From an uncultured Sulfolobales archaeon (GTDB taxonomy: Archaea; Thermoproteota; Thermoprotei_A; Sulfolobales; NBVN01): DNA of 64,000 nt. Below the pieces are notes generated by a model. The model ran no database searches. It had not been told where the DNA came from and saw only the letters and a list, made by a program, of their open reading frames with translations. Shown here in pieces: positions 1-64,000 of the stretch; the stretch's first letter is position 1; every line of letters starts with the position of its first letter. The position numbers and the translations under genes were made by a program. The stretch covers positions 66,667-130,666 of the forward strand of contig CALJEN010000005.1 in the NCBI GenBank assembly GCA_938073905.1, read 5' to 3'.

Positions 1-288
1 ACTCTGTCGATAGTCGCGGTAGCTGTCCTCGCCAGAGTCCGGAATGGGACTGTAGAGGACGTGAGGATAGCTCTGAACTCCGTGGCTCCGACCCCGGTGA
101 GGGCCTACGGGGCCGAGGAGATGCTCAGGGGTAGAGAGGTGAGCAGGGGAGCGCTGGAGAGGGCCGCCCGAGAGGTCATGGATGAGGTCTCGCCGATAGA
201 CGACGTGAGGTCGACGGCCTGGTTCAGGAGGGAGATGAGCTATAGGCTCACTCTCGATGCCCTGACCAAGGCTCTGGGTGCTGAGTGA
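1..288 (+). CDS. C-terminal fragment of the FAD-binding (medium, CoxM/XdhB-like) subunit of a molybdopterin hydroxylase; 5' end lies outside the window
   Basis: Frame 1 is open from the window edge to TGA 286-288. The tail SPIDDVRSTAWFRREMSYRL resembles the CO-dehydrogenase flavoprotein C-terminal domain. The stop overlaps the start of the adjacent 2Fe-2S subunit gene. Confidence 0.6.
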   Translation, partial: TLSIVAVAVLARVRNGTVEDVRIALNSVAPTPVRAYGAEEMLRGREVSRGALERAAREVMDEVSPIDDVRSTAWFRREMSYRLTLDALTKALGAE

Positions 289-779
289 TGCGGGTGGCGT
301 TCAACCTGAACGGGCGTAGGGTCGAGGTGGACGTCGAGCCCGGCGAGATCCTCCTGGACACTCTGAGGCTCAGGCTAGACGTGAGGAGCGTGAAGAGGGG
401 CTGCGAGAGGGGGGAGTGCGGCGCCTGCACCGTGTTGCTCGACGGAAGACCCGTGGTCTCCTGCCTGCTCCTGACGGCGCAGGTCGAGGGTCGCGAAGTG
501 ACGACTGTCGAGGGGCTCCGCGAGGACGAGCTCTTCGGCGAGCTCGTCGACGAGTTCAACAAGAGCTTCGCTGTCCAGTGCGGCTACTGCGCTCCGGCCA
601 TGGTCCTCACGTCGTACGCCTTCGTGAAGAGGGTGGTGGAAGGGCGTTCGAGGCCCTCTACGTCCGAGATCCTCAAAGCCGTCGAGGGGAACCTGTGCCG
701 CTGCGGGACGTACCCCAGAGTCCTGAGAGCTATCTCGAGGGTCCTCGAGAGGAGGCTCCCGGGCGAGCCGCGGAGATGA
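285..779 (+). CDS. [2Fe-2S]-binding small subunit (CoxS/XdhC-type) of an aldehyde oxidase/xanthine dehydrogenase-family enzyme
   Basis: Carries both cluster motifs, CERGECGACTV and QCGYCAP...CRCGTY. Size of 164 aa is typical for the family. Confidence 0.9.
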   Translation: MMRVAFNLNGRRVEVDVEPGEILLDTLRLRLDVRSVKRGCERGECGACTVLLDGRPVVSCLLLTAQVEGREVTTVEGLREDELFGELVDEFNKSFAVQCGYCAPAMVLTSYAFVKRVVEGRSRPSTSEILKAVEGNLCRCGTYPRVLRAISRVLERRLPGEPRR

Positions 780-1399
780 GGACCGCGATACTGCTGGCCG
801 CTGGGGAGTCCAAGAGGTTCGGGGAGAACAAGCTGCTCTTCAGGATCCGCGATGCCGAGCTGGGGGAGGACAGCATGGTCAGGATAGTCGCGAGGAAGTT
901 CCTCGAGGCCGGGGTCTTCGACGAGGTGGTCGTTGTCGTGGGGTTCGAGTACGCTAGGGTGGTCGAGGCCCTCGCCGACCTCGACATCAAGTTCGTCTAC
1001 AACCCCGACTACCGCCTCGGGATGTCGGCGTCCGTCATCGCCGGTGCCAGGAGAGTGTCCAGGTACTCCCAGCTCGTAGCCGTACACCCATCGGACGTCC
1101 CCTTTGTGAGGACGTCCACTCTGAGGCACCTGGTGAGCGCGGCACTGGAAACGCTCGGGAGAGACCGCTTGCTGATCCCCAGGTACCGCGGCAGGGGTGG
1201 GCACCCGATCCTGCTGACCGGGAGCCCGATCAGGGAGATCGCAGGGATCAGGGAGGAGGAGAGGGGTCTCAAGGGGCTGATAGCTAGGCGCGGCGAGAGC
1301 GTGTCCTACCTCGACGTAGACGACCCGGGTGTGGTGTTGGACATAGACAGTCCCGAAGATCTTCGGAGAGCGGAGGTCGCGGGAGTCGGCCGGTCGTAG
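776..1399 (+). CDS. MobA/MocA-like molybdenum cofactor nucleotidyltransferase
   Basis: N-terminus MRTAILLAAGESKRFGENKLL is the MobA-like NTP-transferase signature. ATG 776 overlaps the upstream TGA as ATGA. The longer ORF-track start at 416 lies inside the preceding gene. Confidence 0.8.
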   Translation: MRTAILLAAGESKRFGENKLLFRIRDAELGEDSMVRIVARKFLEAGVFDEVVVVVGFEYARVVEALADLDIKFVYNPDYRLGMSASVIAGARRVSRYSQLVAVHPSDVPFVRTSTLRHLVSAALETLGRDRLLIPRYRGRGGHPILLTGSPIREIAGIREEERGLKGLIARRGESVSYLDVDDPGVVLDIDSPEDLRRAEVAGVGRS

Positions 1400-1516
1400 C
1401 GAATGGCCCGGGCGCGCATCCGGCAGACCGCGAGCCTCAGCGCTTAGGCCGGTTCCTCCTTATCTGCCCGCAGAACTCGAGAGTAGGGAACTCCCGGTAG
1501 GCTCGGGGTACGGAGA

Positions 1517-2227
1517 GTGTCCTACAAAGTCCCCAGACACAAGGTAGTGAGAGTCCCGGAGTTCAGAGACGTGGCGTATGACGACGAGAGGTGGGAGCTC
1601 CTGGGAAGGCTCAGGGCGGTGGCTGCCGAGCTCATGAGGGTGCTGGTGGAGTGCGGCTACGGTCCGGTAGCGCACGGCTCGGTAGCTAGGGGCGACGTGG
1701 TCCGGGAGAGCGACGTCGACGTTCTGATACCCTACGTCGTGGCTCCCGCGGTGGTCGAGGCGTGTCTCGAGAGGGGAGGGCTGAAGATCCTCGGGAAGCT
1801 CGTCGTGAGGGCCACCCCGAAGTCCGCGCTCAAGGCTCTCTACGAGCTAGACCCCGAGGGGAGGGTCACGGTGTCGTTCCCCCTGGAGGACTTCAGCCCC
1901 AGCGAGCTCGAGTTCTACAGGTTCGGGGGCCAGGTGTCATACGAGGAGCTGCTCGGGGGCGTTAGGGTACCGGGAGTCAGCAAGTCCCTGGTGCTCATAG
2001 TCCCCACGGAGCTGGGTCACAGAGAGGCCCCGGTCGTGGGGTACGAGCACTACGTGGCGAGGATCCTGGGCATCAGCGTGGACACCGTGAGGGAGCGGGT
2101 GAAGGTTTTGTCCAGGAGGGACGAGGTGGGCCGAACAGGTCTCTTCCTCAGGATAGTGCTAGACCCCTCGGTCCCTCTCGAGGAGGCCGTCAAGGAGGTA
2201 TCCAGGAGGACCAGGAGGGGGGCATAG
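1517..2227 (+). CDS. Polymerase-beta-type nucleotidyltransferase domain protein
   Basis: GSVARGDVVRESDVDVLI matches the GS-x(n)-DxD minimal nucleotidyltransferase motif. Arginine codon usage (AGG/AGA) is typical for this genome. Confidence 0.6.
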   Translation: MSYKVPRHKVVRVPEFRDVAYDDERWELLGRLRAVAAELMRVLVECGYGPVAHGSVARGDVVRESDVDVLIPYVVAPAVVEACLERGGLKILGKLVVRATPKSALKALYELDPEGRVTVSFPLEDFSPSELEFYRFGGQVSYEELLGGVRVPGVSKSLVLIVPTELGHREAPVVGYEHYVARILGISVDTVRERVKVLSRRDEVGRTGLFLRIVLDPSVPLEEAVKEVSRRTRRGA

Positions 2228-2253
2228 GTCCGAAACGGTCCCGGGATCGGATC

Positions 2254-3402
2254 TCAGTAGTAGTCTCCCAGCAACCACACGTTGCCTATGTAGACCTCCT
2301 CGAGGCCAGCTCTCAGAGCTTCCTTCTTGGCTGCCTCCGCGTGCCTCCTGCTCGTCGGGGGCAGGTCTCTCAACACGTTGTCCGGGTGGAACGCTAGGAG
2401 TACGTACGGTATCCTAGTGTTGAGAGAGGCAAGGAACTCCGCTATCCCCCCAACCTCCTCCTCGTCAACGTACCCGGGCACGAGGAGGGTGCTCACCACC
2501 AGCAGCGGGGGCTCATCGCGCTTCCCGGCTAGCTCCGAGACCAGCCTTGCGTTGATCTTGAGCCTCTCCACTGCCCTCGCTCCGTCGACCCCGGTTAGGG
2601 CCTCGTAGACCTCCGGAGTCCACGCCTTCCAGTCTATCTTCACTATCCCCCCGGAGGCGAGGCTCAGCTCGGCCATCTGCTTCATTATCGCAGGGTTCAC
2701 CAGTCCGTTGGTCTCCCAGCATATCCTCTTGATGCCGCCGCCCACGCTCTCGAGGATCTTCCTGGAGGCCGCTATTGCGTGGGGGACTTGGGGACCCGGG
2801 TCGCCCCCGAAGTAGCAGACGCAGGTGACCCTCTCGTTCAGAGCCTCGCTAGCGAGCTCTCCGACCGTCCTCAGGTACCTGGTCCTGAGCCTGTCGTCGG
2901 CGAGGATGGTCTTGTGCTCCCAGTTCTGGCAGAAGAGGCAGTCGAGGTTGCACGCGATGTAGAAGACGGCTAGGTTGTAGTAGCCAACCTCGACCCCCCT
3001 GAACCTCGTGTACCTCGGGTACCCCCTCGAGGTGTTCGCTGGGCAGACGGGTCCGGCGACGCAGTTGGTTGGGTGAGGGTCGTAGTACCACAGGGCTACT
3101 CCCACGCTAGGGTCGCGCGTGATGGGGCTCAGCACCCCGCCATCGTTCTTCCAGAAGCCGCAGAACCCCCGGGAGCCCTCGGGTATGGAGCACTCGTTCG
3201 CGCAGATGCCGCACCTGAGCCCACCGCTCCTGGGCACGCCCGGAGGCAGACCGAGACCCGTCCTGTAGTCCCGGTGAGCCCTGCGAGCCACCTCCAGGGC
3301 CTTCTCACCGTGCCTCCTCAGACAGCTAGCGCATACCCCTACGGTACCGCTCACGGTCTTGGAGCGAGTGCCGCACAGCTCGCAAAAGCCCAGGGGGAGC
3401 AC
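2254..3402 (-). CDS. Radical SAM enzyme, pyruvate formate-lyase-activase-like (COG1180 / AmmeMemoRadiSam-type)
   Basis: CNLDCLFCQNW is a CxxxCxxC motif. There is an N-terminal Cys-rich region (CELCG...CASC, CGICANEC). The ORF is open to 3720, but that part overlaps the opposite-strand kinase gene. I placed the start at the in-frame GTG at 3402; this start is uncertain. Confidence 0.75.
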   Translation of the reverse strand: MLPLGFCELCGTRSKTVSGTVGVCASCLRRHGEKALEVARRAHRDYRTGLGLPPGVPRSGGLRCGICANECSIPEGSRGFCGFWKNDGGVLSPITRDPSVGVALWYYDPHPTNCVAGPVCPANTSRGYPRYTRFRGVEVGYYNLAVFYIACNLDCLFCQNWEHKTILADDRLRTRYLRTVGELASEALNERVTCVCYFGGDPGPQVPHAIAASRKILESVGGGIKRICWETNGLVNPAIMKQMAELSLASGGIVKIDWKAWTPEVYEALTGVDGARAVERLKINARLVSELAGKRDEPPLLVVSTLLVPGYVDEEEVGGIAEFLASLNTRIPYVLLAFHPDNVLRDLPPTSRRHAEAAKKEALRAGLEEVYIGNVWLLGDYY

Positions 3403-3465
3403 CTCCGCAGAGAGAGCCCTTCTACCGCTAATAAGGTGGACGCAGCGTAGGTCTCGGTAGCTCGA

Positions 3466-4095
3466 GTGGTCGGGAGCCGCGAAGCCGGGAAGGTCGTGGC
3501 GCTCAGCGGGACGCCCGGGACCGGCAAGTCCCTCGTCGGGAGGAGGGTGTCCGAGGCGCTCGGCATGGAACTGGTGGAGCTGAGCGACCTCGTGATCGGG
3601 AACAGGCTCTACGCGGGCTACGACGAAGTGAGGAGGACGTTCGTAGTCGACGAGGACAGGCTGAGGGACTACCTCCGGAGGCTCGTAGCCGAGAGGGGCA
3701 GGGTCCTGGTGGTGGGGCACTACAGCGAGATCGTCGACGACTCCATGCTCGATAAGATCGTGGTGCTGAGGCTGAACCCGGCGGAGCTCTACGAGAGGCT
3801 GACCGAGAGGGGCTGGCCTCCGGACAAGGTCGTCGAGAACGTCGAGGCGGAGCTCCTGGGGGTCTGCACAGGCAACGCCCTATCCGAGCACCCGCCCGAG
3901 AAGGTGTGCGAGGTGGACGTCAGCGGTAAGAGCGTCGAGGAGGCGTCCCGGGAGGTTGTCGACGTGATAGTCGGCTCTAGGCCATGCAAGACCTACGTCG
4001 ACTGGCTAAGCGACGAGTCCCTGGTTAGCTTCGTTCTCGGCCTCGGCGGGGCACCGGGATATCCCATGCGGAGCGACGGGGAGGCACTCTCTTAG
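3466..4095 (+). CDS. Archaeal adenylate kinase-like NTPase (AK6/Fap7 family)
   Basis: P-loop VALSGTPGTGKS lies near the N-terminus. Size and layout fit the AK6/Fap7 family. GTG start. Confidence 0.7.
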   Translation: MVGSREAGKVVALSGTPGTGKSLVGRRVSEALGMELVELSDLVIGNRLYAGYDEVRRTFVVDEDRLRDYLRRLVAERGRVLVVGHYSEIVDDSMLDKIVVLRLNPAELYERLTERGWPPDKVVENVEAELLGVCTGNALSEHPPEKVCEVDVSGKSVEEASREVVDVIVGSRPCKTYVDWLSDESLVSFVLGLGGAPGYPMRSDGEALS

Positions 4096-4138
4096 CGCTC
4101 AGGCCTCTGCGGATACTTATTAGGCCGTTGGAAACTAC

Positions 4139-4357
4139 TTGGAGAGCGCGACCGTGCTGAAGAGAGAGACCGAGGTTCGGAGAGCGCTAGAAGAGGTCAG
4201 GAGGAGCCTCAAAAGGAACGATGTCGCCACTATAGAGGTCTCCGAGGACGTTCTCGAGTTCGCGGTAAGCGAGGCCATCAGGCAGAAGCTGTCGATAATA
4301 GACGCGTACGAGAGAGGAGAATCCATAGCCATAGTCTTGGAGAGGAGGCACGAATAA
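4139..4357 (+). CDS. Small hypothetical helical protein
   Basis: 72-codon ORF with AGG/AGA arginine codons. TATA-like ACTTATTAGG lies at 4115-4124. The start may instead be the in-frame GTG at 4154. Confidence 0.4.
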   Translation: MESATVLKRETEVRRALEEVRRSLKRNDVATIEVSEDVLEFAVSEAIRQKLSIIDAYERGESIAIVLERRHE

Positions 4358-4395
4358 GGCCGAGGCCTGTCCGGTATATATAGGGTTGCGGATAG

Positions 4396-4920
4396 ATGAA
4401 TCGAGCGGGCTACTTGAGGGAGGCGCTCAAAGGGCAACACCCAGGCTTGGAGAGGATCGAGAGCGTCTTTAGGTCCATCTCTAGCGGGGTTCCCGGCTCA
4501 GCACTCATCTCCTCTTCCTCCGAGGCGACAATGTACTTGGGAATTCAGCTGGAGAGCGAGGTGCTCCTCGACCTGAGGATCAGCCCGGCCGTCGTCGAGG
4601 TGTACGTCTCCGGTAGGCACCTGGACTCTCTGAGAGACCTGGGACTACCCGAGCTTCTCGAGGCCCTCGAGAGGTACTCTCCCCACATAAGGTCCGTCGC
4701 GGTCAGCAAGGCCATCCCCTCGGGGTCTCTGTACCTGGTGGTGCAGGGCGACGGCGTGAACGCTCCCAACATCAGGCTGGTGGTGACCAGGGACTTCTAC
4801 GACCTCTCGTCGAGCTTCTGCAGGATATCCCCGTCCGAGAACACGTGCGCTCTACTATCGAAGCTCCTCGAGCTCGGTACGAGCTACTTCAGGGAGTTTG
4901 TTGGAGGGACGCTAGGATAG
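4396..4920 (+). CDS. Hypothetical protein
   Basis: 174-codon ORF with genome-typical codon usage. TATA-like GGTATATATAGG lies just upstream. I recognise no family. Confidence 0.5.
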   Translation: MNRAGYLREALKGQHPGLERIESVFRSISSGVPGSALISSSSEATMYLGIQLESEVLLDLRISPAVVEVYVSGRHLDSLRDLGLPELLEALERYSPHIRSVAVSKAIPSGSLYLVVQGDGVNAPNIRLVVTRDFYDLSSSFCRISPSENTCALLSKLLELGTSYFREFVGGTLG

Positions 4921-4935
4921 CCTCGCTGTCGCTGG

Positions 4936-5118
4936 CTGTCACCACGCGTTCCACCCCGGCCCCGGGAGCCACCGAGGTTCCCGGGGGACAAAGGTAGATA
5001 GAGCACCCCACGTCCCGGGCCCCCTCCGGCGCCCCTCGGTGCCGATCTTCCACCGCATACCGGACACGCCGGCGGCCCCTTCCGGCCCCTCCGCGGTCGC
5101 TCTACGCACTACGCGCAG
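4936..5118 (-). ncRNA. Copy A (degenerate) of a three-copy structured RNA-like element
   Basis: 4944-5022 is near-identical, with one 1-nt indel, to the reverse complement of 12258-12337. It lacks the A/T box and the terminal hairpin seen in copies B and C. It abuts the stop codon of the membrane-protein gene at 5129. Confidence 0.4.
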
Positions 5119-5128
5119 AGAGGTTGGT

Positions 5129-6661
5129 TTAGGAGCTGCTGCTAAACCCGGGGACGCGCCCTGTGGTAGGACCGTGGGTCGCGCTAGGGGCGGGTGGGTA
5201 TGGAGGCCGCAGAGGGTTCAGCATTGCAGGCTCAGTGCCTTCCCGAGACGGTTGGGCGCCCGCGCAGGCATCGGCGCGCGTTCTCAGCAGGGATGTCACC
5301 AAGTAGAGCATGACTAGAGCGTAGACGAGTATCAGAGAGGCTCCCAGGACGTTCGTGTAAGACTCTACGAGCTTCGCGTAGCTGTAGTACTTCTCACCCA
5401 GGCTGATCAGTCCCTGCAGCGTCTCGTTCAGGGGGGTGTCCAGAGACTTGTAGAGGAGGTCTCTAGCCGGGAGGATCTCGCCCGTCTCCTCGATTACGAC
5501 CACGTCGTTCACCAGAGCCGGGATCAGCATGTACAGCCCGCTCCAGAGAGCGGCCAGCGCGGCCGCCGCGTTGTAGACCACCACGGTCTTCCTGCGCTTG
5601 AGCCCGTGGGTGAAGGCTAGGTGGATTATGAGGGGGTACGCCCAGAGGAGGTAGTTCGGGTTCACCACCTTGTTCAAGACCAGCAGCAGGGACACGAGGA
5701 CTAGGCTCGCGAGGACGACGTCGTCCTCGCTGCGGACCCCGAGCTTCCTCACGAACAGCAGGAACGCCCCCACCACGGCTGCCAGCATCACGGGGAGCCA
5801 GACGGCGTTCACCACCCTCACGACCTCGGGGTTCCTCCCCGAGAGCAGGACCGGTATGTTCCACACGGAGACGTACTGGGGAGGCCTCTCGCTGTGGAAG
5901 AGGAGCACGTTGTGGATGAACGCGTGGGGGTTGGCTAGGAAGAACGGGAGGACCACGGCGAGTACGGCGACCGAGGTGAGAACGATGTACTGGGCGATAC
6001 CCCTCGCTCCCTCCTTTCTATAGACGTAGTAGAGGAGGGGTATCAGCGGGATGGCTGCCAGGGGCTTGGTTAGGACTACGAGCGCGGCGGATAGGCAGCT
6101 CAGGAACGTGCCGAAGCGTGGCAGGCGCAGTCCTACTATCGCTAGGTAGAGGAAGAAGGCTACCAGGGGGTCGAACTGGTAGTTGGCGAGAGTCACGATG
6201 GTCGGAACACCTATCACCGCCCAGTAGGAGGCCTCGGAGCCGAACCTCCTCCACAAAAGGATCGCTAGGGCTACCGTGAACAGCAGCATGGGCAGCTTGA
6301 CTATTCCCCTAACGACGTGGTCCAACGCCGCCAGCAACGTCCGCCCTACGCCGGGCACAGTCCTGCTGACCGATGTCACGGCCTTGACCACAGCCTCCAC
6401 CAGCCAGTGAGTCCCTATGTATATGAGCGGCGGGATGGGCGGATACACCACCCTGTAGCTCATGTTGTTCAGGAGCAACGGGACCTCGTAGATCCTGTAG
6501 AGGCCCGTGTACTTGGCGGCTCTGACCCAGTTCTCGAAGATGCTGATGTCGTACCAGTTCCACATGCTAAGGCTAAAGAGGGCAAGAACTAGGGTCAGGA
6601 GCACGACCCTCAGCCTGGGGTCGGCCAAAGACTTGGTCACGTCGCTCCTCACCGCACCCAC
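5129..6661 (-). CDS. Polytopic membrane protein, possibly a GT-C-type (DUF2029-like) glycosyltransferase
   Basis: Contains many hydrophobic segments. The first loop, YRVVYPPIPPLIY, resembles the Y-x-YPP loop of DUF2029/GT-C mannosyltransferase-like proteins. The family call is weak. Confidence 0.5.
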   Translation of the reverse strand: MGAVRSDVTKSLADPRLRVVLLTLVLALFSLSMWNWYDISIFENWVRAAKYTGLYRIYEVPLLLNNMSYRVVYPPIPPLIYIGTHWLVEAVVKAVTSVSRTVPGVGRTLLAALDHVVRGIVKLPMLLFTVALAILLWRRFGSEASYWAVIGVPTIVTLANYQFDPLVAFFLYLAIVGLRLPRFGTFLSCLSAALVVLTKPLAAIPLIPLLYYVYRKEGARGIAQYIVLTSVAVLAVVLPFFLANPHAFIHNVLLFHSERPPQYVSVWNIPVLLSGRNPEVVRVVNAVWLPVMLAAVVGAFLLFVRKLGVRSEDDVVLASLVLVSLLLVLNKVVNPNYLLWAYPLIIHLAFTHGLKRRKTVVVYNAAAALAALWSGLYMLIPALVNDVVVIEETGEILPARDLLYKSLDTPLNETLQGLISLGEKYYSYAKLVESYTNVLGASLILVYALVMLYLVTSLLRTRADACAGAQPSREGTEPAMLNPLRPPYPPAPSATHGPTTGRVPGFSSSS

Positions 6662-6936
6662 CGAGCGCTGACGCTGGCCCAGGTGCCTGTACGCAGAGGG
6701 GCTATTTATCTACATCGCAACCGGAGTGACCGCGGCGGTCGCCGGAGCTCGTGAACGCGCACACGTAGGTCTCGAAGCACCGGGGAGACGTCCTGCTCGC
6801 GGAGTCTGTGTGGAGTCCGACCGCGCGAGTTCCGCAAGGGTCTGGTGGTGAAAACTCTCCAGAGAGCGTCGTTTCCGCACAGTCAGAGGTCGCCGCGGAG
6901 ACCGACTCGGTGTACGGGATCGGAGCAGGCTAGGGC

Positions 6937-7593
6937 TTGCGAGCTCTTCCTATAAATGCCGGTCTAGCGAGGAAGCAGCTTAGGGACACCGGGCTGAGCG
7001 AGCGGCTGCTGGAAATCAGCGGAGGCAGGGTCACGCTCGTATACGGGAACGCGGGGAGTGGTAAGACCAACCTGTGCCTCTGGGTCCTCTCCAAGACCCC
7101 CGGGCCCGCACTCTACCTGAGCACGGAGGGCACCATACCGGCACCGCTCTTAGACAGGTACTCCCTGGTGGACAGGGAGTTCTACTTCAGGGAGGCCTTC
7201 AGCCTCGAAGACCTCTCGGTCCAGCTGGTCGGCATGCTCGCCGAGGGGTCGCTGGGGGACTTCAAGTCCATATGCGTGGACTCGGTCAACGCCCACTACA
7301 GGTACGAGGTCGCCGGAAGACAGGACGCCAACAAGCTACTCAACGCCCTGCTAGCCGCCCTCTCCTACGCCGCGAGCAGGTTCGGGTCTAGGGTCGTGCT
7401 CACGGCGCAGGTGAGGGAGGAGGAGGGCGAGCACGTTCCCAGCGGGTACGACGTCCTCAGCTTCTGGTCAGACGTAATCCTCAGGGCTAGGAGGAGTGGA
7501 GACCTGAGGGAGCTCGAGGCGGTCAAGCCGGAGGAGCTCAGGGGACTCAGGTTCGCGTTCAGGATCAGCGAGCGGGGTGTGGAGTTTGGATAA
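6937..7593 (+). CDS. RecA-superfamily ATPase, RadB/RadA-paralog (KaiC-like)
   Basis: Walker A is LVYGNAGSGKTNL and the Walker B-like stretch is SICVDSV. The roughly 220 aa size is typical of archaeal RadA paralogs. TTG start is uncertain. Confidence 0.65.
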   Translation: MRALPINAGLARKQLRDTGLSERLLEISGGRVTLVYGNAGSGKTNLCLWVLSKTPGPALYLSTEGTIPAPLLDRYSLVDREFYFREAFSLEDLSVQLVGMLAEGSLGDFKSICVDSVNAHYRYEVAGRQDANKLLNALLAALSYAASRFGSRVVLTAQVREEEGEHVPSGYDVLSFWSDVILRARRSGDLRELEAVKPEELRGLRFAFRISERGVEFG

Positions 7594-8125
7594 CCACGTC
7601 GAGTTCGCCCTCAGGCTGCTCTTCCTGGCACCGGCGTTCGTCGCCAACGCTCTGCCGCTGGTGGTGAAGGGCTTTGTGAAAAAGAGGCATCCGGTGGACT
7701 TCGGCAGGGTGTTCGTGGACGGCAGGAGGGTGTTCGGGGACAGCAAGAGCTGGGAGGGCTTCGCGGCCGGAGTCCTGGCCGGCATCGCTGTCGGGGCAGC
7801 TCTATCTCCCCTCTACGGATGCGCGCTCGCGGAGCTCGCCATAGCCGGGTTCGTGCAGGGCCTCGGTGCGATGCTGGGGGATCTGGCCAACTCCTTCGTG
7901 AAGAGGAGGCTAGGCATGAAGCCGGGTTCGCCGCTGCCGGTCTCCGACCAGGCGTCCTTCGTGGTCGCATCGCTGGCGCTCGTGAAGCTGCTGGGGGTGG
8001 ATGGGCTCGCGGGCGTAGAACTGGGGACTACGGAGGTCCTGGCATTGATAGGCATAGCCCTGGTGCTACATCCCCTGACGAACTACATAGCGTACCTGCT
8101 AGGGATAAAGGAAGTCCCGTACTGA
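7577..8125 (+). CDS. carS: CDP-archaeol synthase (DUF46/CarS family)
   Basis: Shows the conserved CarS stretches GDSKSWEG, GDLANSFVKRRLG and PVSDQ, plus about 5 TM segments. Confidence 0.8.
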   Translation: MWSLDNHVEFALRLLFLAPAFVANALPLVVKGFVKKRHPVDFGRVFVDGRRVFGDSKSWEGFAAGVLAGIAVGAALSPLYGCALAELAIAGFVQGLGAMLGDLANSFVKRRLGMKPGSPLPVSDQASFVVASLALVKLLGVDGLAGVELGTTEVLALIGIALVLHPLTNYIAYLLGIKEVPY

Positions 8126-8180
8126 AGGGCCTCCAGGTCCGGCCGGACTCCCGGCTCGCCCGTTCTCAGCCTGCTCCCCC

Positions 8181-9080
8181 TTAGCTGGTGACCCTCGTGA
8201 GGAGGTAGCTCGAGAGCAGCGAGAGCGCGAATGACCCCGCGTAAGACGTCGCCAGGTACGCGAAGACCCTCCTCCTGTGGAGCACCGCGAGCTCGGAGGC
8301 CATGCCTACGCCCAGGGTGGAGGAGAACATGACGAGAGAGGTCACTATCGGCAGACCCGCGCGGTTGGCGACCTGGGTTAAGAGTATGGAGACCGAGTAG
8401 GGGATGATCGACGAGAGGTACTTCATCGGGAAGAGAATCCTCACCAGCCCAAGGGGTGCTCCAGACTTGAAGGACACGTACGCGGACGCGGTGACGGCCG
8501 TGAAGAGGACGAGCCCGCTCCTCGGGTCGCTGCCCGCCCCCAGGAGAGACGCCACAGTGCCGAGGACGTTCCCCCCGAGCACGTACGAAAGCAGGAAGAC
8601 GTATACAAGGGAGCAGACCCTGATGGCTAGGAGGGACTTTCCCACGCTCGTGAGCCCGACTACTCTCACCAAGGCCTCCCGGAGAACCGCTGAAAGGAGG
8701 AAGCCCGCCGCGAAGGATAGCGCCCACGAGAAGACCGCCCAGGCCACGGCGGACAGTCCCTGGCCATAGCCTTCGGCTAGGGAGTAGCCTAGGAGCGCCG
8801 CCACGTAGAGCTGGGTGACGGAGGTCGGGTAGCCCAGGAGGGTCAGGGCGAAGACCAGCAGCAGGGGGACCGCGTAGACCCACACGAAGGGGACATGCGG
8901 CAGTCTGAAGTTGGGGCCCTCGACCACGTAGCCGAGTAGCCACCCGCTGGTGCTCAGCGCGAAGACTAGGACCCTGCTGCCGTACCCGACACAGCGGGAG
9001 GGACCGAGCACCAAGCCCATGCTGTTCAGTACCGCGAGGAACGCGCTGGCGAACACCAGAAGCCAGTAGAGCAAGGTCAT
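8181..9080 (-). CDS. Polytopic membrane protein, probable divergent PiT-type phosphate/sulfate permease
   Basis: About 9-10 TM segments. It lies immediately downstream of a DUF47 (PhoU-like) gene, the classical partner of PiT. The canonical GANDVAN signature is replaced by AVLNSMG. Confidence 0.45.
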   Translation of the reverse strand: MTLLYWLLVFASAFLAVLNSMGLVLGPSRCVGYGSRVLVFALSTSGWLLGYVVEGPNFRLPHVPFVWVYAVPLLLVFALTLLGYPTSVTQLYVAALLGYSLAEGYGQGLSAVAWAVFSWALSFAAGFLLSAVLREALVRVVGLTSVGKSLLAIRVCSLVYVFLLSYVLGGNVLGTVASLLGAGSDPRSGLVLFTAVTASAYVSFKSGAPLGLVRILFPMKYLSSIIPYSVSILLTQVANRAGLPIVTSLVMFSSTLGVGMASELAVLHRRRVFAYLATSYAGSFALSLLSSYLLTRVTS

Positions 9081-9087
9081 GCGACAC

Positions 9088-9762
9088 CTACGAGAGCGCT
9101 GCCGAGAATATCCTCACAAGCTCCTGCGAGACGTCCTGCGCCTTGTCCACTATCGTGTCTACGGTCCTGACGACCTCCATTAGGTGCGTGAACTCCAGGA
9201 CTCCCAGCTCTCCGGATCTAGAGTATATCTTCTCTATGGTCACGTTCTTCATGTCGTCCACCACGTCCTCCACTCGGTCTATGCGGGAGACCTCCTCCAC
9301 GGCCTTGGCCATGTCCTTGAGTATGTGCGATAGCAGGGCTTCCAGAGAGGATAGGGACTCCGCGGCCTTCTCGGCCATATCACCGGTGACCTCGTATATC
9401 TCCGCGACCGTGGGGTTCCTGGTGAGCCCCGCTTTGATCCCGCGCGCGAGCTCCATGCCGAGGAAGTATATCAGGTCTAGGATATCGTCCAGGTCGTCCA
9501 GCAGCGTCCCGAGCTCGGTGATGAGGGGAAGGGGGAACGCGCCTTTGAGGACTGAGGAAACCGCGGCGTCGTAGATGCGGTCTCCCCTCTTCTCCAGGTC
9601 TACTATCCTTGCTCTGCACTCCAAAACCTGAGAGAGGTCGAGCTTCGAGTGCTTCCTGAGCATGGCGAGCGATAGGGCCAGTGCTTCTCTTGATAGAGAC
9701 AGGTGCTCTCTGAGCGACTCTATCAGCTCCCGCTCGCCGGTCCTAAAGAGCTTCTTGAGCAC
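9088..9762 (-). CDS. DUF47 / TIGR00153 phosphate-transport-regulator-like (distant PhoU) protein
   Basis: An all-helical 224-aa protein with a typical DUF47 N-terminus (KKLFRTGERELIESLREH) and an acidic helix (LLDDLDDILD). The CTTATAAG box lies 32 nt upstream. Confidence 0.8.
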   Translation of the reverse strand: MLKKLFRTGERELIESLREHLSLSREALALSLAMLRKHSKLDLSQVLECRARIVDLEKRGDRIYDAAVSSVLKGAFPLPLITELGTLLDDLDDILDLIYFLGMELARGIKAGLTRNPTVAEIYEVTGDMAEKAAESLSSLEALLSHILKDMAKAVEEVSRIDRVEDVVDDMKNVTIEKIYSRSGELGVLEFTHLMEVVRTVDTIVDKAQDVSQELVRIFSAALS

Positions 9763-9793
9763 GGCGGACCTTGTTCAAACTGGGGTACCACCG

Positions 9794-9801
9794 CTTATAA
9801 G
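9794..9801 (-). promoter_or_regulatory. Palindromic TATA box CTTATAAG for the DUF47/PiT-like operon
   Basis: An A/T island in a GC-rich gap, 32 nt upstream of ATG 9762. This spacing implies a leaderless mRNA. Confidence 0.55.
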
Positions 9802-9954
9802 TGGTCGGGCGGTCGCGCTTCCTCCGCTCACCGACCCAGACGCGTGGCTCGCGCGAGAGCGTTCCCCACCGCTGCCAGACACCGCGGCTCTGGACGCGGG
9901 AGACCCTAGGCCGTTTATTAGCTCCACCGGTCATCTCGCTTGGCAGACCCAGCG

Positions 9955-10014
9955 GATTCGTGATGAGGGAGGTGATCTCGGACTCGGTGAGGACGCATCA
10001 ACCGGCTGAGGAAT
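9955..10014 (+). ncRNA. Candidate box C/D sRNA overlapping the 5' end of the nuclease gene (low confidence)
   Basis: C box GUGAUGA 9960-9966, 12-nt spacer, D'-like CGGA, 4 nt, C'-like GUGAGGA, 12-nt spacer, D box CUGA 10006-10009. TATA-like GTTTATTAG lies at 9913-9921. The internal boxes are degenerate and the terminal stem is weak. Confidence 0.25.
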
Positions 10015-10691
10015 TCTACCGGCTGCTGCGCCTGTTCTCCGAAAGGCCGTGCGCGAGGAGGGAGGAGCTGGACACAGACACCGCAGAAGGTCTGCTGGAG
10101 CCGGGACTGGTCTACAGAGCGGTCTCGGGGGAGCTCTGCGTCAAGTCCATGGTTCAGCTGGCAATGAGCGCGATCAGGCGGGGGTGCGACCCCAGGAAGG
10201 TCTCGGCCTACCTCAGCTGGAGAGACTTCGAGTCGTTCGTGGCAGAGGCTCTGGAGGAGGCGGGCTACGAGGTCTTCAGGAACCTCAGGTTCGGCGTGAG
10301 GAGGAGGGAGTTCGACATCCTGGCGGTGAGCGTCCCCTCGTCCCTGGGCGTTGTCGTGGACTGCAAGCACTGGTCGCCGAGGCACGCTCGCGGTAGGATC
10401 AGAGAGGCCTCGCTGGTGCACTCAGCGAAGATGAGGGAGTTCCTGGACCAGTGCGGCTACACGATTATCGACTACCCGGTTCTGAGGAGGGTCAGGGAGT
10501 TCTTCGGCGCGATCGTCACCCTGAGCGAGTCCGTCAGGGGCTCCGTCGAGGGCATCGGGATAGTGCCGATATACTACTTCGGGGACTTCGTGCGGAACCT
10601 CAGGTACTATGCCGAGGAGCTCAAGCTGCTAGCCCTGCGGAACCCCTGCTACGTCGAGGTGGACAGGTCTGCTAAGCCCGGGCAGCGGTAG
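9963..10691 (+). CDS. Winged-helix plus Mrr-cat/PD-(D/E)xK restriction-endonuclease-like protein
   Basis: WRDFESFVAEALEEAGYEV...EFDILAV...VVVDCKHW matches the Mrr_cat layout (FE..v...l...Gy, D-x(n)-(D/E/Q)xK). The start was trimmed from ORF-track 9801 to ATG 9963, because 9801 lies inside the neighbouring TATA box. Confidence 0.6.
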   Translation: MREVISDSVRTHQPAEEFYRLLRLFSERPCARREELDTDTAEGLLEPGLVYRAVSGELCVKSMVQLAMSAIRRGCDPRKVSAYLSWRDFESFVAEALEEAGYEVFRNLRFGVRRREFDILAVSVPSSLGVVVDCKHWSPRHARGRIREASLVHSAKMREFLDQCGYTIIDYPVLRRVREFFGAIVTLSESVRGSVEGIGIVPIYYFGDFVRNLRYYAEELKLLALRNPCYVEVDRSAKPGQR

Positions 10692-10758
10692 CCCGGGAGC
10701 CCGCGCGAGCACCGGCTAAAGGTGTTCGGAGATAAAACAGCTTCGGGGAACGCGGGGT

Positions 10759-11487
10759 CTACTCCAGCTTGACCCTGACTACGGCCTCGAGGAGAGCCCT
10801 CGCCGTCCTCAGCACGTACTCCCTCAGCTCCTCCGCCGTCGCGTACCCCAGGTGCTCCACTAGCGAGTCGCTGACCAGCAGCGCCGCACCGGTCTTGACG
10901 TTCCTCATCAGCCCCAGAGTGAAGAGCCCCGCGCACTCCATCTCTACGGCTATTACTCCTCTGGACGACCACTTCTTGGCGAACTCCGGGTCCTCGGCGT
11001 AGAAGGCGTCGCTGCTCACGACCGGCCCCGCGGAGTGCCTTATTCCAGCCTTCTCGAGTTCCTCGACCAGTGTTCTGACGACGTCGAAGCTGGGCACGGC
11101 GGGACAGCAGACCCACTCGCGGACGTACTGGTAGAAGGCCCCGCCCGGGTAGTACGCGGCGCCCGTGGGAACGACCACGTCCCCGATGCGCATCCCCGGC
11201 ACCATGGCACCGCACGTCCCGAACCTCACTATCAGCTTCGCTCCGACCATGGACAGCTCCTCGAACACTATCCCCGAGGATGGGAACCCGACTCCGTGAG
11301 CCGCCACGGTCACCGGCACGCCCCTGTACGCTCCCGTGTAGGTGAGGAAGGCTCTCCTGGTGTTGACCAGCCTGGGCTCCTCTAGGAGCTCCTTGACGTG
11401 CTCGACCCTAGCGGGGTCTCCGGCCACTACGACCCTCTTGGCGACTGTCTCGGGAGAGACGGTCATGTGGATGGGCTTGCCAAGCAC
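10759..11487 (-). CDS. Purine/uridine nucleoside phosphorylase (PNP_UDP_1 family)
   Basis: Family blocks are present: VVVAGDPARV, VTVAAHGVGFPS, RFGTCGA and VEMECAGLF. Confidence 0.85.
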   Translation of the reverse strand: MLGKPIHMTVSPETVAKRVVVAGDPARVEHVKELLEEPRLVNTRRAFLTYTGAYRGVPVTVAAHGVGFPSSGIVFEELSMVGAKLIVRFGTCGAMVPGMRIGDVVVPTGAAYYPGGAFYQYVREWVCCPAVPSFDVVRTLVEELEKAGIRHSAGPVVSSDAFYAEDPEFAKKWSSRGVIAVEMECAGLFTLGLMRNVKTGAALLVSDSLVEHLGYATAEELREYVLRTARALLEAVVRVKLE

Positions 11488-11542
11488 ACTTCACACCTCC
11501 GCCCCACAGCTCGGGTGCATGAGTCTGCTAAGGAGCCGGGAG

Positions 11543-11550
11543 CTTATAAG
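11543..11550 (+). promoter_or_regulatory. TATA box CTTATAAG for dcd
   Basis: Lies 35 nt upstream of GTG 11585, the first start codon after the box. Confidence 0.55.
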
Positions 11551-11584
11551 TTTTTGCCCAAGAAGGTTCGAAAGGAGGGCGCTC

Positions 11585-12103
11585 GTGATACTCTCGGACT
11601 TCGACCTGAGGGCGTACCTCGAGAGCGGCAGGCTCGGGGTCGTACCACTCTCGAGCGAGACGATCAGGGAGAACGGGCTAGACCTGAGAGTCGGAGAGGA
11701 GTACTGCCGCGTGGTAGCGAGCTCCAGGGAGCTGGCGGTTGAGGAGGACCCTCCCGAGAGCTACTACAGCTGCGGGAGAGCCGAAGACTTTCTGAGGCTG
11801 GAGCCCTCGTCCCACTACCTGCTCCACACGCTCGAATACCTTAGGATGCCGCCGGAGCTCATGGGGTTCGTCGAGCTCCGCTCGACGTTCGCTAGGCTCG
11901 GCTTCCTGATGCCACCGACGATAGTCGATGCGGGTTTCGAGGGTCAGCTGACGGTCGAGATCCTCACGCCCCCCTTCCCGGTCAGACTGAGAGTCGGGAC
12001 GAGGTTCCTGCACGTTGTGTTCGCTAAGGTCGCGACGCCGGCTAGCAGTACCTACAGAGGCAAGTACCAGGGTCAGAGGGGAGTAACGCTGCCGAAGTGG
12101 TAG
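11585..12103 (+). CDS. dcd: dCTP deaminase
   Basis: ILSDFDLRAYLESGRL...ENGLDLRVG...DAGFEGQLTVEI is typical Dcd/dUTPase-fold sequence. The start was trimmed from 11342 to the GTG downstream of the TATA box. Confidence 0.85.
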   Translation: MILSDFDLRAYLESGRLGVVPLSSETIRENGLDLRVGEEYCRVVASSRELAVEEDPPESYYSCGRAEDFLRLEPSSHYLLHTLEYLRMPPELMGFVELRSTFARLGFLMPPTIVDAGFEGQLTVEILTPPFPVRLRVGTRFLHVVFAKVATPASSTYRGKYQGQRGVTLPKW

Positions 12104-12166
12104 CGCGCCAGCCCCCGAGCCGCACCGGCCCGTACAGGGGTTCGGTCGCAGTTTCTGGGCAGCAAA

Positions 12167-12176
12167 CTTCATAATA
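12167..12176 (+). promoter_or_regulatory. A/T box CTTCATAATA preceding element copy B
   Basis: It aligns with the TTTATATA box of copy C and lies about 25 nt before the conserved body begins. Confidence 0.45.
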
Positions 12177-12196
12177 CCACTACCCAACATCAACGT

Positions 12197-12367
12197 AGGA
12201 CGGGTGTGCCCGATATGTGGCGGAGGAGAGAATAGCACCGAACGGGCACGCGAGGGTGGGCCCGGGACGTGGGGTGCTCTATCTACCTTTGTCCCCCCGG
12301 GAACCTCGGTGGCTCCCGGGGCCGGGGTGGAACGCGTAGTCACGAAGCGTTGACTACGCGGCAACGG
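12197..12367 (+). ncRNA. Copy B (best preserved) of a three-copy structured RNA-like element; family unknown
   Basis: Has several conserved helices and a terminal 10-bp hairpin at 12333-12360 (CGCGTAGTCA/TGACTACGCG). A 32-nt block (12316-12347) is identical to copy C. There is no coding signal. Confidence 0.5.
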
Positions 12368-12379
12368 TATACCCGGTCC

Positions 12380-13300
12380 CTAGAGGACTGTGGCCTCGCG
12401 TATCTTGGCCCTAATAGACTCGTCGCTCAGGTCCTCACAGCTCTTCACTCCGAGCTTGCCCGCGACGTAAGCGGCCGTCTGAACGAACCCGTTCAGGTCT
12501 CTGAATAACCTGCTGGTGTGGGAGTAGACGCACTTCCGCGATATGGGGCACGCGGTACACTCGTACCTGGCGCAGTAGACCTTCTGCGGGTATACATACT
12601 CCCCCTCTAGAAGCCCGCGCCTCTTCAGGTACCTCAGGTAGTGTATATCGACCGGCGCCCTGCTCCGGTCGAGACCGCTGTGGAGGATGAACGAGTCGGC
12701 CACCTTGGGTCCCAGGTACTTCACTTCGAGAAGCCTCCTCCTGAGAGCGCTCGAGCTCGCGGAACCGGGCGGTAGCGGCATGGTGCGAGCGATCGCGAGT
12801 AGACTGTCGACTACCTCCACGAACTGCCGGAGCTGGTAGGACCCGAACTCTCTATAGGTGGAGAGAGCGGCCTTCGCGGCCGCTCTCTCGCATCCTCCGA
12901 GAGCTTCGAGCTTACCCAGGAAGGCCCTAACCCACCTCACCGTGTTCCTGTGGTAGTCCGTGTTCCTCGAAAGGAACGCGCTAGCGAGCACCGCGAGGGC
13001 GTCCCACGGAGAGGCGGAGACGCCAAGGCAGTAGAAGCCTCTCATCAGCTCCTCCGCTACCTCCCTAGCTCTAGCCTCCAGCTCCCCGAGGCACACCTCC
13101 CTGCTTATCCAGTGTCCGGCGGCGTACTCGAGGAGCTCTCCGGAGCAGAGGCTGCCGTAGCACTTCAACCCTCCGTTCGAGCACAACCGCGTCCCCTTCC
13201 CAAAGCCGTAGACCTTCACCCAGCACTCCCCCTTCTTCCTAAACATGGGTAGCGAGAAGCTAGCGTAGAGGGTCAGGTCTAGGTCTACACGAGCCCCCAT
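12380..13300 (-). CDS. HhH-GPD superfamily DNA glycosylase with a C-terminal Cys cluster (EndoIII/Ogg-like)
   Basis: The HhH-GPD region is YLGPKVADSFILHSG...APVDIH. The C-terminal CARYECTACPISRKC has Cx4Cx2Cx5C spacing, like an Fe-S cluster loop. Confidence 0.7.
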   Translation of the reverse strand: MGARVDLDLTLYASFSLPMFRKKGECWVKVYGFGKGTRLCSNGGLKCYGSLCSGELLEYAAGHWISREVCLGELEARAREVAEELMRGFYCLGVSASPWDALAVLASAFLSRNTDYHRNTVRWVRAFLGKLEALGGCERAAAKAALSTYREFGSYQLRQFVEVVDSLLAIARTMPLPPGSASSSALRRRLLEVKYLGPKVADSFILHSGLDRSRAPVDIHYLRYLKRRGLLEGEYVYPQKVYCARYECTACPISRKCVYSHTSRLFRDLNGFVQTAAYVAGKLGVKSCEDLSDESIRAKIREATVL

Positions 13301-13392
13301 ACGCTCTCAACTCCCCCGGAGTCTAGAGCGCGTCTCCGTTTCCGCAACTATCCTACCGAGAGCCGCATTATATCTCCCTCCGAACACTGCGC

Positions 13393-14487
13393 GTGGGCTG
13401 GAGGGAGGTGCTGCTGAAGTCTCAAGCGTTGGGAGTGCTGGAGTACCTCAACAGTGTAAACTACGTGCCCACCCTCGCGGAGACCGGGAGAGCAGTGGGT
13501 CTGAGCCCCCCGACGGTCTGGAGGATCTTGAGAGACCTGAGGGACCTGGGGATCAGGTTCAAGTCCGTCGTAGACCTGGGCAGGCTGGGGCTCGTAGAGG
13601 TGCTGCTTATATACAAGACCAGGATACCCCCGAGCAGGGTTCCCAGGAAGCTCCTCAGATCCTACGTAGGGACGCTGGAGGGCGCGACGTTCCTGAAGTA
13701 CGTGAGCACGGCTCACGAGGTGGAGTCGGCGGTCAACTACGTCGTCGACTCTCTCGGGGTAGAGCCTTCGGAAGTGTACGTCATCGACGCGGTGGCCCCT
13801 CCAAGGTATTTGCTGACGCTGGTGGCCCGCGGTGCTCTAGACAGACTCTACCCGCGCGACCTCATCGCGATGGCGTCGGCCGCCCCGCCCTCGGGAAGGC
13901 CGCGGATAGCTGGCCGCGCGGACCTCATAGACATAGCCCTGGTGAACAGGCTCGAGGAGGACGCCCTGGTCAAGGTGAAGGAGGTCTACAATGACATGAA
14001 GAGGAGGCTCGGCAGAGCTCCAAGCTACCAGACGGTCCTGAGGCACCTCAGGGAACACCTAGTGGGGAGGGGTGCGATAGCCGGGCTGAGGCCTACCATA
14101 GAGAACTACGTAGAGAAGGTCGCTACCTCCACCAGAAAGCTTCTAATACTCTACGGGGTCCCGGGTCCCCTAGCCAAAGGGGTGAGAGCGGTCACGGCCA
14201 TACCGGCGTTCGCCGAGGCCTACCTGAACACGAAGGAGGGCGTGGCCTACGCCACGGGTTCTATACCCGTCGACCTGGTGCCCAGGCTCGCGAGCTTCTT
14301 GAGGATCCTAGAGTCCAGGGGCCTAGTCGGAGAGTGGAAGCTCCTCGAGATCGACCCGTCGAGTGTGCCGAGGCTTCCCATCCCCGAAGCCCTGGGAGTC
14401 ATGAGCGTCGCGGAGGTGCTCGCCGCGGATAGAGTCCCCGGAGCAGGGGCTCGGACAGGATCTTCACTTAAATCCTCAGGCCCGTAG
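13393..14487 (+). CDS. Hypothetical protein with an N-terminal winged-helix DNA-binding domain
   Basis: LAETGRAVGLSPPTVWRILRDLRDLG looks like an HTH. Codon usage is genome-typical. TATA-like CATTATATC lies about 20 nt upstream of the GTG start. Confidence 0.45.
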   Translation: MGWREVLLKSQALGVLEYLNSVNYVPTLAETGRAVGLSPPTVWRILRDLRDLGIRFKSVVDLGRLGLVEVLLIYKTRIPPSRVPRKLLRSYVGTLEGATFLKYVSTAHEVESAVNYVVDSLGVEPSEVYVIDAVAPPRYLLTLVARGALDRLYPRDLIAMASAAPPSGRPRIAGRADLIDIALVNRLEEDALVKVKEVYNDMKRRLGRAPSYQTVLRHLREHLVGRGAIAGLRPTIENYVEKVATSTRKLLILYGVPGPLAKGVRAVTAIPAFAEAYLNTKEGVAYATGSIPVDLVPRLASFLRILESRGLVGEWKLLEIDPSSVPRLPIPEALGVMSVAEVLAADRVPGAGARTGSSLKSSGP

Positions 14488-14505
14488 CTTCTACCGCGGA
14501 GAATC

Positions 14506-15120
14506 ATGTCGTGTGAGAGAAAGCTCCTAGACGTGATAGGGACCAGAGCTTCCGTCCGCAGGTTCAGACCCGATCCCGTACCGGACGAGGTTGTGGAAAG
14601 GATACTCTGGGCAGCCACCAGAGCACCGACGGCCGGTGGCCGCGAGAACTGGCTCTTCGTGGTCGTGAAGAGCGAGGAGCTGAGGAGGAGCTTCCACCGA
14701 CTGCTCGTCGAGGCTCACACCATCTACGCCAGGGAGATAGCCAAGATGCCTCCCGAGAGGATAGAGAGGTGGAGGAAGCTGATGGAGGAGGGGATGTACT
14801 TGGCCCCTCTCTACATCGCCGTCTACATAGACTCGAGCAAGCTGAGCAGCGAAAGCGGCAGCGAGGCCTTCATGGCGGAGCTCGTAATGGAGATCCAGAG
14901 CGCCGCCGCAGCCATGGAGAACGCGATACTGGCGGCCTGGTGCTTCGGCGTGGGCTCGGTGTGGATAGGCGTCCCTCTACTCGTGGAAGAGAAGTTCAGG
15001 GGTCTCCTGGGGCTACCACCGTCGTACAGGATAATGGGCGTCCTAGCTCTCGGGTACCCCCAGGAGACCCCGAGCCCGAGGCGTAGAAAGTCCCCGGAGG
15101 AGGTCAGCAAGATCGTCTAG
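14506..15120 (+). CDS. Nitroreductase-family FMN oxidoreductase
   Basis: RASVRRFRPDPVPDEVVERILWAATRAPTAGGRENW is the classical nitroreductase N-terminal block. Confidence 0.85.
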   Translation: MSCERKLLDVIGTRASVRRFRPDPVPDEVVERILWAATRAPTAGGRENWLFVVVKSEELRRSFHRLLVEAHTIYAREIAKMPPERIERWRKLMEEGMYLAPLYIAVYIDSSKLSSESGSEAFMAELVMEIQSAAAAMENAILAAWCFGVGSVWIGVPLLVEEKFRGLLGLPPSYRIMGVLALGYPQETPSPRRRKSPEEVSKIV

Positions 15121-15442
15121 AGGCCGAACCGCACACGTGCGGTTGTCCGCTGACGCGGGTGCGACAGCGCGGTTACCGAGGTTCTGCGCGGAGAGGGCAT
15201 CGGATCATCGACCGAGAGGGCTCGGGCGCGGGGTTCGGTAACGGCCCCAGCATAGCGTAAGTCTAGCCGCATCCTCGTCCCGCGGTTGCGGACGACTCCG
15301 GGCCACGCCGCACATACGTGCTGGACCGACGAAATCTCCAGGAACGGGAAGGTGCGGAACCCGCAACTCAGGTGCTGTCCCGCAAAGAGGGGCTCGTTAC
15401 GGCGGGAGTCTAGTCGAGCCGAAGCGGTTTGGGAGACGCCGG

Positions 15443-16717
15443 CTAGAAGCTGGCTATCTGAATTATCTCCTTGTGAGAGAGCTTGACCGCCCTCAAGTAC
15501 CTATAGCTTATCCTCCTGAGGTCTCTGTTGTCTCCCATGATCATCACCGTATGGAGGCGGCAGTTGGCGTCCTTGAGCTTTTTGTTCAGGGCCGATGCGG
15601 CTACCCTGTCCTCACCGTCCGTGATCAGCACTATGTCGGAGACCTCTCTAGTGGTGCCAGCGGACACGTCGTCGCAGGCCGATATTACCGCCTTGGTTAT
15701 ATCGGTCCCGCCACCGCTCTTCACCCTAGCGAGGTACTTCAGGAGCTCCACGAACTCGCGGGACTTCATCCTCCTGCCTACCCTGACCAGCTCGTGCGGG
15801 ACTCCGTCGAAGAACCTCAGGTAGAAGGCCCGACCGTCCCTCCTGCTCCTCATGAGGAGGGCCAGCAGGGTCGCCTTGGCCCAGACGATCTTCTCTCCCT
15901 CCATGCTTCCCGATTTGTCTACAAGCGCGTACACCGGGCCCAGAAGCTTCGGCAGCACCTTGTCGTAGAGGAGGAGCCTGCCCTCGGCGAGCTTTAGCCT
16001 GAAGAGCAGCTTGGGCATGGCTATCTCCGAGGGGTGCACCCTCTCCAGGTCGCCCCCTATCTCGAACCCCCTCACCTCTCCCCTACTGTACCTCTCGTAG
16101 GGTCTGAGCAGCTTCCCCGTTACGTTAGGCACCCTGCTGAGCAGCTCGAGGACGGCCCTGATGTCAGCGAGCTGGGCCAGCCTTATGATCTCCTCGCCAC
16201 CCTCCTCCAGGTCGAAGGCTGTTCCGGTGCCAGGCTCGCTACCGAAGCTCATCAGTCTCTTCATAGACTTCATCGTCTCCACGGTCTCCGATATCCTCCT
16301 GCTTATGGACTCGGCTATGCTCTTCACGTCCTCCTCTCCGAGCTCCTCGCCTTGGTCGGGGCCACCGGACGCCTGCTGGAGCTGCTCGAGAGACCTCTCG
16401 AACTCGGCGGCTATCAGCGACGCGACCAGAACGCTCAGAGAGGGGTCTCCGATGGTGCTGTACCGAGTCCTCGCGAACTCCTCGGACTCGAGGAGGGTCT
16501 TGAAGAAGACGTAGTTCCTGAAGACCTCCCCGGGGACGTCGCTAGCGTCCTTGAGCAGAGGATGCGGTAGGTACAGAGTGTAGTAGCTGTCTATGGAGAA
16601 GGTCTGGTCCACGGCCTTGGTCTTGCCGAAGATCTTCCTAACGAGCTGGAGTATCTTCTCGCCCCTGTAGAGGGCCACGGGGTCTCGGTGGTCCACACCC
16701 CTGAGGACGCTGGGCAT
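15443..16717 (-). CDS. von Willebrand factor A (vWA) domain protein, MoxR partner
   Basis: The C-terminal vWA domain has a MIDAS DxSxS motif (LVDKSGSM) and ITDGED. It lies directly downstream of the MoxR ATPase with a 1-nt gap. Confidence 0.8.
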   Translation of the reverse strand: MPSVLRGVDHRDPVALYRGEKILQLVRKIFGKTKAVDQTFSIDSYYTLYLPHPLLKDASDVPGEVFRNYVFFKTLLESEEFARTRYSTIGDPSLSVLVASLIAAEFERSLEQLQQASGGPDQGEELGEEDVKSIAESISRRISETVETMKSMKRLMSFGSEPGTGTAFDLEEGGEEIIRLAQLADIRAVLELLSRVPNVTGKLLRPYERYSRGEVRGFEIGGDLERVHPSEIAMPKLLFRLKLAEGRLLLYDKVLPKLLGPVYALVDKSGSMEGEKIVWAKATLLALLMRSRRDGRAFYLRFFDGVPHELVRVGRRMKSREFVELLKYLARVKSGGGTDITKAVISACDDVSAGTTREVSDIVLITDGEDRVAASALNKKLKDANCRLHTVMIMGDNRDLRRISYRYLRAVKLSHKEIIQIASF

Positions 16718-16718
16718 C

Positions 16719-17882
<1,164 letters not shown>

Positions 17883-17904
17883 CCGAGTGTAAAGGGTTCT
17901 TGGC

Positions 17905-17912
17905 CTTATATA
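17905..17912 (-). promoter_or_regulatory. TATA box (TATATAAG on the - strand) for the MoxR-vWA operon
   Basis: An A/T island 23 nt upstream of start 17882. Confidence 0.55.
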
Positions 17913-17990
17913 CGGGCGGACCTCCTTAGAAGCCCCGCGGGCCTCTCCTCCAAGGGAGTGTGCTCGATACGAGAGGGTCTCGGAGCGGGG

Positions 17991-20654
17991 TCAGGACGAG
18001 TTCCTAGAGTACATGTCCAGGGGAAGCGCGCCCGCGACTTCGTCCCAGGATATGCCGAGCGGTATGAGGAGCTGCTCCAGGGTGGACCTGGCCACCTTCA
18101 TGTACTCGTCGATGTCTATCTCGTCTATCCTCGCGAGCTGAACGGGCTTCACCTTCTCCCTGCCCTTGACCTTCACGTAGTATATCACGTCACCCGGCTT
18201 GGCCCGCCTATCGTATGCCAGCAGCATCCTCGCGGCCTTCACGTGGGGTCCCTCGGACTTGTACTCGCCCAAGTCCTTGCTGAGCTCGTTGCTGTAGAAG
18301 ACGTCCTCCAGCGACAAGTCCTTGCTCTTGAGCTTTAGGTAGAGAGACCTTACAGACTCCTTGACCCTCTCCTTGACGGCCTCCATGGAGCCTACGTTGG
18401 GCTCGATGGTCTTGAGGGCGTCGACAACCTGAACGAACGTGCTCTTGACTATCTCCGGGATGTTCCTCTTCTTCCCCATGAGACCCTTGACGTCCACACC
18501 GCCGTCCTCCCTCACCCCGATGTAGTTCTTCTTCAGGGCGAAGACCACGTGCCTGTACATCTTGTCCATCTCGATCTCCAGCCTAAACCTCTCCGAGACC
18601 TCCTTGGCCAATCCCTCGAGGGCCTCCCGCTCCGGGTTCCACACGAAGAGGGAGTCAGTGTCTCCGTAGAGCACCTTTAGGCCGTACTTCGCGGCCACGT
18701 TTAGCGTGCTGGTGATGACGTGCCTCCCTATGGCCGTTACGGACTCGGCCAGGGCCGGCGTGTAGAAGGGGAAGCTCGCGTGGCCGAAGACCCCGTAGCT
18801 GGCGTTTATGAAGACCTTGATCGCCGACTGGACTACGTCGTACCAGCTCCTGAGCTCTCTCGGGAGGCTCTTATCCTTCGCTAGCCTCTTGTAGATCCTG
18901 ACCCTGAAGTCTCTCAGGATCGATATCGTCTGCGACGTTATCCCCTCGAAGTCCATGCACACCCTGTGGAGGACGCGGCCGGACTCGTCCCTCACGTCGG
19001 CGAGCTTCCTGCACGAGCCCTGAGGGGGGTCTACTGTTTCGTAGCTCAGGTTCCAGACGACCATGATGGATGGGTACAGGGACGCGAAGTCCAGCACGGC
19101 GACGTTGAAGTACACTCCCGAGATCGGCTCGATGACTATAGCACCTGCGAACCTCTTCCCCAGCTTGGAAGCCGTCTTGACCTCTCCCTTGAGCGAGAGG
19201 ATGTCTGACTGGTTGGGTATCAGGTAGCCCCTCCTCCTGTGCTCCCAGAAGAGGAGGCTCTTGATCCACGCCGAGACCTTGCGCCTGGTGACCTCCTCCA
19301 GGCCTAGCTTGGATATACGCGCCATCAAGACCATGAGCTTCCAGACCAGCTTGTCGTTGAAGCCTACGAGCTTCAGCGTTAGCTCCGCGTCCCTCAGGTT
19401 GTACCTGACGAGGTCGCAGAGAGACAGCGCGGAGACCCCCATCTCTATCTCCACCTTCGACTCCCCCAGGAGGGCCTTGGCGACGGCGTCCAGGGTCTTC
19501 TCCTTGTAGGCCGAGCCGAAGGCGTAGTTCTGCACGGCTTCGATGTCGAAGAACCTGAAGAGGTCTATGTGGATCCCGTGCCTCAGAGTTATGTAGTCTT
19601 CGACCACCTCGAAGGGTATCGAGAACCTCTCCACTCCCAGAACGAGGGATCTGTTGATTATGTACGGTAGGTCGAACGAGTCCCCGTTGAAGGTCAGGAC
19701 TACGTGGTAGGACTCGACGGTCCTGAAGAGCTCTAGCAGGAGAGACCTCTCGCTGTCGAAGAGCTCGACGGTGCAGTCCCCTGGGAGGGACGCCGGGTCT
19801 CCGAAGTCCATCTGCCTGGCCAAGACGAGGACCCTCTTTGAGCCGTCGGAGCCGACCAGGGCCGCACTTATCACTGGGTAGTTCGCCTCCTCGGGGTCCG
19901 GCACGCGGGTCTCTATCGGGGTGTACACCTCCACGTCGATCGCGAGAGTCCTGGGCTCCGGAGGCTTCTCCTCGAAGAGCTCGGCGAACTCCAGGAAGTA
20001 GGACATCCTCTCGGGAGAGTGGCCTTCGACGAGCTTCGACAGGAGGGCCATGGCGGTCTCGCTCACCCTGACCCTGTTACGAGAGATCCTCCCGCCCTCC
20101 ACTGTGTACCTCATGCCGGGCACGAGCTGCAGGTCGTACACGTAGTTCTGGTGGTACTTTATCTTGGCCTCGTATGCCCTGCCCACGTAGTTCCTGAGCC
20201 CTCTCACGGCCAGGGGGTCCCTGGTCACGACCTTCGTCAGGGTGACGCGCCTCATCCTGAGCAGGTCGACCTTCTCGACCAGCTCGAAGGACTCGAAGGA
20301 CTCGTGCTCGACGATCTTCCTGTTGCTAGCCAGCTCCTCGGGAGGGGAATCCGTGAGGAAGTAGGGCTTGTGCCCCGTGGGGTCGAAGACCACGTACACC
20401 TTGCCGTCCTCCTCGGAGTAGAGCTTCATGTACGCCCTGCCGTACTCGCCGGAGTAGTATGTCCCGAGGAGGTACGCACCGCTCACCGAGCTGACCACCT
20501 CGTAGGGCACCGGAGAAGTCAAGGTGTTGGTGCTCAGGCTCTTCGGACTGAGCCTCACTACCACTATAGACTTTCCCAGTTCCTTGACTACCTTCCTTAC
20601 AGCGAAGGCCTCGAGACTGCTCGAGCTCCTTCCTGCCCCCTGATTCTTCCGCAA
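17991..20654 (-). CDS. polB: Family B DNA polymerase (crenarchaeal PolB1-size)
   Basis: Exo I is AIDVEV, motif A is DFASLYPSI and motif C is YGDTDS. Length is 887 aa. The TTG start is preceded by TTTTTAATA 33 nt upstream. Confidence 0.95.
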   Translation of the reverse strand: MRKNQGAGRSSSSLEAFAVRKVVKELGKSIVVVRLSPKSLSTNTLTSPVPYEVVSSVSGAYLLGTYYSGEYGRAYMKLYSEEDGKVYVVFDPTGHKPYFLTDSPPEELASNRKIVEHESFESFELVEKVDLLRMRRVTLTKVVTRDPLAVRGLRNYVGRAYEAKIKYHQNYVYDLQLVPGMRYTVEGGRISRNRVRVSETAMALLSKLVEGHSPERMSYFLEFAELFEEKPPEPRTLAIDVEVYTPIETRVPDPEEANYPVISAALVGSDGSKRVLVLARQMDFGDPASLPGDCTVELFDSERSLLLELFRTVESYHVVLTFNGDSFDLPYIINRSLVLGVERFSIPFEVVEDYITLRHGIHIDLFRFFDIEAVQNYAFGSAYKEKTLDAVAKALLGESKVEIEMGVSALSLCDLVRYNLRDAELTLKLVGFNDKLVWKLMVLMARISKLGLEEVTRRKVSAWIKSLLFWEHRRRGYLIPNQSDILSLKGEVKTASKLGKRFAGAIVIEPISGVYFNVAVLDFASLYPSIMVVWNLSYETVDPPQGSCRKLADVRDESGRVLHRVCMDFEGITSQTISILRDFRVRIYKRLAKDKSLPRELRSWYDVVQSAIKVFINASYGVFGHASFPFYTPALAESVTAIGRHVITSTLNVAAKYGLKVLYGDTDSLFVWNPEREALEGLAKEVSERFRLEIEMDKMYRHVVFALKKNYIGVREDGGVDVKGLMGKKRNIPEIVKSTFVQVVDALKTIEPNVGSMEAVKERVKESVRSLYLKLKSKDLSLEDVFYSNELSKDLGEYKSEGPHVKAARMLLAYDRRAKPGDVIYYVKVKGREKVKPVQLARIDEIDIDEYMKVARSTLEQLLIPLGISWDEVAGALPLDMYSRNSS

Positions 20655-20686
20655 AGCTGTCTTCTAGCGCCACCTAACTAGCGGCG

Positions 20687-20695
20687 TATTAAAAA
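20687..20695 (-). promoter_or_regulatory. polB TATA box (TTTTTAATA on the - strand) embedded in a CTAGCG/CGCTAG inverted repeat
   Basis: CTAGCG at 20679-20684 and CGCTAG at 20696-20701 flank the box. A third CTAGCG lies at 20664-20669. Confidence 0.55.
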
Positions 20696-20846
20696 CGCTA
20701 GCGGCCTCCGCTCGGGCTCCGCGCTCTATCGGAGGCTCTCGGGGCGAGCAGTGCGAAAGCCGCGCGAGCTGAAGACGCCGCCCCTCAACGCCGCCACGGC
20801 CGAGCTGGGAGGCGGGAGAGCGCGAGGGCTCGAGCTGAAAAGAGGG

Positions 20847-21251
20847 TCAGCTCGCGATGGAAAACGCCGAGAAGAGCTCGGGACAGATGCGGCACACAGT
20901 GGGGTCTATCTCGGGCTCGAGCTTCTGGTGGTGACCGCAGAAGTACCTCTTGCTTAGCGCGCGGAAGGCTATCCGAAGAAGCCCCGCCTCCACCTCGTAC
21001 CGGCTCAGGCTCCCGCGGGCTACCTCCGCGGCCAGCCTCCTCAGCTCGTCCATCAGCTCGGGGCTCTCGGGGAGCTCCACCACCGCTCCCCTCTTGCGGT
21101 AGAGGTACCTGGAGACGGACGACGGCGATATCCCGAGCTTCCTAGCGACCTCCACCCTGCTCAGCTTCAGCTCCTCGTGCATTACCTCGGTGAGGACCCT
21201 CTTGAGCGCCGGGAGGACGTACCTGTAGCCCAGCTCGAGGACGGAGCTCAT
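20847..21251 (-). CDS. HTH transcriptional regulator with a C-terminal Cys/His metal-binding tail (COG2522-like)
   Basis: The HTH is LSRVEVARKLGISPSSVSRYL. The tail is CGHHQK...CRICPELF. Confidence 0.6.
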   Translation of the reverse strand: MSSVLELGYRYVLPALKRVLTEVMHEELKLSRVEVARKLGISPSSVSRYLYRKRGAVVELPESPELMDELRRLAAEVARGSLSRYEVEAGLLRIAFRALSKRYFCGHHQKLEPEIDPTVCRICPELFSAFSIAS

Positions 21252-21278
21252 GTCGGACCGCGCTAGAGCACTACCACC

Positions 21279-21947
21279 TTGCTGTACGTGGTGCCAGCGA
21301 TATTCGTGGAGACCACAATGACCTCGGGCCGGCTATACGAACTGGTGGTCTCGGGGACGTTACCGGTCGAGAGGGTCGCAGTCTACGGAGCAGCGGGATC
21401 GATCCACCTGTTGGAGTGGGCCGACCTGAGGGGAACTCTTAAGACCGCTGTACTCGCACCCCACGTGAGCGAGCCGGTGCGCCTCACGCTGTACGCGGAA
21501 TCCGACTGGTTCTACGTGGGGCGGACTATCTACGTGAACCCGCCTGGAGTCTACGAGGTCGTCGGGAAGCTCGAGGAGTCGATCGGGAGGCTGGAGACCT
21601 CCCTGGCGGTCGAGCGCGAGAGGATAGACAGGCTGAGCCGAGCGGTGGAGGAGCTGAGGCCGGAGTTGCGGAGCCTCGCCGAGGAGCTCGGGAGGCTGAG
21701 GGAGTCCGTCGCTGCCGAGATCGGAAAGCTGAGCGCGACCCTGAGCGAAGCACTCTCCTCGATCGCAGACCTGAGGCAATATGCGGCGAGCTTAGAAGCA
21801 TCCCTCAGCACCGAGCGCGAGAGGATAGACAGGCTTGGCCGGGAGATGGATAAACTCGGGCTAGAGCTCCTGAACCTCGTCGGGGAGCTCGGGAAGCTGA
21901 GCACAACTCTAAGCGACGCCCTCTACTCGATCGCGGACCTAAGGTAG
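21279..21947 (+). CDS. N-terminal part of a coiled-coil protein, ending at an in-frame TAG
   Basis: A beta-rich N-domain is followed by two tandem coiled-coil modules. TAG at 21945-21947 replaces the Gln of the DLRQY motif found in the previous module. The same frame continues into ORF 21960-22286. Confidence 0.6.
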   Translation: MLYVVPAIFVETTMTSGRLYELVVSGTLPVERVAVYGAAGSIHLLEWADLRGTLKTAVLAPHVSEPVRLTLYAESDWFYVGRTIYVNPPGVYEVVGKLEESIGRLETSLAVERERIDRLSRAVEELRPELRSLAEELGRLRESVAAEIGKLSATLSEALSSIADLRQYAASLEASLSTERERIDRLGREMDKLGLELLNLVGELGKLSTTLSDALYSIADLR

Positions 21948-21959
21948 TACACGGAGAAC
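21591..21959 (+). repeat. Tandem, diverged coding repeat (coiled-coil module, about 67 aa and about 56 aa)
   Basis: Module 1 starts at 21591 and module 2 at 21792. They share an identical 23-nt core, GAGCGCGAGAGGATAGACAGGCT, and a conserved end encoding S-I-A-D-L-R. Confidence 0.8.
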
Positions 21960-22286
21960 TTGGGTACTAAGGTATCGGTCCTCGGTACCAAGGTATCTGG
22001 AGTGGAAGAGGGGGTCTCGAAGCTCAGGCTAGACCTCGACGAGACTAGGTCAAGACTGAACAGCGTGGAGGGAGAAGTGACGGACCTAAGAGCTTCCCAT
22101 GAACAGGTCTCTGCGGGACTCGAGAAACTCTCCGCCAGCGTCCGCAAGGAGCTCGATCTGGTCTCGAGAGACCTAAGCCAGCTCTCGACCACGACCGGAA
22201 CCTTGCAGACGGTGTCCGTCGCGGCTCTGGCCCTGGCCTCCCTGGCTCTTCTCGCCGTGCTCTCGAGGGCTTTGCGCAGGCGCTGA
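21960..22286 (+). CDS. C-terminal part of the same coiled-coil protein, with a C-terminal TM anchor
   Basis: It is in frame with 21279-21947, separated by only 4 codons after the TAG. The coiled coil ends in VSVAALALASLALLAVLSRALRRR, a tail anchor. Confidence 0.55.
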   Translation: MGTKVSVLGTKVSGVEEGVSKLRLDLDETRSRLNSVEGEVTDLRASHEQVSAGLEKLSASVRKELDLVSRDLSQLSTTTGTLQTVSVAALALASLALLAVLSRALRRR

Positions 22287-22680
22287 GCCCCTCCGAGAGT
22301 GTCCACAAAACTTTTCGCTCCAGTTGCCTGTTGGGCCGGAGAGCTTTTCCCGCTCTCTCACAACTTGGGTGTTGGGCGTACTCAGAGTAGTGCTTCCGGT
22401 GTAGCTCCTTGGTACTTTCACTGCGTCAATCCCAAATCCCAGTTGCTCAGGGCTTCCTTCGAGAAATACTGGAAGAGAGGAGGGGAGTGCTCGTGCAGGC
22501 CTCCCGAGGTTTCGACCGCGTTGCAAGCTCTCTTCCCGAGGGGCCGCCCCGCTTCCCCTATCCTGCCCGCATCTTAGTCCTAGAACGAGGCAAGACCCCA
22601 CTTCCCGCGTCGAGTGCTAGAGAGTGTCCGGGTAGGCGAAGATGGGCTCACGGACAGCCTGTGGATCGACAGAGAGGCAG

Positions 22681-23424
22681 TTAGTCCAGCTCCACGGGCA
22701 GGTCGGCGTTCTCGAGCACCACCCACCCGTCGTCGGCGAGGTAGAAGCTCACCGCCCTGAGCTCGACCCCCCTCTCGAGAGCGTGCTTCAGGACGCCCGG
22801 CATCTCGGGGTCTCCGGACCGGTTCGGCTTGAAGGCGGACACCCCGGGCAGGGACGCGGTGAACACCACCAGCGGTCTGTAGACCCGGGCCGAGTCTGCT
22901 AGGGCTCTCACCTGCCTCCTGCCCCTGGCGGTCGGGCAGTCCGGGTAGGAGGCGTAGCGGCCGATCCTCAAGACGGCGCTCTTCAGCTCCACGAGCCTCG
23001 GCCCCTCGGGGCACTCGAGGGCGTAGTCCACGACCTCGCTCCCCAGTCTGAAGTTCCTCCTGGAGACCCTGCAGGCGGGGGAGAGCCAGGGCAGGAGGCC
23101 CCCGCTCACCAGGTGCTCGAACACCCTGCTCTGCGTGAGGGTGTCCACGATAGCGTAGCCGCCCACGTCCTCGACGGCCACGAGCCTGTACCTGAGCCTC
23201 GGCCCGCCTATGGTGGTGCAGAGACCCCTCCTGCCCGGCACCAGGTACTCGGCGAGCCTCCCGGTGTTAGTCAGGTGCGCTAGAGCGGACATGCCGCCCA
23301 CCTCGACCGTTACTACGAACCTGCCCACTCTGCCCACCACGCGGCACTCCACCAGGCCGTCCAGCTTGAGGAGCTTGAGCAAGGCGGGCACCGCGGACCG
23401 AGCGACCCCCTCTGGACCCAGCAT
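22681..23424 (-). CDS. sfsA: SfsA-family (sugar fermentation stimulation protein homolog) nuclease-fold protein
   Basis: Typical SfsA length of 247 aa, with the blocks RVGRFVVTVEVGG...AHLTNTGRL...VEVKSAV-like. Confidence 0.8.
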   Translation of the reverse strand: MLGPEGVARSAVPALLKLLKLDGLVECRVVGRVGRFVVTVEVGGMSALAHLTNTGRLAEYLVPGRRGLCTTIGGPRLRYRLVAVEDVGGYAIVDTLTQSRVFEHLVSGGLLPWLSPACRVSRRNFRLGSEVVDYALECPEGPRLVELKSAVLRIGRYASYPDCPTARGRRQVRALADSARVYRPLVVFTASLPGVSAFKPNRSGDPEMPGVLKHALERGVELRAVSFYLADDGWVVLENADLPVELD

Positions 23425-23478
23425 GGTCTCAATTAAGCTCGGCGGGCCGAGCGGTGAACTGGGTAGCGTACCGAGGGC

Positions 23479-23973
23479 GTGCTCGCGGAAGCTCTATATT
23501 TGTCTCCAAATGAAATGGCGGACGTGGCGGAGATCGTGGGTTGGGCGAGCGAGAAGCCGAGAGCTGCCTTCGCTCTCTCTTTGGTTGCCGGCGTCTTGAT
23601 ACTGCTGGGCGGAGTGGTCGGGGCGATCGTGGGCGCGATCGGTGGAGCGATGGTCGAGAGGATCCCCGGGTTCGAGTTCAGAGGCACGACTATCTTTAGA
23701 GACCTGGTCGGGCTAATACTCCGGATAATCGTGATCCTAGGGGCTCTCGAGCTAGCGTTCGGGATAGTTGTGATAGTCGGCGCCGTCATGATCAACAGTG
23801 GAGAGCCGGGGAAGGTGAGGACAGGCTCGATCATGGTGCTCGTCTTCTCAGCCTTAAGCCGGGCCGTAGGTTTAACGGGGGGTTTCACTATAGGCTTCAT
23901 CCTAGGTCTCGTCGGGGGCATACTGGGTCTGATATGGGAACCGCGAACCGCGGGCCAAGTCCGCGAGACCTGA
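23479..23973 (+). CDS. Small Gly/Ile/Val-rich membrane protein
   Basis: Four hydrophobic segments. TATA-like CTATATTTG lies at about 23492. The true start may be the GTG near 23523. The long antisense ORF 23433-24230 is low-complexity and was rejected. Confidence 0.5.
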   Translation: MLAEALYLSPNEMADVAEIVGWASEKPRAAFALSLVAGVLILLGGVVGAIVGAIGGAMVERIPGFEFRGTTIFRDLVGLILRIIVILGALELAFGIVVIVGAVMINSGEPGKVRTGSIMVLVFSALSRAVGLTGGFTIGFILGLVGGILGLIWEPRTAGQVRET

Positions 23974-24166
23974 TGGGATACGGTCCGCCGTTCGCCCCTC
24001 TCTAGCGCAAGGCGGGGCGCGAGGCGACCGTATCTGCCTAGCTCTACCTCCCACCTATGGAAGTCCCCAGTGAATAGGGTCGCGCTCGTTCCGTAACCGT
24101 GTAAAACTAAATACCGGGTGCGAGGCATAGCCGCCCGCCCACCGCGGGAGCCTTCGGGGTCGCCGA

Positions 24167-24175
24167 CCTTATTAA
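24167..24175 (+). promoter_or_regulatory. TATA box CTTATTAAG for the M20 peptidase gene
   Basis: Lies 30 nt upstream of the in-frame TTG at 24205. Confidence 0.5.
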
Positions 24176-24204
24176 GAGCCAGCGATCGCACACCGGTGCC
24201 ACGG

Positions 24205-25539
24205 TTGGGTGCGGAACAGCAGGTAGTCAAGCTGCTGGAAGTCCTGGTCTCCTACAACACCGTGAACGACCCGGAGAGAGGCCTTAAGCCCTCGCGAGAT
24301 CTCGCGGACTTCATCTCCGAGTGGCTCGGCGAGCGCGGCATCCACTCGGAGGTGGTGGAGTCCGGTGGCTACTACAGCGTCCTCGGACTCCTCGGCAGGG
24401 AGCCTCCCTGCGTGGGGCTCCTGGCGCACCTCGATACCGTTCCCGCGGTGCCCGAGAGGTGGAGCTACGACCCCTTCAGGCTGACCGTGGTCGGCGGCAG
24501 GGCCTACGGCAGGGGAGCCCTGGACGACAAGTCGAACGTGGCGTCCATTCTCCTAGCCCTCGAGAGGCTCAGGGAGTCCAGGACGGACTGCGGGGTCGTC
24601 TTCGCGTTCACGGGAGACGAGGAGGTAGGCGGGGCCAACGGAGCCCTCGTCGTCTCCCGGAGGCTCGAGACCTCCGGCCTCCTCCCGAAGTACCTGGTAA
24701 ACGGGGACGGAATGGGCATGGTCCCCATCGTGAGGAGGAGGAAGGCGTTCAGCGTGGAGGTCCTCGTCCGGCCCAGGAAGGCTCTGGTCAGGGGGGTGGT
24801 CGGGACTGCCAGGTTCTCGGCGTACTACCCCGTGTCTCAGCACGCGCATGCGGCCTACTTCGTGAGCGGTGCCGACTCCCACCCGCTGATAGCTGCCTCG
24901 ATCTTCGTCAGGGAGACCGGTGCCCTCGTCAGGAACATCAAGGGGCGGTTCCTGAAGTCCAACGTCGTCCCCCCCGAGGTGGAGCTCGAGTACGTGCTCC
25001 CGGACCCCTCGGGCGTCGAGGTCGAGGTGGACGAGGGGCTCACGGAGCTCGTGAGGGCCTTGCTGCCCATAGTCAAGACCCCCGTCAGGACGAGGGCTTT
25101 TAGCGAGTACGGGGTCAGCGCCACCCCGAACGTCTACGACTACTCGCAGGGCCGCCACAGGATAGTCGCCGACGTGCGAGCGATGGCTCTGAAGGAGGAC
25201 GTGGAGGAGCCTCTGAGGGAGGTAGTGAGGGAATGCCTGCCCGAGGCGGACGTCGGGGTCAGGACCGATGCCGGCGGCTACGTGTATACCCCGCCGGACT
25301 CCAAGGTCGTCGAAGCGCTGTCGGCCTCGCTCAGGGAGGTGGGAGTGAGTCCCCGCCTAGCCGAGGGCGCTGGGGCGAGCGACTCCAGGCACTTCGCACC
25401 CCTCGGCGTCGAGGTCGTGGACATAGGTCCCAGGGGCGGCAACATGCACGGAGACGACGAGTACGTGGAGCTAGACTCTCTCGCCCTAATGCCGGTGGTC
25501 TACTACAGGACCGTGAAGAGGTTGACCGGGGGGTCGTGA
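24205..25539 (+). CDS. M20-family metallopeptidase/deacylase (ArgE/DapE/LysK-like)
   Basis: Motifs are LLAHLDTVP, GRGALDDKS and FTGDEEVGG. The start was trimmed from 24118 to the TTG after the TATA box. Confidence 0.8.
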   Translation: MGAEQQVVKLLEVLVSYNTVNDPERGLKPSRDLADFISEWLGERGIHSEVVESGGYYSVLGLLGREPPCVGLLAHLDTVPAVPERWSYDPFRLTVVGGRAYGRGALDDKSNVASILLALERLRESRTDCGVVFAFTGDEEVGGANGALVVSRRLETSGLLPKYLVNGDGMGMVPIVRRRKAFSVEVLVRPRKALVRGVVGTARFSAYYPVSQHAHAAYFVSGADSHPLIAASIFVRETGALVRNIKGRFLKSNVVPPEVELEYVLPDPSGVEVEVDEGLTELVRALLPIVKTPVRTRAFSEYGVSATPNVYDYSQGRHRIVADVRAMALKEDVEEPLREVVRECLPEADVGVRTDAGGYVYTPPDSKVVEALSASLREVGVSPRLAEGAGASDSRHFAPLGVEVVDIGPRGGNMHGDDEYVELDSLALMPVVYYRTVKRLTGGS

Positions 25540-25580
25540 GCTCCCGGAGAAGCCGGCGGTCTTCGGTGCCGAGAGGAGAG

Positions 25581-25588
25581 CTTATAAG
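25581..25588 (+). promoter_or_regulatory. TATA box CTTATAAG for the initiator tRNA
   Basis: Lies 34 nt upstream of tRNA position 1. Confidence 0.6.
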
Positions 25589-25621
25589 CTTTCTGGTGCT
25601 AGAGCCTGAGGGGGTCAAGGC

Positions 25622-25716
25622 AGCGGGGTGGGGTAGCCTGGTAGCCCGCGGGGCTCATATGGGCGATCCCCTGTGAGACCCCGAGGTCGGTGGTTCAAAT
25701 CCACCCCCCGCTACCA
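25622..25716 (+). tRNA. Initiator tRNA-Met (anticodon CAT) with an 18-nt intron at the canonical 37/38 position; CCA is encoded
   Basis: The cloverleaf can be drawn by hand. The acceptor stem is AGCGGGG/CCCCGCU, with the A1:U72 pair typical of archaeal initiators. The anticodon stem is CGGGG/CCCCG (three G-C pairs), the anticodon is at 25656-25658 and the T arm is GGUGG-UUCAAAU-CCACC. The intron at 25660-25677 can pair with the anticodon loop (CUCA/UGAG). Confidence 0.9.
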
Positions 25717-25826
25717 CCCCCCGCCATGCTCCCTCTAGGAGAACTGCCCCGAGTCCGGTCGCGTCGGGGTCTCGCGGCTGCCGCCCGAGAGCTTTTAAAG
25801 ACTCTCCCGGGTACTGAACGGTCGAG

Positions 25827-26561
25827 ATGAGCGAGGTAAGCGAGGTAGTCCACCCGCTGAGGCGGGACGTCAAAGTGCTCGCCATGAAGCTCCTCTCTGC
25901 CCTAAAGGACTTCTACACGTTCAAGGAGCTGGAGGACATCCTCGGGGTGCCCTACCAGATGCTCTGGCGCTACACCAGCTTCTTGACGACGCCCGAGGAG
26001 GGGACCGCGAAGAGGCTGATGCAGGTGATCAGGGAGAAGAAGTTGATAGAGAGCACCTTCGAGAGGAGCTTTGCGAGAACCAGGGACCTGGGCGATATAT
26101 GGAGCGTGGTCAAGAACATAGGCTTCCTCGACCTCGTGTCCTTCGAGGCCCTGGAGCTCCTGGACGGCGAGGGCGCGGACGGGGTGCTGGCGTTCCCCGA
26201 GGAGTCGGGCATTCTGGGCGCCGTGATAGCCCACTGGATCAGGGGCGACGTCTGCGTAACGACGAGGACGGTCTCGCCTGGCGAGGCGCTGGTGGAGTAC
26301 TACAGAGACGGAACCATGGGGCTGAACTTCATAGCGGTGAGCAGGGGCTGCATTCCCAAGAAGGGGAAGGTTGTCCTGGCGACCATTCTCCTCAACAACA
26401 AAGAGCTGCTGGAGGCCGCGGTGACCGCGGTCAGGAAGAGCGGGGCCCAGCCGGTGGCCCTCGTGGCCGTGTTTGCCGTTGGCGAGAGCTGGGGAAAGAT
26501 CGCCGAGGACTTGGGCCTACACAGGTACAGGATCTTTAAATATCTCACGGTAAACCGCTAG
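25827..26561 (+). CDS. HTH plus phosphoribosyltransferase-like fold protein (putative regulator)
   Basis: The N-terminal wHTH-like region is FKELEDILGVPYQMLWRY. The C-terminal half has a PRTase-like hydrophobic strand-loop (KVVLATILLNN), but the acidic PRPP motif is not conserved. TATA TTTTAAAG lies about 30 nt upstream. Confidence 0.4.
   Translation: MSEVSEVVHPLRRDVKVLAMKLLSALKDFYTFKELEDILGVPYQMLWRYTSFLTTPEEGTAKRLMQVIREKKLIESTFERSFARTRDLGDIWSVVKNIGFLDLVSFEALELLDGEGADGVLAFPEESGILGAVIAHWIRGDVCVTTRTVSPGEALVEYYRDGTMGLNFIAVSRGCIPKKGKVVLATILLNNKELLEAAVTAVRKSGAQPVALVAVFAVGESWGKIAEDLGLHRYRIFKYLTVNR
26534..26543 (+). promoter_or_regulatory. Strong TATA box CTTTAAATAT inside the 3' end of the preceding gene
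   Basis: It is the only A/T-rich decamer nearby. The predicted start site, near 26562-26567, coincides with the 5' strand of a closing helix. Confidence 0.5.
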
Positions 26562-26695
26562 CACTCCGACCTCTCCGGTGCTCCCGTTCATCCCGAACAC
26601 CGCTGGAGGCTCGCTTTTCGCGGAGCCCCCGAATGAGAGCTCCCGAAACCACCATAGTCGAGAGCTCTCATCCCCGGCTCCTCCGGAGTCGTGCG
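26562..26695 (+). ncRNA. Candidate structured RNA or 5' leader upstream of the acetyl-CoA synthetase gene; family unknown
   Basis: The 5' end GCACUCCG pairs with CGGAG..GUGC at 26684-26694. Three internal hairpins are present, including a perfect 10-bp stem (26633-26642 with 26662-26671). There is no ORF. Confidence 0.3.
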
Positions 26696-26773
26696 GACGC
26701 GGCAGGCGTGTCACCGCACGTGTGCTGAGAGCGGTCTCCGAAAAGCCAAAAAGGCCTGACCGAATATCTCGCG

Positions 26774-28192
26774 GTGAGAGCTCTGGAACCGGTGAGCTTC
26801 GGGAAGTTCTTCGGCCCCCGGTCGATAGCTGTCGTCGGCGCCTCCGAGAGGCCGGGTACCATCGGTAGAGCCATAATGGTGAACCTGCTCGAGGCCTTCG
26901 GAGGAGAGGTGTACCCCGTAAACGTGAAATACGAGACGGTCTTCGGCTTGAGGTGCTACAAGAGCATCAGGGAGCTACCGAAGGCTCCCGACCTGGCCGT
27001 AATCGCCGTCCCCGCCGCGAGCACTCCCAGGATCGTCGAAGAGCTTTGCGAGCTCGGGGTAGGGTTTGCCATAGTGATCAGCGCAGGCTTCAAGGAGGTG
27101 GGGGAGGAGGGCGCGAGACTGGAGAGGGAGCTAGTGGAGAGGGCCCGGGCGTGCGGCATGAGGATCCTGGGCCCGAACTGCCTAGGAGTCTACGACGCCT
27201 GGAACAGGGTCAACACGATCTTCAACCCGGTGGACAGGCAGTCTATGCCCGGTCCGGGTCCCGTAGCCTTCATCTCCCAGTCCGGAGCTCTGGGAGCGGC
27301 CCTGCTCGACTGGCTGGCCGAGGCCGGGATCGGGATGAGCAAGTTCGTGAGCTACGGGAACGCGGCCGACGTGAAGGAGTGGGAGCTCATAGAGTACCTG
27401 GCGCAGGACGAGAAGACCAGGATCATAGCCGCCTACGTGGAGGGGGTCGAGGACGGGAGGAGGTTCGTGGAGAGCCTGAGGATGGCGCGAGCCGCCGGGA
27501 AGCCCGTCATCGTGCTGAAGGGGGGCAGGACGCAGTCCGGGACTCGGGCAGCAGTGTCGCACACGGGAGCCATGATCAGTAGCCCCGGGATCTTCCTCTC
27601 CGCCGCGAGACAGGCGGGAGCGATAGTGGCGGAAAGCGTGAGCGAGCTGGTCAACGTCTTGAAGCTCCTCGAGTGGTGCGGTCCTCCGAAGGGGAGGAGG
27701 CTCGCCATAGTGACCAACGGAGGAGGGGCCGGCGTCCTAGCGGCGGACGCCGCCGAGGCGGAGGGGTTGAGCTTGGCAACCCTATCTGAGGAGACCGTTG
27801 AGCACCTGAAGAGGGCGCTGCCACCAGCGGCGTCCCCACACAACCCTGTCGACGTCCTCGGTGACGCGCCTCCGGAGAGATACAGAGAGGCCGTCGACGC
27901 GGTGCTGGGGGACGCCGGGGTCGACTCGGTGGTGGTGATCACCCTGATGCAGTCGCCAGCGTTCGATCCGCCGAAGTTCATCGATCTGATGCGGGACGTG
28001 AGGGCCCGCGCGTCGAAGCCCATAGTCCTGGTAGCGCCCGGAGGTGAGTACGCGGTGAGGCACTCGAGGTCCATAGAGAGGGAGCTGAGGGTCCCGTGCT
28101 TCAGGTCCCCCGAGGAAGCCGTGAGGACCCTCAGGCTGGCCGCCGAGTGGTACGAGAGGAGCCAGAGGGGAGAGCACCATAGGCAACGTTAG
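26774..28192 (+). CDS. Acetyl-CoA synthetase (ADP-forming), alpha subunit / CoA-binding domain protein
   Basis: Shows SIAVVGASERPGTIG (CoA-binding), GPNCLGV and ISQSGALG. The architecture is that of the succinyl-CoA-synthetase-like alpha subunit. Confidence 0.85.
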   Translation: MRALEPVSFGKFFGPRSIAVVGASERPGTIGRAIMVNLLEAFGGEVYPVNVKYETVFGLRCYKSIRELPKAPDLAVIAVPAASTPRIVEELCELGVGFAIVISAGFKEVGEEGARLERELVERARACGMRILGPNCLGVYDAWNRVNTIFNPVDRQSMPGPGPVAFISQSGALGAALLDWLAEAGIGMSKFVSYGNAADVKEWELIEYLAQDEKTRIIAAYVEGVEDGRRFVESLRMARAAGKPVIVLKGGRTQSGTRAAVSHTGAMISSPGIFLSAARQAGAIVAESVSELVNVLKLLEWCGPPKGRRLAIVTNGGGAGVLAADAAEAEGLSLATLSEETVEHLKRALPPAASPHNPVDVLGDAPPERYREAVDAVLGDAGVDSVVVITLMQSPAFDPPKFIDLMRDVRARASKPIVLVAPGGEYAVRHSRSIERELRVPCFRSPEEAVRTLRLAAEWYERSQRGEHHRQR

Positions 28193-28217
28193 GGCCGACC
28201 TGCACGTCCACAGCTAC

Positions 28218-28916
28218 GTGAGCGATGGGGGGATGAGCCCGGAGGAGGCCGTCAAGCGCGCCGAGAGGCTGGGCCTGGGGGCGATCTCCGTAACCGACCA
28301 CAACACGTTCCTCGGGTCATACATCGCTCTGAGGAGGAGGAGTAGGGTCGTAGTCGTACCGGGTGCTGAGTTCGGGACGGAGCTGGGCGACGCGCTAGTT
28401 CTCTGCGAGCACGTGCCGACGAGCGCCGCGGCTCTGCTGAAGCGCGGAAGCAGGAGCCTGGAACGCGTGAGGTTCTCTTCGGTGGTGGAGCTAGCGGCCC
28501 GGGAGAACTGCGTCGTGGTGGCCGTCCACCCGTTCGCCATATTTAGGATGGGGGTCGGAAGGGCGTTCGGGCTGAGGTACTTCGACTGCGTGGAGGTCTA
28601 CAACTCCTCCTCGGACTTGGTGACCAACCTCTACGCGGCCTACGCGGCCCGCGGTGAGAGGTGCAGGGTCGCCGGGAGCGATGCCCACGTCCCGGAGATG
28701 GTGGGCTCCGCGTTCACCCTCGTAGAGGTGGACGCCCTGAGCGCCGAGGGGGTGCTCGAGGGTCTCAGGAAGGCGAGGACCAGACCGTGCTACAGCACGC
28801 CCACCTGGTTTCTCGCGTCCCTGAGCTCGACGAGGACCAGACTGCTCCACTCTCTCAGGCTCAGGCTCGGTCACTACGGTGATCCCTGGAGGAGGGTCTC
28901 CGCGTACCCGATATAG
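28218..28916 (+). CDS. PHP-domain metal-dependent phosphoesterase
   Basis: Contains SVTDHNT and AGSDAHV. The canonical first motif ADLHVHS is encoded in the same frame upstream (28194-28214), before any ATG/GTG/TTG, so the true start is probably non-canonical and near 28179-28191. Confidence 0.75.
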   Translation: MSDGGMSPEEAVKRAERLGLGAISVTDHNTFLGSYIALRRRSRVVVVPGAEFGTELGDALVLCEHVPTSAAALLKRGSRSLERVRFSSVVELAARENCVVVAVHPFAIFRMGVGRAFGLRYFDCVEVYNSSSDLVTNLYAAYAARGERCRVAGSDAHVPEMVGSAFTLVEVDALSAEGVLEGLRKARTRPCYSTPTWFLASLSSTRTRLLHSLRLRLGHYGDPWRRVSAYPI

Positions 28917-28982
28917 AGATCTCAAGAAAGGCGGTTCCCGGAGCCCGGATCCTCAAAGCCTCTTTCCTCGAAGAGAGCGGCC

Positions 28983-29288
28983 TCACCATCGATTCCGAGG
29001 CTCCGAGACCGTCCTCAGTATCTCCAGCCCCCTCTCGGTGACCTCGTAGACCTCGAGCCCCTCGTTGCTCTTGGTCACCTTGATCAAGCCGAGTCCCTCC
29101 AGTCTGCGGAGAGCCTCCTCTAGCTCCCCGCTGTAGTACCCGAAGCTGTACCTGATGAAGGTGAAGTCGGTATCCAGCACGCGCCTCTCCTGGAGCTCGT
29201 GGACTAGGTTGTGCAGGCCTATAGTGCTCTTAATGGGGCCGTGCCTGGCTACCACCCTGAGCACACTAATCTCCGAGGGCAGCCTCAT
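28983..29288 (-). CDS. Small winged-helix DNA-binding protein
   Basis: MRLPSEISVLRVVARHGP...LEGLGLIKV has a wHTH pattern. ATG 29288 lies 35 nt downstream of the palindromic GCTTTAAAGC box (29322-29331). The ORF track extends to GTG 29339. Confidence 0.5.
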   Translation of the reverse strand: MRLPSEISVLRVVARHGPIKSTIGLHNLVHELQERRVLDTDFTFIRYSFGYYSGELEEALRRLEGLGLIKVTKSNEGLEVYEVTERGLEILRTVSEPRNRW

Positions 29289-29416
29289 CTTCACCGCCCG
29301 GAGGCGCCCTAGCGTCGGCACGGCTTTAAAGCTGCGCACCTCATGGAGATTAAAAGCCTCGCGCGGGGATTTGTAGGAGGTGCGGAGAGCTGTCGTACTA
29401 CCTGACGAAGAGGGCC

Positions 29417-30130
29417 ATGGTGCGCTCCCTGCTGATCGGCCAGGGAGTGGTATGCCTCTTCATAGTGGTGAACCTCTTCGTCCCCCAAGAGTACCAGGGG
29501 CTAGTCATGACTCTGTACTTCGTATCGTTCATGTCAATATTCATGCTGACGTCGCTTAGGCAGAGAGCGAGGGGTTCCGACGTCCGAGAGATAGTCAGCG
29601 GGAGGAGGATCCTCGTGATAAAGCGGGAGGAGGTGACAGAGCTCCAGTCGAAGGACACAGAGCTGGTCGGCGAGCTCAAGCCCCTGCTCAAGGCCTCGGG
29701 GATCTCTATGATCTCCCTGGTACTAGTGATGCTGTGGTTCTTCCTCATATACCCCTCGCTCGTTCAGCGCCACCTCCCCTCGGGCGATGGCGCGGTCGAG
29801 CGCGTTATCGGGCTCCTGGTGCTCTACGAGGTGCCTATAGCGCTGTCCTTCTCTATCCAGTCCCTCAGCCGCAAGCTGGTCAGAAGGTACGTCAACGTCC
29901 TGAGGAGCGCCGAGGTCTACAGCACCGGGATAATAGGGGTGCCCGGGTTCGCCCTGAAGTTCCCCGTTCAGGGCTACGGCATCAGGGCGTGCCCGAGGAG
30001 GGGGTTCGTGGAGTTCGTGAAGAACGAGGGCGGTATCGAGGTGCTCTTCCGCGTCTACACGAGCAGCGTCGAGAGGCTCGCGGACGTGCTCTCGAGGTAC
30101 GGGAAGACTAAGGTCGACAAGATAGCGTGA
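29417..30130 (+). CDS. Hypothetical membrane protein
   Basis: Four hydrophobic segments plus a soluble C-terminal domain. Codon usage is genome-typical. I recognise no family. Confidence 0.45.
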   Translation: MVRSLLIGQGVVCLFIVVNLFVPQEYQGLVMTLYFVSFMSIFMLTSLRQRARGSDVREIVSGRRILVIKREEVTELQSKDTELVGELKPLLKASGISMISLVLVMLWFFLIYPSLVQRHLPSGDGAVERVIGLLVLYEVPIALSFSIQSLSRKLVRRYVNVLRSAEVYSTGIIGVPGFALKFPVQGYGIRACPRRGFVEFVKNEGGIEVLFRVYTSSVERLADVLSRYGKTKVDKIA

Positions 30131-30201
30131 GCCTCTCGCCCGCGATATCTGGGCCAAGCTCTTTTCCCAGCTTCCGCGCTGTCGCCCAGGGCCCCTGCGT
30201 T

Positions 30202-31644
30202 CTAGCTCCTGGAGCAGCGCACGGCCTCCTCGAGCGCTGCCCTGGAGAGCTTTCTGAGGCGTTCCGCGTCACCGGAGCTCACGATGGCATCTTCGTAGAG
30301 GAGCGTGTACCTGCGCCCGTCCATGATGCCCCTCAGGATCTCCGAGTACGTCAGGACCTTCACCTCGCTGTAGAAGTCGCTGTAAGTCCCCTCGAGGACT
30401 GGCACCGTATAGTGCTTTGCCAGGCACTTGCTCAAGCCCACGGGGTCGGCGCCGGGCTCCAGGAGACCCCTCGAGTCCGGCGGAGAGACTCTCCTTACGT
30501 ACTCTACGTACGCCGCGTAGACTCCTCTCGCGCTCCCCCTTTTGTACTCCTCTACCAGGTTCGCGATGGACCTCGCGGTCTTGAGGATGAAGCCCTCGAC
30601 GTATCTGCCCGGGTATCTGTCGACGTCGGAGTGATAGACGGGCTTGATGGAGTCGAGGTTGTGGAGCACGACCGAGGGTATCCCACTGTTCACCATGGAT
30701 ACGGCGTCCGTATACCCGGCACCCACGCTCGACCCGAGGCTCTTGACGAAGCTCAGCGCGGGCTCCACGCCGCGGACCCCCACGCAGTCTACGTTCACGG
30801 GCTCCGCGTAAGCGGTGTCGAGAACCACGGCCAGGTCGAGGTCCAGCTCACTGCCCATACGGTCTAGGTAGGCTCGCGAGCCGTAAGCCCAGTAGAATGA
30901 CCTCCTCGCGGGGTCGCCGAGCTCCTCCGCGGTGAAGCTGATGAGCCTCGCGGAGAGCCCTCTGCTCCTCAGCAGCCGCGCGAGCCTCAGGAGGATCAGA
31001 ACCCCTATGCTACTATCCCTGAAGCCGGTCAGCCAGCGGTCGTGGTGGGTCACGACGGCGACCTTGGGCTCCCCGGGCCCGACCACGGCGTCTACGACGT
31101 AGCCCAGGGACGTCCTCCTGAAGGTCTTGACGCGGATCGAGACCTCCCGAGCCCTCCTGAGCTTGGGTAGGGCCGTCAGCGGTAGGTGGACTGCCGGCTT
31201 CTCAGCTACGATCTCGGTTTCGAGGCTGTAGCTCGGGACCTCGTTGACCACTATCCTCCTCCTGCCAACGCCTGGGTACTCGTCGTAGAGTACTACCGCG
31301 GAAGCGCCCCTGCTAGCGCTGAGCCAGTAGGTCACCCACACGTTGTCCGGGTCCCTAGTGGTCGATGCGAGGGCCACATCCTCGCCCAGGATACCCGAGA
31401 CCTCCGCACTCTCGACTGGGGGCTGCGCGGTGCAGCCTATGTCGTTTACGGAGCACTCTACCTCTCCCCATTCCAACACCTCGATCGGGACCTTCTCGAC
31501 CGAGACGCCCTCGAGCTCGAGGCGCATCGCGAGGCTCTCGACCAGAGACTTCTCGGCGGATGAGCCCGCGATCACGTCGAGCACTGGAATAGCCCCGTAA
31601 GACCTTTCACGTCCTGTACCACTCGGGCCGGTGCGCTGCTCCAC
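30202..31644 (-). CDS. M28-family peptidase-like protein
   Basis: VTHHDRW and SFTAEELGD resemble the M28 zinc-ligand blocks (H/D ... EE). The start is uncertain. Confidence 0.6.
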   Translation of the reverse strand: MEQRTGPSGTGRERSYGAIPVLDVIAGSSAEKSLVESLAMRLELEGVSVEKVPIEVLEWGEVECSVNDIGCTAQPPVESAEVSGILGEDVALASTTRDPDNVWVTYWLSASRGASAVVLYDEYPGVGRRRIVVNEVPSYSLETEIVAEKPAVHLPLTALPKLRRAREVSIRVKTFRRTSLGYVVDAVVGPGEPKVAVVTHHDRWLTGFRDSSIGVLILLRLARLLRSRGLSARLISFTAEELGDPARRSFYWAYGSRAYLDRMGSELDLDLAVVLDTAYAEPVNVDCVGVRGVEPALSFVKSLGSSVGAGYTDAVSMVNSGIPSVVLHNLDSIKPVYHSDVDRYPGRYVEGFILKTARSIANLVEEYKRGSARGVYAAYVEYVRRVSPPDSRGLLEPGADPVGLSKCLAKHYTVPVLEGTYSDFYSEVKVLTYSEILRGIMDGRRYTLLYEDAIVSSGDAERLRKLSRAALEEAVRCSRS

Positions 31645-31831
31645 CTCGCTTCTTTAGGGTCTCCCCCCTGGCTAAGAACCCGGCGGCGAGAGTCAGAACC
31701 CCTATAGCTATGAGCAGGGCGTAGCCTAGGTCGACCCCGGACTCGTGCTCTCTGGGTGGAACCTCCGTAGCCGTGACCGTCACTAGAAGGGTCAACCCCC
31801 AGGGCGACAAGCGCGCTACTCCGCGCAGCAT
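31607..31831 (-). CDS. Possible small membrane protein (doubtful)
   Basis: A 74-codon ORF with two hydrophobic segments. It overlaps both neighbours and uses mixed CGN/AGR arginine codons. Confidence 0.25.
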   Translation of the reverse strand: MLRGVARLSPWGLTLLVTVTATEVPPREHESGVDLGYALLIAIGVLTLAAGFLARGETLKKRGGAAHRPEWYRT

Positions 31832-33039
31832 TTCTTGACGTACCCCGATACGTTCCTCCTGAGCTCCACCAACTCTCCGCCAGACACCCCCAGGAGGCTA
31901 CCCTCTTCCACTACCTTCCTACCACCCACGTAGGCCTCCGCCACGCTCCCGGAGACCGCTAGACTGGCGACCGGGTCCACGACCGGTCTCTCCACGGACC
32001 AGAGGACTATATCCGCCACTTCCCCGACCTCGATAAGGCCGCTTCCAATACTCAGGGCTCGATAGCCAGCCACGGTCGCTGCTTCGAAGAGCTCCCAGAA
32101 GTCCAGGTCTCCGCGGCCTATATGCAGGGCGAGGGCCATCGCGATCTCGTCGATGATGCTGTAGCTGGGGGAGACGTCCACCCCCAGGCCTACCCGAGCT
32201 CCCAGGTCTAGGTATCTCCTGACGGGCGCCGCGCCGTCCCTCAGGAGCGTGTTCGAGGTGGGGCAGTGCGCGACGGCTACGTTGGGGTGAACCAAGGAGC
32301 TGGCCGCCTCGGCGTCCAGCCACACAGCGTGCGCCACTATCGAGTTGACCCTGGTTAGTCCTACGAAGTCTATGAAGTCCCTCAAGCTCATTCCGTACCT
32401 CATCCTGAGGTGCTCGGAGTCCTCCGGGACTTCGGCGATGTGGGTGTGGATCCCGACTCCGAGCTCCTCGGCCCTGTCTACGACCTCCCTGAACTCCTCC
32501 GGGGACAGGAGCCTCGGAGTCGTGGGGCCGAGCCTGGCTCTCAGCAGGTCGCTCCCAGCTAGCTTCTTGACCAGCTCCATGTTCTCCGCTAGGGCTACGT
32601 CAAGGGACTCGTAGACCCCTCCCGACATCAGTGCGACGCTGAGGTCTCCCCTGATGCCCACTTTCAGGAGAGCCTCAGCGACCCTCTCCTCGTTGAAGTG
32701 CATGTCGGCTACGGCGGTCACGCCGCTCGGGACGAGCTCGGAGAGCGCGGTGACCGCCGAGGCGTAGCTCAGCTCGGGCTCTTGACGCAACATTCTCTCC
32801 CACGGCCACGCGTATCTAGACACCCACTCGTCTAGCCTCGCGCGGCCCGCGATGGTGGTTCTGATAGGGTAGAGACCCAGGTGGGTGTGGATGCTCGCGA
32901 GTCCGTGGGTCACTATCGTGTTCTCGGGAACTCCCCTCTCCTCCTCGATCCTGACGATCCTCTCGTCGAACACCACGCAGGCGTTCTCGACTACCCTCTG
33001 AGGGGACACTACGACGTACCGCCCGCAGAGCTCCTTCAT
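31816..33039 (-). CDS. Amidohydrolase-superfamily deaminase (MtaD / chlorohydrolase-like)
   Basis: The HxH motif is SIHTHLG, with further blocks HIAE and VAHC...GVDV. ATG 33039 overlaps the aglB stop as ATGA. The ORF-track extension to 33219 lies inside aglB. Confidence 0.8.
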   Translation of the reverse strand: MKELCGRYVVVSPQRVVENACVVFDERIVRIEEERGVPENTIVTHGLASIHTHLGLYPIRTTIAGRARLDEWVSRYAWPWERMLRQEPELSYASAVTALSELVPSGVTAVADMHFNEERVAEALLKVGIRGDLSVALMSGGVYESLDVALAENMELVKKLAGSDLLRARLGPTTPRLLSPEEFREVVDRAEELGVGIHTHIAEVPEDSEHLRMRYGMSLRDFIDFVGLTRVNSIVAHAVWLDAEAASSLVHPNVAVAHCPTSNTLLRDGAAPVRRYLDLGARVGLGVDVSPSYSIIDEIAMALALHIGRGDLDFWELFEAATVAGYRALSIGSGLIEVGEVADIVLWSVERPVVDPVASLAVSGSVAEAYVGGRKVVEEGSLLGVSGGELVELRRNVSGYVKKCCAE

Positions 33040-35405
33040 GGAGCCAGCCTCGGTCTGTAGACTGCCAGGAGCACGTAGGCGGAGTAGGGCCCCTGGGCGA
33101 ACAGCTGGGAGGTCGAGATGTAGACCGGCTCGAAGAGGGACATGCTCGGGTAGGGTATCGTTGGAGGGTTCCGAGGGTCTCTGTACGCGAACACCGCCCT
33201 GTAGCCGCCGGGCCCCCACACTCTGTACGCTGCGTCCAGGAGCATCTTGTAGAGCAGTACAGACGTGAGGTTTTGAGATGCCCAGTCCGGGAGGCCCACC
33301 GCCAACATCAGGTTGGGGTCTGTGTACACGTACACGGGAGGCTCCTTGCCGGCTATCTTGTATATGGCCGCTATCCCCTTAGCCGCGTCCGCTCCGAGCA
33401 TCCTGCCGCCCAAGACCAGCGGACCCGGGTAGAAGGAGAGCGTGGCCGCGTCCACTATGAACACCTCGTAGGCCACTACGTAGAGCCTGTCCGGCCTTAT
33501 CCTGAAGTACTCGACGAGAATGTCTAGAGCTCTCTCCTCCGGGCTCGTCAGAGCGTCGGCCAGGATCTCTATCTGGGTAGCGTTTATCGTCGCCCCGTCG
33601 GCCACCGAGGCCCTCTGACCGACGACGCTGATCCAGTAGCCGTAGTCCCACCAGGAGACCACCACGGAATCCTCCGGGGTGTTCTCCCTTATCCACCTGA
33701 GGGCGTCCAGCCACACGGGGGCCTCCACGTTGAGCCCCAGGGAGGCCTCGACTATGGTTGGCAGCTGGGTGCTGTAGGCCCTCACCCATATGGTCGACGA
33801 GTGGGAGACCAGCGAGATCAGGTAGATGCATATCAGTACCACGGAGACTATCCTGCTCAGAGTCCCCGACTTGCGGCTCACAGCACCGGAGATCAGCGCG
33901 TGCATGAGGTAGCCAGCCAGGACTGTGGCGGCCACGGCGAGGAGGTAGATGAAGTACGCGATGTTCAGCGTTCCCACCGCGGCGAGTGAGAAGAGGAGGA
34001 CTAGGAAGAGGTGCTCGTCTCTCAGACCGGAGCCTAGCGATGCTACGACGAGTCCCGCAGCCATGGTCGCCGACACCACGAACTGCGAAAGCGGTAGCTC
34101 CTGCCTTCCGTAAACCAGGGACGCTACGACCAGGGCTACCGCGAGGAGGAGTAAGTACCAGCCGTACCTAGCCTCCCTCCTCCTCGCGAGGCTGCTTAAG
34201 ACCAGGTAGACTATCGAGAACACCGCGAAGACCGCGACGATCCCCAGGCTCGCCAAGACTTCTTGAGCTCCCGAGGGCTGGTACTCGGCCACCGTCTCGA
34301 CGAGCACGTGCGTGAGAGTCCCGAGCCCGACCGCCGCGAAGGCCTTGCCCGCTAGAGCGAGCCCCCCGCTCACGACGACGTACAGGCCGGCTAGCCCGGC
34401 CAGAACTAGGAGCGCGAAGTATGTCAGCCTCGGTCTCTCGGAGAGCACTCCCAGGTACTCCGAGGCCCTGCTCTCCCCGAGCATGTAGACTAGGTAGCCG
34501 AGCGCGAGCATGAGCACGGACGCCGGTCCCAGCACTCCCACGGACCTGGTGACGTACCTGATCCCGTACGTGGGTGCCGCGAGCTGGAGAACGAGCAGCG
34601 GGGCGTACTCCAAGACCCAGAGCACCACGTCCCTAGCGCTAGGCCTCCTCACGAAGGGAACGAGCAGCACGTGGAGCGCCATTGCCGCGAACACCACGTT
34701 GAAGCCCGCCCAGCTCAGGGCGGACAGGCCGAGCGCGAGCCCGGCCAGGGAGGCGCTGAGGTAGTCCTTCCTCCTCCAGGCCCTCAGGTGGAAGAAGACC
34801 GCGAGAGGTATGAAGGCCAGACCCATGGAGTACTTGACGGTGAAGCCGGCGAGCTGCCTGCTGTTGAACAGCAGAGCGTAGCTGAGGGCAGCTAGCCCAG
34901 CGGGAGGGTCGGAGGATATCTCGCGCACGGCCAGGTACACGCCGACGGCGGCGACCGCGAAGAAGAGCGGCGGCAGGTAGACCATCCACTCGTAGAGCGT
35001 CAAGCTCGGGTCGAGCAGCCTAGCCAGCTGGTACGTCCCCACGGCGAAGAACGGGAGGCCTATGTAGACGCTGTGCGTGAAGTCTCTGCCCCACGGGTAC
35101 CAGAATATGCGCGTGACGTTGTTGTAGTGGTTGAGGTAGGTCAGGTAGTCGAGCCCGTGCTCCAGCAGCTGCTCGGCGACGAAGTACTCCTGGAACGGGT
35201 CGAGCTCGTAGAGGACTGGGCCGTAGCCGAGCTCCCTCGAGTTCCAGACTATCTGCAGCCTAAGGTACGAGCCGTAGGCCACCGAGAACACGAGGAGCGC
35301 CAGCCCCAGGGCCAGCCGGAACCTCCTGCTGGTCACCAGGCTCACCAGCCTTGCCTTGAGCTCGCGCCTCTCGACTTTCCTCTGGACGCCTCTGCTCAAC
35401 CGCAA
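33036..35405 (-). CDS. aglB: Archaeal oligosaccharyltransferase AglB (STT3 homolog)
   Basis: Has the WWDYGYW catalytic motif, a 13-TM-type N-terminal half and a soluble C-terminal domain. The TTG start lies 27 nt from the TATA box. Confidence 0.95.
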   Translation of the reverse strand: MRLSRGVQRKVERRELKARLVSLVTSRRFRLALGLALLVFSVAYGSYLRLQIVWNSRELGYGPVLYELDPFQEYFVAEQLLEHGLDYLTYLNHYNNVTRIFWYPWGRDFTHSVYIGLPFFAVGTYQLARLLDPSLTLYEWMVYLPPLFFAVAAVGVYLAVREISSDPPAGLAALSYALLFNSRQLAGFTVKYSMGLAFIPLAVFFHLRAWRRKDYLSASLAGLALGLSALSWAGFNVVFAAMALHVLLVPFVRRPSARDVVLWVLEYAPLLVLQLAAPTYGIRYVTRSVGVLGPASVLMLALGYLVYMLGESRASEYLGVLSERPRLTYFALLVLAGLAGLYVVVSGGLALAGKAFAAVGLGTLTHVLVETVAEYQPSGAQEVLASLGIVAVFAVFSIVYLVLSSLARRREARYGWYLLLLAVALVVASLVYGRQELPLSQFVVSATMAAGLVVASLGSGLRDEHLFLVLLFSLAAVGTLNIAYFIYLLAVAATVLAGYLMHALISGAVSRKSGTLSRIVSVVLICIYLISLVSHSSTIWVRAYSTQLPTIVEASLGLNVEAPVWLDALRWIRENTPEDSVVVSWWDYGYWISVVGQRASVADGATINATQIEILADALTSPEERALDILVEYFRIRPDRLYVVAYEVFIVDAATLSFYPGPLVLGGRMLGADAAKGIAAIYKIAGKEPPVYVYTDPNLMLAVGLPDWASQNLTSVLLYKMLLDAAYRVWGPGGYRAVFAYRDPRNPPTIPYPSMSLFEPVYISTSQLFAQGPYSAYVLLAVYRPRLAP

Positions 35406-35431
35406 ACCCTAGAAGGCGTGTCTCCCGAAAA

Positions 35432-35439
35432 GTTATAAG
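35432..35439. promoter_or_regulatory. Near-palindromic TATA box GTTATAAG, apparently bidirectional
   Basis: Lies 27 nt upstream of the aglB TTG (35405, - strand) and 27 nt upstream of position 35466 on the + strand. Confidence 0.5.
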
Positions 35440-35893
35440 TTCCGCGCCGCTCTCCGCATTCTATTATGCTGCCAAGGCGAGCTTGTGGCCGAGTTCTCGA
35501 CTGCTCGGACTCGCGAGTTGGGCAAAGGCTCTTGGGGGCTCCTCCACTAGGCGCTTCAGTTGCGCACTTTCGTCCCCAGGATGGCGCGACCGCGGAGGCG
35601 GACACGGCGTCCGTTCCACCACTGCCTCCGAGGAGGCCTGCGCGCTTGCTGACAGCGCATTCCGTTCCCTCGAAGCGCGAGCTACCGGGGAAGTCCGCAT
35701 CGGCTCCGCGAAGAGTCTAAACGCCGGGACACCTAGGGAGTCGAACAGAAAACGGTCGCGAGATCGGGATATCGAGATAAGGTCTCCCCAGCACCCCCTC
35801 ACCGCTGGGAGCAAGGCTCGATCCCGGCAAAAAGCCTTAAGACCCTCTAGGGCTTAGAGCGGTGGATCCCGGAGACCGAGAGGTCTGCACGCC

Positions 35894-36319
35894 ATGAGAG
35901 TCGTCGAGGTCTTCGGTGTTGCCGGAAGGCTGCTCGTGACGACCTCCTCTCACGTCGCACTGCTCCTGATCTCCGCATCTATGGCTCTGCTCTCGTACTT
36001 CACGCGCGATTCGGAAGCGGTGAACCTAGTACCCGTCCTGGCAGCGATCGCGGGACTGACGGTGGTCGAATACGGCAAGCGCTCCTACAGACAGTTCTAC
36101 TATCTGCTGCTGATAAGCGGAGCCGAGCCTAGACACTACGACGTGCTGAAGGCCGCGGTCTCCCTAATCATTGCCCTGCCACTGGCCCTGTCGACGGCGG
36201 CGTCCGGCAGGGCCATGATAGTCCTGCTCTCCCTGCTCCTCTCGGGAGTCCTGACCGCGGCCCTCCTCACGTACCAGATCAGGAAGGTTAAAGAGGGTGC
36301 TAGCGCAACACTAGCCTGA
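35894..36319 (+). CDS. Small 4-TM membrane protein, possible partner of the downstream ABC ATPase
   Basis: Hydrophobic 141-aa ORF ending 8 nt before the ABC ATPase gene. Confidence 0.45.
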   Translation: MRVVEVFGVAGRLLVTTSSHVALLLISASMALLSYFTRDSEAVNLVPVLAAIAGLTVVEYGKRSYRQFYYLLLISGAEPRHYDVLKAAVSLIIALPLALSTAASGRAMIVLLSLLLSGVLTAALLTYQIRKVKEGASATLA

Positions 36320-36327
36320 GGTCGGGC

Positions 36328-37023
36328 ATGGCGGAGGTAGTGGTGCTGCTGAGGGACGTCTGGAAGTCGTACACTCTCTCGGGAGCCACCGTCAGCGTGC
36401 TGAAGGGCGTAAACATGGCCGTCTACAGGGGCGAGGTCGTCGGAGTCCACGGTCCCAGCGGCTCCGGGAAGACTACCCTGCTCAGGATCATAGCGGGGCT
36501 CGAGAGGCCCGACAAGGGCGAGGTCATAGTCGACGGCTACAACCTGAACATGCTGGACGAGTATGGGCTAGCCCTCTACAGGAACAACGTGTGCAGCTAC
36601 GTGCCCCAGGACTTCGGCATCGTCGACGCTATGACTACCTACGAGAACGTGGAGATACCCCTCCTGCTCGCCGGGGTCAGTGCCGACGTGAGGAGGAGGA
36701 AGGTCATGGAGATGCTAGGCTACGTGGGGCTCAGGGACAAGGCCAGCGTGAGAGTCGGGAGGCTCTCCGGGGGCGAGAAGCAGAGGGTGGCCATAGCGAG
36801 AGCCCTGGTGACCACTCCCTCCGTGCTGCTAGCCGACGAGCCGACGGCGAGTCTGGACTGGGCCAACGCGATCAAGGTCGCCGAGCTCTTCCTCAACATA
36901 AAGAAGGACTTCGGCACCACGGTCATAATAGTGACCCACGACGCTAGACTGCTGGAGTACTTCGATAGGTCCATGAACCTCTTCGACGGCTCGCTGAAGC
37001 CCATCGGCTCCCCCAAGCTGTGA
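36328..37023 (+). CDS. ABC transporter ATP-binding protein (MacB/LolD-like)
   Basis: Walker A is GPSGSGKTT, the signature is LSGGEKQR and Walker B is LLADEPT. Confidence 0.9.
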   Translation: MAEVVVLLRDVWKSYTLSGATVSVLKGVNMAVYRGEVVGVHGPSGSGKTTLLRIIAGLERPDKGEVIVDGYNLNMLDEYGLALYRNNVCSYVPQDFGIVDAMTTYENVEIPLLLAGVSADVRRRKVMEMLGYVGLRDKASVRVGRLSGGEKQRVAIARALVTTPSVLLADEPTASLDWANAIKVAELFLNIKKDFGTTVIIVTHDARLLEYFDRSMNLFDGSLKPIGSPKL

Positions 37024-37225
37024 GACCGTCCTCGCACAGCGCCGTCTTCCGTAGCGGTGGCCTCCCCGAACCGAGAACCGGTACTCGGACGAGCGAGTGG
37101 AGCCCCCGCCCTTCCACCCACACTCGAGAGGGTTCGTTGCTCTCATATGCTGACACCGAGGATCCAACGCAGCATACCGAGCGGAACCCTTCGCCTCTCT
37201 TAGAGCCCTTCCGAAGTGTTGGCGG

Positions 37226-37233
37226 CTTATAAT
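37226..37233. promoter_or_regulatory. TATA box CTTATAAT in the ABC/thpR gap
   Basis: It is the only A/T island in a 340-nt gap and lies 134 nt upstream of the thpR ATG. Confidence 0.4.
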
Positions 37234-37366
37234 GCCCGGCAGTCAACTGGTTATTGATGACGGTGCCCGGGGGTTTCGGCAGAAGTGCGCGGAAGCGGAG
37301 CTACCAGCGAGGAGGCCCAGCGCGCACCGCCCGACCGATCCCTAGCCGGCTCGAGTCGGTGAGAGC

Positions 37367-37945
37367 ATGATCAGACTCTTCGTGGCTGTAGAGGTAGAGG
37401 ACGCTGGACTCTGGAGGAGGATCCTGGAGTTCAGAGACGCTGTGGTCTCCTGCGCGCTCGACGGCGGCATAAAGCCCGTAGAGGACGAGAACATCCACAT
37501 CACGCTCAGGTTCATAGGCGAGGTGCCCGAGTCCTACGTCCCGAAGATAGTGGGGTGCCTGCGCGCCGTGGAGAGCTTCGAGAGCTTCCGCATGACCGTG
37601 CGCGGAGTCGGTGCCTTCCCGAGCGTCGCGAGACCCAGGGTCGTGTGGGTAGGAGTCGGAGAGGGGGCCGAGGCCCTCAGGAGGCTCAGAGACTCCTTCG
37701 AGGCCTGCCTGAGGCCTCTAGCTAGGGAGGACCGCGAGGAGTTCGTCCCCCACATCACCGTGGCGAGGGTCAAGGGCAGGTACAGGCCGGATTGCCTAGC
37801 AGCCTATCTCAGGAAGTACGAGACCGTGGACTTCGGTACGAGCCCCGTGACCCAGGTTAAGCTCAAGAGGAGCCAGCTCACCCCGAAGGGCCCCATATAC
37901 ACTGACATCGCCTCGTTCAGGTTGAAAGCTCATGGAGGGCCCTGA
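37367..37945 (+). CDS. thpR: RNA 2',3'-cyclic phosphodiesterase (2H family, ThpR/LigT)
   Basis: Has two HxT motifs, HITLRF and HITVAR, with the spacing expected for the 2H fold. Confidence 0.85.
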   Translation: MIRLFVAVEVEDAGLWRRILEFRDAVVSCALDGGIKPVEDENIHITLRFIGEVPESYVPKIVGCLRAVESFESFRMTVRGVGAFPSVARPRVVWVGVGEGAEALRRLRDSFEACLRPLAREDREEFVPHITVARVKGRYRPDCLAAYLRKYETVDFGTSPVTQVKLKRSQLTPKGPIYTDIASFRLKAHGGP

Positions 37946-39341
37946 GAGGATAGTCGAGGAGGCCATCGGCGAGCTCAGGCCTAGCGAGGAGGAGAGGCTC
38001 GAGGCCCTGAGGATATTCGAGGAGGTAAAGGGAGTTGTGGAGAGCTCCCTCAGAATACCGTACGACTTCACGGTGGAGCTGCACGGATCCGTGGCCAAGG
38101 GCACCGAGCTCAGGGGTGCGGTGGACCTGGACGTCTTCCTGCTCGTGAGGTACGAGGGGATAAGCAGGGAGTGGCTCGAGAGAGAGGTGGTCAGGCCGCT
38201 CTTCGGCGTCCTGAAGGGCCTCTACCGAGGAACCAAGCTCAAGTACGCCACCCACCCGTACATCCACATAGACCTCGGGAGGTACGAGGTAGACGTAGTA
38301 CCGGCGTACTGGGCCAGGGACGTCTCGGAGGCGAGGACGGCCGTCGACAGGACGCCCTTCCACACCAGGTACGTGCTGAGCAGACTCGCGGAGAAGGGGA
38401 GAGACGAGGTGAGACTGCTCAAGGCGTTCTTCAAGAGCATAGGGGTGTACGGAGCCGAGATAAAGGTCGAGGGCTTCTCGGGCTACCTCACGGAGCTCCT
38501 CGTGATCAAGTACGGGAGCTTCCTCGACGCGCTGAGGAGCATCGCCAGGTGGCGCTTCGGTGAGGTGGTGGTAGTGGAGGGGGGCTCGGTCGAGGCAGTC
38601 AGCGAGCACCCGAGGGGGCTCTCCAGGGTCCCCCTGACCGTTCCAGACCCGGTGGACCCGAGGAGGAACGCCGCGTCGGCCGTGTGCGCCGAGTCCCTGG
38701 CCAGGGCCGTCCTAGCCTCGACGGTATTCCTCCAGAGGCCCTCCAGAGAGATGCTGCTCTCGGGGACGGGGACTCCGAGGCCTGGTGATGTGGAGAGCTC
38801 GCGCAGGCTGGTGGTGGAGTCGGGCCGCGAGGCCGTGGGGATGCTCTTCAGGCTCTCCGGAGAGGTGGTGCCGGACGTCCTCTGGGGCAGGCTCAGATCC
38901 ATCGCGAAGTCTCTCATGAGCTCTCTAGAGAGGGCCGGATTTACTGTCGTCAGCTATTCGATGTGGAGCGACGAGCTTTCCGAAGCCGTCATCCTGGCGA
39001 CCGTGCTCCCCAGAGAGCTCCCGCCTTTCGAGGTGCACGCCGGCCCCCCTCTGGGGAGGACCGACGACATCGAGTCCTTCGTCTCGAAGTACTACTCCGG
39101 TCGCGAGAGCCTAGGCCCCTACGTGAGCCCCGCCGGGCGGATCTTCACCCTAAGGCGGAGGAGGCATGCGCGACCCCACCAGGTCCTGGAGGCCTACGCG
39201 GAGTCCCTGGAACGAGGGGAGGGCGTTTCGGTCTCCGGAGTTCTCAAGAACCTCGACGAGGTTTGCGAGTACGTGAGGTCGCGCGGAGCCCCGGAGCTCC
39301 TCGCGGCCTTTAGAAGGATGGCCGCGCTCGAACTCGTCTGA
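37932..39341 (+). CDS. cca: CCA-adding enzyme (class I archaeal tRNA nucleotidyltransferase)
   Basis: Shows LHGSVAKGTELRGAVDLDVF (GS...DxD), PYIHIDL..VDVVPAY and RTPFHTRY. It overlaps thpR by 14 nt. Confidence 0.9.
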   Translation: MEGPERIVEEAIGELRPSEEERLEALRIFEEVKGVVESSLRIPYDFTVELHGSVAKGTELRGAVDLDVFLLVRYEGISREWLEREVVRPLFGVLKGLYRGTKLKYATHPYIHIDLGRYEVDVVPAYWARDVSEARTAVDRTPFHTRYVLSRLAEKGRDEVRLLKAFFKSIGVYGAEIKVEGFSGYLTELLVIKYGSFLDALRSIARWRFGEVVVVEGGSVEAVSEHPRGLSRVPLTVPDPVDPRRNAASAVCAESLARAVLASTVFLQRPSREMLLSGTGTPRPGDVESSRRLVVESGREAVGMLFRLSGEVVPDVLWGRLRSIAKSLMSSLERAGFTVVSYSMWSDELSEAVILATVLPRELPPFEVHAGPPLGRTDDIESFVSKYYSGRESLGPYVSPAGRIFTLRRRRHARPHQVLEAYAESLERGEGVSVSGVLKNLDEVCEYVRSRGAPELLAAFRRMAALELV

Positions 39342-39475
39342 ACGAGCCGGCCGCGCAGACCGTGTGAGATTTCGCGCGCATAGCTCTACGACCTAGACGT
39401 GCTTTTGCTACGCGACCTTCTCTACGTCGAATCTCTACCAGCCAACCCTGCCCTCTGCCGGCCTTTAGCGTCCGC

Positions 39476-40432
39476 TCACCACCACTTCATGCTATCCCTG
39501 TGCTTCTCGATCTCCTCGTCGTCCTTCGGCTTCCTGAACACGAAGAGATGCTCGTGGCTGATCAGGTAAAAGTCCGTCCAGTAGCGCTTGTCCTGCGGTT
39601 TTTCGACCCAGCACTCTTCCGCAGTCTTAGCGAGTCCTGCCCACTTTCTGCCAGTGGTCTTGGTGTGCCACTGGACTTTAACTATGTCCTCCCTCAATAC
39701 GAAGCCGACGTCCAGGAACTGCTGCATGACTCTGAACGCTATGGGGACGTAGTGCCTGTGCCTCCTAGTGTCGCCTATCAGTATGGCGCAGAACCTTCCG
39801 GGCTTCAGAACCCTGAAGCTCTCCCTGGCCACCTCGCGCATCCCCTCCAGGTACTCCTCTAGGCTGTAGACCTGGGACAGGTCGCCCTCTACTCTCCTGC
39901 TTTTAGAGTACGGGATTATGTTCGCGTAGGGCGGATGGGTCGCTACTAGGTCTACGGACTCGTCCTCGATCAAGTTCAAGTTTCTAGCATCTCCGTGGTA
40001 GACCCTTATCTCGGGCTCTCTGTAGTCTGGGTCTAGGGGTCTGTACGCGAAGTTTAGCCTGTCGAGGGTGAGTATGACCGCCTCGTAGTTTATGTCGACA
40101 CCTATGGCGTTCCTGCCGAGGAGCTTGCACTCCACCAGCGTCGTGCCTCCCCCGCACATCTGGTCTAGGACTAGCTCTCCTGGCTTGCTGTAGCGAAGAA
40201 TGAGGTTCCTGGGTATCTGGGGGGCCCAGTTCCCCCTGTAGTCCCCCCTGTGGGTTGCCCAGTCTCCCCTCTCTGGGAAAGACCAAACAGTCGTCCTCTC
40301 CAGGGAGAAGTCGTCCGGCTGATACCTCTCGATCCTGTGCGGTCTCCCGACGGGTATCTCTTCGTTCTCTACGCGGACGACCTTGTGAGTTTTGACGTAC
40401 TCGAGATACTCCTCAAACGTAACGAGCCTCAT
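39476..40432 (-). CDS. DNA (N6-adenine or N4-cytosine) methyltransferase
   Basis: The AdoMet motif is VLDQMCGGGTT and the catalytic motif is ATHPPY. The WSFPE...H...IPRNLI block preceding motif I resembles DNA amino-methyltransferases. ATG 40432 overlaps the upstream HTH gene stop as ATGA. Confidence 0.75.
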   Translation of the reverse strand: MRLVTFEEYLEYVKTHKVVRVENEEIPVGRPHRIERYQPDDFSLERTTVWSFPERGDWATHRGDYRGNWAPQIPRNLILRYSKPGELVLDQMCGGGTTLVECKLLGRNAIGVDINYEAVILTLDRLNFAYRPLDPDYREPEIRVYHGDARNLNLIEDESVDLVATHPPYANIIPYSKSRRVEGDLSQVYSLEEYLEGMREVARESFRVLKPGRFCAILIGDTRRHRHYVPIAFRVMQQFLDVGFVLREDIVKVQWHTKTTGRKWAGLAKTAEECWVEKPQDKRYWTDFYLISHEHLFVFRKPKDDEEIEKHRDSMKWW

Positions 40433-40671
40433 AGGGATGTATTTGCTCCTTCCTTTATCGACGGCGCGCACGAGGCGCTCGCCTCGACTATCCATCCACC
40501 AGACGACCTCCTGATAAGACCCTTCCTCTTAAGCTCTTGAAGACGGCCCCTGACCGTATTGTACGGTATGCCGGTCTTCTCAACGATTTCGCGCACTCCG
40601 ACCGGTCTGCCCGCGTTTCTCAGATACTCGAGCATGATCTCACGAGCAGGCTTAGGATAGCGAGGAGACAT
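40429..40671 (-). CDS. Small winged-helix regulator, translationally coupled to the methyltransferase
   Basis: IMLEYLRNAGRPVGVREIVEKTGIPYNTVRGRLQELKRKGLI is a wHTH. ATG 40671 lies 28 nt from the CCTTATTAGG box. Confidence 0.6.
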   Translation of the reverse strand: MSPRYPKPAREIMLEYLRNAGRPVGVREIVEKTGIPYNTVRGRLQELKRKGLIRRSSGGWIVEASASCAPSIKEGANTSL

Positions 40672-40698
40672 GCTCTCGAGACGTGATCGATCTGCTAG

Positions 40699-40708
40699 CC
40701 TAATAAGG
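40699..40708 (-). promoter_or_regulatory. TATA box (CCTTATTAGG on the - strand) for the HTH-methyltransferase pair
   Basis: Lies 28 nt upstream of ATG 40671. Confidence 0.5.
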
Positions 40709-40851
40709 CCGACGCAGTCCACGTAAAACAGGTAACGCTTGAAGAGCCACTCGAGCGAAAAGCCGAAAGCCCTAGGGCCGGGCTTAAACGAGCTGCCAGT
40801 GGAGTCATCTGGAAAAGGACTGACCCTCGGAGCACCGCGCCGTGCGAGCGA

Positions 40852-42636
40852 TCAACCGCTCCCGGACTTCTCGATATAGTCTCTCACTAGCTTAGCGTAG
40901 TGCGCTATCACTTTCCTGAGGAACTCCTCCCGGATCTGGCCCAGGGGCGTCGGGGTCTCCAGGAACCTCCGCGGGATCCTCACCTCCTCTGGCTTGAACC
41001 CCTCCGAGAACTTGACTCCGTGCTTCTCCAGGTATATGCGCCTTCCCAGCTCCACCAGCGCCTTCTCGTCGATCTCGTAGCCCAGGGCCCTCAGAGTCCT
41101 AGACACCACTTCCTTGGTGTAGACTCCCCGACCGAAGAAGCACAGCACGAGGGAGCTCAGCACCTGCCTCCAGGACTCCTCCTCCACGATCTGCTCAGCG
41201 GCCTCCTCGGGGCTCGGCACCGGAGCACCAGAGGACACCAGGCTCTGGTCGGTGGCGTAGGCACCGGCGTCCAGGTGGGAGTGCCGGAACCCTATGGCCA
41301 GCGATGCGTGGTACAGCGGCCCCGTGTGGTAGCCGGCGGGCTCCACCCTGTTGTAGGCCAGGGCGAACTCCGCTCCTCCGTACCTAGCGGCCGCCTCCTC
41401 TACTCCGAGAGCCAGCGCCCTGTAGAACTCGTTCGGCTGCAGCACTATGTAGCTGACCGCCTTGACGTAGTTCCTCCAGTCGCCCCACCTGAGCTCGACC
41501 AGGGTATCGTTCAGGCCGACGATCCCCCTCTCCAGAGCCTCGGTCGCCCACGCGAGCACCAGGCCCGTGGATATGGCGTCCACCCCCTCGTCCTCCACGG
41601 CCTTGATCAGCTTGAGTAGCCCGTACCTGTCGCTTATCCCTAGGTTGCTCCCAAGAGCGTATATGGGCTCGTGGTCGTAGGGGACGAACTCGGTCTTGTA
41701 GAAGTACCTCTCGTCCTCGTACTCCTCCCTTATGGCAGCCAGGTGGATGCAGGCGACGGGGCACGCCGTGCAGGCCACCCTCCTCGAGAGGTTCTCCTCG
41801 GCCAGCTTCTCGCCGCTGATCTCCCTGGCACCCTCGAACCTCCCGCTGGTGAAGTTCCTCGTGGGCAGGGCTCCCAGCTTGTCTAGAGGCAGCACGTTAG
41901 CTGCGGTGCCCAGGTCGTGGTACTTCTTGGTCATAGACCCCTTGGTCAGCCCGTATATCTCTTTGTAGACCTCCCTGTAGGTCCTGACGTCCGGCAGCTT
42001 GAACCCTCCCCTGCCGATCACGACGAGGGCCTTGAGCTTCTTCGAGCCGAACACGGCCCCTAGACCCATCCTCCCGAAGTGCCTGTACGTCTCCACCGTC
42101 AGGTTCGCGTACCTGACTAGCCTCTCCCCCGCCCTCCCTATCCTCATTATCGTTCTGTAGCCGGCACCCGGGAGAGCCTCTCGCAGGACTCTGCCCACGG
42201 TCTCGGAGCTCCTCATTCCCCACAGTGCACCGGCGTCCCTAAACCTCACCTTCCCGTCGTCGACCACTATGTAGATGGGGATGTCGCTCTCGCCCTTGAT
42301 CACTATTGCCCCGTAGCCCGCGAACCTGATGGCGGTGGCCGCCCTACCGCCGCCGTGGGCCTCCGAGACGAGCCCGTTGAGGGGAGACTTGAACACGGCC
42401 ACGACCTTGGAGGCCATGGGGAAGACTCCCGTTAGGGGGCCGACGGCGAAGACCACCGCGTTGTCGGGACCCAGCGGGTCCGCCCCCCTCGGCACCTCCT
42501 CCTTGTAGAGCTGAATCGCGACTCCTGTGCCCCCGAGCCACCTGCTGAACAGGTCCTCCCTCTCCTCGACCCAGAACAGCTTCTTGCTCAGGTCCACGTA
42601 CAGGACCTTGGAGAGGGTCTTCACCCAGTCGGTCAC
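40852..42636 (-). CDS. aor: Tungsten/molybdopterin aldehyde:ferredoxin oxidoreductase family enzyme
   Basis: The N-terminus LYVDLSKK....EEREDLFSRWLGGTGVA is typical of the AOR family, as is the 594 aa length. A 4Fe-4S ferredoxin gene lies immediately upstream. Confidence 0.9.
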   Translation of the reverse strand: MTDWVKTLSKVLYVDLSKKLFWVEEREDLFSRWLGGTGVAIQLYKEEVPRGADPLGPDNAVVFAVGPLTGVFPMASKVVAVFKSPLNGLVSEAHGGGRAATAIRFAGYGAIVIKGESDIPIYIVVDDGKVRFRDAGALWGMRSSETVGRVLREALPGAGYRTIMRIGRAGERLVRYANLTVETYRHFGRMGLGAVFGSKKLKALVVIGRGGFKLPDVRTYREVYKEIYGLTKGSMTKKYHDLGTAANVLPLDKLGALPTRNFTSGRFEGAREISGEKLAEENLSRRVACTACPVACIHLAAIREEYEDERYFYKTEFVPYDHEPIYALGSNLGISDRYGLLKLIKAVEDEGVDAISTGLVLAWATEALERGIVGLNDTLVELRWGDWRNYVKAVSYIVLQPNEFYRALALGVEEAAARYGGAEFALAYNRVEPAGYHTGPLYHASLAIGFRHSHLDAGAYATDQSLVSSGAPVPSPEEAAEQIVEEESWRQVLSSLVLCFFGRGVYTKEVVSRTLRALGYEIDEKALVELGRRIYLEKHGVKFSEGFKPEEVRIPRRFLETPTPLGQIREEFLRKVIAHYAKLVRDYIEKSGSG

Positions 42637-42637
42637 T

Positions 42638-43039
42638 CTACCCCACCTCCTCTAGGGCGATGACTCCGTGGGGGCAGAACTCTACGCAGTACCCGCAGTG
42701 AGTGCATATCACGGGCTTCATAGCCTCGGAGTCCCACATGACCGCCCCTATGTCGCAGGCGGTGACGCAGAATCCGCAGCCGATGCACTTGCTGGGGTTG
42801 AGGACCACACCCCCTCCTTTCCTCGGAACAAGAGCGTCGACGGGGCAGGCCCTGGAGCACGGGGGGTCTCTGCACGCCCTGCACACCACCACCACGAACC
42901 CCCTCTCGACTCCTCCGGCAGACCTGACGTGTATGGCCGACTTGCTGACACCAACGTAGCCGTACCTGTTGGTGCACGCGTACGCGCACAGCCCGCAACC
43001 GACGCACCTGTTCGAGTCGACCACCACGAGCCTCTTCAC
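42638..43039 (-). CDS. 4Fe-4S cluster ferredoxin-like subunit
   Basis: Four Cys clusters are present: CVGCGLCAYAC, CRACRDPPCSRACP, CIGCGFCVTAC and CTHCGYCVEFCP. GTG start at 43039. The ORF-track extension to 43333 has atypical composition. Confidence 0.8.
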   Translation of the reverse strand: MKRLVVVDSNRCVGCGLCAYACTNRYGYVGVSKSAIHVRSAGGVERGFVVVVCRACRDPPCSRACPVDALVPRKGGGVVLNPSKCIGCGFCVTACDIGAVMWDSEAMKPVICTHCGYCVEFCPHGVIALEEVG

Positions 43040-43123
43040 TCTATACCCGTAGAGCCCTCCACCCGAAGCCAAATAAAGAGCCTCCGGAGGAGCTAATTTC
43101 GGTCGAGAGCCTGGTAGGTCGGT

Positions 43124-43756
43124 ATGAGCGCCGAGCACGCCTTCCCGGAGAGGCTGCTGAGGTTCGGACACCACGAGGCGATAGCTGTTACCGTGGGGGA
43201 GCGCGGGGAGCCGCACGCGGCAGCCATGGGGGTCGCGCCGGCTGGAGCGGACATAGTCATGCGCCCCTACCTGAACACCAGGACTCTCAGGAACATCCAG
43301 GCGGGCTCCGCGGTCTCGCTCGCCTTCACGCACGACTCGCTAGTCTTCTGCGACGTGGTCCTGAGACCCTCGAGGCTGAGGTTCAGGCGCGGGAGGAGCG
43401 AGCGGGTCTACGTGCTGGACGCCGACGTAGATCTCTACCTCGAGACCGTGCCGAGGAGCGTCGTGTTGGGCGATAGGGTCGCGTCGGTCTTCCTGCGGGT
43501 CACCGACGTGTACGAGGGGAGTCGGAGCTACTTCCCCTATAGCAGAGCCAACTCCATGCTCATAGAGGCGCTGGTGTACTTCACCAAGCTGCGGGCCCTC
43601 GGACCCGGTGCTAGCCCTCCCGAGGGCGATGTCCGGGGTTGGCTGAGCGCTCTGGAGTACAGCATCTCGGTGGTCGAGAGGCTCGGGACTAGCGAGCTCA
43701 TCGAGTGCGCGGAGGAGGTCCGCAGAGAACTAGAGGGGATGCGTGTTCTCCGATGA
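43124..43756 (+). CDS. DUF447-family (FMN-binding split-barrel-like) protein
   Basis: Size and N-terminal pattern (HEAIAVTVGERGEPHAAAMGV) fit DUF447. It lies adjacent to MptE/MptG-type genes. Confidence 0.55.
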   Translation: MSAEHAFPERLLRFGHHEAIAVTVGERGEPHAAAMGVAPAGADIVMRPYLNTRTLRNIQAGSAVSLAFTHDSLVFCDVVLRPSRLRFRRGRSERVYVLDADVDLYLETVPRSVVLGDRVASVFLRVTDVYEGSRSYFPYSRANSMLIEALVYFTKLRALGPGASPPEGDVRGWLSALEYSISVVERLGTSELIECAEEVRRELEGMRVLR

Positions 43757-44463
43757 ACCTCGGAAACCCTCTGTACTGGGAGGCTCTCTACGACCGCATA
43801 CTGACGAGCCTGGGACTCGAGCGGGAGAAGGACTACTACTCTTGTCGCCTGCTCGACCTGTTCCTCTCCACGAGGATGGACACCGTGCTGGAGACCCGGA
43901 GGCTCCTTTCGGAACTAATCGGGGGTAAGAGAGTCGTGGTGGTCGGTGACTCCCCAGGTCTCGGGTGCCCCAAGCCTAGCGGCACCGTACTGATAGCGGC
44001 CGACGCGTCTTACGAGAAGTGCCTAGAGGAGGGAGCGGTCCCGGACGTTGTCGCGACAGACCTAGACGGAGTCTCCGAAAGCTCCCTAAAGACCGAGAAC
44101 ACCGTACTCGCCATACACGCCCACGGCGATAACGCCGAGCTGCTGGTGAGGCTCCTGCCGGAAGTCCGGGGACCCTTCGTAGGAACGGCCCAGTGCAAGT
44201 GCTCCCCCAGAGTCGAGCTGCCGGGAGGCTTCACGGACGGGGACAGGGCCGTCTTCCTGGCGTTCTACTACGGGGCCGAAAAGGTTTACCTCTACGGCTT
44301 CGACTTCAGCTCGGTCGGCAGGTATCTGAAGCCTTCCGGAGTCCGGGTCAGCGTCAGCGCAAAGCTGGCCAAGCTGGCCTGGGCAAGGCTTTTACTCCTG
44401 CTGCTCAGAGACTCTGGGTACGGAGTTGAGTGCCTCGAGGGTGGCTGTAAGGGCTGGGTATAG
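43753..44463 (+). CDS. mptE: MptE-like 6-hydroxymethylpterin diphosphokinase (DUF115)
   Basis: Shows VVVVGDSPGL, IAADAS, VATDLDG and HAHGDN blocks typical of DUF115/MptE. ATG 43753 overlaps the upstream stop as ATGA. Confidence 0.65.
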   Translation: MNLGNPLYWEALYDRILTSLGLEREKDYYSCRLLDLFLSTRMDTVLETRRLLSELIGGKRVVVVGDSPGLGCPKPSGTVLIAADASYEKCLEEGAVPDVVATDLDGVSESSLKTENTVLAIHAHGDNAELLVRLLPEVRGPFVGTAQCKCSPRVELPGGFTDGDRAVFLAFYYGAEKVYLYGFDFSSVGRYLKPSGVRVSVSAKLAKLAWARLLLLLLRDSGYGVECLEGGCKGWV

Positions 44464-45391
44464 GCTCCACCTGGGCTTCTACAGGTACCTGGACGAGGGT
44501 CTCGCCTACGGGTCCGTAGGCGTGGCGCTGGAGGACCCGCACCTCGAGCTGCGCCTCACGACCTCCGGAGTCGGTGGGGGACTGGAGGTCAGGGCTCCGA
44601 CGGAGGAGGCCAGGGAGGCCGCAGCGAGAGTCGCCAGGAGCCTGGGGCTCTCAAGCGGAGTTCTGGAGGTCCTCGGATACGTGAAGCACCACGTAGGTCT
44701 CGGGTCCATCACGAGGACGTACCTGGCTACCGCGATAGCCGCGTCCGTTCAGCTCAAGGCGGTGAACCTCGACCTAGAGGAGCTGCTAGTAAAGCTGGGC
44801 AGGTGCAGGTACAGCTGCGTAGGGTACTACACCATGGTCTACGGCGGTCTGGCCGTCGACACTGGGGTGGGACATCCTGGGGACGGCATACCGAAGCCCC
44901 TGATGCTCCTCAAGTTCCCCCAGCACTGGTACGTAGTGCTAGCAGTGCCGGAGGGCAGGGGCCTGAGGGAGGAAGAAGAGGAGGTGCACATGAGAGACCC
45001 GGTTCAGGTGAGCGAGCAGAGAGAGCTCTACAGAGCCCTCGTTGAGCTGACCACGGGAGTCAGACTGGAGAGGATAGACCTGTTCGCGCGCGGTGTCGAG
45101 ACCATCCAGGAGGTCGCCGGCAGGTACTTCTCGAGAGCGCAAGGAGGGTTCTTCAGCAGTCCCTACGGGGACTTGATCGCCGAGGTCATGAGGAGAAGTG
45201 GCTTGAGAGGGATAGGTCAGAGCAGCTGGGGACCGACCGTCTACGGGTTCACCGACAGCTACAGCACGGCCGAGCTCGCGCGGAGATCCGTGCTGAGCGC
45301 GCTGGATAGGATCGGTGTAGGCTGCGATGCGTGGGTCACCAGGGTCTCCGACGTGGGCTACAGCGTCCAGGTCTCGAGTTCTAGGCTCTGA
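44426..45391 (+). CDS. Beta-ribofuranosylaminobenzene 5'-phosphate synthase-like (GHMP-fold, MptG family)
   Basis: The N-terminus has RLHLGF and the GHMP motif is HHVGLGSITR. It follows the MptE-like gene. The start (TTG 44426 or GTG 44441) is uncertain. Confidence 0.65.
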   Translation: MSASRVAVRAGYRLHLGFYRYLDEGLAYGSVGVALEDPHLELRLTTSGVGGGLEVRAPTEEAREAAARVARSLGLSSGVLEVLGYVKHHVGLGSITRTYLATAIAASVQLKAVNLDLEELLVKLGRCRYSCVGYYTMVYGGLAVDTGVGHPGDGIPKPLMLLKFPQHWYVVLAVPEGRGLREEEEEVHMRDPVQVSEQRELYRALVELTTGVRLERIDLFARGVETIQEVAGRYFSRAQGGFFSSPYGDLIAEVMRRSGLRGIGQSSWGPTVYGFTDSYSTAELARRSVLSALDRIGVGCDAWVTRVSDVGYSVQVSSSRL

Positions 45392-46382
45392 CCAGGGAGA
45401 GGGCCCAGTAGAGAGCCAGGGACGCGGTGCTGGTCACCACCTGTAGGGTCACGTACCTCCTGACCAGCTCGACCTCGGTCAGCCCTCTCCCGAGGACGAG
45501 CAACCTCACGAGCGTCACCGGGGCCTTGGGGTTGCAGCTGGCGGCGATAACGCCCCCACTCCTCATTACTGTGGGTCTCGCGACGGCCTCCTTGCTCCTG
45601 AGCCCCGCTGTAAATAGAACGAGGTATCCGTTGAGGATCTGCGGCATCAGGAGCATCAAGGCTAGGAACTCCCTCCTCGACGTCAGAATTAAGGAGGCTG
45701 CGAGGCTCCCTATCAGGTGAGAGCCCGAGTTGCCGTTCAGCATCTTCGCTGGGTACTTGTTCATAGGCAGGTAGCCTACCACCACCGCCAGGCACGTGAG
45801 GAGCAAGACCTCGAAGCCCTCGAGGGGGCTCGGCCCTGGCATGAGAGTGGAGAGGAGTATCGAGGCGGCGAACACTAGGAACGCCGAGGCTATCAGCCCG
45901 TTGTGCGTGTCGCTCATGTTGAACGCGTTGGCCGCGACGTCGTAGGCCGCCACGATCATCAGTGGGTAGAGCACCGTCAGCCGCAGGTGCCCTACTCCGG
46001 GCACGTAGGGGTGGGGATCGTAGAGGTGCAGGAGTGCGGGAGGCAGGGCCGGTAGGCAGAAGAGGAGGAGCTTGGACGCAACGCCCAGGCGCCTGAGGTC
46101 GTCGACTAGCCCTATGAGCCCGGTCAGAATAGCCGAGAGCACGTAGACGAGTACCAGCTCGTTCAGCTTACCGAGAGCGCTCCAGTAGAGCAGACCCACC
46201 GCTAGGGACAGCATCAGAGCAACGCCCCCGGAGCGGGCAACGAGAGTCCTCTCGGGTTTGTGCGCGTCTACGTCTACGAACCCGATCCTCATCTGCAGCC
46301 GGTGAACGGCCACCGCTATCAGGTAGCTGGTCAAGGAGATCAGGGCCGCTGGGGCCACTAGGTCTAGCTTCAGCATCTTCAT
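45381..46382 (-). CDS. aglH: MraY/WecA-family (GT4) dolichyl-phosphate GlcNAc-1-P transferase, AglH-like
   Basis: Has 10-11 TM segments, GLVDDLRRLG (DD motif) and NAFNMSDTHNGL, a variant of NxxNxxDGxDGL. Confidence 0.75.
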   Translation of the reverse strand: MKMLKLDLVAPAALISLTSYLIAVAVHRLQMRIGFVDVDAHKPERTLVARSGGVALMLSLAVGLLYWSALGKLNELVLVYVLSAILTGLIGLVDDLRRLGVASKLLLFCLPALPPALLHLYDPHPYVPGVGHLRLTVLYPLMIVAAYDVAANAFNMSDTHNGLIASAFLVFAASILLSTLMPGPSPLEGFEVLLLTCLAVVVGYLPMNKYPAKMLNGNSGSHLIGSLAASLILTSRREFLALMLLMPQILNGYLVLFTAGLRSKEAVARPTVMRSGGVIAASCNPKAPVTLVRLLVLGRGLTEVELVRRYVTLQVVTSTASLALYWALSLVRA

Positions 46383-46405
46383 CTGGCACCAGGTCCGCCT
46401 TCCCG

Positions 46406-46413
46406 CTTATAAG
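46406..46413. promoter_or_regulatory. Palindromic TATA box CTTATAAG between the divergent aglH and threonine dehydratase genes
   Basis: Lies 24 nt from the aglH ATG (46382, - strand) and 44 nt from GTG 46457 (+ strand). Confidence 0.55.
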
Positions 46414-46456
46414 CATGAGGGGGTGAGACGGTCGGGAATGCGCTAGGTGGAGGCCT

Positions 46457-47677
46457 GTGAGCTCCCTAGACAAGATATGGGACCTCACCAAGCGCGCTAA
46501 CGAGGTGCTCGAGGGGGTCGTCCACAGGACGCCGCTCGTCCACTCGCACTTCTTCTCAAAGGTCTCGGGCAGCAACGTGTTCATGAAGCTCGAGAACCTG
46601 CAGAAGACGGGCTCCTTCAAGGTCCGGGGCGCCTACTTCAAGATGCTCTCGGAGCTAGAGAGGTGCAGGAGGAGCGGTGTCGTGGCCGCCTCCTCGGGCA
46701 ATCACGCTCAGGGAGTGGCCTACTCAGCCTCCGTGCTGGGAGTGGAAGCCACCATCGTGATGCCGGAGACCACTCCCCCCTACAAGATCAACGCCACCAG
46801 ATCCTACGGGGCCCGGGTCATACTCCATGGAAGCGTATACGACGAGGCCTACGAGAGGGCCATCGAGATATCGAGGGAGAGCGGAGCCCTCTTCGTCCAC
46901 CCCTTCGACGATCCCTACGTTATAGCTGGACAGGGGACGATAGGGATCGAGATCGCCAGCGGCCTGAGGAACGTGGACTACGTGCTGGTGCCGGTCGGTG
47001 GCGGTGGGCTCGTATCGGGCATAGCGCTGGCCGTCAAGAGGATCCTGGGGAAGGGGGTCAAGGTGGTGGCAGTCGAGCCGAAAGCCGCTCCGAAGCTCTA
47101 CCAGTCCAGGGCCGCCGGGAGACCGGTCGCGGTGCCGGTCGAGCCCAGCCTCGCGGACGGAGTGCTAGCCAAGTCTGTGGGGGAGCTGACCTACAAGCTG
47201 ACGAGCGAGCTGGTCGACGACGTCGTTCTGGTCGACGAGGACCTGATAGCGCGGGCCATGTTCCTGCTGCTCGAGAGAGCCAAGCTCCTGGCCGAGGGCG
47301 CGGGAGCGCTGCCGCTCGCGGCGATCCTGGGTGGCTACGTGGAGAGAGGGAAGAACGTCGTGGCCGTCGTGAGCGGGGGGAACGCTGACCTGACGACTAT
47401 ATACAGGGTGATACTGAAGGGGCTCAGCGCCGAGAGGCGGGTCGCGAAGCTGACTCTGTTCCTCAGGGACTCTCCCGGGACCCTGCAGAGAGCCCTGGGG
47501 ATCCTCTCCAAGCACAAGTGCAACGTGCTAGAGGTAAAGCACGAGAGGGCGGGAGTGCAGATACCCGTGGGCTACGCGCTGGTCGAGGTGCTCTTCGAGC
47601 TCCCGGAGGAGAGCGTCCTCGACGCCGTAACGAAGGAGCTCGTGAGCCAGGGAGCGCTCGTGGTCTCCTCCCAGTAG
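46457..47677 (+). CDS. ilvA: Threonine ammonia-lyase (PLP-dependent, with a C-terminal ACT-like domain)
   Basis: The PLP lysine motif is QKTGSFKVRGA. Other blocks are SSGNHAQG and VPVGGGGL. There is a C-terminal regulatory domain of about 80 aa. Confidence 0.85.
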   Translation: MSSLDKIWDLTKRANEVLEGVVHRTPLVHSHFFSKVSGSNVFMKLENLQKTGSFKVRGAYFKMLSELERCRRSGVVAASSGNHAQGVAYSASVLGVEATIVMPETTPPYKINATRSYGARVILHGSVYDEAYERAIEISRESGALFVHPFDDPYVIAGQGTIGIEIASGLRNVDYVLVPVGGGGLVSGIALAVKRILGKGVKVVAVEPKAAPKLYQSRAAGRPVAVPVEPSLADGVLAKSVGELTYKLTSELVDDVVLVDEDLIARAMFLLLERAKLLAEGAGALPLAAILGGYVERGKNVVAVVSGGNADLTTIYRVILKGLSAERRVAKLTLFLRDSPGTLQRALGILSKHKCNVLEVKHERAGVQIPVGYALVEVLFELPEESVLDAVTKELVSQGALVVSSQ

Positions 47678-47692
47678 AGAGGCCTCGAGTCC

Positions 47693-48301
47693 TCAGCGGA
47701 TCCCGGGAGGCTCCGCCCTCAAACTGCCGAGCACGTAAAGGACTAGGCTCCTCCTAAAGGAGTTCTCGACGGCTTCAACGGCCTCGAGAGCCTCCCCGAG
47801 GCTCCTCCCGACTCCGACGATGCCGTGACCCTTCAGGACCACGGCCCTGCAGCCCTCCGAGACTGCCCTGCTCACGGCCTCGGCGAGCTCCCTCGAACCG
47901 GGCGCCAGCTCACCGACGTGGCAGACCCTGATGCCGTAGGCCCTCAGCTCCAGGTCCTCGAGGGGCTCCAGGAGACCGGACAGCACCGAGGAGAGGAGCC
48001 CGTGGACGTGGACGACCGATCCGCAGTCCGGGCACGCCGCGTAAACACCCAGGTGCATCCAGACCTCTATCGAGGGTCTGGGGCCGCTCACGTGCTCCCC
48101 GCTCAGGGTCACCACCGACAAGTCCTCGGGCTCTAGGAGGAACTTGATCCTGCCGGAGGGGGTTATCGCTATCCTGTTCTCGCCCAGCCTCACGCTAGCG
48201 TTGCCGCTGAGGGCCGATATGAGGCCCTTGACGTAGAGGTACCTCATGGCCTGGCAGAGCTCCTCCAGGGGCCTCCGGTCTCCGGACGCCACCGCGAGCA
48301 C
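47693..48301 (-). CDS. Class II aldolase/adducin-family protein (fuculose-1-P aldolase / MtnB-like)
   Basis: Shows GNASVRL, ITPSG and HVHG (zinc His) motifs. TATA CTTTATATC lies about 25 nt upstream. Confidence 0.8.
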   Translation of the reverse strand: MLAVASGDRRPLEELCQAMRYLYVKGLISALSGNASVRLGENRIAITPSGRIKFLLEPEDLSVVTLSGEHVSGPRPSIEVWMHLGVYAACPDCGSVVHVHGLLSSVLSGLLEPLEDLELRAYGIRVCHVGELAPGSRELAEAVSRAVSEGCRAVVLKGHGIVGVGRSLGEALEAVEAVENSFRRSLVLYVLGSLRAEPPGIR

Positions 48302-48508
48302 CGGGTTTCCGGTCGGATCGATAGATATAAAGCGAAGGCGGTCGCGCTTCCGCGAGACCCCTGCTCAGACGGTTCCCGTTCGTCGGAAGCCGTCCCTACG
48401 CTGCCCCGCAGCGCCCAACCTAGGCGTGCTCCGAAAGCGACGCTGGCGCGCGGTCAACGAGAGGACGCCCTGCGCACGCGGGTCGTGTGCCTCGCGAGAA
48501 GCGGTCGA

Positions 48509-48672
48509 CCGTTGTCGCGTAGTCAACACTTCGTGACTACGCGTTCCACCCCGGCCCCGGAGGCCTCGGTGGCTTTCGGGGGCAACGGTAAAGCACCCCA
48601 CATCGAGCGCCTCATAGCGTGCCCATTCGGCTTACTCGCTTCGCCACATACCGGGCGCGCCTATCCCGCCAT
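48509..48672 (-). ncRNA. Copy C of the three-copy structured RNA-like element
   Basis: Aligns with copy B from the A/T box to the terminal hairpin (48516-48543) and the CAACGG tail. The predicted helices are maintained despite substitutions and indels. Confidence 0.5.
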
Positions 48673-48692
48673 CACGTAGTGTTGGGGAGAAG

Positions 48693-48700
48693 TATATAAA
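48693..48700 (-). promoter_or_regulatory. TATA box (TTTATATA on the - strand) preceding element copy C
   Basis: A strong A/T octamer about 25 nt upstream of the conserved body. It aligns with the A/T box of copy B. Confidence 0.5.
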
Positions 48701-48827
48701 GTTTACTATTTAGGGGCTGCAGCCGAACCCCGAGCTCGGTCCCAGGAGGACAGAGGGCTCGGTGCTCGGGGCGGTCGTAGTTGAAGTAGATTCTCTAGTT
48801 CGAGATCCCAGAGGTATCCGGCGGCTG

Positions 48828-49541
48828 TCAGGTCCCCCTTAGGATCCTTCTGGACTCCTCCACTATCTCTATCCCATGGCTAGTCCCGATCACGCGGGCA
48901 CCGAGGTAGAGGAGGAGGGCTGCGTCCAGGGCCGTCCTTATGCCTCCGGAGGCCTTGATCCCGCACCTCCCGGTGATGGCAGACCTTATGGTCACTACGT
49001 CGGACGGGAGGACCCCTCTAGTCCCGAAGCCCGTGTTCGTCTTGACGAAGTCAGCACCGGCCTCCTCGACTATCCTCGAGGATGCCTCTACCTCCTCCCT
49101 CCTCAGCACGGACGTCTCTAAGATCACCTTCACTGTCAGTCCGTACTCCCTAGCCCTCCCGACCACCCTAGAGACCTCGTCAGCCAGTTCCCTCCACCTA
49201 CCGCTCTTGGCCAGCACGGTGTTCATGACAACGTCTACCTCCCTGGCGCCACCGCTCGCAGCGAGGTCTATCTCGCGCAGCTTCACCTCCAGGGGGACGT
49301 AGCCGTTCGGGAACCCTGCGACCGTCCCCACCGTGTGCCTGGTCACCGGAACCACTACGGGGAGTAGGGCTAGGGGGACCACTATCGACCTGAACCTGTA
49401 CCTCTCCGACGCCTCGACGAAGGCGAGGTAGTCCCTCTCCGACGCATCCATCCTCAGCATGGTCTGGTCTATCGACTCCTCGAGGAGGGCTCCCAGGTAA
49501 CCGTGGAGGTAGCGCGGGACGGAGCTAGTCGATCCAGTCAC
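48828..49541 (-). CDS. deoC: Deoxyribose-phosphate aldolase
   Basis: Shows IDQTML (IDHTLL-like), VKTNTGFG (Schiff-base Lys region) and IKASGGIRT. Confidence 0.85.
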   Translation of the reverse strand: MTGSTSSVPRYLHGYLGALLEESIDQTMLRMDASERDYLAFVEASERYRFRSIVVPLALLPVVVPVTRHTVGTVAGFPNGYVPLEVKLREIDLAASGGAREVDVVMNTVLAKSGRWRELADEVSRVVGRAREYGLTVKVILETSVLRREEVEASSRIVEEAGADFVKTNTGFGTRGVLPSDVVTIRSAITGRCGIKASGGIRTALDAALLLYLGARVIGTSHGIEIVEESRRILRGT

Positions 49542-50715
49542 CCACCTCGATCTTCTCCGGGACGTACCTGTCCGCTAGGAACTTGAGGCCCTTGCTGGCC
49601 AGAGCCTCTATCTCGAGCTTGACCCTCCTAGCCAGGAACTCGTCGAGCTCTATCTGCCACCTCTCAGACCTGAACCACGGGTACTCCCGGAGCTCCTTGG
49701 CCCTCTTCACGTCGCGCTCCTTGGCCCTGATTATGAAGCTCCTCCTCTCCTCCTCGGAGAGGTAGGGGCTCTTCCCGAGCTTCCTGCTCCCGAAGATGTC
49801 GGTCATCATAACCCCGAGGAACCTCGCGCGGGGAGTCGCGAGCCTCTCGCTCTCGTATGAGAGAGTTATGGACCCCGTCTTGAAGACGCTGTATATGTAA
49901 TACCCGTAGGGGTCCGAGTCCGTGAGCACGTAGACTGGTAGGCCGAGCTCCTCGTTGAGCCTCCTGACGAACCTCCGGGTCGCCCTGTCCGGCTGCCCCG
50001 CGCTCGTGACGAGCACGGCGCGGTACCTCTTCCAGAAGCCTATCCTGTGGAGCTGCTGGAAGACGGCGTCCTTCTCGACCACCAGGACGAAGTCCGCGTT
50101 GACCTCGACGAAGTCTATGAGGTCCGGCGTGGGCTCTATGGCGTAGGCGCCGTGCCCCATCTTGCTCAGGTCTATGACGTCGTCCCCCGACCTTATCCTC
50201 AGATCTCCGACGACCTTGCCCTTCTCCTTGCTCAGGACGAGCATCTCCTCCCGGAGCACGTTGATGAAGACCTCTATGTCCCTCAGCACGGAATCGGACT
50301 CCGCCTGCTCGTCCCAGGTGTTCTCCTCCCCGACGGCCTTCGACGGGATCTTCCTGTACCTTATCGTGTGCTTGCCTCTGTAGTAGAGGTCTCTTATGGT
50401 CGGGTACTCCCCCTGGGTCAGCGCCTCGTATATTATGCTCGCCATGAGCATAGTCTGCATGAACTTCCTCGCCTCGCGCAGGTCTAGGAACGACCTCTCG
50501 AAGGTGGCGTCGCCCAGGAGGAGGAGCTTCCGCTCGGGGTCGTAGATAGTGTTGCTGAGAGTCCTCTTCTTTATCACCAGCCTCGGCACTCTGCCTTCCA
50601 CCACGTCCTTGAGGACGTCGTAGAACTTCTCGTGGAGGATCTTGAGGGCCCTCTCGCGGGCCCCAGCGTCCACCCTGGTCGTGTAGCCGCCGGTGCTCAT
50701 CCTAGACCACCACAC
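49525..50715 (-). CDS. top6A: DNA topoisomerase VI subunit A (Spo11 homolog)
   Basis: The Toprim block is VLVVEKDAVF and the SAGQPDRATRRF block is present. It overlaps top6B by 14 nt. Confidence 0.95.
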   Translation of the reverse strand: MWWSRMSTGGYTTRVDAGARERALKILHEKFYDVLKDVVEGRVPRLVIKKRTLSNTIYDPERKLLLLGDATFERSFLDLREARKFMQTMLMASIIYEALTQGEYPTIRDLYYRGKHTIRYRKIPSKAVGEENTWDEQAESDSVLRDIEVFINVLREEMLVLSKEKGKVVGDLRIRSGDDVIDLSKMGHGAYAIEPTPDLIDFVEVNADFVLVVEKDAVFQQLHRIGFWKRYRAVLVTSAGQPDRATRRFVRRLNEELGLPVYVLTDSDPYGYYIYSVFKTGSITLSYESERLATPRARFLGVMMTDIFGSRKLGKSPYLSEEERRSFIIRAKERDVKRAKELREYPWFRSERWQIELDEFLARRVKLEIEALASKGLKFLADRYVPEKIEVGDWID

Positions 50716-52327
50716 TGCCGAGGTCTGCTATCTTGAACGACCTGAGCCTCGAGTTGAGCATCTCCAGCAGCTTCACGGATACCTCCCGTGGGTCTACTCC
50801 GTACATTTTGGAGAGCGAGCTCGCCACCTCGGGTATGTACTTCGCTATCTCCACGGCCCTCTCCACCTCCTCCAGCTCCCTCCTCTTCCTCAGTATGTAC
50901 GACCTGAGCTCTCTGAGCACTCCGCGGAGCGCCGCCTCCACCTCCTCCTCTATCTCCGGCACGTCCGCCACAGCCTCCTTCCCAACCCCCTTGTAGGGGA
51001 TCTTGGTGCTGCATATGTGGGTGAGTATGATGAGAGGCGCCGGGAACTCCACCTCGTAGACCTTGAAGTCTATGCCCCTCTTCTCGTCTATGATCTTGAA
51101 CACCACGTCACTCCCCTCGTCGTAGAGCAGGGGGATCTTGTTAGCGTACCTCAGAACCAGAGGCCGATCGGCCACCGGCACCTTTCCTCCGTAGGCTACC
51201 CCGGCCTCGACCACGAAGGCGTGACCCTCGTAGACCGAGGGCCTCCTGGTGACGGCGGCAACGAACTCCGGCTCGAAGACCTTCTTGAGGCCGGCCACTA
51301 TGATCTCCTCGCCCAGGTACGACAGGTGGTCGGCCCTCGGAGGCTTCACGTCTCTATAGCTCCTCATCACCCTAACCAGGGCCTCCACCTCCTGCTCCGC
51401 GAGGTCTCCGGACATCTTCTCCGGGTCGAGCCGGGCCTCCTCGAGGATCCTCAGCGCCGTCGCCGTTCCCACTCCCTGGAAGCTCTTGACGAGGGTCTCC
51501 GCCAGGGGGCTGTTGGGCATGGACTTCAGAACGCTCTTCATGGTCTCTATATCGACGCCGTGGGGGTGCGGTAGGGTCTCCCTGGCCGGGGGCGGCAGCT
51601 TCTCTATAGACCTCTCGAAGAGCAGGTAGTTCCCCTCGGGATCCCTAAACAGTATCTCGGCGTAGGGAGCCACTATCGCGGTCCTCTTCATGTACTCGTA
51701 TATCCTCTGCTTAGACCGCGACCAGTCGCCCAGCGTGATCAGCCTGACGCTGGTGCCGTGGGTTCCCGAGATGTTCGATGTCGTGGAGAAGCCCAGGACT
51801 ACCGGTCTGTTCTCCCCAATGTCTATCTTCAGCTTGAAGCCGTAGACGCGCTTAGACTTTATCGGAGCCACTACCACCTCGGCCGGCTGGCCAGTGGTGA
51901 TCTGAGCGTAGAGAAGGGCCATCTTGGCTCCCAGCCCGAACATGCCCCTCGACTGCTTCAGGACGTACTTGGAGCTGAACAGCAGCTGAGCAAAGGCCTG
52001 GGGGACGTACTTGGGCGGTATCCCCACACCGTTGTCCTCCACGATCACTTCGTAGTAGGCTCCCTCCGGGACCACCTCCATCTCTCTTATGGATACCTTG
52101 ATCCTCGGGAGGATGCCGTAGTTCTCGGTAGCGTCGAGGGAGTTCTCGACTAGCTCCCTGACGGTCTGATATAGAGCTCTGGCGGGGTTCGAGAAGCCAG
52201 CTATCTCTTTGTTCTTGTAGAAGAACTCGGCCGCGGAGATGGACTTGAAGCTCTCCTCCACTGCAGCCACCTCCTCCACACCCAGATGCACTCTAGCGCC
52301 CCATTCTTTAAAGGCGGGGAGAGCCAA
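50702..52327 (-). CDS. top6B: DNA topoisomerase VI subunit B (GHKL ATPase)
   Basis: The Bergerat-fold motifs are ELVENSLDA and GMFGLGAK. The N-terminus has SAAEFFYKN. The true start may be GTG 52279, because a CTTTAAAG box lies at 52306-52313 inside the annotated 5' end. Confidence 0.95.
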   Translation of the reverse strand: MALPAFKEWGARVHLGVEEVAAVEESFKSISAAEFFYKNKEIAGFSNPARALYQTVRELVENSLDATENYGILPRIKVSIREMEVVPEGAYYEVIVEDNGVGIPPKYVPQAFAQLLFSSKYVLKQSRGMFGLGAKMALLYAQITTGQPAEVVVAPIKSKRVYGFKLKIDIGENRPVVLGFSTTSNISGTHGTSVRLITLGDWSRSKQRIYEYMKRTAIVAPYAEILFRDPEGNYLLFERSIEKLPPPARETLPHPHGVDIETMKSVLKSMPNSPLAETLVKSFQGVGTATALRILEEARLDPEKMSGDLAEQEVEALVRVMRSYRDVKPPRADHLSYLGEEIIVAGLKKVFEPEFVAAVTRRPSVYEGHAFVVEAGVAYGGKVPVADRPLVLRYANKIPLLYDEGSDVVFKIIDEKRGIDFKVYEVEFPAPLIILTHICSTKIPYKGVGKEAVADVPEIEEEVEAALRGVLRELRSYILRKRRELEEVERAVEIAKYIPEVASSLSKMYGVDPREVSVKLLEMLNSRLRSFKIADLGSVVV

Positions 52328-52332
52328 CCGGA

Positions 52333-52390
52333 GAGCTCAGAGAAGAGAAGACACATCAGCTATCAGGAGACCGTCGTTTCATCACCTAAA
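52333..52390 (-). ncRNA. Box C/D sRNA (2'-O-methylation guide)
   Basis: The - strand reads GUGAUGA (C, 52385-52379), a 12-nt guide AACGACGGUCUC, CUGA (D', 52366-52363), UAG, CUGAUGU (C', 52359-52353), a 12-nt guide GUCUUCUCUUCU and CUGA (D, 52340-52337). This is canonical archaeal geometry. Confidence 0.75.
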
Positions 52391-52471
52391 GTGCGGAGGC
52401 TCTGCCAGCGTCTGCGCGCACTCCCGGGAGAGCCCCGCACCTCGGCTCTCCGTCCGTGCTCGAGTTTCCCG

Positions 52472-52921
52472 CTAAGCTCTCCGGGAGTCCATGATCAGTA
52501 GGTACCTCGTTAAGAGGGGGCATCTGGTCGGGTCGTAGTAGCCTCCTATGCCGCACCTGCCTATGTGCCTGCACGTGAAGCACGGCACCTCGAGCACCGG
52601 GTTCAGGCTCACGGAGACGCTAACGGGAGCCCTCGAGTCGTCGGCATACCTCAGAATGTACGTCTTCCTCCCCCTGTGCGTCGTAGCCTCCCTGAGCAGG
52701 AGACCCTTCCTCATGAGCCTTGTGACCAGCTTGCCACCGTCCCTGCTATCTATATCGAGAATGCGCCACAGCTCGCTCTGCACGATGCCACCGCTCCTCT
52801 TCGTCGCGTCCCTGATTATCTCGAGGGCTCTCTCCTCGAGGCTCTGGTAGCTCTTTATCTGCGACCCCCCGCCAAATTGTGGGTTACGAAGCAAATATAG
52901 CCGGTTCCCTAGGCACCGCAC
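52472..52921 (-). CDS. Winged-helix plus Cys4-cluster protein, TFE-beta / RPC34-like
   Basis: The wHTH is GGIVQSELWRILDIDSRDGGKLVTRLMRKGLL. The C-terminus is CFTCRHIGRCG...DPTRC (four Cys), as in crenarchaeal TFE-beta. The assignment is by pattern only. Confidence 0.5.
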   Translation of the reverse strand: MRCLGNRLYLLRNPQFGGGSQIKSYQSLEERALEIIRDATKRSGGIVQSELWRILDIDSRDGGKLVTRLMRKGLLLREATTHRGRKTYILRYADDSRAPVSVSVSLNPVLEVPCFTCRHIGRCGIGGYYDPTRCPLLTRYLLIMDSRRA

Positions 52922-53012
52922 TCGCCGGAAGGCCCGGACAAAGGTTCCCGAGGCTATCTAGAGGTCGCGCTCGCGCTTAAAACAGCTGCGAACCTAGGTA
53001 GTTAGGCGGGTT

Positions 53013-53522
53013 ATGTCGAGCATAGACAGAGTAGTCCTAACAGAGCTAATGAGCGAGGAGCTCTCCAGACTGGGTCGCGACGAGCTGCTGGACGTAGCTA
53101 GGGAGGTGCAGCAGGGCCTGTCCTTCTGCCTAAGCCGCGCGCTCCCCTGTGCGGAGCTGATCGAGCTCCTCCACGACCTTGCGAAGTCCCTGCCGCGGAT
53201 CAGGCTGTCGAAGGTCTACTCCGGGGCCGTGCCCGCAGAGGCGGACGAGAGATCTTTCGTGGACCTCGAGTTCCTGGAAGGGGTGGCCAGGGGTCTCTAC
53301 ATATACTACATGCTGCTCCTCGGTCTCGCAGACCACGAGCTCAGGGTGCCCGTGAGGTTCGACGAAGAGATAGTCCTGGGCGGGCGCAGGTACAGAGCGT
53401 TCTCCACGAGGCTGGTCAGGGTGACCGAAGCGGTGGCCCTTCTACTCGCTGGAGCCAAGATGAGGATAGTAATGCCAGGGGATATAGCTAAGCGCGTCAA
53501 CGCTCTGCTTCGAGGAGGGTAG
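53013..53522 (+). CDS. Hypothetical protein
   Basis: A 169-codon ORF with genome-typical AGG/AGA usage. I recognise no family. It is followed by a perfect 8-bp hairpin at 53536-53554. Confidence 0.45.
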   Translation: MSSIDRVVLTELMSEELSRLGRDELLDVAREVQQGLSFCLSRALPCAELIELLHDLAKSLPRIRLSKVYSGAVPAEADERSFVDLEFLEGVARGLYIYYMLLLGLADHELRVPVRFDEEIVLGGRRYRAFSTRLVRVTEAVALLLAGAKMRIVMPGDIAKRVNALLRGG

Positions 53523-53683
53523 AACTGCGGTCGTAGGAGCGGTGGAACCGCTCCACTCTCGGGATTTTCCGCGGATCCGGGACTCGCCTCCTTCAAGCCT
53601 CTACCTTCACTTCGCTGCTGCGTCTTCGAGGTAGAGCGCGAATTCTTTAGCCCTATCCAGACCAGGTTCCCAGGACGAGCGGG

Positions 53684-55222
53684 TTGGGGGACTACAGCGA
53701 CCTCCTTCACGAAGCGGCTTCCACGGCTGTCCTACTAGCAGGAGGAAGCCTCCTCTCGATGGTCATCGCCGGTCTGGGATCCATAGTCCTGGCCAGAGTG
53801 CTGGGGCCCGAGGGCTACGGAGCCTACTCCCTCGTTATGACCGTGCCTGCCTTCCTCATGGTGTTCGTCGACCTGGGTATGGCAACGGCGATGGTGAGGT
53901 ACCTGCCCAGGTACCCGGAGAGGGTTCCCTCCTACGTGAGCCTGGGCATCACCGTAACGGCCCTTGTCGGCATCCTCGTAACCCTGTTGGGGATAGCTGC
54001 GAGCGGTACCCTCTCGAGGGTCATAATCAACAGGCCCGAGTACTCGGACATCGTAGTCCTCTCGATGCCGTTCCTCCTCACGCAGCCCCTCTTCAACATC
54101 ACTAGAGCCTCCCTGGTGGGTATAGGGAGGAGCGCCAAGGCGGCAGCTCTCGAGCCTCTATACAACACGCTCAGGTTCTTCCTCTCCGCAACTCTCTCGG
54201 TAATAATGTTCGTAAGAGGCTCCGTGCTGGGCGTGGTCATCGCGTCTATGGCGAGCTCCGCGGTCGGGCTGACCCTCCTAGCGAAGTCTCTGGGAGGGCT
54301 CAGACTGGGGTTCCGCGCTGGGGACTTCCGCGAGGTAATGCGGTTCTCGGCCCCACTATACGCCGCAGGCCTCCTCGGCTCACTAACTCAGGTGTACACG
54401 GTCCTAGTCCTGTCGAGGTTCTTCACGGACTTCGAGATAGGCAACTATAGAGCAGCCCTCAACCTCTTCTCGGCCATATCCGTCATCACCGTGGCTCCCT
54501 TCTCGACCGCTCTCCTCAGGGTTTTCTCGGGAGCTGGGACTCGGGACATCAAGGGGCTCATCGCAGACTCCATCAGGTACGTGGCCCTCTTCTCGGTACC
54601 ACTGGCCCTGTTCTCCTCGGCAGCCTCGCATGACATAGTCCGAGTGGTCTACGGTCGCAGGTACGTCGAGGCCGACGCTTACTTCAGCATTGCGATCCTG
54701 GCGAACGTCCTGACCCTGCTCGGCTCCCACGCTCTCGAGCCGGCCCTAGGAGCCATGGGCATGACCAAGCTAGTCCTGCTCTCGGGGCTCGTCGGATCGT
54801 CGATCTACGTCCCGACACTCTACGCTCTCTCCAGAGCCGCCGGGCTTTACGGTGCGGTATCCTCCTACCTAATCCTCCTAGCCGCAACGACTCTAGCGCG
54901 GCTCTACCTGCTGAGGAAATACGCGGACTCCCCTCTGGACGCTGGGTTCTCGGTGAAGGTTCTCGGCTCGGCTGTTCTACCCTCCCTCGCGGTACTGACG
55001 ATGGGGAGGGGGCAGGGGTTCGCGGACTCCCTGCTCCTCCTTGTAGCCAAGTTCGCCGTCTTCCTAGCAGTCTACATAGCGCTCCTGGTAGCCTCGAGGG
55101 CCATAACGGAGAGGGACATCGGCAGGCTCTCCGCTCTCTCGCGAAGCCTGGGCCCGCTCTCCGGGCCCGTTAGCGTAGTCCTGAGGTACGCTGCCTTATT
55201 AGTTAGGCTGCTCCAGGGGTAA
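53684..55222 (+). CDS. MOP-superfamily polysaccharide/oligosaccharide flippase (Wzx/RfbX-like)
   Basis: About 14 TM segments, 512 aa, with the typical Polysacc_synt topology. TTG start lies about 32 nt after a TTCTTTAG box. Confidence 0.7.
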   Translation: MGDYSDLLHEAASTAVLLAGGSLLSMVIAGLGSIVLARVLGPEGYGAYSLVMTVPAFLMVFVDLGMATAMVRYLPRYPERVPSYVSLGITVTALVGILVTLLGIAASGTLSRVIINRPEYSDIVVLSMPFLLTQPLFNITRASLVGIGRSAKAAALEPLYNTLRFFLSATLSVIMFVRGSVLGVVIASMASSAVGLTLLAKSLGGLRLGFRAGDFREVMRFSAPLYAAGLLGSLTQVYTVLVLSRFFTDFEIGNYRAALNLFSAISVITVAPFSTALLRVFSGAGTRDIKGLIADSIRYVALFSVPLALFSSAASHDIVRVVYGRRYVEADAYFSIAILANVLTLLGSHALEPALGAMGMTKLVLLSGLVGSSIYVPTLYALSRAAGLYGAVSSYLILLAATTLARLYLLRKYADSPLDAGFSVKVLGSAVLPSLAVLTMGRGQGFADSLLLLVAKFAVFLAVYIALLVASRAITERDIGRLSALSRSLGPLSGPVSVVLRYAALLVRLLQG

Positions 55223-55233
55223 GGAGAGGGGAG

Positions 55234-55470
55234 TTGTGGTTCGCCCACGCGACCGGTCCCCTAGGGACGTACGTGAGAACGAGGTGGGCATACATAGTGG
55301 ACCTGGAGGAATGCTCCGGGGAGACCAACACGGGCGGGAGCCCGCTGGTCAGCCTTAGCAAGGACAGCGTGGAGGACGTCATGGCCGTCTCCTACCTAGA
55401 CCCAGACATGGTGGATCTCCTCAGGAGTTCCGAGGTAGAGAGCGTTTGCGTGTATTTCTACGGGAGGTGA
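55234..55470 (+). CDS. Small hypothetical protein
   Basis: A 78-codon ORF in which all four Arg codons are AGR and third-position G+C is high, which supports coding. Confidence 0.35.
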   Translation: MWFAHATGPLGTYVRTRWAYIVDLEECSGETNTGGSPLVSLSKDSVEDVMAVSYLDPDMVDLLRSSEVESVCVYFYGR

Positions 55471-55478
55471 GCCCGACT

Positions 55479-56096
55479 TCAGGAGGGGAGGGCCAGGTGC
55501 GGTCTTAGCGACTGGAGCGCTGCGGACACCCTCGACCTGGCGCTGCGGAGCACCTCGTCTGCCAGGTTCCGCCCGCTAGCGTCTATGCTCACTATCAGGG
55601 GCCCGAACTCCCTCACCCTCAGCACCCAGAGGGCCTCCGGGATGCCCAGGTCTAGCCACTCGACCCCAATGACCTCCTCCACGGCGGAGGCTCCGAGAGC
55701 GCCGCAGCCTCCGGGGAAGACCGCGTAGACCGCTCCGTGCTTCCCGCAGGCCTCGGCCGTCCTGCCGCCCATACCACCCTTGCCTATCACAATCTTAACC
55801 CCTGTTCTCTCGATCAGCTCGCTCTCGTAGTACTCCATCCTCCTGCTGGTCGTCGGGCCTAGGGACAGACAGAGCCACCTCGACTCCGATCTGACCATGA
55901 CGGGACCCGCGTGGAGTATGGCTAGACCTCTGAGGTCGACGGGAAGAGGGACTCCGCCTCTCAGGTACCTCTCGTGGGCAGCGTCTCTCATAGTGACCAC
56001 GACTCCGCTGACGTAGAACACGTCGCCTACCCTCAGTCTCGATACGACCTCGCTCGTAGTCGGGAGGTGGACCACCGTTCTACCCAAGCTCGGCAC
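55479..56096 (-). CDS. Class I (Fe-S) fumarate/tartrate hydratase, beta subunit
   Basis: Shows GKGGMG and the GPTTS-like block, typical of the Fe-S hydro-lyase beta region. It overlaps the alpha subunit gene by 17 nt. Confidence 0.85.
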   Translation of the reverse strand: MPSLGRTVVHLPTTSEVVSRLRVGDVFYVSGVVVTMRDAAHERYLRGGVPLPVDLRGLAILHAGPVMVRSESRWLCLSLGPTTSRRMEYYESELIERTGVKIVIGKGGMGGRTAEACGKHGAVYAVFPGGCGALGASAVEEVIGVEWLDLGIPEALWVLRVREFGPLIVSIDASGRNLADEVLRSARSRVSAALQSLRPHLALPS

Positions 56097-56946
56097 CCCT
56101 GTGGCTCAGCACCCGATAGCTCAGGTCAGAGTATATCCTGAGCCACCCCCTCCTGAGGGCCCAGCACGCGGTGCTCACCCCGACGGCTAGGGTGGCCGGG
56201 TGCCTCCCGGCGTACTCCACGTGAACCGCGAGCGCGGTGACCCTGCCGCCGAGACCTTGGGGACCTATCCCGAGCCCGTTTATCGCTTCCGCGAGCTTCT
56301 CCTCCAGCAGCGCTGCCCGGGGGTCGGGGTTCCTCGAGCCGACCTCCCTGAGGAGGGCCCTCTTGGAGAGGGTGGCTGCTACCTCGACCGTCGGGCCTAT
56401 GCCGATCCCTACGACAAGCGGTGGACACGCCGGCGGACCGTACTCGGCAACGGTGCTCAGGACGAGCTCGGCTACCCCCTCGAGCCCCTGCGCCGGGTCC
56501 AAGACTCTCGCGAAGCCGGGCCTGCTGGACCCGCCCCCCGCCAGGTAGAGTCTGACGTCAGCGTAGTCGGCACCTGGGAGCACCTCCACGTCCACCCACG
56601 GTACGTAGGGCCCCGTGTTGTCCCCGGTGTTCCTGTTCGTGAGCGGGTCGACCACGTTCGGCCTCAGGAAGCCCTCCCTCGTAGCCCTCGCTGTGGCATC
56701 CCTTACGGCCCTGAGCAGGGCTGCCCCGTATGGAAAAGCTTCCCCCAGGCCCACGAAGAACTCCAGCACCCCCGTGTCCTGGCAGAGCGGGACCCTCCTC
56801 CTCAGCGCCACCTCGAGGTTCTCGAACATCGCGTTGTAAATGAGCCTGGCGTGCGCGGACTCCTCGAGCTCGGAGGCTCTCAGTAGCGCGGGGAGAACGT
56901 CGTCGGGTAGCCTGACAGACACTAGGGACACGAACCTGGAGAGCAT
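56080..56946 (-). CDS. Class I (Fe-S) fumarate/tartrate hydratase, alpha subunit
   Basis: The PLCQDTG motif lies 55 aa after ATG 56946. An alternative start is GTG 56994, 23 nt after a TCTATAAG box. The ORF-track extension to 57210 overlaps the divergent SWIM gene. Confidence 0.85.
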   Translation of the reverse strand: MLSRFVSLVSVRLPDDVLPALLRASELEESAHARLIYNAMFENLEVALRRRVPLCQDTGVLEFFVGLGEAFPYGAALLRAVRDATARATREGFLRPNVVDPLTNRNTGDNTGPYVPWVDVEVLPGADYADVRLYLAGGGSSRPGFARVLDPAQGLEGVAELVLSTVAEYGPPACPPLVVGIGIGPTVEVAATLSKRALLREVGSRNPDPRAALLEEKLAEAINGLGIGPQGLGGRVTALAVHVEYAGRHPATLAVGVSTACWALRRGWLRIYSDLSYRVLSHRGAELG

Positions 56947-57160
56947 CTCGACGAGCCTCTCGTAGACGGACGCACCGGACTCCAGAGCGATCACCCGATG
57001 GGGAGAGTCGTCGGACTTATAGACTTCAAGCGTTCGGCTGCGCCGACCAAACAGCTCTCTCCGTCCGTACAGAGTGCGTTGCTGAAACTCGCGGAGGACG
57101 ATAGCCCGGTGGATGGAGAACACATAATAGTCCTGGAGGGAGGTATTCTGTGAAGGCTCT

Positions 57161-57631
57161 GTGAAGGCGATGGCTAAGCGGGACAAGAGCGTCGTCGGGG
57201 AGTTCGTCACCAGCGTCCTGGAGCACCCTCCCGAGAGAGCCCTCGAGGCCCTCTCGGAGAGACGCGTGGTGAAGCTCCGCTGCCGGAAGAACGAGAGCTT
57301 CGTCGAGCTCTACGCGTTCTGCGGAAAGGAAAGGAGCTACATGATGATACCGAGGACATTCTGCGGGTGCAAGGACTTCGAGCTGAACGTCGTGCTGAGG
57401 GGGCTCAGGGGATCGTGCTACCACCTAGTAGCCCTCGAGCTGGCAGCGAGCCGGGGCAGGCTCAGGATCGTCGAGGTGGACTGCGATACCCTCGGTGCCG
57501 TGGCGCTCGAGCTGCTGCTCGGGGAGGACTCCCCGACCCTGAGGAGGGTCGTGCGGACCCCACCGCCTGCTAACAGTGGCGGAAACCTCCCGGATCGCTC
57601 CGGTGACGAAGGGCGGGGGGTATCCGAGTAG
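57161..57631 (+). CDS. SWIM-type zinc-finger protein
   Basis: FCGCKDFELNVVLRGLRGSCYHLVAL matches the CxCx(n)CxH SWIM signature. Confidence 0.6.
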   Translation: MKAMAKRDKSVVGEFVTSVLEHPPERALEALSERRVVKLRCRKNESFVELYAFCGKERSYMMIPRTFCGCKDFELNVVLRGLRGSCYHLVALELAASRGRLRIVEVDCDTLGAVALELLLGEDSPTLRRVVRTPPPANSGGNLPDRSGDEGRGVSE

Positions 57632-57767
57632 GGCTCCGGATATCCGACAGAATCCTCAAAGATAGCGAGTTCCGATGATGGCTGATAGGAACGTGGTGCC
57701 GCTCCCTGGAGAGGCAGTGAAAGAGGCTCGGTACTGGAGGCTGTGTCCTGCCGATGGTAACGAAAGC

Positions 57768-58775
57768 TTAAGAAGCTACCGCAAGCTTCCTAGGATGTTT
57801 GGGAGCGACCACTACACCGTCGATAGGTTTCCCCTGCAGGTAGTTGATTACGGCCTCTACGACGGCCTCGTCCATGCCCGCTAAGGCTTCGTATGTGTAT
57901 GCGGCGATGTGCGGAGTCACTATCACGTTTGGGCATTTCAGCAACATGTGGTCCGCACCTATGGGCTCCCCCTCCACCACGTCAAGCGCTGCGGCCGCCA
58001 CCACGCCATTCTCCAGGTACTTACAAAGAGCAGCAGCGTCGATGAGCTCCCCCCTCGCGGTGTTCACTATTATTACACCCCTCTTCATCTTCTCGAAGAC
58101 CCTCTCGTCGAACATGTGGTAGTTTTCGCCCGTATAGGCCGAGTGGATGGTTATGACGTCGCTGAGCCTAGCGATGTCCTCGAGCCTTTCTGAGTAGACG
58201 TACCCCCGCTTCTCTACCTCTTCCTTGTTCACGTAGGGATCGTAGACGACTATCCTAGAGCCGAAGCCCCTCGATAGGATCTCGGCAACTCTCGAGCCTA
58301 TGTTGCCAAAGCCGACCACACCCACGGTCAGCGAGCTGAGCTCCTTGCCCACGAACCTGGCTCTCTCGTGCCACCCGCCACGCCTGACCGCTTCGTGAGA
58401 GGCCACGACGTGTCTCAGTGCCGAGAGGAGTAGAGCTACCGCATGCTCCGCGACGGCCTCCCTCTCTCTCCAGCCCGGGACCCTCGCGACGTAGACCCCG
58501 TGCTCCTCGGCGGCCCTCACATCGATGTTATCGTATCCTATTCCGTGCCTAACTATCAGGAGGACGTCGCGGTTGCACTCGAAGAACTCCCTATCGTAGA
58601 CCGGTGTGACGCTGGCCACTACGATGTGGAACCCAGCGAGCTTCTCAGCGAGTTCCCTGCCTCTCGAGTCCTTCGGGACCTCTATCCTCTCTACGTGACC
58701 CACCCGCTTGAGCCTCTCCACGGCATCGGTATATACACCGAACGACTTCGAGTTGACTATCGCGATCCTGATCAT
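57768..58775 (-). CDS. D-isomer-specific 2-hydroxyacid dehydrogenase (glyoxylate/hydroxypyruvate reductase-like)
   Basis: The NAD motif is VGVVGFGNIGSRVA and the catalytic region is TPHIAAYT. Confidence 0.9.
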   Translation of the reverse strand: MIRIAIVNSKSFGVYTDAVERLKRVGHVERIEVPKDSRGRELAEKLAGFHIVVASVTPVYDREFFECNRDVLLIVRHGIGYDNIDVRAAEEHGVYVARVPGWREREAVAEHAVALLLSALRHVVASHEAVRRGGWHERARFVGKELSSLTVGVVGFGNIGSRVAEILSRGFGSRIVVYDPYVNKEEVEKRGYVYSERLEDIARLSDVITIHSAYTGENYHMFDERVFEKMKRGVIIVNTARGELIDAAALCKYLENGVVAAAALDVVEGEPIGADHMLLKCPNVIVTPHIAAYTYEALAGMDEAVVEAVINYLQGKPIDGVVVAPKHPRKLAVAS

Positions 58776-58776
58776 G

Positions 58777-59679
58777 TTAGCTGCCCCGGAGCTCCCGCAG
58801 TAGCTCGCTTAGGAAGCCTTTCGCCTCGCTCAACACCTTTGGGTCAAAGTCGTGAACCATCTGGACGGGGGGATAGCCCGGGTCGACGTTCCTCACTCTC
58901 ATCAACTCTCTGAGAGCCTCCTGCGTCTCCGAGGTCAGCCTCCCCAGGTACCTCCTCAGCGCGCTGATCCTGTGCTGGAGCTCCAGCGCCTCACCTATCT
59001 TCCCCTCCTCGATCTTTTTGTGTAGCGATACCGCGAGCTCGGGAACGACGTTGGAGACCGCGCACACGTGGGCGTGAGCCCCCACCACGAACGTGTAAAA
59101 GAGGAGCTCGTCCCCCGCTCCAGCAACGAAGTACTTATCGGAGAACCTCTTGACCAACTCCAGCAGCTGGTCCGGGTCCTTGCTAGCGTCCTTTATCCCG
59201 ATAACCCGGGCGGAGCTCGCGACGGCCTGAAAGTCGTCGGGAGATATGTTGTACCCTTGCCTGTTCTTATTGTTGTATACCACTATGTCGAGATCCGTTT
59301 TTGACGACACCTCCCAGAAGAACTCAACGAGCCCCCTTCTAGAGGGCTTATGAAATATGGGGGCTATCAGGCTCACCTCTCGGTAGCCGCAGTCCTTCGC
59401 AGCCCTCGACAGCTCCAGCACCACATCGAGGGAGGCCCCACCAACGTGGGGTAGCAGATACATTCCACTCGGGGCATACTCCATAGCCTTCTCGTAGACT
59501 CTCATCCTCACCCTAGAGGGCAGAATCACGCCCTCACCGGCCGTCCCCGTGAGATAGAGTCCGCGTACCCCGGCCGAGGCCTGGAACTCTATGATGTTTT
59601 TGAGGCAGTCCTCGCACAGAGACCCGTCCCTGTTCAGGGGGGTTACGATCGCAGTGATGATCCCTCTTCTGTACGACAC
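58777..59679 (-). CDS. DapA-family aldolase, probable 2-keto-3-deoxy-(phospho)gluconate/sugar-acid aldolase
   Basis: Shows GIITAIVTPL and LYLTGTAGEG. GTG 59679 lies 32 nt after a TTTTATAG box. The gene sits between a sugar kinase and a dehydrogenase. Confidence 0.75.
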   Translation of the reverse strand: MSYRRGIITAIVTPLNRDGSLCEDCLKNIIEFQASAGVRGLYLTGTAGEGVILPSRVRMRVYEKAMEYAPSGMYLLPHVGGASLDVVLELSRAAKDCGYREVSLIAPIFHKPSRRGLVEFFWEVSSKTDLDIVVYNNKNRQGYNISPDDFQAVASSARVIGIKDASKDPDQLLELVKRFSDKYFVAGAGDELLFYTFVVGAHAHVCAVSNVVPELAVSLHKKIEEGKIGEALELQHRISALRRYLGRLTSETQEALRELMRVRNVDPGYPPVQMVHDFDPKVLSEAKGFLSELLRELRGS

Positions 59680-59710
59680 GGAGCTAGCACCAGGTTTGCT
59701 GGGGACTAGA

Positions 59711-59718
59711 CTATAAAA
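59711..59718 (-). promoter_or_regulatory. TATA box (TTTTATAG on the - strand) for the aldolase-dehydrogenase genes
   Basis: An A/T-rich island 32 nt upstream of GTG 59679. Confidence 0.5.
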
Positions 59719-59749
59719 TCTATCCGTAAAACCTATTTTATCGCGGATG

Positions 59750-61231
59750 TTATAAACGCCATGCATAGATGTCTCGCAGGTACCTCGTAAACCTCTCTCT
59801 CAGCTTCAGGTACAGACCCTCCAGCTCCTTCCTAGGAGCCACCCTGGTGAACCGCGGAGAACTCTCTATACGGCTCTTCGCGAGCCTGGCTAACGGAGGG
59901 TCGAGCCGCTCTAGCCCCATCAAGGCGTTCCCCACGTGTCCGACGTCCGGCACTTCCGGGACCGTCGTGGTCACCGATAGTACGTTCGCTATTATGTAAG
60001 GCATCACGCCGAGGGTCGCAGCCTTTCCCGCCAGCCTCACCTCGTCTATCCGGATGCCCTTCTCCTTCATTGCCTCGGCGATTAGGCTCAGAACGAACAC
60101 TATACCCTCCGCGGTGGCAAGCAGTACGTCCTCTCGTCCGTGGTCGGGCCTCAGCCCTACGGCGGAGACTCCCAAGCTCGTATCGAGCCCGGGAATCCTC
60201 TCGGGATACAGAAGCGGGATTACGATGGGTCTCTCCTCCGCTAAGCGCGCATCGAGCGATAGCCTGGACAGCGCCTCCGGAAGGCCTCGCGTATCGATGC
60301 CGAGCATTCCTCCGATGTATTCTAGAACTACTCCAGCGTTGCTTATGCCTCCACCGGGAATCCAGACGTTCCTGTAGAGGTAGTAGGTCTGGAACCTCAT
60401 CAGCTCCGGGTCATCGATTATCGGGGACCCATGCGTTGCCCTCACCATTCCGCTGGTGCCCATGTTCACTACAGCGATGTTGCTCCGACCCCCGGAGAGC
60501 GCGTAGATCATCGAGCCCCCGTCGTAGAGCCCGAGCACTACTGGGGTTCCCGGGTCTACGCCTGTGGCGCTAGCAACTCGCGGGTTGACTCGGTCGACGT
60601 AGTCTCCCTCCGCGACCTCCGGGAGGAGAGATTCCTCCAGCCCCGCCAGGTCTAGGAGAAAATCGTCCCACTTGAGAGTTCGTATGTTGAGTAGTTGGTA
60701 TGTTCCGCTAGCAGTCGAGTAGTCCGTTATGGGGTAACCGACGAGGTGATTCGCTATGAACGATTTCGAGTCTAAGAGCTTTGCCTCTCCGCTGAAGAGC
60801 TCGGGCCTCCTCTTCTTCAGGAACAGAGCCTTGGGTAGTGTGTAGATATGCAAGGGAGGGCAGCCAGATCTACGGTATATCTCTTCGTAGAAGGGCCTCA
60901 GCCCTTCCAGGGCATCCCTGGATCGCTCGTCGAGCCACGTAATTATCCGGGTAACGTACTTCCCGCTCTTCGTAGCTACTACGGAGAACAGGTACGACGA
61001 AACCGCTATGTAGTCGGGCTTCCCGTAGCTCTTTACGAGGTGAGCAATCATTTCCTCTACGGTCTTCAGCACGCGCTCGGGGTCGTGCTCGTGGGCTCCC
61101 CGCTCCTCGCTTATTGCCGTCTGCCTGACGTTGACTGTCTCCAGGAACGAGAGCTCTCCCGAGCTCTCGTCGACGTCGATCAGAGCACCCTTTATATTCG
61201 TAGTCCCCACGTCTACCGATAAGACTTTCAT
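59750..61231 (-). CDS. FGGY-family carbohydrate kinase
   Basis: The N-terminus LSVDVGTTNIKGALID is the FGGY phosphate-1 motif. Length is 493 aa. Confidence 0.85.
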   Translation of the reverse strand: MKVLSVDVGTTNIKGALIDVDESSGELSFLETVNVRQTAISEERGAHEHDPERVLKTVEEMIAHLVKSYGKPDYIAVSSYLFSVVATKSGKYVTRIITWLDERSRDALEGLRPFYEEIYRRSGCPPLHIYTLPKALFLKKRRPELFSGEAKLLDSKSFIANHLVGYPITDYSTASGTYQLLNIRTLKWDDFLLDLAGLEESLLPEVAEGDYVDRVNPRVASATGVDPGTPVVLGLYDGGSMIYALSGGRSNIAVVNMGTSGMVRATHGSPIIDDPELMRFQTYYLYRNVWIPGGGISNAGVVLEYIGGMLGIDTRGLPEALSRLSLDARLAEERPIVIPLLYPERIPGLDTSLGVSAVGLRPDHGREDVLLATAEGIVFVLSLIAEAMKEKGIRIDEVRLAGKAATLGVMPYIIANVLSVTTTVPEVPDVGHVGNALMGLERLDPPLARLAKSRIESSPRFTRVAPRKELEGLYLKLRERFTRYLRDIYAWRL

Positions 61232-61271
61232 GGAGAGTCAACCCCGCGCCGAGCCCTCCCGAGGTTCGGAC

Positions 61272-61931
61272 CTAGGCCTCGAGCAGACTCCTGACGAGCT
61301 TTTCGACGGCCTTCCTCACCGTCAAGCTCGCCGTGGGTTTCGCTATGTGCAGCATACGAGCTAGCTCGCCCAAGTCCGCCCTCCTGCGCGAAGATAGGTA
61401 GCCGCTCTGGTACGCTTTCGTCAGAACCTGCATTTCGCGCTCGGTCAGCTGCGATAGCAGGAGGTTCTTCACGAGCGCGTTCATCTGTCCCCTGACGCAC
61501 TCGTCGACCCGGCTCGCTCGATAGACTACGTTCCTGCTTCCGTAGGAGCTCCGCAGGTTGTCTAGGTACCTCTCCAGCTTTTCCTCCCTTCCGAAGACGC
61601 AGAAGCTCCTGCGCCCGTCGTATATTCTATAGGGGATTGAGATCATCACGTCATAGGTCTCCAGCAACTCGTAGAACTCGCACCTCTCCTTCAGGACTAC
61701 GATGTACGTCCCCCCAGGGGTCAACGATCTCGCCACCCTTATTTCCAGGATCTTGTTCTTTTCGTGCCTCACGACGTTGTAAATCTCCTCCCTACTGATG
61801 GCCTTGGGCAAGTAGCCTATAGTGAGATACAGCTGCTCATATGGGTACACGAAAAGCTCCGCAGAGCTCTTCACGCTTCTGCTGAGCTTGGCGAAGAAGC
61901 TCTGGGAAGTCGAGAGCGTAGCTATCTCCAC
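61272..61931 (-). CDS. Transcriptional regulator with a C-terminal HTH_10 (Bat-type) domain
   Basis: LTEREMQVLTKAYQSGYLSSRRRADLGELARMLHIAKPTASLTVRKAVEKL is the HTH_10 pattern. Confidence 0.6.
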   Translation of the reverse strand: MEIATLSTSQSFFAKLSRSVKSSAELFVYPYEQLYLTIGYLPKAISREEIYNVVRHEKNKILEIRVARSLTPGGTYIVVLKERCEFYELLETYDVMISIPYRIYDGRRSFCVFGREEKLERYLDNLRSSYGSRNVVYRASRVDECVRGQMNALVKNLLLSQLTEREMQVLTKAYQSGYLSSRRRADLGELARMLHIAKPTASLTVRKAVEKLVRSLLEA

Positions 61932-62088
61932 AGCCCGTATCCTGTTAGGCAGGGAGCGCGCACCCGGGTTTAGTGCCGGCTCGGGTCTTTATATCTCTGC
62001 GCATCCGCTCAAGAGGGAAAACAAGATAAAACAAGTTTTATAACGATATCTTAAACCGTTGAAGCACGACTTATTCCTGGCGAGAGAC

Positions 62089-63012
62089 ATGAGCGTCCTG
62101 GTGACAGGAGGCGGTGGGTTTATAGGGAGGTTCCTAGTCGCCGAGCTCGTTAAAAGAGGCTACCACGTCGTGGTCGTCGACAGGACGCCATCACCGTTCA
62201 AGGAAACCCCGAAAATCAGCTACTACTTAGCGGACATTACTGCCTCCCTTGCGGTGAACAAGATCATGGCCAAACACAGGCCCTCGATGGTGATACATTT
62301 AGCGGCCATGCTCGCCGACGCGTGCGAGCTCGACCCGCTCGCCGCGACTAGGGTGAATATAGAGAGCACCCACAACCTGATCGAGCTATCGATAACCCAC
62401 GGAGTCGAGAGGTTCGTTTTCATGAGCTCCGCCTCCGTATACCATCCCGATACCCCGGAGCCCGTAAGGGAGGAGGATGCCGGTAGGCCGATCTCGTACT
62501 ACGGCGTCACGAAGTACGCCGGCGAGCTCATCGGCATGTGGTACGCAAGGAGGGGGCTGGTAGACTTCAGAGCGCTGAGGCCGACCGTGGTGTTCGGCCC
62601 CGGGAGGTTCGGAGGGCCCTCGGCGGAGTACTCGAGCCTCGTCTTGGAAAGAGCTCTCCAGGGAAAGAAGGTGATAGTTAAGAACCCTGAGGACAGGGTG
62701 AACTATATCTACGTGAGGGACACGGTCGACGCCCTCGTTCGCCTCGCGGAGGCCGAGAGAGCGCCCTCGCGTATCTATAACGCGGACGGCTTCGTCAGCA
62801 AAGTGATAGACTTCGTCCTGCTCGTAAAGAGACACATACCTTCCCTAGAGTACGAGGTGACACCGCAGCAGACCGTGAGGTACCCCGCCGTGGTCGACGG
62901 CACGAGGATCAGGTCCGAGCTGGGGTGGACACCCAGGTACCTCTACGAGAAAGCCATCGAGGACTACGTGGAGACCGTCAGGAAGGGAGAGGAGCTCTTT
63001 AGCATATACTGA
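62089..63012 (+). CDS. NAD-dependent epimerase/dehydratase (extended SDR)
   Basis: MSVLVTGGGGFIGRFL is the Rossmann motif at the N-terminus, and YGVTK is YxxxK. The start was trimmed from TTG 62059 to ATG 62089. Confidence 0.85.
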   Translation: MSVLVTGGGGFIGRFLVAELVKRGYHVVVVDRTPSPFKETPKISYYLADITASLAVNKIMAKHRPSMVIHLAAMLADACELDPLAATRVNIESTHNLIELSITHGVERFVFMSSASVYHPDTPEPVREEDAGRPISYYGVTKYAGELIGMWYARRGLVDFRALRPTVVFGPGRFGGPSAEYSSLVLERALQGKKVIVKNPEDRVNYIYVRDTVDALVRLAEAERAPSRIYNADGFVSKVIDFVLLVKRHIPSLEYEVTPQQTVRYPAVVDGTRIRSELGWTPRYLYEKAIEDYVETVRKGEELFSIY

Positions 63013-63027
63013 AGGGGGGTAGCCGCC

Positions 63028-63828
63028 GTGCTGAGCCTCTCGGGCAAGGCCGCTCTCGTGACCGGCGGCGCGAAAGGAATAGGACTGGAGATCTCGCTCT
63101 CGCTAGCTCGCCACGGTGCGGACGTCGCGGTCATCGACAAGAGCGAGGAGGCACTCGTTCAGGCGGTGAGAGACATTGAGAGGTTCAATGTGAGGGGACT
63201 AGGGGTAGTAGCTGACGCCACCAGGAAAGCGGACGTCGATAGAGCTGTGGAGAGGGTGGTGAGCGAGCTCGGCAAGATCGACATACTGGTGAACAACGTA
63301 GGGGCTTACCCGAGGAAGCCTTTCCTGGAAATGACTGAGGAGTTCTGGACCGAGATGATCAACCTGAACCTGACGAGCATGTTCTTGGTCTCGAGAAGTG
63401 TCGTGCCCCACATGATCGCGAGGAGGTACGGGAGGATCATCAACATATCCTCGATAACGGGCCTCTATCACGGAGTACCCGCGCTGGTGCACTACGGCGC
63501 CGCAAAGGCCGGCGTTGTGGGATTCACCAAGTGCCTGGCCGCCGAGCTCGCCCCCTATAACGTGACCGTGAACGCCATCGCTCCGGGCCCTATATTGACT
63601 CCTGGCGTGGAGTCGATATGGAGCAAGGAAGACATAAAGCTGCAGGAAGCGATAAACCCCCTCAAGCGCTTCGGGCTCCCGAGGGACGTCGCTAACGCCG
63701 TCGTCTTCTTGGCCAGCGATTATGCTGAGTTCATAACGGGCCAGGTGATAGTGGTAGACGGCGGACTTACGTTCGTTAACCCAAGGCTATCCGTCAAGGA
63801 GGTTCTAAGGTCCAGCGGAGCCGGTTAA
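63028..63828 (+). CDS. Classical short-chain dehydrogenase/reductase (KduD / glucose-dehydrogenase-like)
   Basis: Shows TGGAKGIG, NNVG and YGAAK motifs. Confidence 0.9.
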   Translation: MLSLSGKAALVTGGAKGIGLEISLSLARHGADVAVIDKSEEALVQAVRDIERFNVRGLGVVADATRKADVDRAVERVVSELGKIDILVNNVGAYPRKPFLEMTEEFWTEMINLNLTSMFLVSRSVVPHMIARRYGRIINISSITGLYHGVPALVHYGAAKAGVVGFTKCLAAELAPYNVTVNAIAPGPILTPGVESIWSKEDIKLQEAINPLKRFGLPRDVANAVVFLASDYAEFITGQVIVVDGGLTFVNPRLSVKEVLRSSGAG

Positions 63829-63843
63829 AAAAAAGCTTTCATT

Positions 63844-64000
63844 TCACCTTATCAGGCCCAGCAGTCTGGGCAACCATAGCGTGATGTCGGGAACGAACAC
63901 CGCCAGAAGGTAGAACAGCAGGTAGAACAGATAGAACGGCTTCATGCTCTTGATTATATCCTCAACCTTCACCTCGAGCGCATCGGAGACCACGAAGACC
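63844..64000 (-). CDS. C-terminal fragment of a TRAP-transporter large permease (DctM-like); 5' end lies outside the window
   Basis: The - strand frame reads ...KPFYLFYLLFYLLAVFVPDITLWLPRLLGLIR then TGA at 63846-63844. The ending resembles the conserved DctM C-terminus. It is too short for the ORF track. Confidence 0.45.
   Translation of the reverse strand, partial: VFVVSDALEVKVEDIIKSMKPFYLFYLLFYLLAVFVPDITLWLPRLLGLIR

Follow-up and report, generated by a model that had tools for sequence, protein, structure and literature searches.

Three short repeats in a Sulfolobales genome are probably gene-less IS607 derivatives retaining a TnpB ωRNA scaffold

A 64,000-nucleotide stretch of the genome of an uncultured Sulfolobales archaeon (hereafter, the window; G+C approximately 62%) contains several related, promoter-bearing elements, and these raise the question of what kind of sequence they represent. 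A sequence-only reading of the same DNA had entertained two possibilities, a paralogous family of independently transcribed structured RNAs or a non-autonomous mobile element equipped with its own promoter, while considering that the element could not be assigned to any known family.

Reading of the region, a repeat finder and a three-way alignment identified three related copies and no more within the 64 kb, at about the coordinates previously given. Their limits were as follows:

12137-12368, + strand: copy B
48731-48508, - strand: copy C
approximately 5149-4936, - strand: copy A, decayed

Searches with nhmmer delimited copy B at 12137-12373 (+; E = 6e-67), copy C at 48735-48503 (-; E = 1e-65) and copy A at 5154-4927 (-; E = 3e-49). 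When a covariance model (R1) was applied to the whole window with filters off, only copies A, B and C were matched, with bit scores of 155.7 for C (E = 7e-47), 96.3 for B (E = 1.7e-28, across the full model) and 19.3 for A. The similarities described earlier were reproduced: a 32-nt block at 12316-12347 was identical between B and C, and was the longest exact block that they shared; both possessed the A/T box; and both ended in the 10-bp hairpin CGCGUAGUCA/UGACUACGCG followed by (G/A)CAACGG (12333-12367 in B, 48543-48509 in C). Measured from the GG of the left end (LE) to the GG of the right end (RE), B and C are each approximately 230 bp in length. Copy A had neither A/T box nor terminal hairpin, and is a dead remnant; as reported previously, its positions 4944-5022 were the same as 12258-12337 of copy B apart from one 1-nt indel, and this identity over 79 nt points to a recent duplication or to gene conversion. 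Elsewhere in the window there is a 90-nt direct repeat (21611-21700 and 21812-21901), whose copies are 79% identical and 201 nt apart; its likely setting is a coding region in which coiled-coil-like segments recur.

The element matched no Rfam family, as had been supposed; a cmscan-type check produced nothing for it either at the gathering score or at E <= 10. The only Rfam match in the window was an intron-containing tRNA gene (25622-25713, +; 53.7 bits) with an intron of approximately 20 nt in the anticodon loop; ARAGORN detected neither this tRNA nor any other in the window. Nor did Rfam match the element within a full-length relative, L044 (L numbers denote related or syntenic loci). Because Rfam has no model that detects the element, the test suggested by the sequence-only reading could not expose its identity. 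An H/ACA or C/D sRNA, a fragment of RNase P or SRP RNA, a ribozyme and an origin-recognition box were each considered and set aside, the defining motifs being absent.

The identity of the element emerged from its relatives. A scan of a genome collection with the pattern GGGGTGCT...GGGGTGGAACGCG returned 36 matches, 35 of them by chance (mostly in GC-rich bacteria) and one real. The latter, L012, belonged to a more AT-rich Sulfolobales MAG and combined the same promoter box, CCTAAATAGTAAAtTTTATAT, with a shorter body of approximately 113 nt. This compact mini-element (7441-7625, +) lies approximately 10 nt from a tRNA gene (7355-7430, -). A first metagenome pattern, based on 3' motifs, gave 0 matches, and two scans of viral contigs gave 0 matches and one chance match in a coding region; searching metagenomes for the 5' motif TATGTGGCG...CCGAANGGGCACGC recovered six true relatives. 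In L044, L048, L051 and L052 the homologous stretch was the end of a gene of approximately 395 codons reading ...TCPICGELNKPNGHAFKCKRCGFQADRHLVAAWNIA..., the product of which was the RNA-guided endonuclease TnpB (NF040570, 142.8 bits against a cut-off of 100, plus PF07282). Upstream of tnpB lay a gene for a transposase of the IS607 family, which exceeded the NF033518 cut-off of 110 with a score of 214.5 bits and had both a Resolvase and a MerR-type HTH domain; such a serine-recombinase TnpA with a MerR-like HTH was found in the full-length elements L044, L052 and L053. Further family members were added from L053-L056. The TnpB relatives number 161, and related tnpB genes occurred widely among thermophilic archaea, in Bathyarchaeia, Methanomethylicia, Nitrososphaeria, Jordarchaeales, Korarchaeum and Thermoprotei. 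The locus L051 also carries an archaeal SRP RNA (7510-7917, -) scoring 95.8 bits against an Rfam gathering score of 96.5; the match is approximately 408 nt long, compared with 317 for the model, and is situated approximately 340 nt from an IS607 copy with a 5'-truncated tnpA.

The body of the element aligned base for base with the last 45 or so codons of tnpB and the right end of IS607 elements, and is identified through this homology as a TnpB ωRNA scaffold. Applied to L044 and L051-L056, R1 scored 200-250 bits across the last 190-210 nt or so of tnpB, and every match ended at the ...CAACGGT right end, at or just past the stop codon. A stretch of approximately 63-80 nt was absent from the window copies and from L012, where the deletion was of the same kind; in full-length elements this stretch contains the hairpin H3 (UUCCAAGCGG/CCGCUUGGAA) and also codes for the second CxxC and the RuvC-III aspartate. 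In the window copies H3 is cut out in frame, and what remains of the last tnpB codons is no longer coding. L045 and L046 represented a second kind of mini-element, in which the LE promoter was joined to an undeleted tnpB 3' end. The L046 mini-element is found beside a second, distant tnpB that is 28% identical (the two features occupy 718-1664, -, and 2145-2461, +), and the 3' end of this gene matched the covariance model at 32.9 bits, so that the scaffold fold reaches a more distant TnpB clade.

No tnpB or tnpA was found in the window, either by tblastn with four TnpB/TnpA proteins or by profile search of all 515 stop-to-stop ORFs. Given the absence of tnpA, the window copies are derivatives rather than autonomous members of IS607, and any activity would require a nuclease from elsewhere in the genome. 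There was no protein gene between the ends of B and C, which contained only remnants of the TnpB C-terminus; in copy C the remnant (48654-48571) was 49% identical to the L052 TnpB by tblastn. Each copy was interpreted, with considerable confidence, as an ORF-less internal-deletion derivative of an IS607 element, comprising the LE with the tnpA promoter, the ωRNA scaffold and the RE; such a copy would most likely provide the guide for a TnpB acting in trans. The mobile-element reading was thus correct, its promoter being that of the IS607 LE and tnpA, and so was the perception of RNA structure, since the body is a scaffold with covarying helices. Homology to tnpB and IS607 contradicts the alternative of a paralogous family of independent RNA genes, and the statement that the element could be assigned to no known family was wrong in substance, for it is homologous to the tnpB 3' end and the IS607 RE. 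The features of the copies were assigned as follows:

12137..12202, + strand: LE of copy B, homologous to the LE that immediately precedes tnpA in L044, L052, L053 and L054
12137-12140, + strand: GGGG junction of copy B, the start of its LE
approximately 12160-12176, + strand: degenerate BRE/TATA of copy B, CAGCAAA CTTCATAATA, read from the sequence
near 12198, + strand: predicted transcription start of copy B, from the distance to the tnpA ATG in L044
12203..12368, + strand: ωRNA scaffold of copy B, with H1, H2, H4, H5, H6, H7 and tail, H3 deleted (R1 and alignments)
12333..12367, + strand: terminal hairpin H7 and GCAACGG tail of copy B, ending in the GG core, which form the RE
12333-12342 and 12351-12360, + strand: arms of H7 in copy B
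12368..12387, + strand: predicted guide segment of copy B, in flanking DNA 3' of the RE, after the known architecture of TnpB ωRNAs
48662..48731, - strand: LE of copy C (LE alignment)
48731-48728, - strand: GGGG junction of copy C
48707-48702, - strand: BRE of copy C, AGTAAA
48700-48693, - strand: TATA box of copy C, TTTATATA
near 48670, - strand: predicted transcription start of copy C, by analogy with L044
48508..48661, - strand: ωRNA scaffold of copy C, the best-preserved copy (R1 and tblastn)
48543-48534 and 48525-48516, - strand: arms of H7 in copy C
48515-48508, - strand: tail of copy C, ACAACGGT
48488..48507, - strand: predicted guide segment of copy C, in flanking DNA
4936..5149, - strand: copy A, decayed, with TATA box and RE hairpin lost and a middle of 79 nt nearly the same as in B
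5149-5147, - strand: GGG at the LE start of copy A, which is kept and is followed by GTTTAGCAGCAGCTCCTAAA

Alignment of left ends showed that the stretch GGGGTTCGG.TGCAG..CCTAAATAGTAAACTTTATATA in the window was the LE that directly precedes tnpA in full-length elements. Within it, the copy C sequence CCTAAATAGTAAACTTTATAT matched L012 at 20 of 21 bases, and the LE of the full-length L044 and L054 at 18-19. The LE was kept from the GG junction to about the position of the tnpA start codon, BRE and TATA box included. In L044 the tnpA ATG occurs 30 nt past the first T of the TATA box; this spacing, together with the LE homology, identifies the A/T box as the tnpA promoter, presumably giving a leaderless or near-leaderless transcript. 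In each of the ten elements aligned, GG stood immediately before the start of the conserved LE sequence, and the RE read CAACGG in 10 of 11 elements (CAACAG in L012). Similarity among the copies ended one base past CAACGG. IS607 transposases are known from the literature to need a GG core and to prefer TGGG, and as far as sequence goes the GG at both junctions of the copies matches IS607. No terminal inverted repeats or target-site duplications were noticed on reading the three copies. Duplicated target sites or linkage to a transposase had been put forward as signs of a MITE, and these do not apply here, as IS607 elements are reported to have neither inverted repeats nor target-site duplications and there is no transposase in the window.

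In full-length relatives, sequence conservation also serves the protein code and, for this reason, only covarying helices were counted as evidence of RNA structure. The structure test used an 11-sequence alignment (A4), in which the strands of H4, H5 and H7 were additionally curated by hand. The proportion of cells paired was 88.5%, compared with 82.0% in column shuffles (0 of 500 shuffles reached the observed value) and 32-42% when the partners were slid; changes on both sides were seen at 14 pairs, and the covariation score too was reached by 0 of 500 shuffles. Three helices, H4, H5 and H7, covaried across the 11 relatives. H4 alternated between UGGGG-U-GC/GCCCCCG and UGCCG-U-CC/GGCGGCG, while H5 occurred as seven strand pairs (CCACC/GGUGG, CCAUU/GAUGG, CCAUC/GAUGG, CCGUC/GAUGG, CCCUC/GAGGG, CCCUU/AAGGG and UCUUC/GAGGA). 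H7 changed from CGCGUAGUCA/UGACUACGCG to CGGAUAGUUA/UAACUAUCCG or to GGGAU/AUCCC, with three double changes. Two helices proposed earlier were retained, GUGCCCG/CGGGCAC as H1 and GGGG.../...CCCC as H4, the latter with strong covariation. A third, CCCCGGGAACC/GGCUCCCGGGG, was not kept in relatives, being paired in 53% of cells, the same as column shuffles; it is replaced by the covarying H5 (CCACC/GGUGG), enclosing a small hairpin, H6. In copy C every helix was intact, and in copy B H5 could pair only after a one-base shift of register. A 6-bp candidate pseudoknot may form between the H4 loop (ACCGUU) and the tail (AACGGU, in the ACAACGGU tail), adjoining the predicted guide; this is proposed from invariant complementarity, with no change on both sides, in 9 of 11 sequences, B having one mismatch and L012 no loop. 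A loop-E motif was considered for the AGUA/GAA internal loop and rejected, since these bases are really the coding remnant of Cys-Pro-x-Cys and Lys-Pro-Asn.

Each copy was intergenic and located just 3' of a gene on the same strand. Copy B is flanked by a gene ending at 12103, which we take from its translation to be dCTP-deaminase-like, and by a convergent gene ending at 12380. Two mechanical ORFs cross it (11678-12364, -, 228 aa; 12269-12508, +, 79 aa); neither is at all likely to be real, and both might be annotated as genes by mistake. Copy A has a membrane-protein gene on one side and a convergent gene on the other. The 510-aa ORF of the former (5129-6661, -) has its stop codon inside the copy A LE (5129-5150, -), so that its last few codons are transposon sequence; the insertion may have changed the C-terminus. 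Copy C occupies the spacer that separates a deoC-like gene from one for an aldolase; this spacer measured 47 nt and 181 nt in relatives whose Top6A was 89% and 86% identical. The element was absent from this spacer in the syntenic loci L037-L041, where divergence is too great for a base-exact empty site to be defined, and on the strength of these empty sites copy C is a lineage-specific insertion. Between the RE of copy C and the aldolase start there is a GC-rich spacer of approximately 200 nt (48302-48507) with no counterpart in L037 or L038, so that the gain at this site exceeded the 230-bp element.

It is possible, if somewhat unlikely, that the copies are inert fossils, that is, decaying leftovers of IS607 in which the helices were simply inherited and nothing is transcribed or used. 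Copy A, lacking its TATA box and RE hairpin, has the appearance expected of this, as does copy B with its degenerate TATA, shifted H5 and mismatched pseudoknot; H3 is missing from all window copies, and neither tnpB nor tnpA accompanies them within the window. However, copy C scores 155.7 bits with no helix impaired, and L012 retains its helices in spite of a broken reading frame. Two genomes that differ greatly in G+C content, moreover, both harbour the H3-less type with promoter and helices kept, and two differing deletion architectures, that of L045 and L046 and that of the window copies and L012, both place the promoter before the scaffold. That the copies are instead cellular genes for a structured RNA, independent of any transposon, is scarcely credible. 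The body corresponds to the tnpB 3' end and RE base for base, the promoter is the IS607 LE, both ends have GG junctions and the copy C site is empty in close relatives, all of which outweigh the promoter-like box of B and C, the conserved helices and the want of an Rfam match that such genes would display.

A small leaderless gene, encoding a remnant zinc-ribbon peptide of approximately 49 aa (CPxCG...), would account for the ancestral frame being open in B and C from CP(I/V)CG to the ancestral stop within H7, and for a GTG just past the predicted transcription start in B. Yet copy C has an in-frame TAG ahead of the motif and no start codon until well inside, the L012 frame stops early (GCC GCC TAG), the second CxxC is deleted, and substitutions keep base pairs rather than residues; a coding function is accordingly as implausible as an independent RNA gene. 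Slightly less so, and still very improbable, is the notion of domesticated guides, whose task would be to regulate neighbouring genes by bringing TnpB, or a nuclease-dead form of it, to them, and not to maintain the transposon. It draws on the position of every copy directly 3' of a same-strand gene, and on the guides of B and A, which would overlap the 3' end of a convergent gene in antisense orientation; this placement fits random insertion into intergenic GG sites, however, there is no effector gene nearby, and the guides match their own flank only (those predicted for B and C had no second match in the window).

Interpreted as IS607 derivatives that guide a TnpB supplied in trans, the copies may operate in the following manner, by analogy with characterized systems. 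The LE promoter would start transcription 6-9 nt 5' of H1, near 12198 in B and 48670 in C, and the transcript would fold into H1, H2, H4, H5/H6 and H7, the H4 loop pairing with the tail. Read-through into flanking DNA would then supply a locus-specific guide. A TnpB from a full-length element elsewhere in the genome, the putative partner, could load this RNA and, following excision, cut the empty site, so that recombination would restore the copy; TnpA, also in trans, would carry the element from one GG site to another. This follows the published model of TnpB homing, in which the guide matches DNA beyond the RE: once the element has been excised and the site rejoined, TnpB cleaves that site, and recombination brings the element back. 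The homology, the element boundaries, the covariation and the lack of tnpA and tnpB in the window are established from the sequence; transcription, loading by TnpB in trans and present activity of the copies are predictions.

The class of mechanism is established. Standalone ωRNAs without effector or transposase genes, working in trans, have already been described (PMC10691335, and Altae-Tran et al. 2021 as summarised there), as have PATE-like ORF-less elements, which often encode an ωRNA (PMC10055086). The window copies resemble standalone OMEGA ωRNAs, as summarised in PMC10691335, in being mobilised ωRNA loci that lack genes for effector and transposase, in having the scaffold first and flanking DNA next as guide (a prediction in our case), and in requiring a compatible TnpB in trans; both function in trans and a partner TnpB in the genome are putative for the window copies. 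They differ from those loci, as summarised, in deriving from an IS607-type (serine recombinase) element of a thermophilic archaeon and in the fusion of the LE tnpA promoter 6-9 nt before the scaffold. PATE-like derivatives of IS200/IS605 (Haloquadratum, PMC3119063; Geobacillus, PMC10055086) similarly consist of ends without a protein gene, often encode an ωRNA and exist as several copies per genome. In those elements, however, the ends take the form of subterminal hairpins, which a Y1 HUH transposase cuts beside a TAM, whereas the window copies have IS607 ends, GG core junctions and, in their full-length relatives, a serine recombinase.

Those full-length relatives share with the IS607 element CboIStron (bioRxiv 10.1101/2023.11.20.567912) the order of serine TnpA then TnpB. 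Junctions also agree, with a GG often preceded by G (NGGG here, TGGG in CboIStron), as does an ωRNA spanning the tnpB 3' end and the RE; in contrast, the present elements have no group I intron, their hosts are archaeal and neither gene survives in the window copies. Classical MITEs are likewise short, non-coding, multi-copy deletion derivatives of insertion sequences mobilised in trans, but the window element carries a promoter and a structured RNA, and its copies lack noticeable inverted repeats or target-site duplications. What may be new are the specifics: an archaeal IS607 clade, the fusion of tnpA promoter to scaffold, a naturally H3-less scaffold, and an RNA for which Rfam has no model.

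An apparent orphan RNA family is thus resolved into an element with a known mechanism, and it is evident that Rfam does not yet detect a widespread archaeal TnpB ωRNA. When genomes are annotated, copies of this kind ought to be masked as IS607-derived and not entered as genes. The minimal natural scaffolds without H3 (approximately 113-160 nt), with a fold backed by covariation, could help in trimming thermophilic TnpB ωRNAs for genome editing. Beyond this, the copies could belong to a self-sustaining, guide-only parasite lineage, or have been recruited by the host to target DNA next to particular genes; we regard this as doubtful. Were the guide-only lineage real, the joining of tnpA promoter to scaffold and the trimming of H3 would have been selected time and again, and high-copy standalone guide genes, three in 64 kb, would be hijacking TnpB and TnpA in trans. 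In either case, IS607 would have given rise in archaea to RNA-only derivatives that evolve as units of their own.
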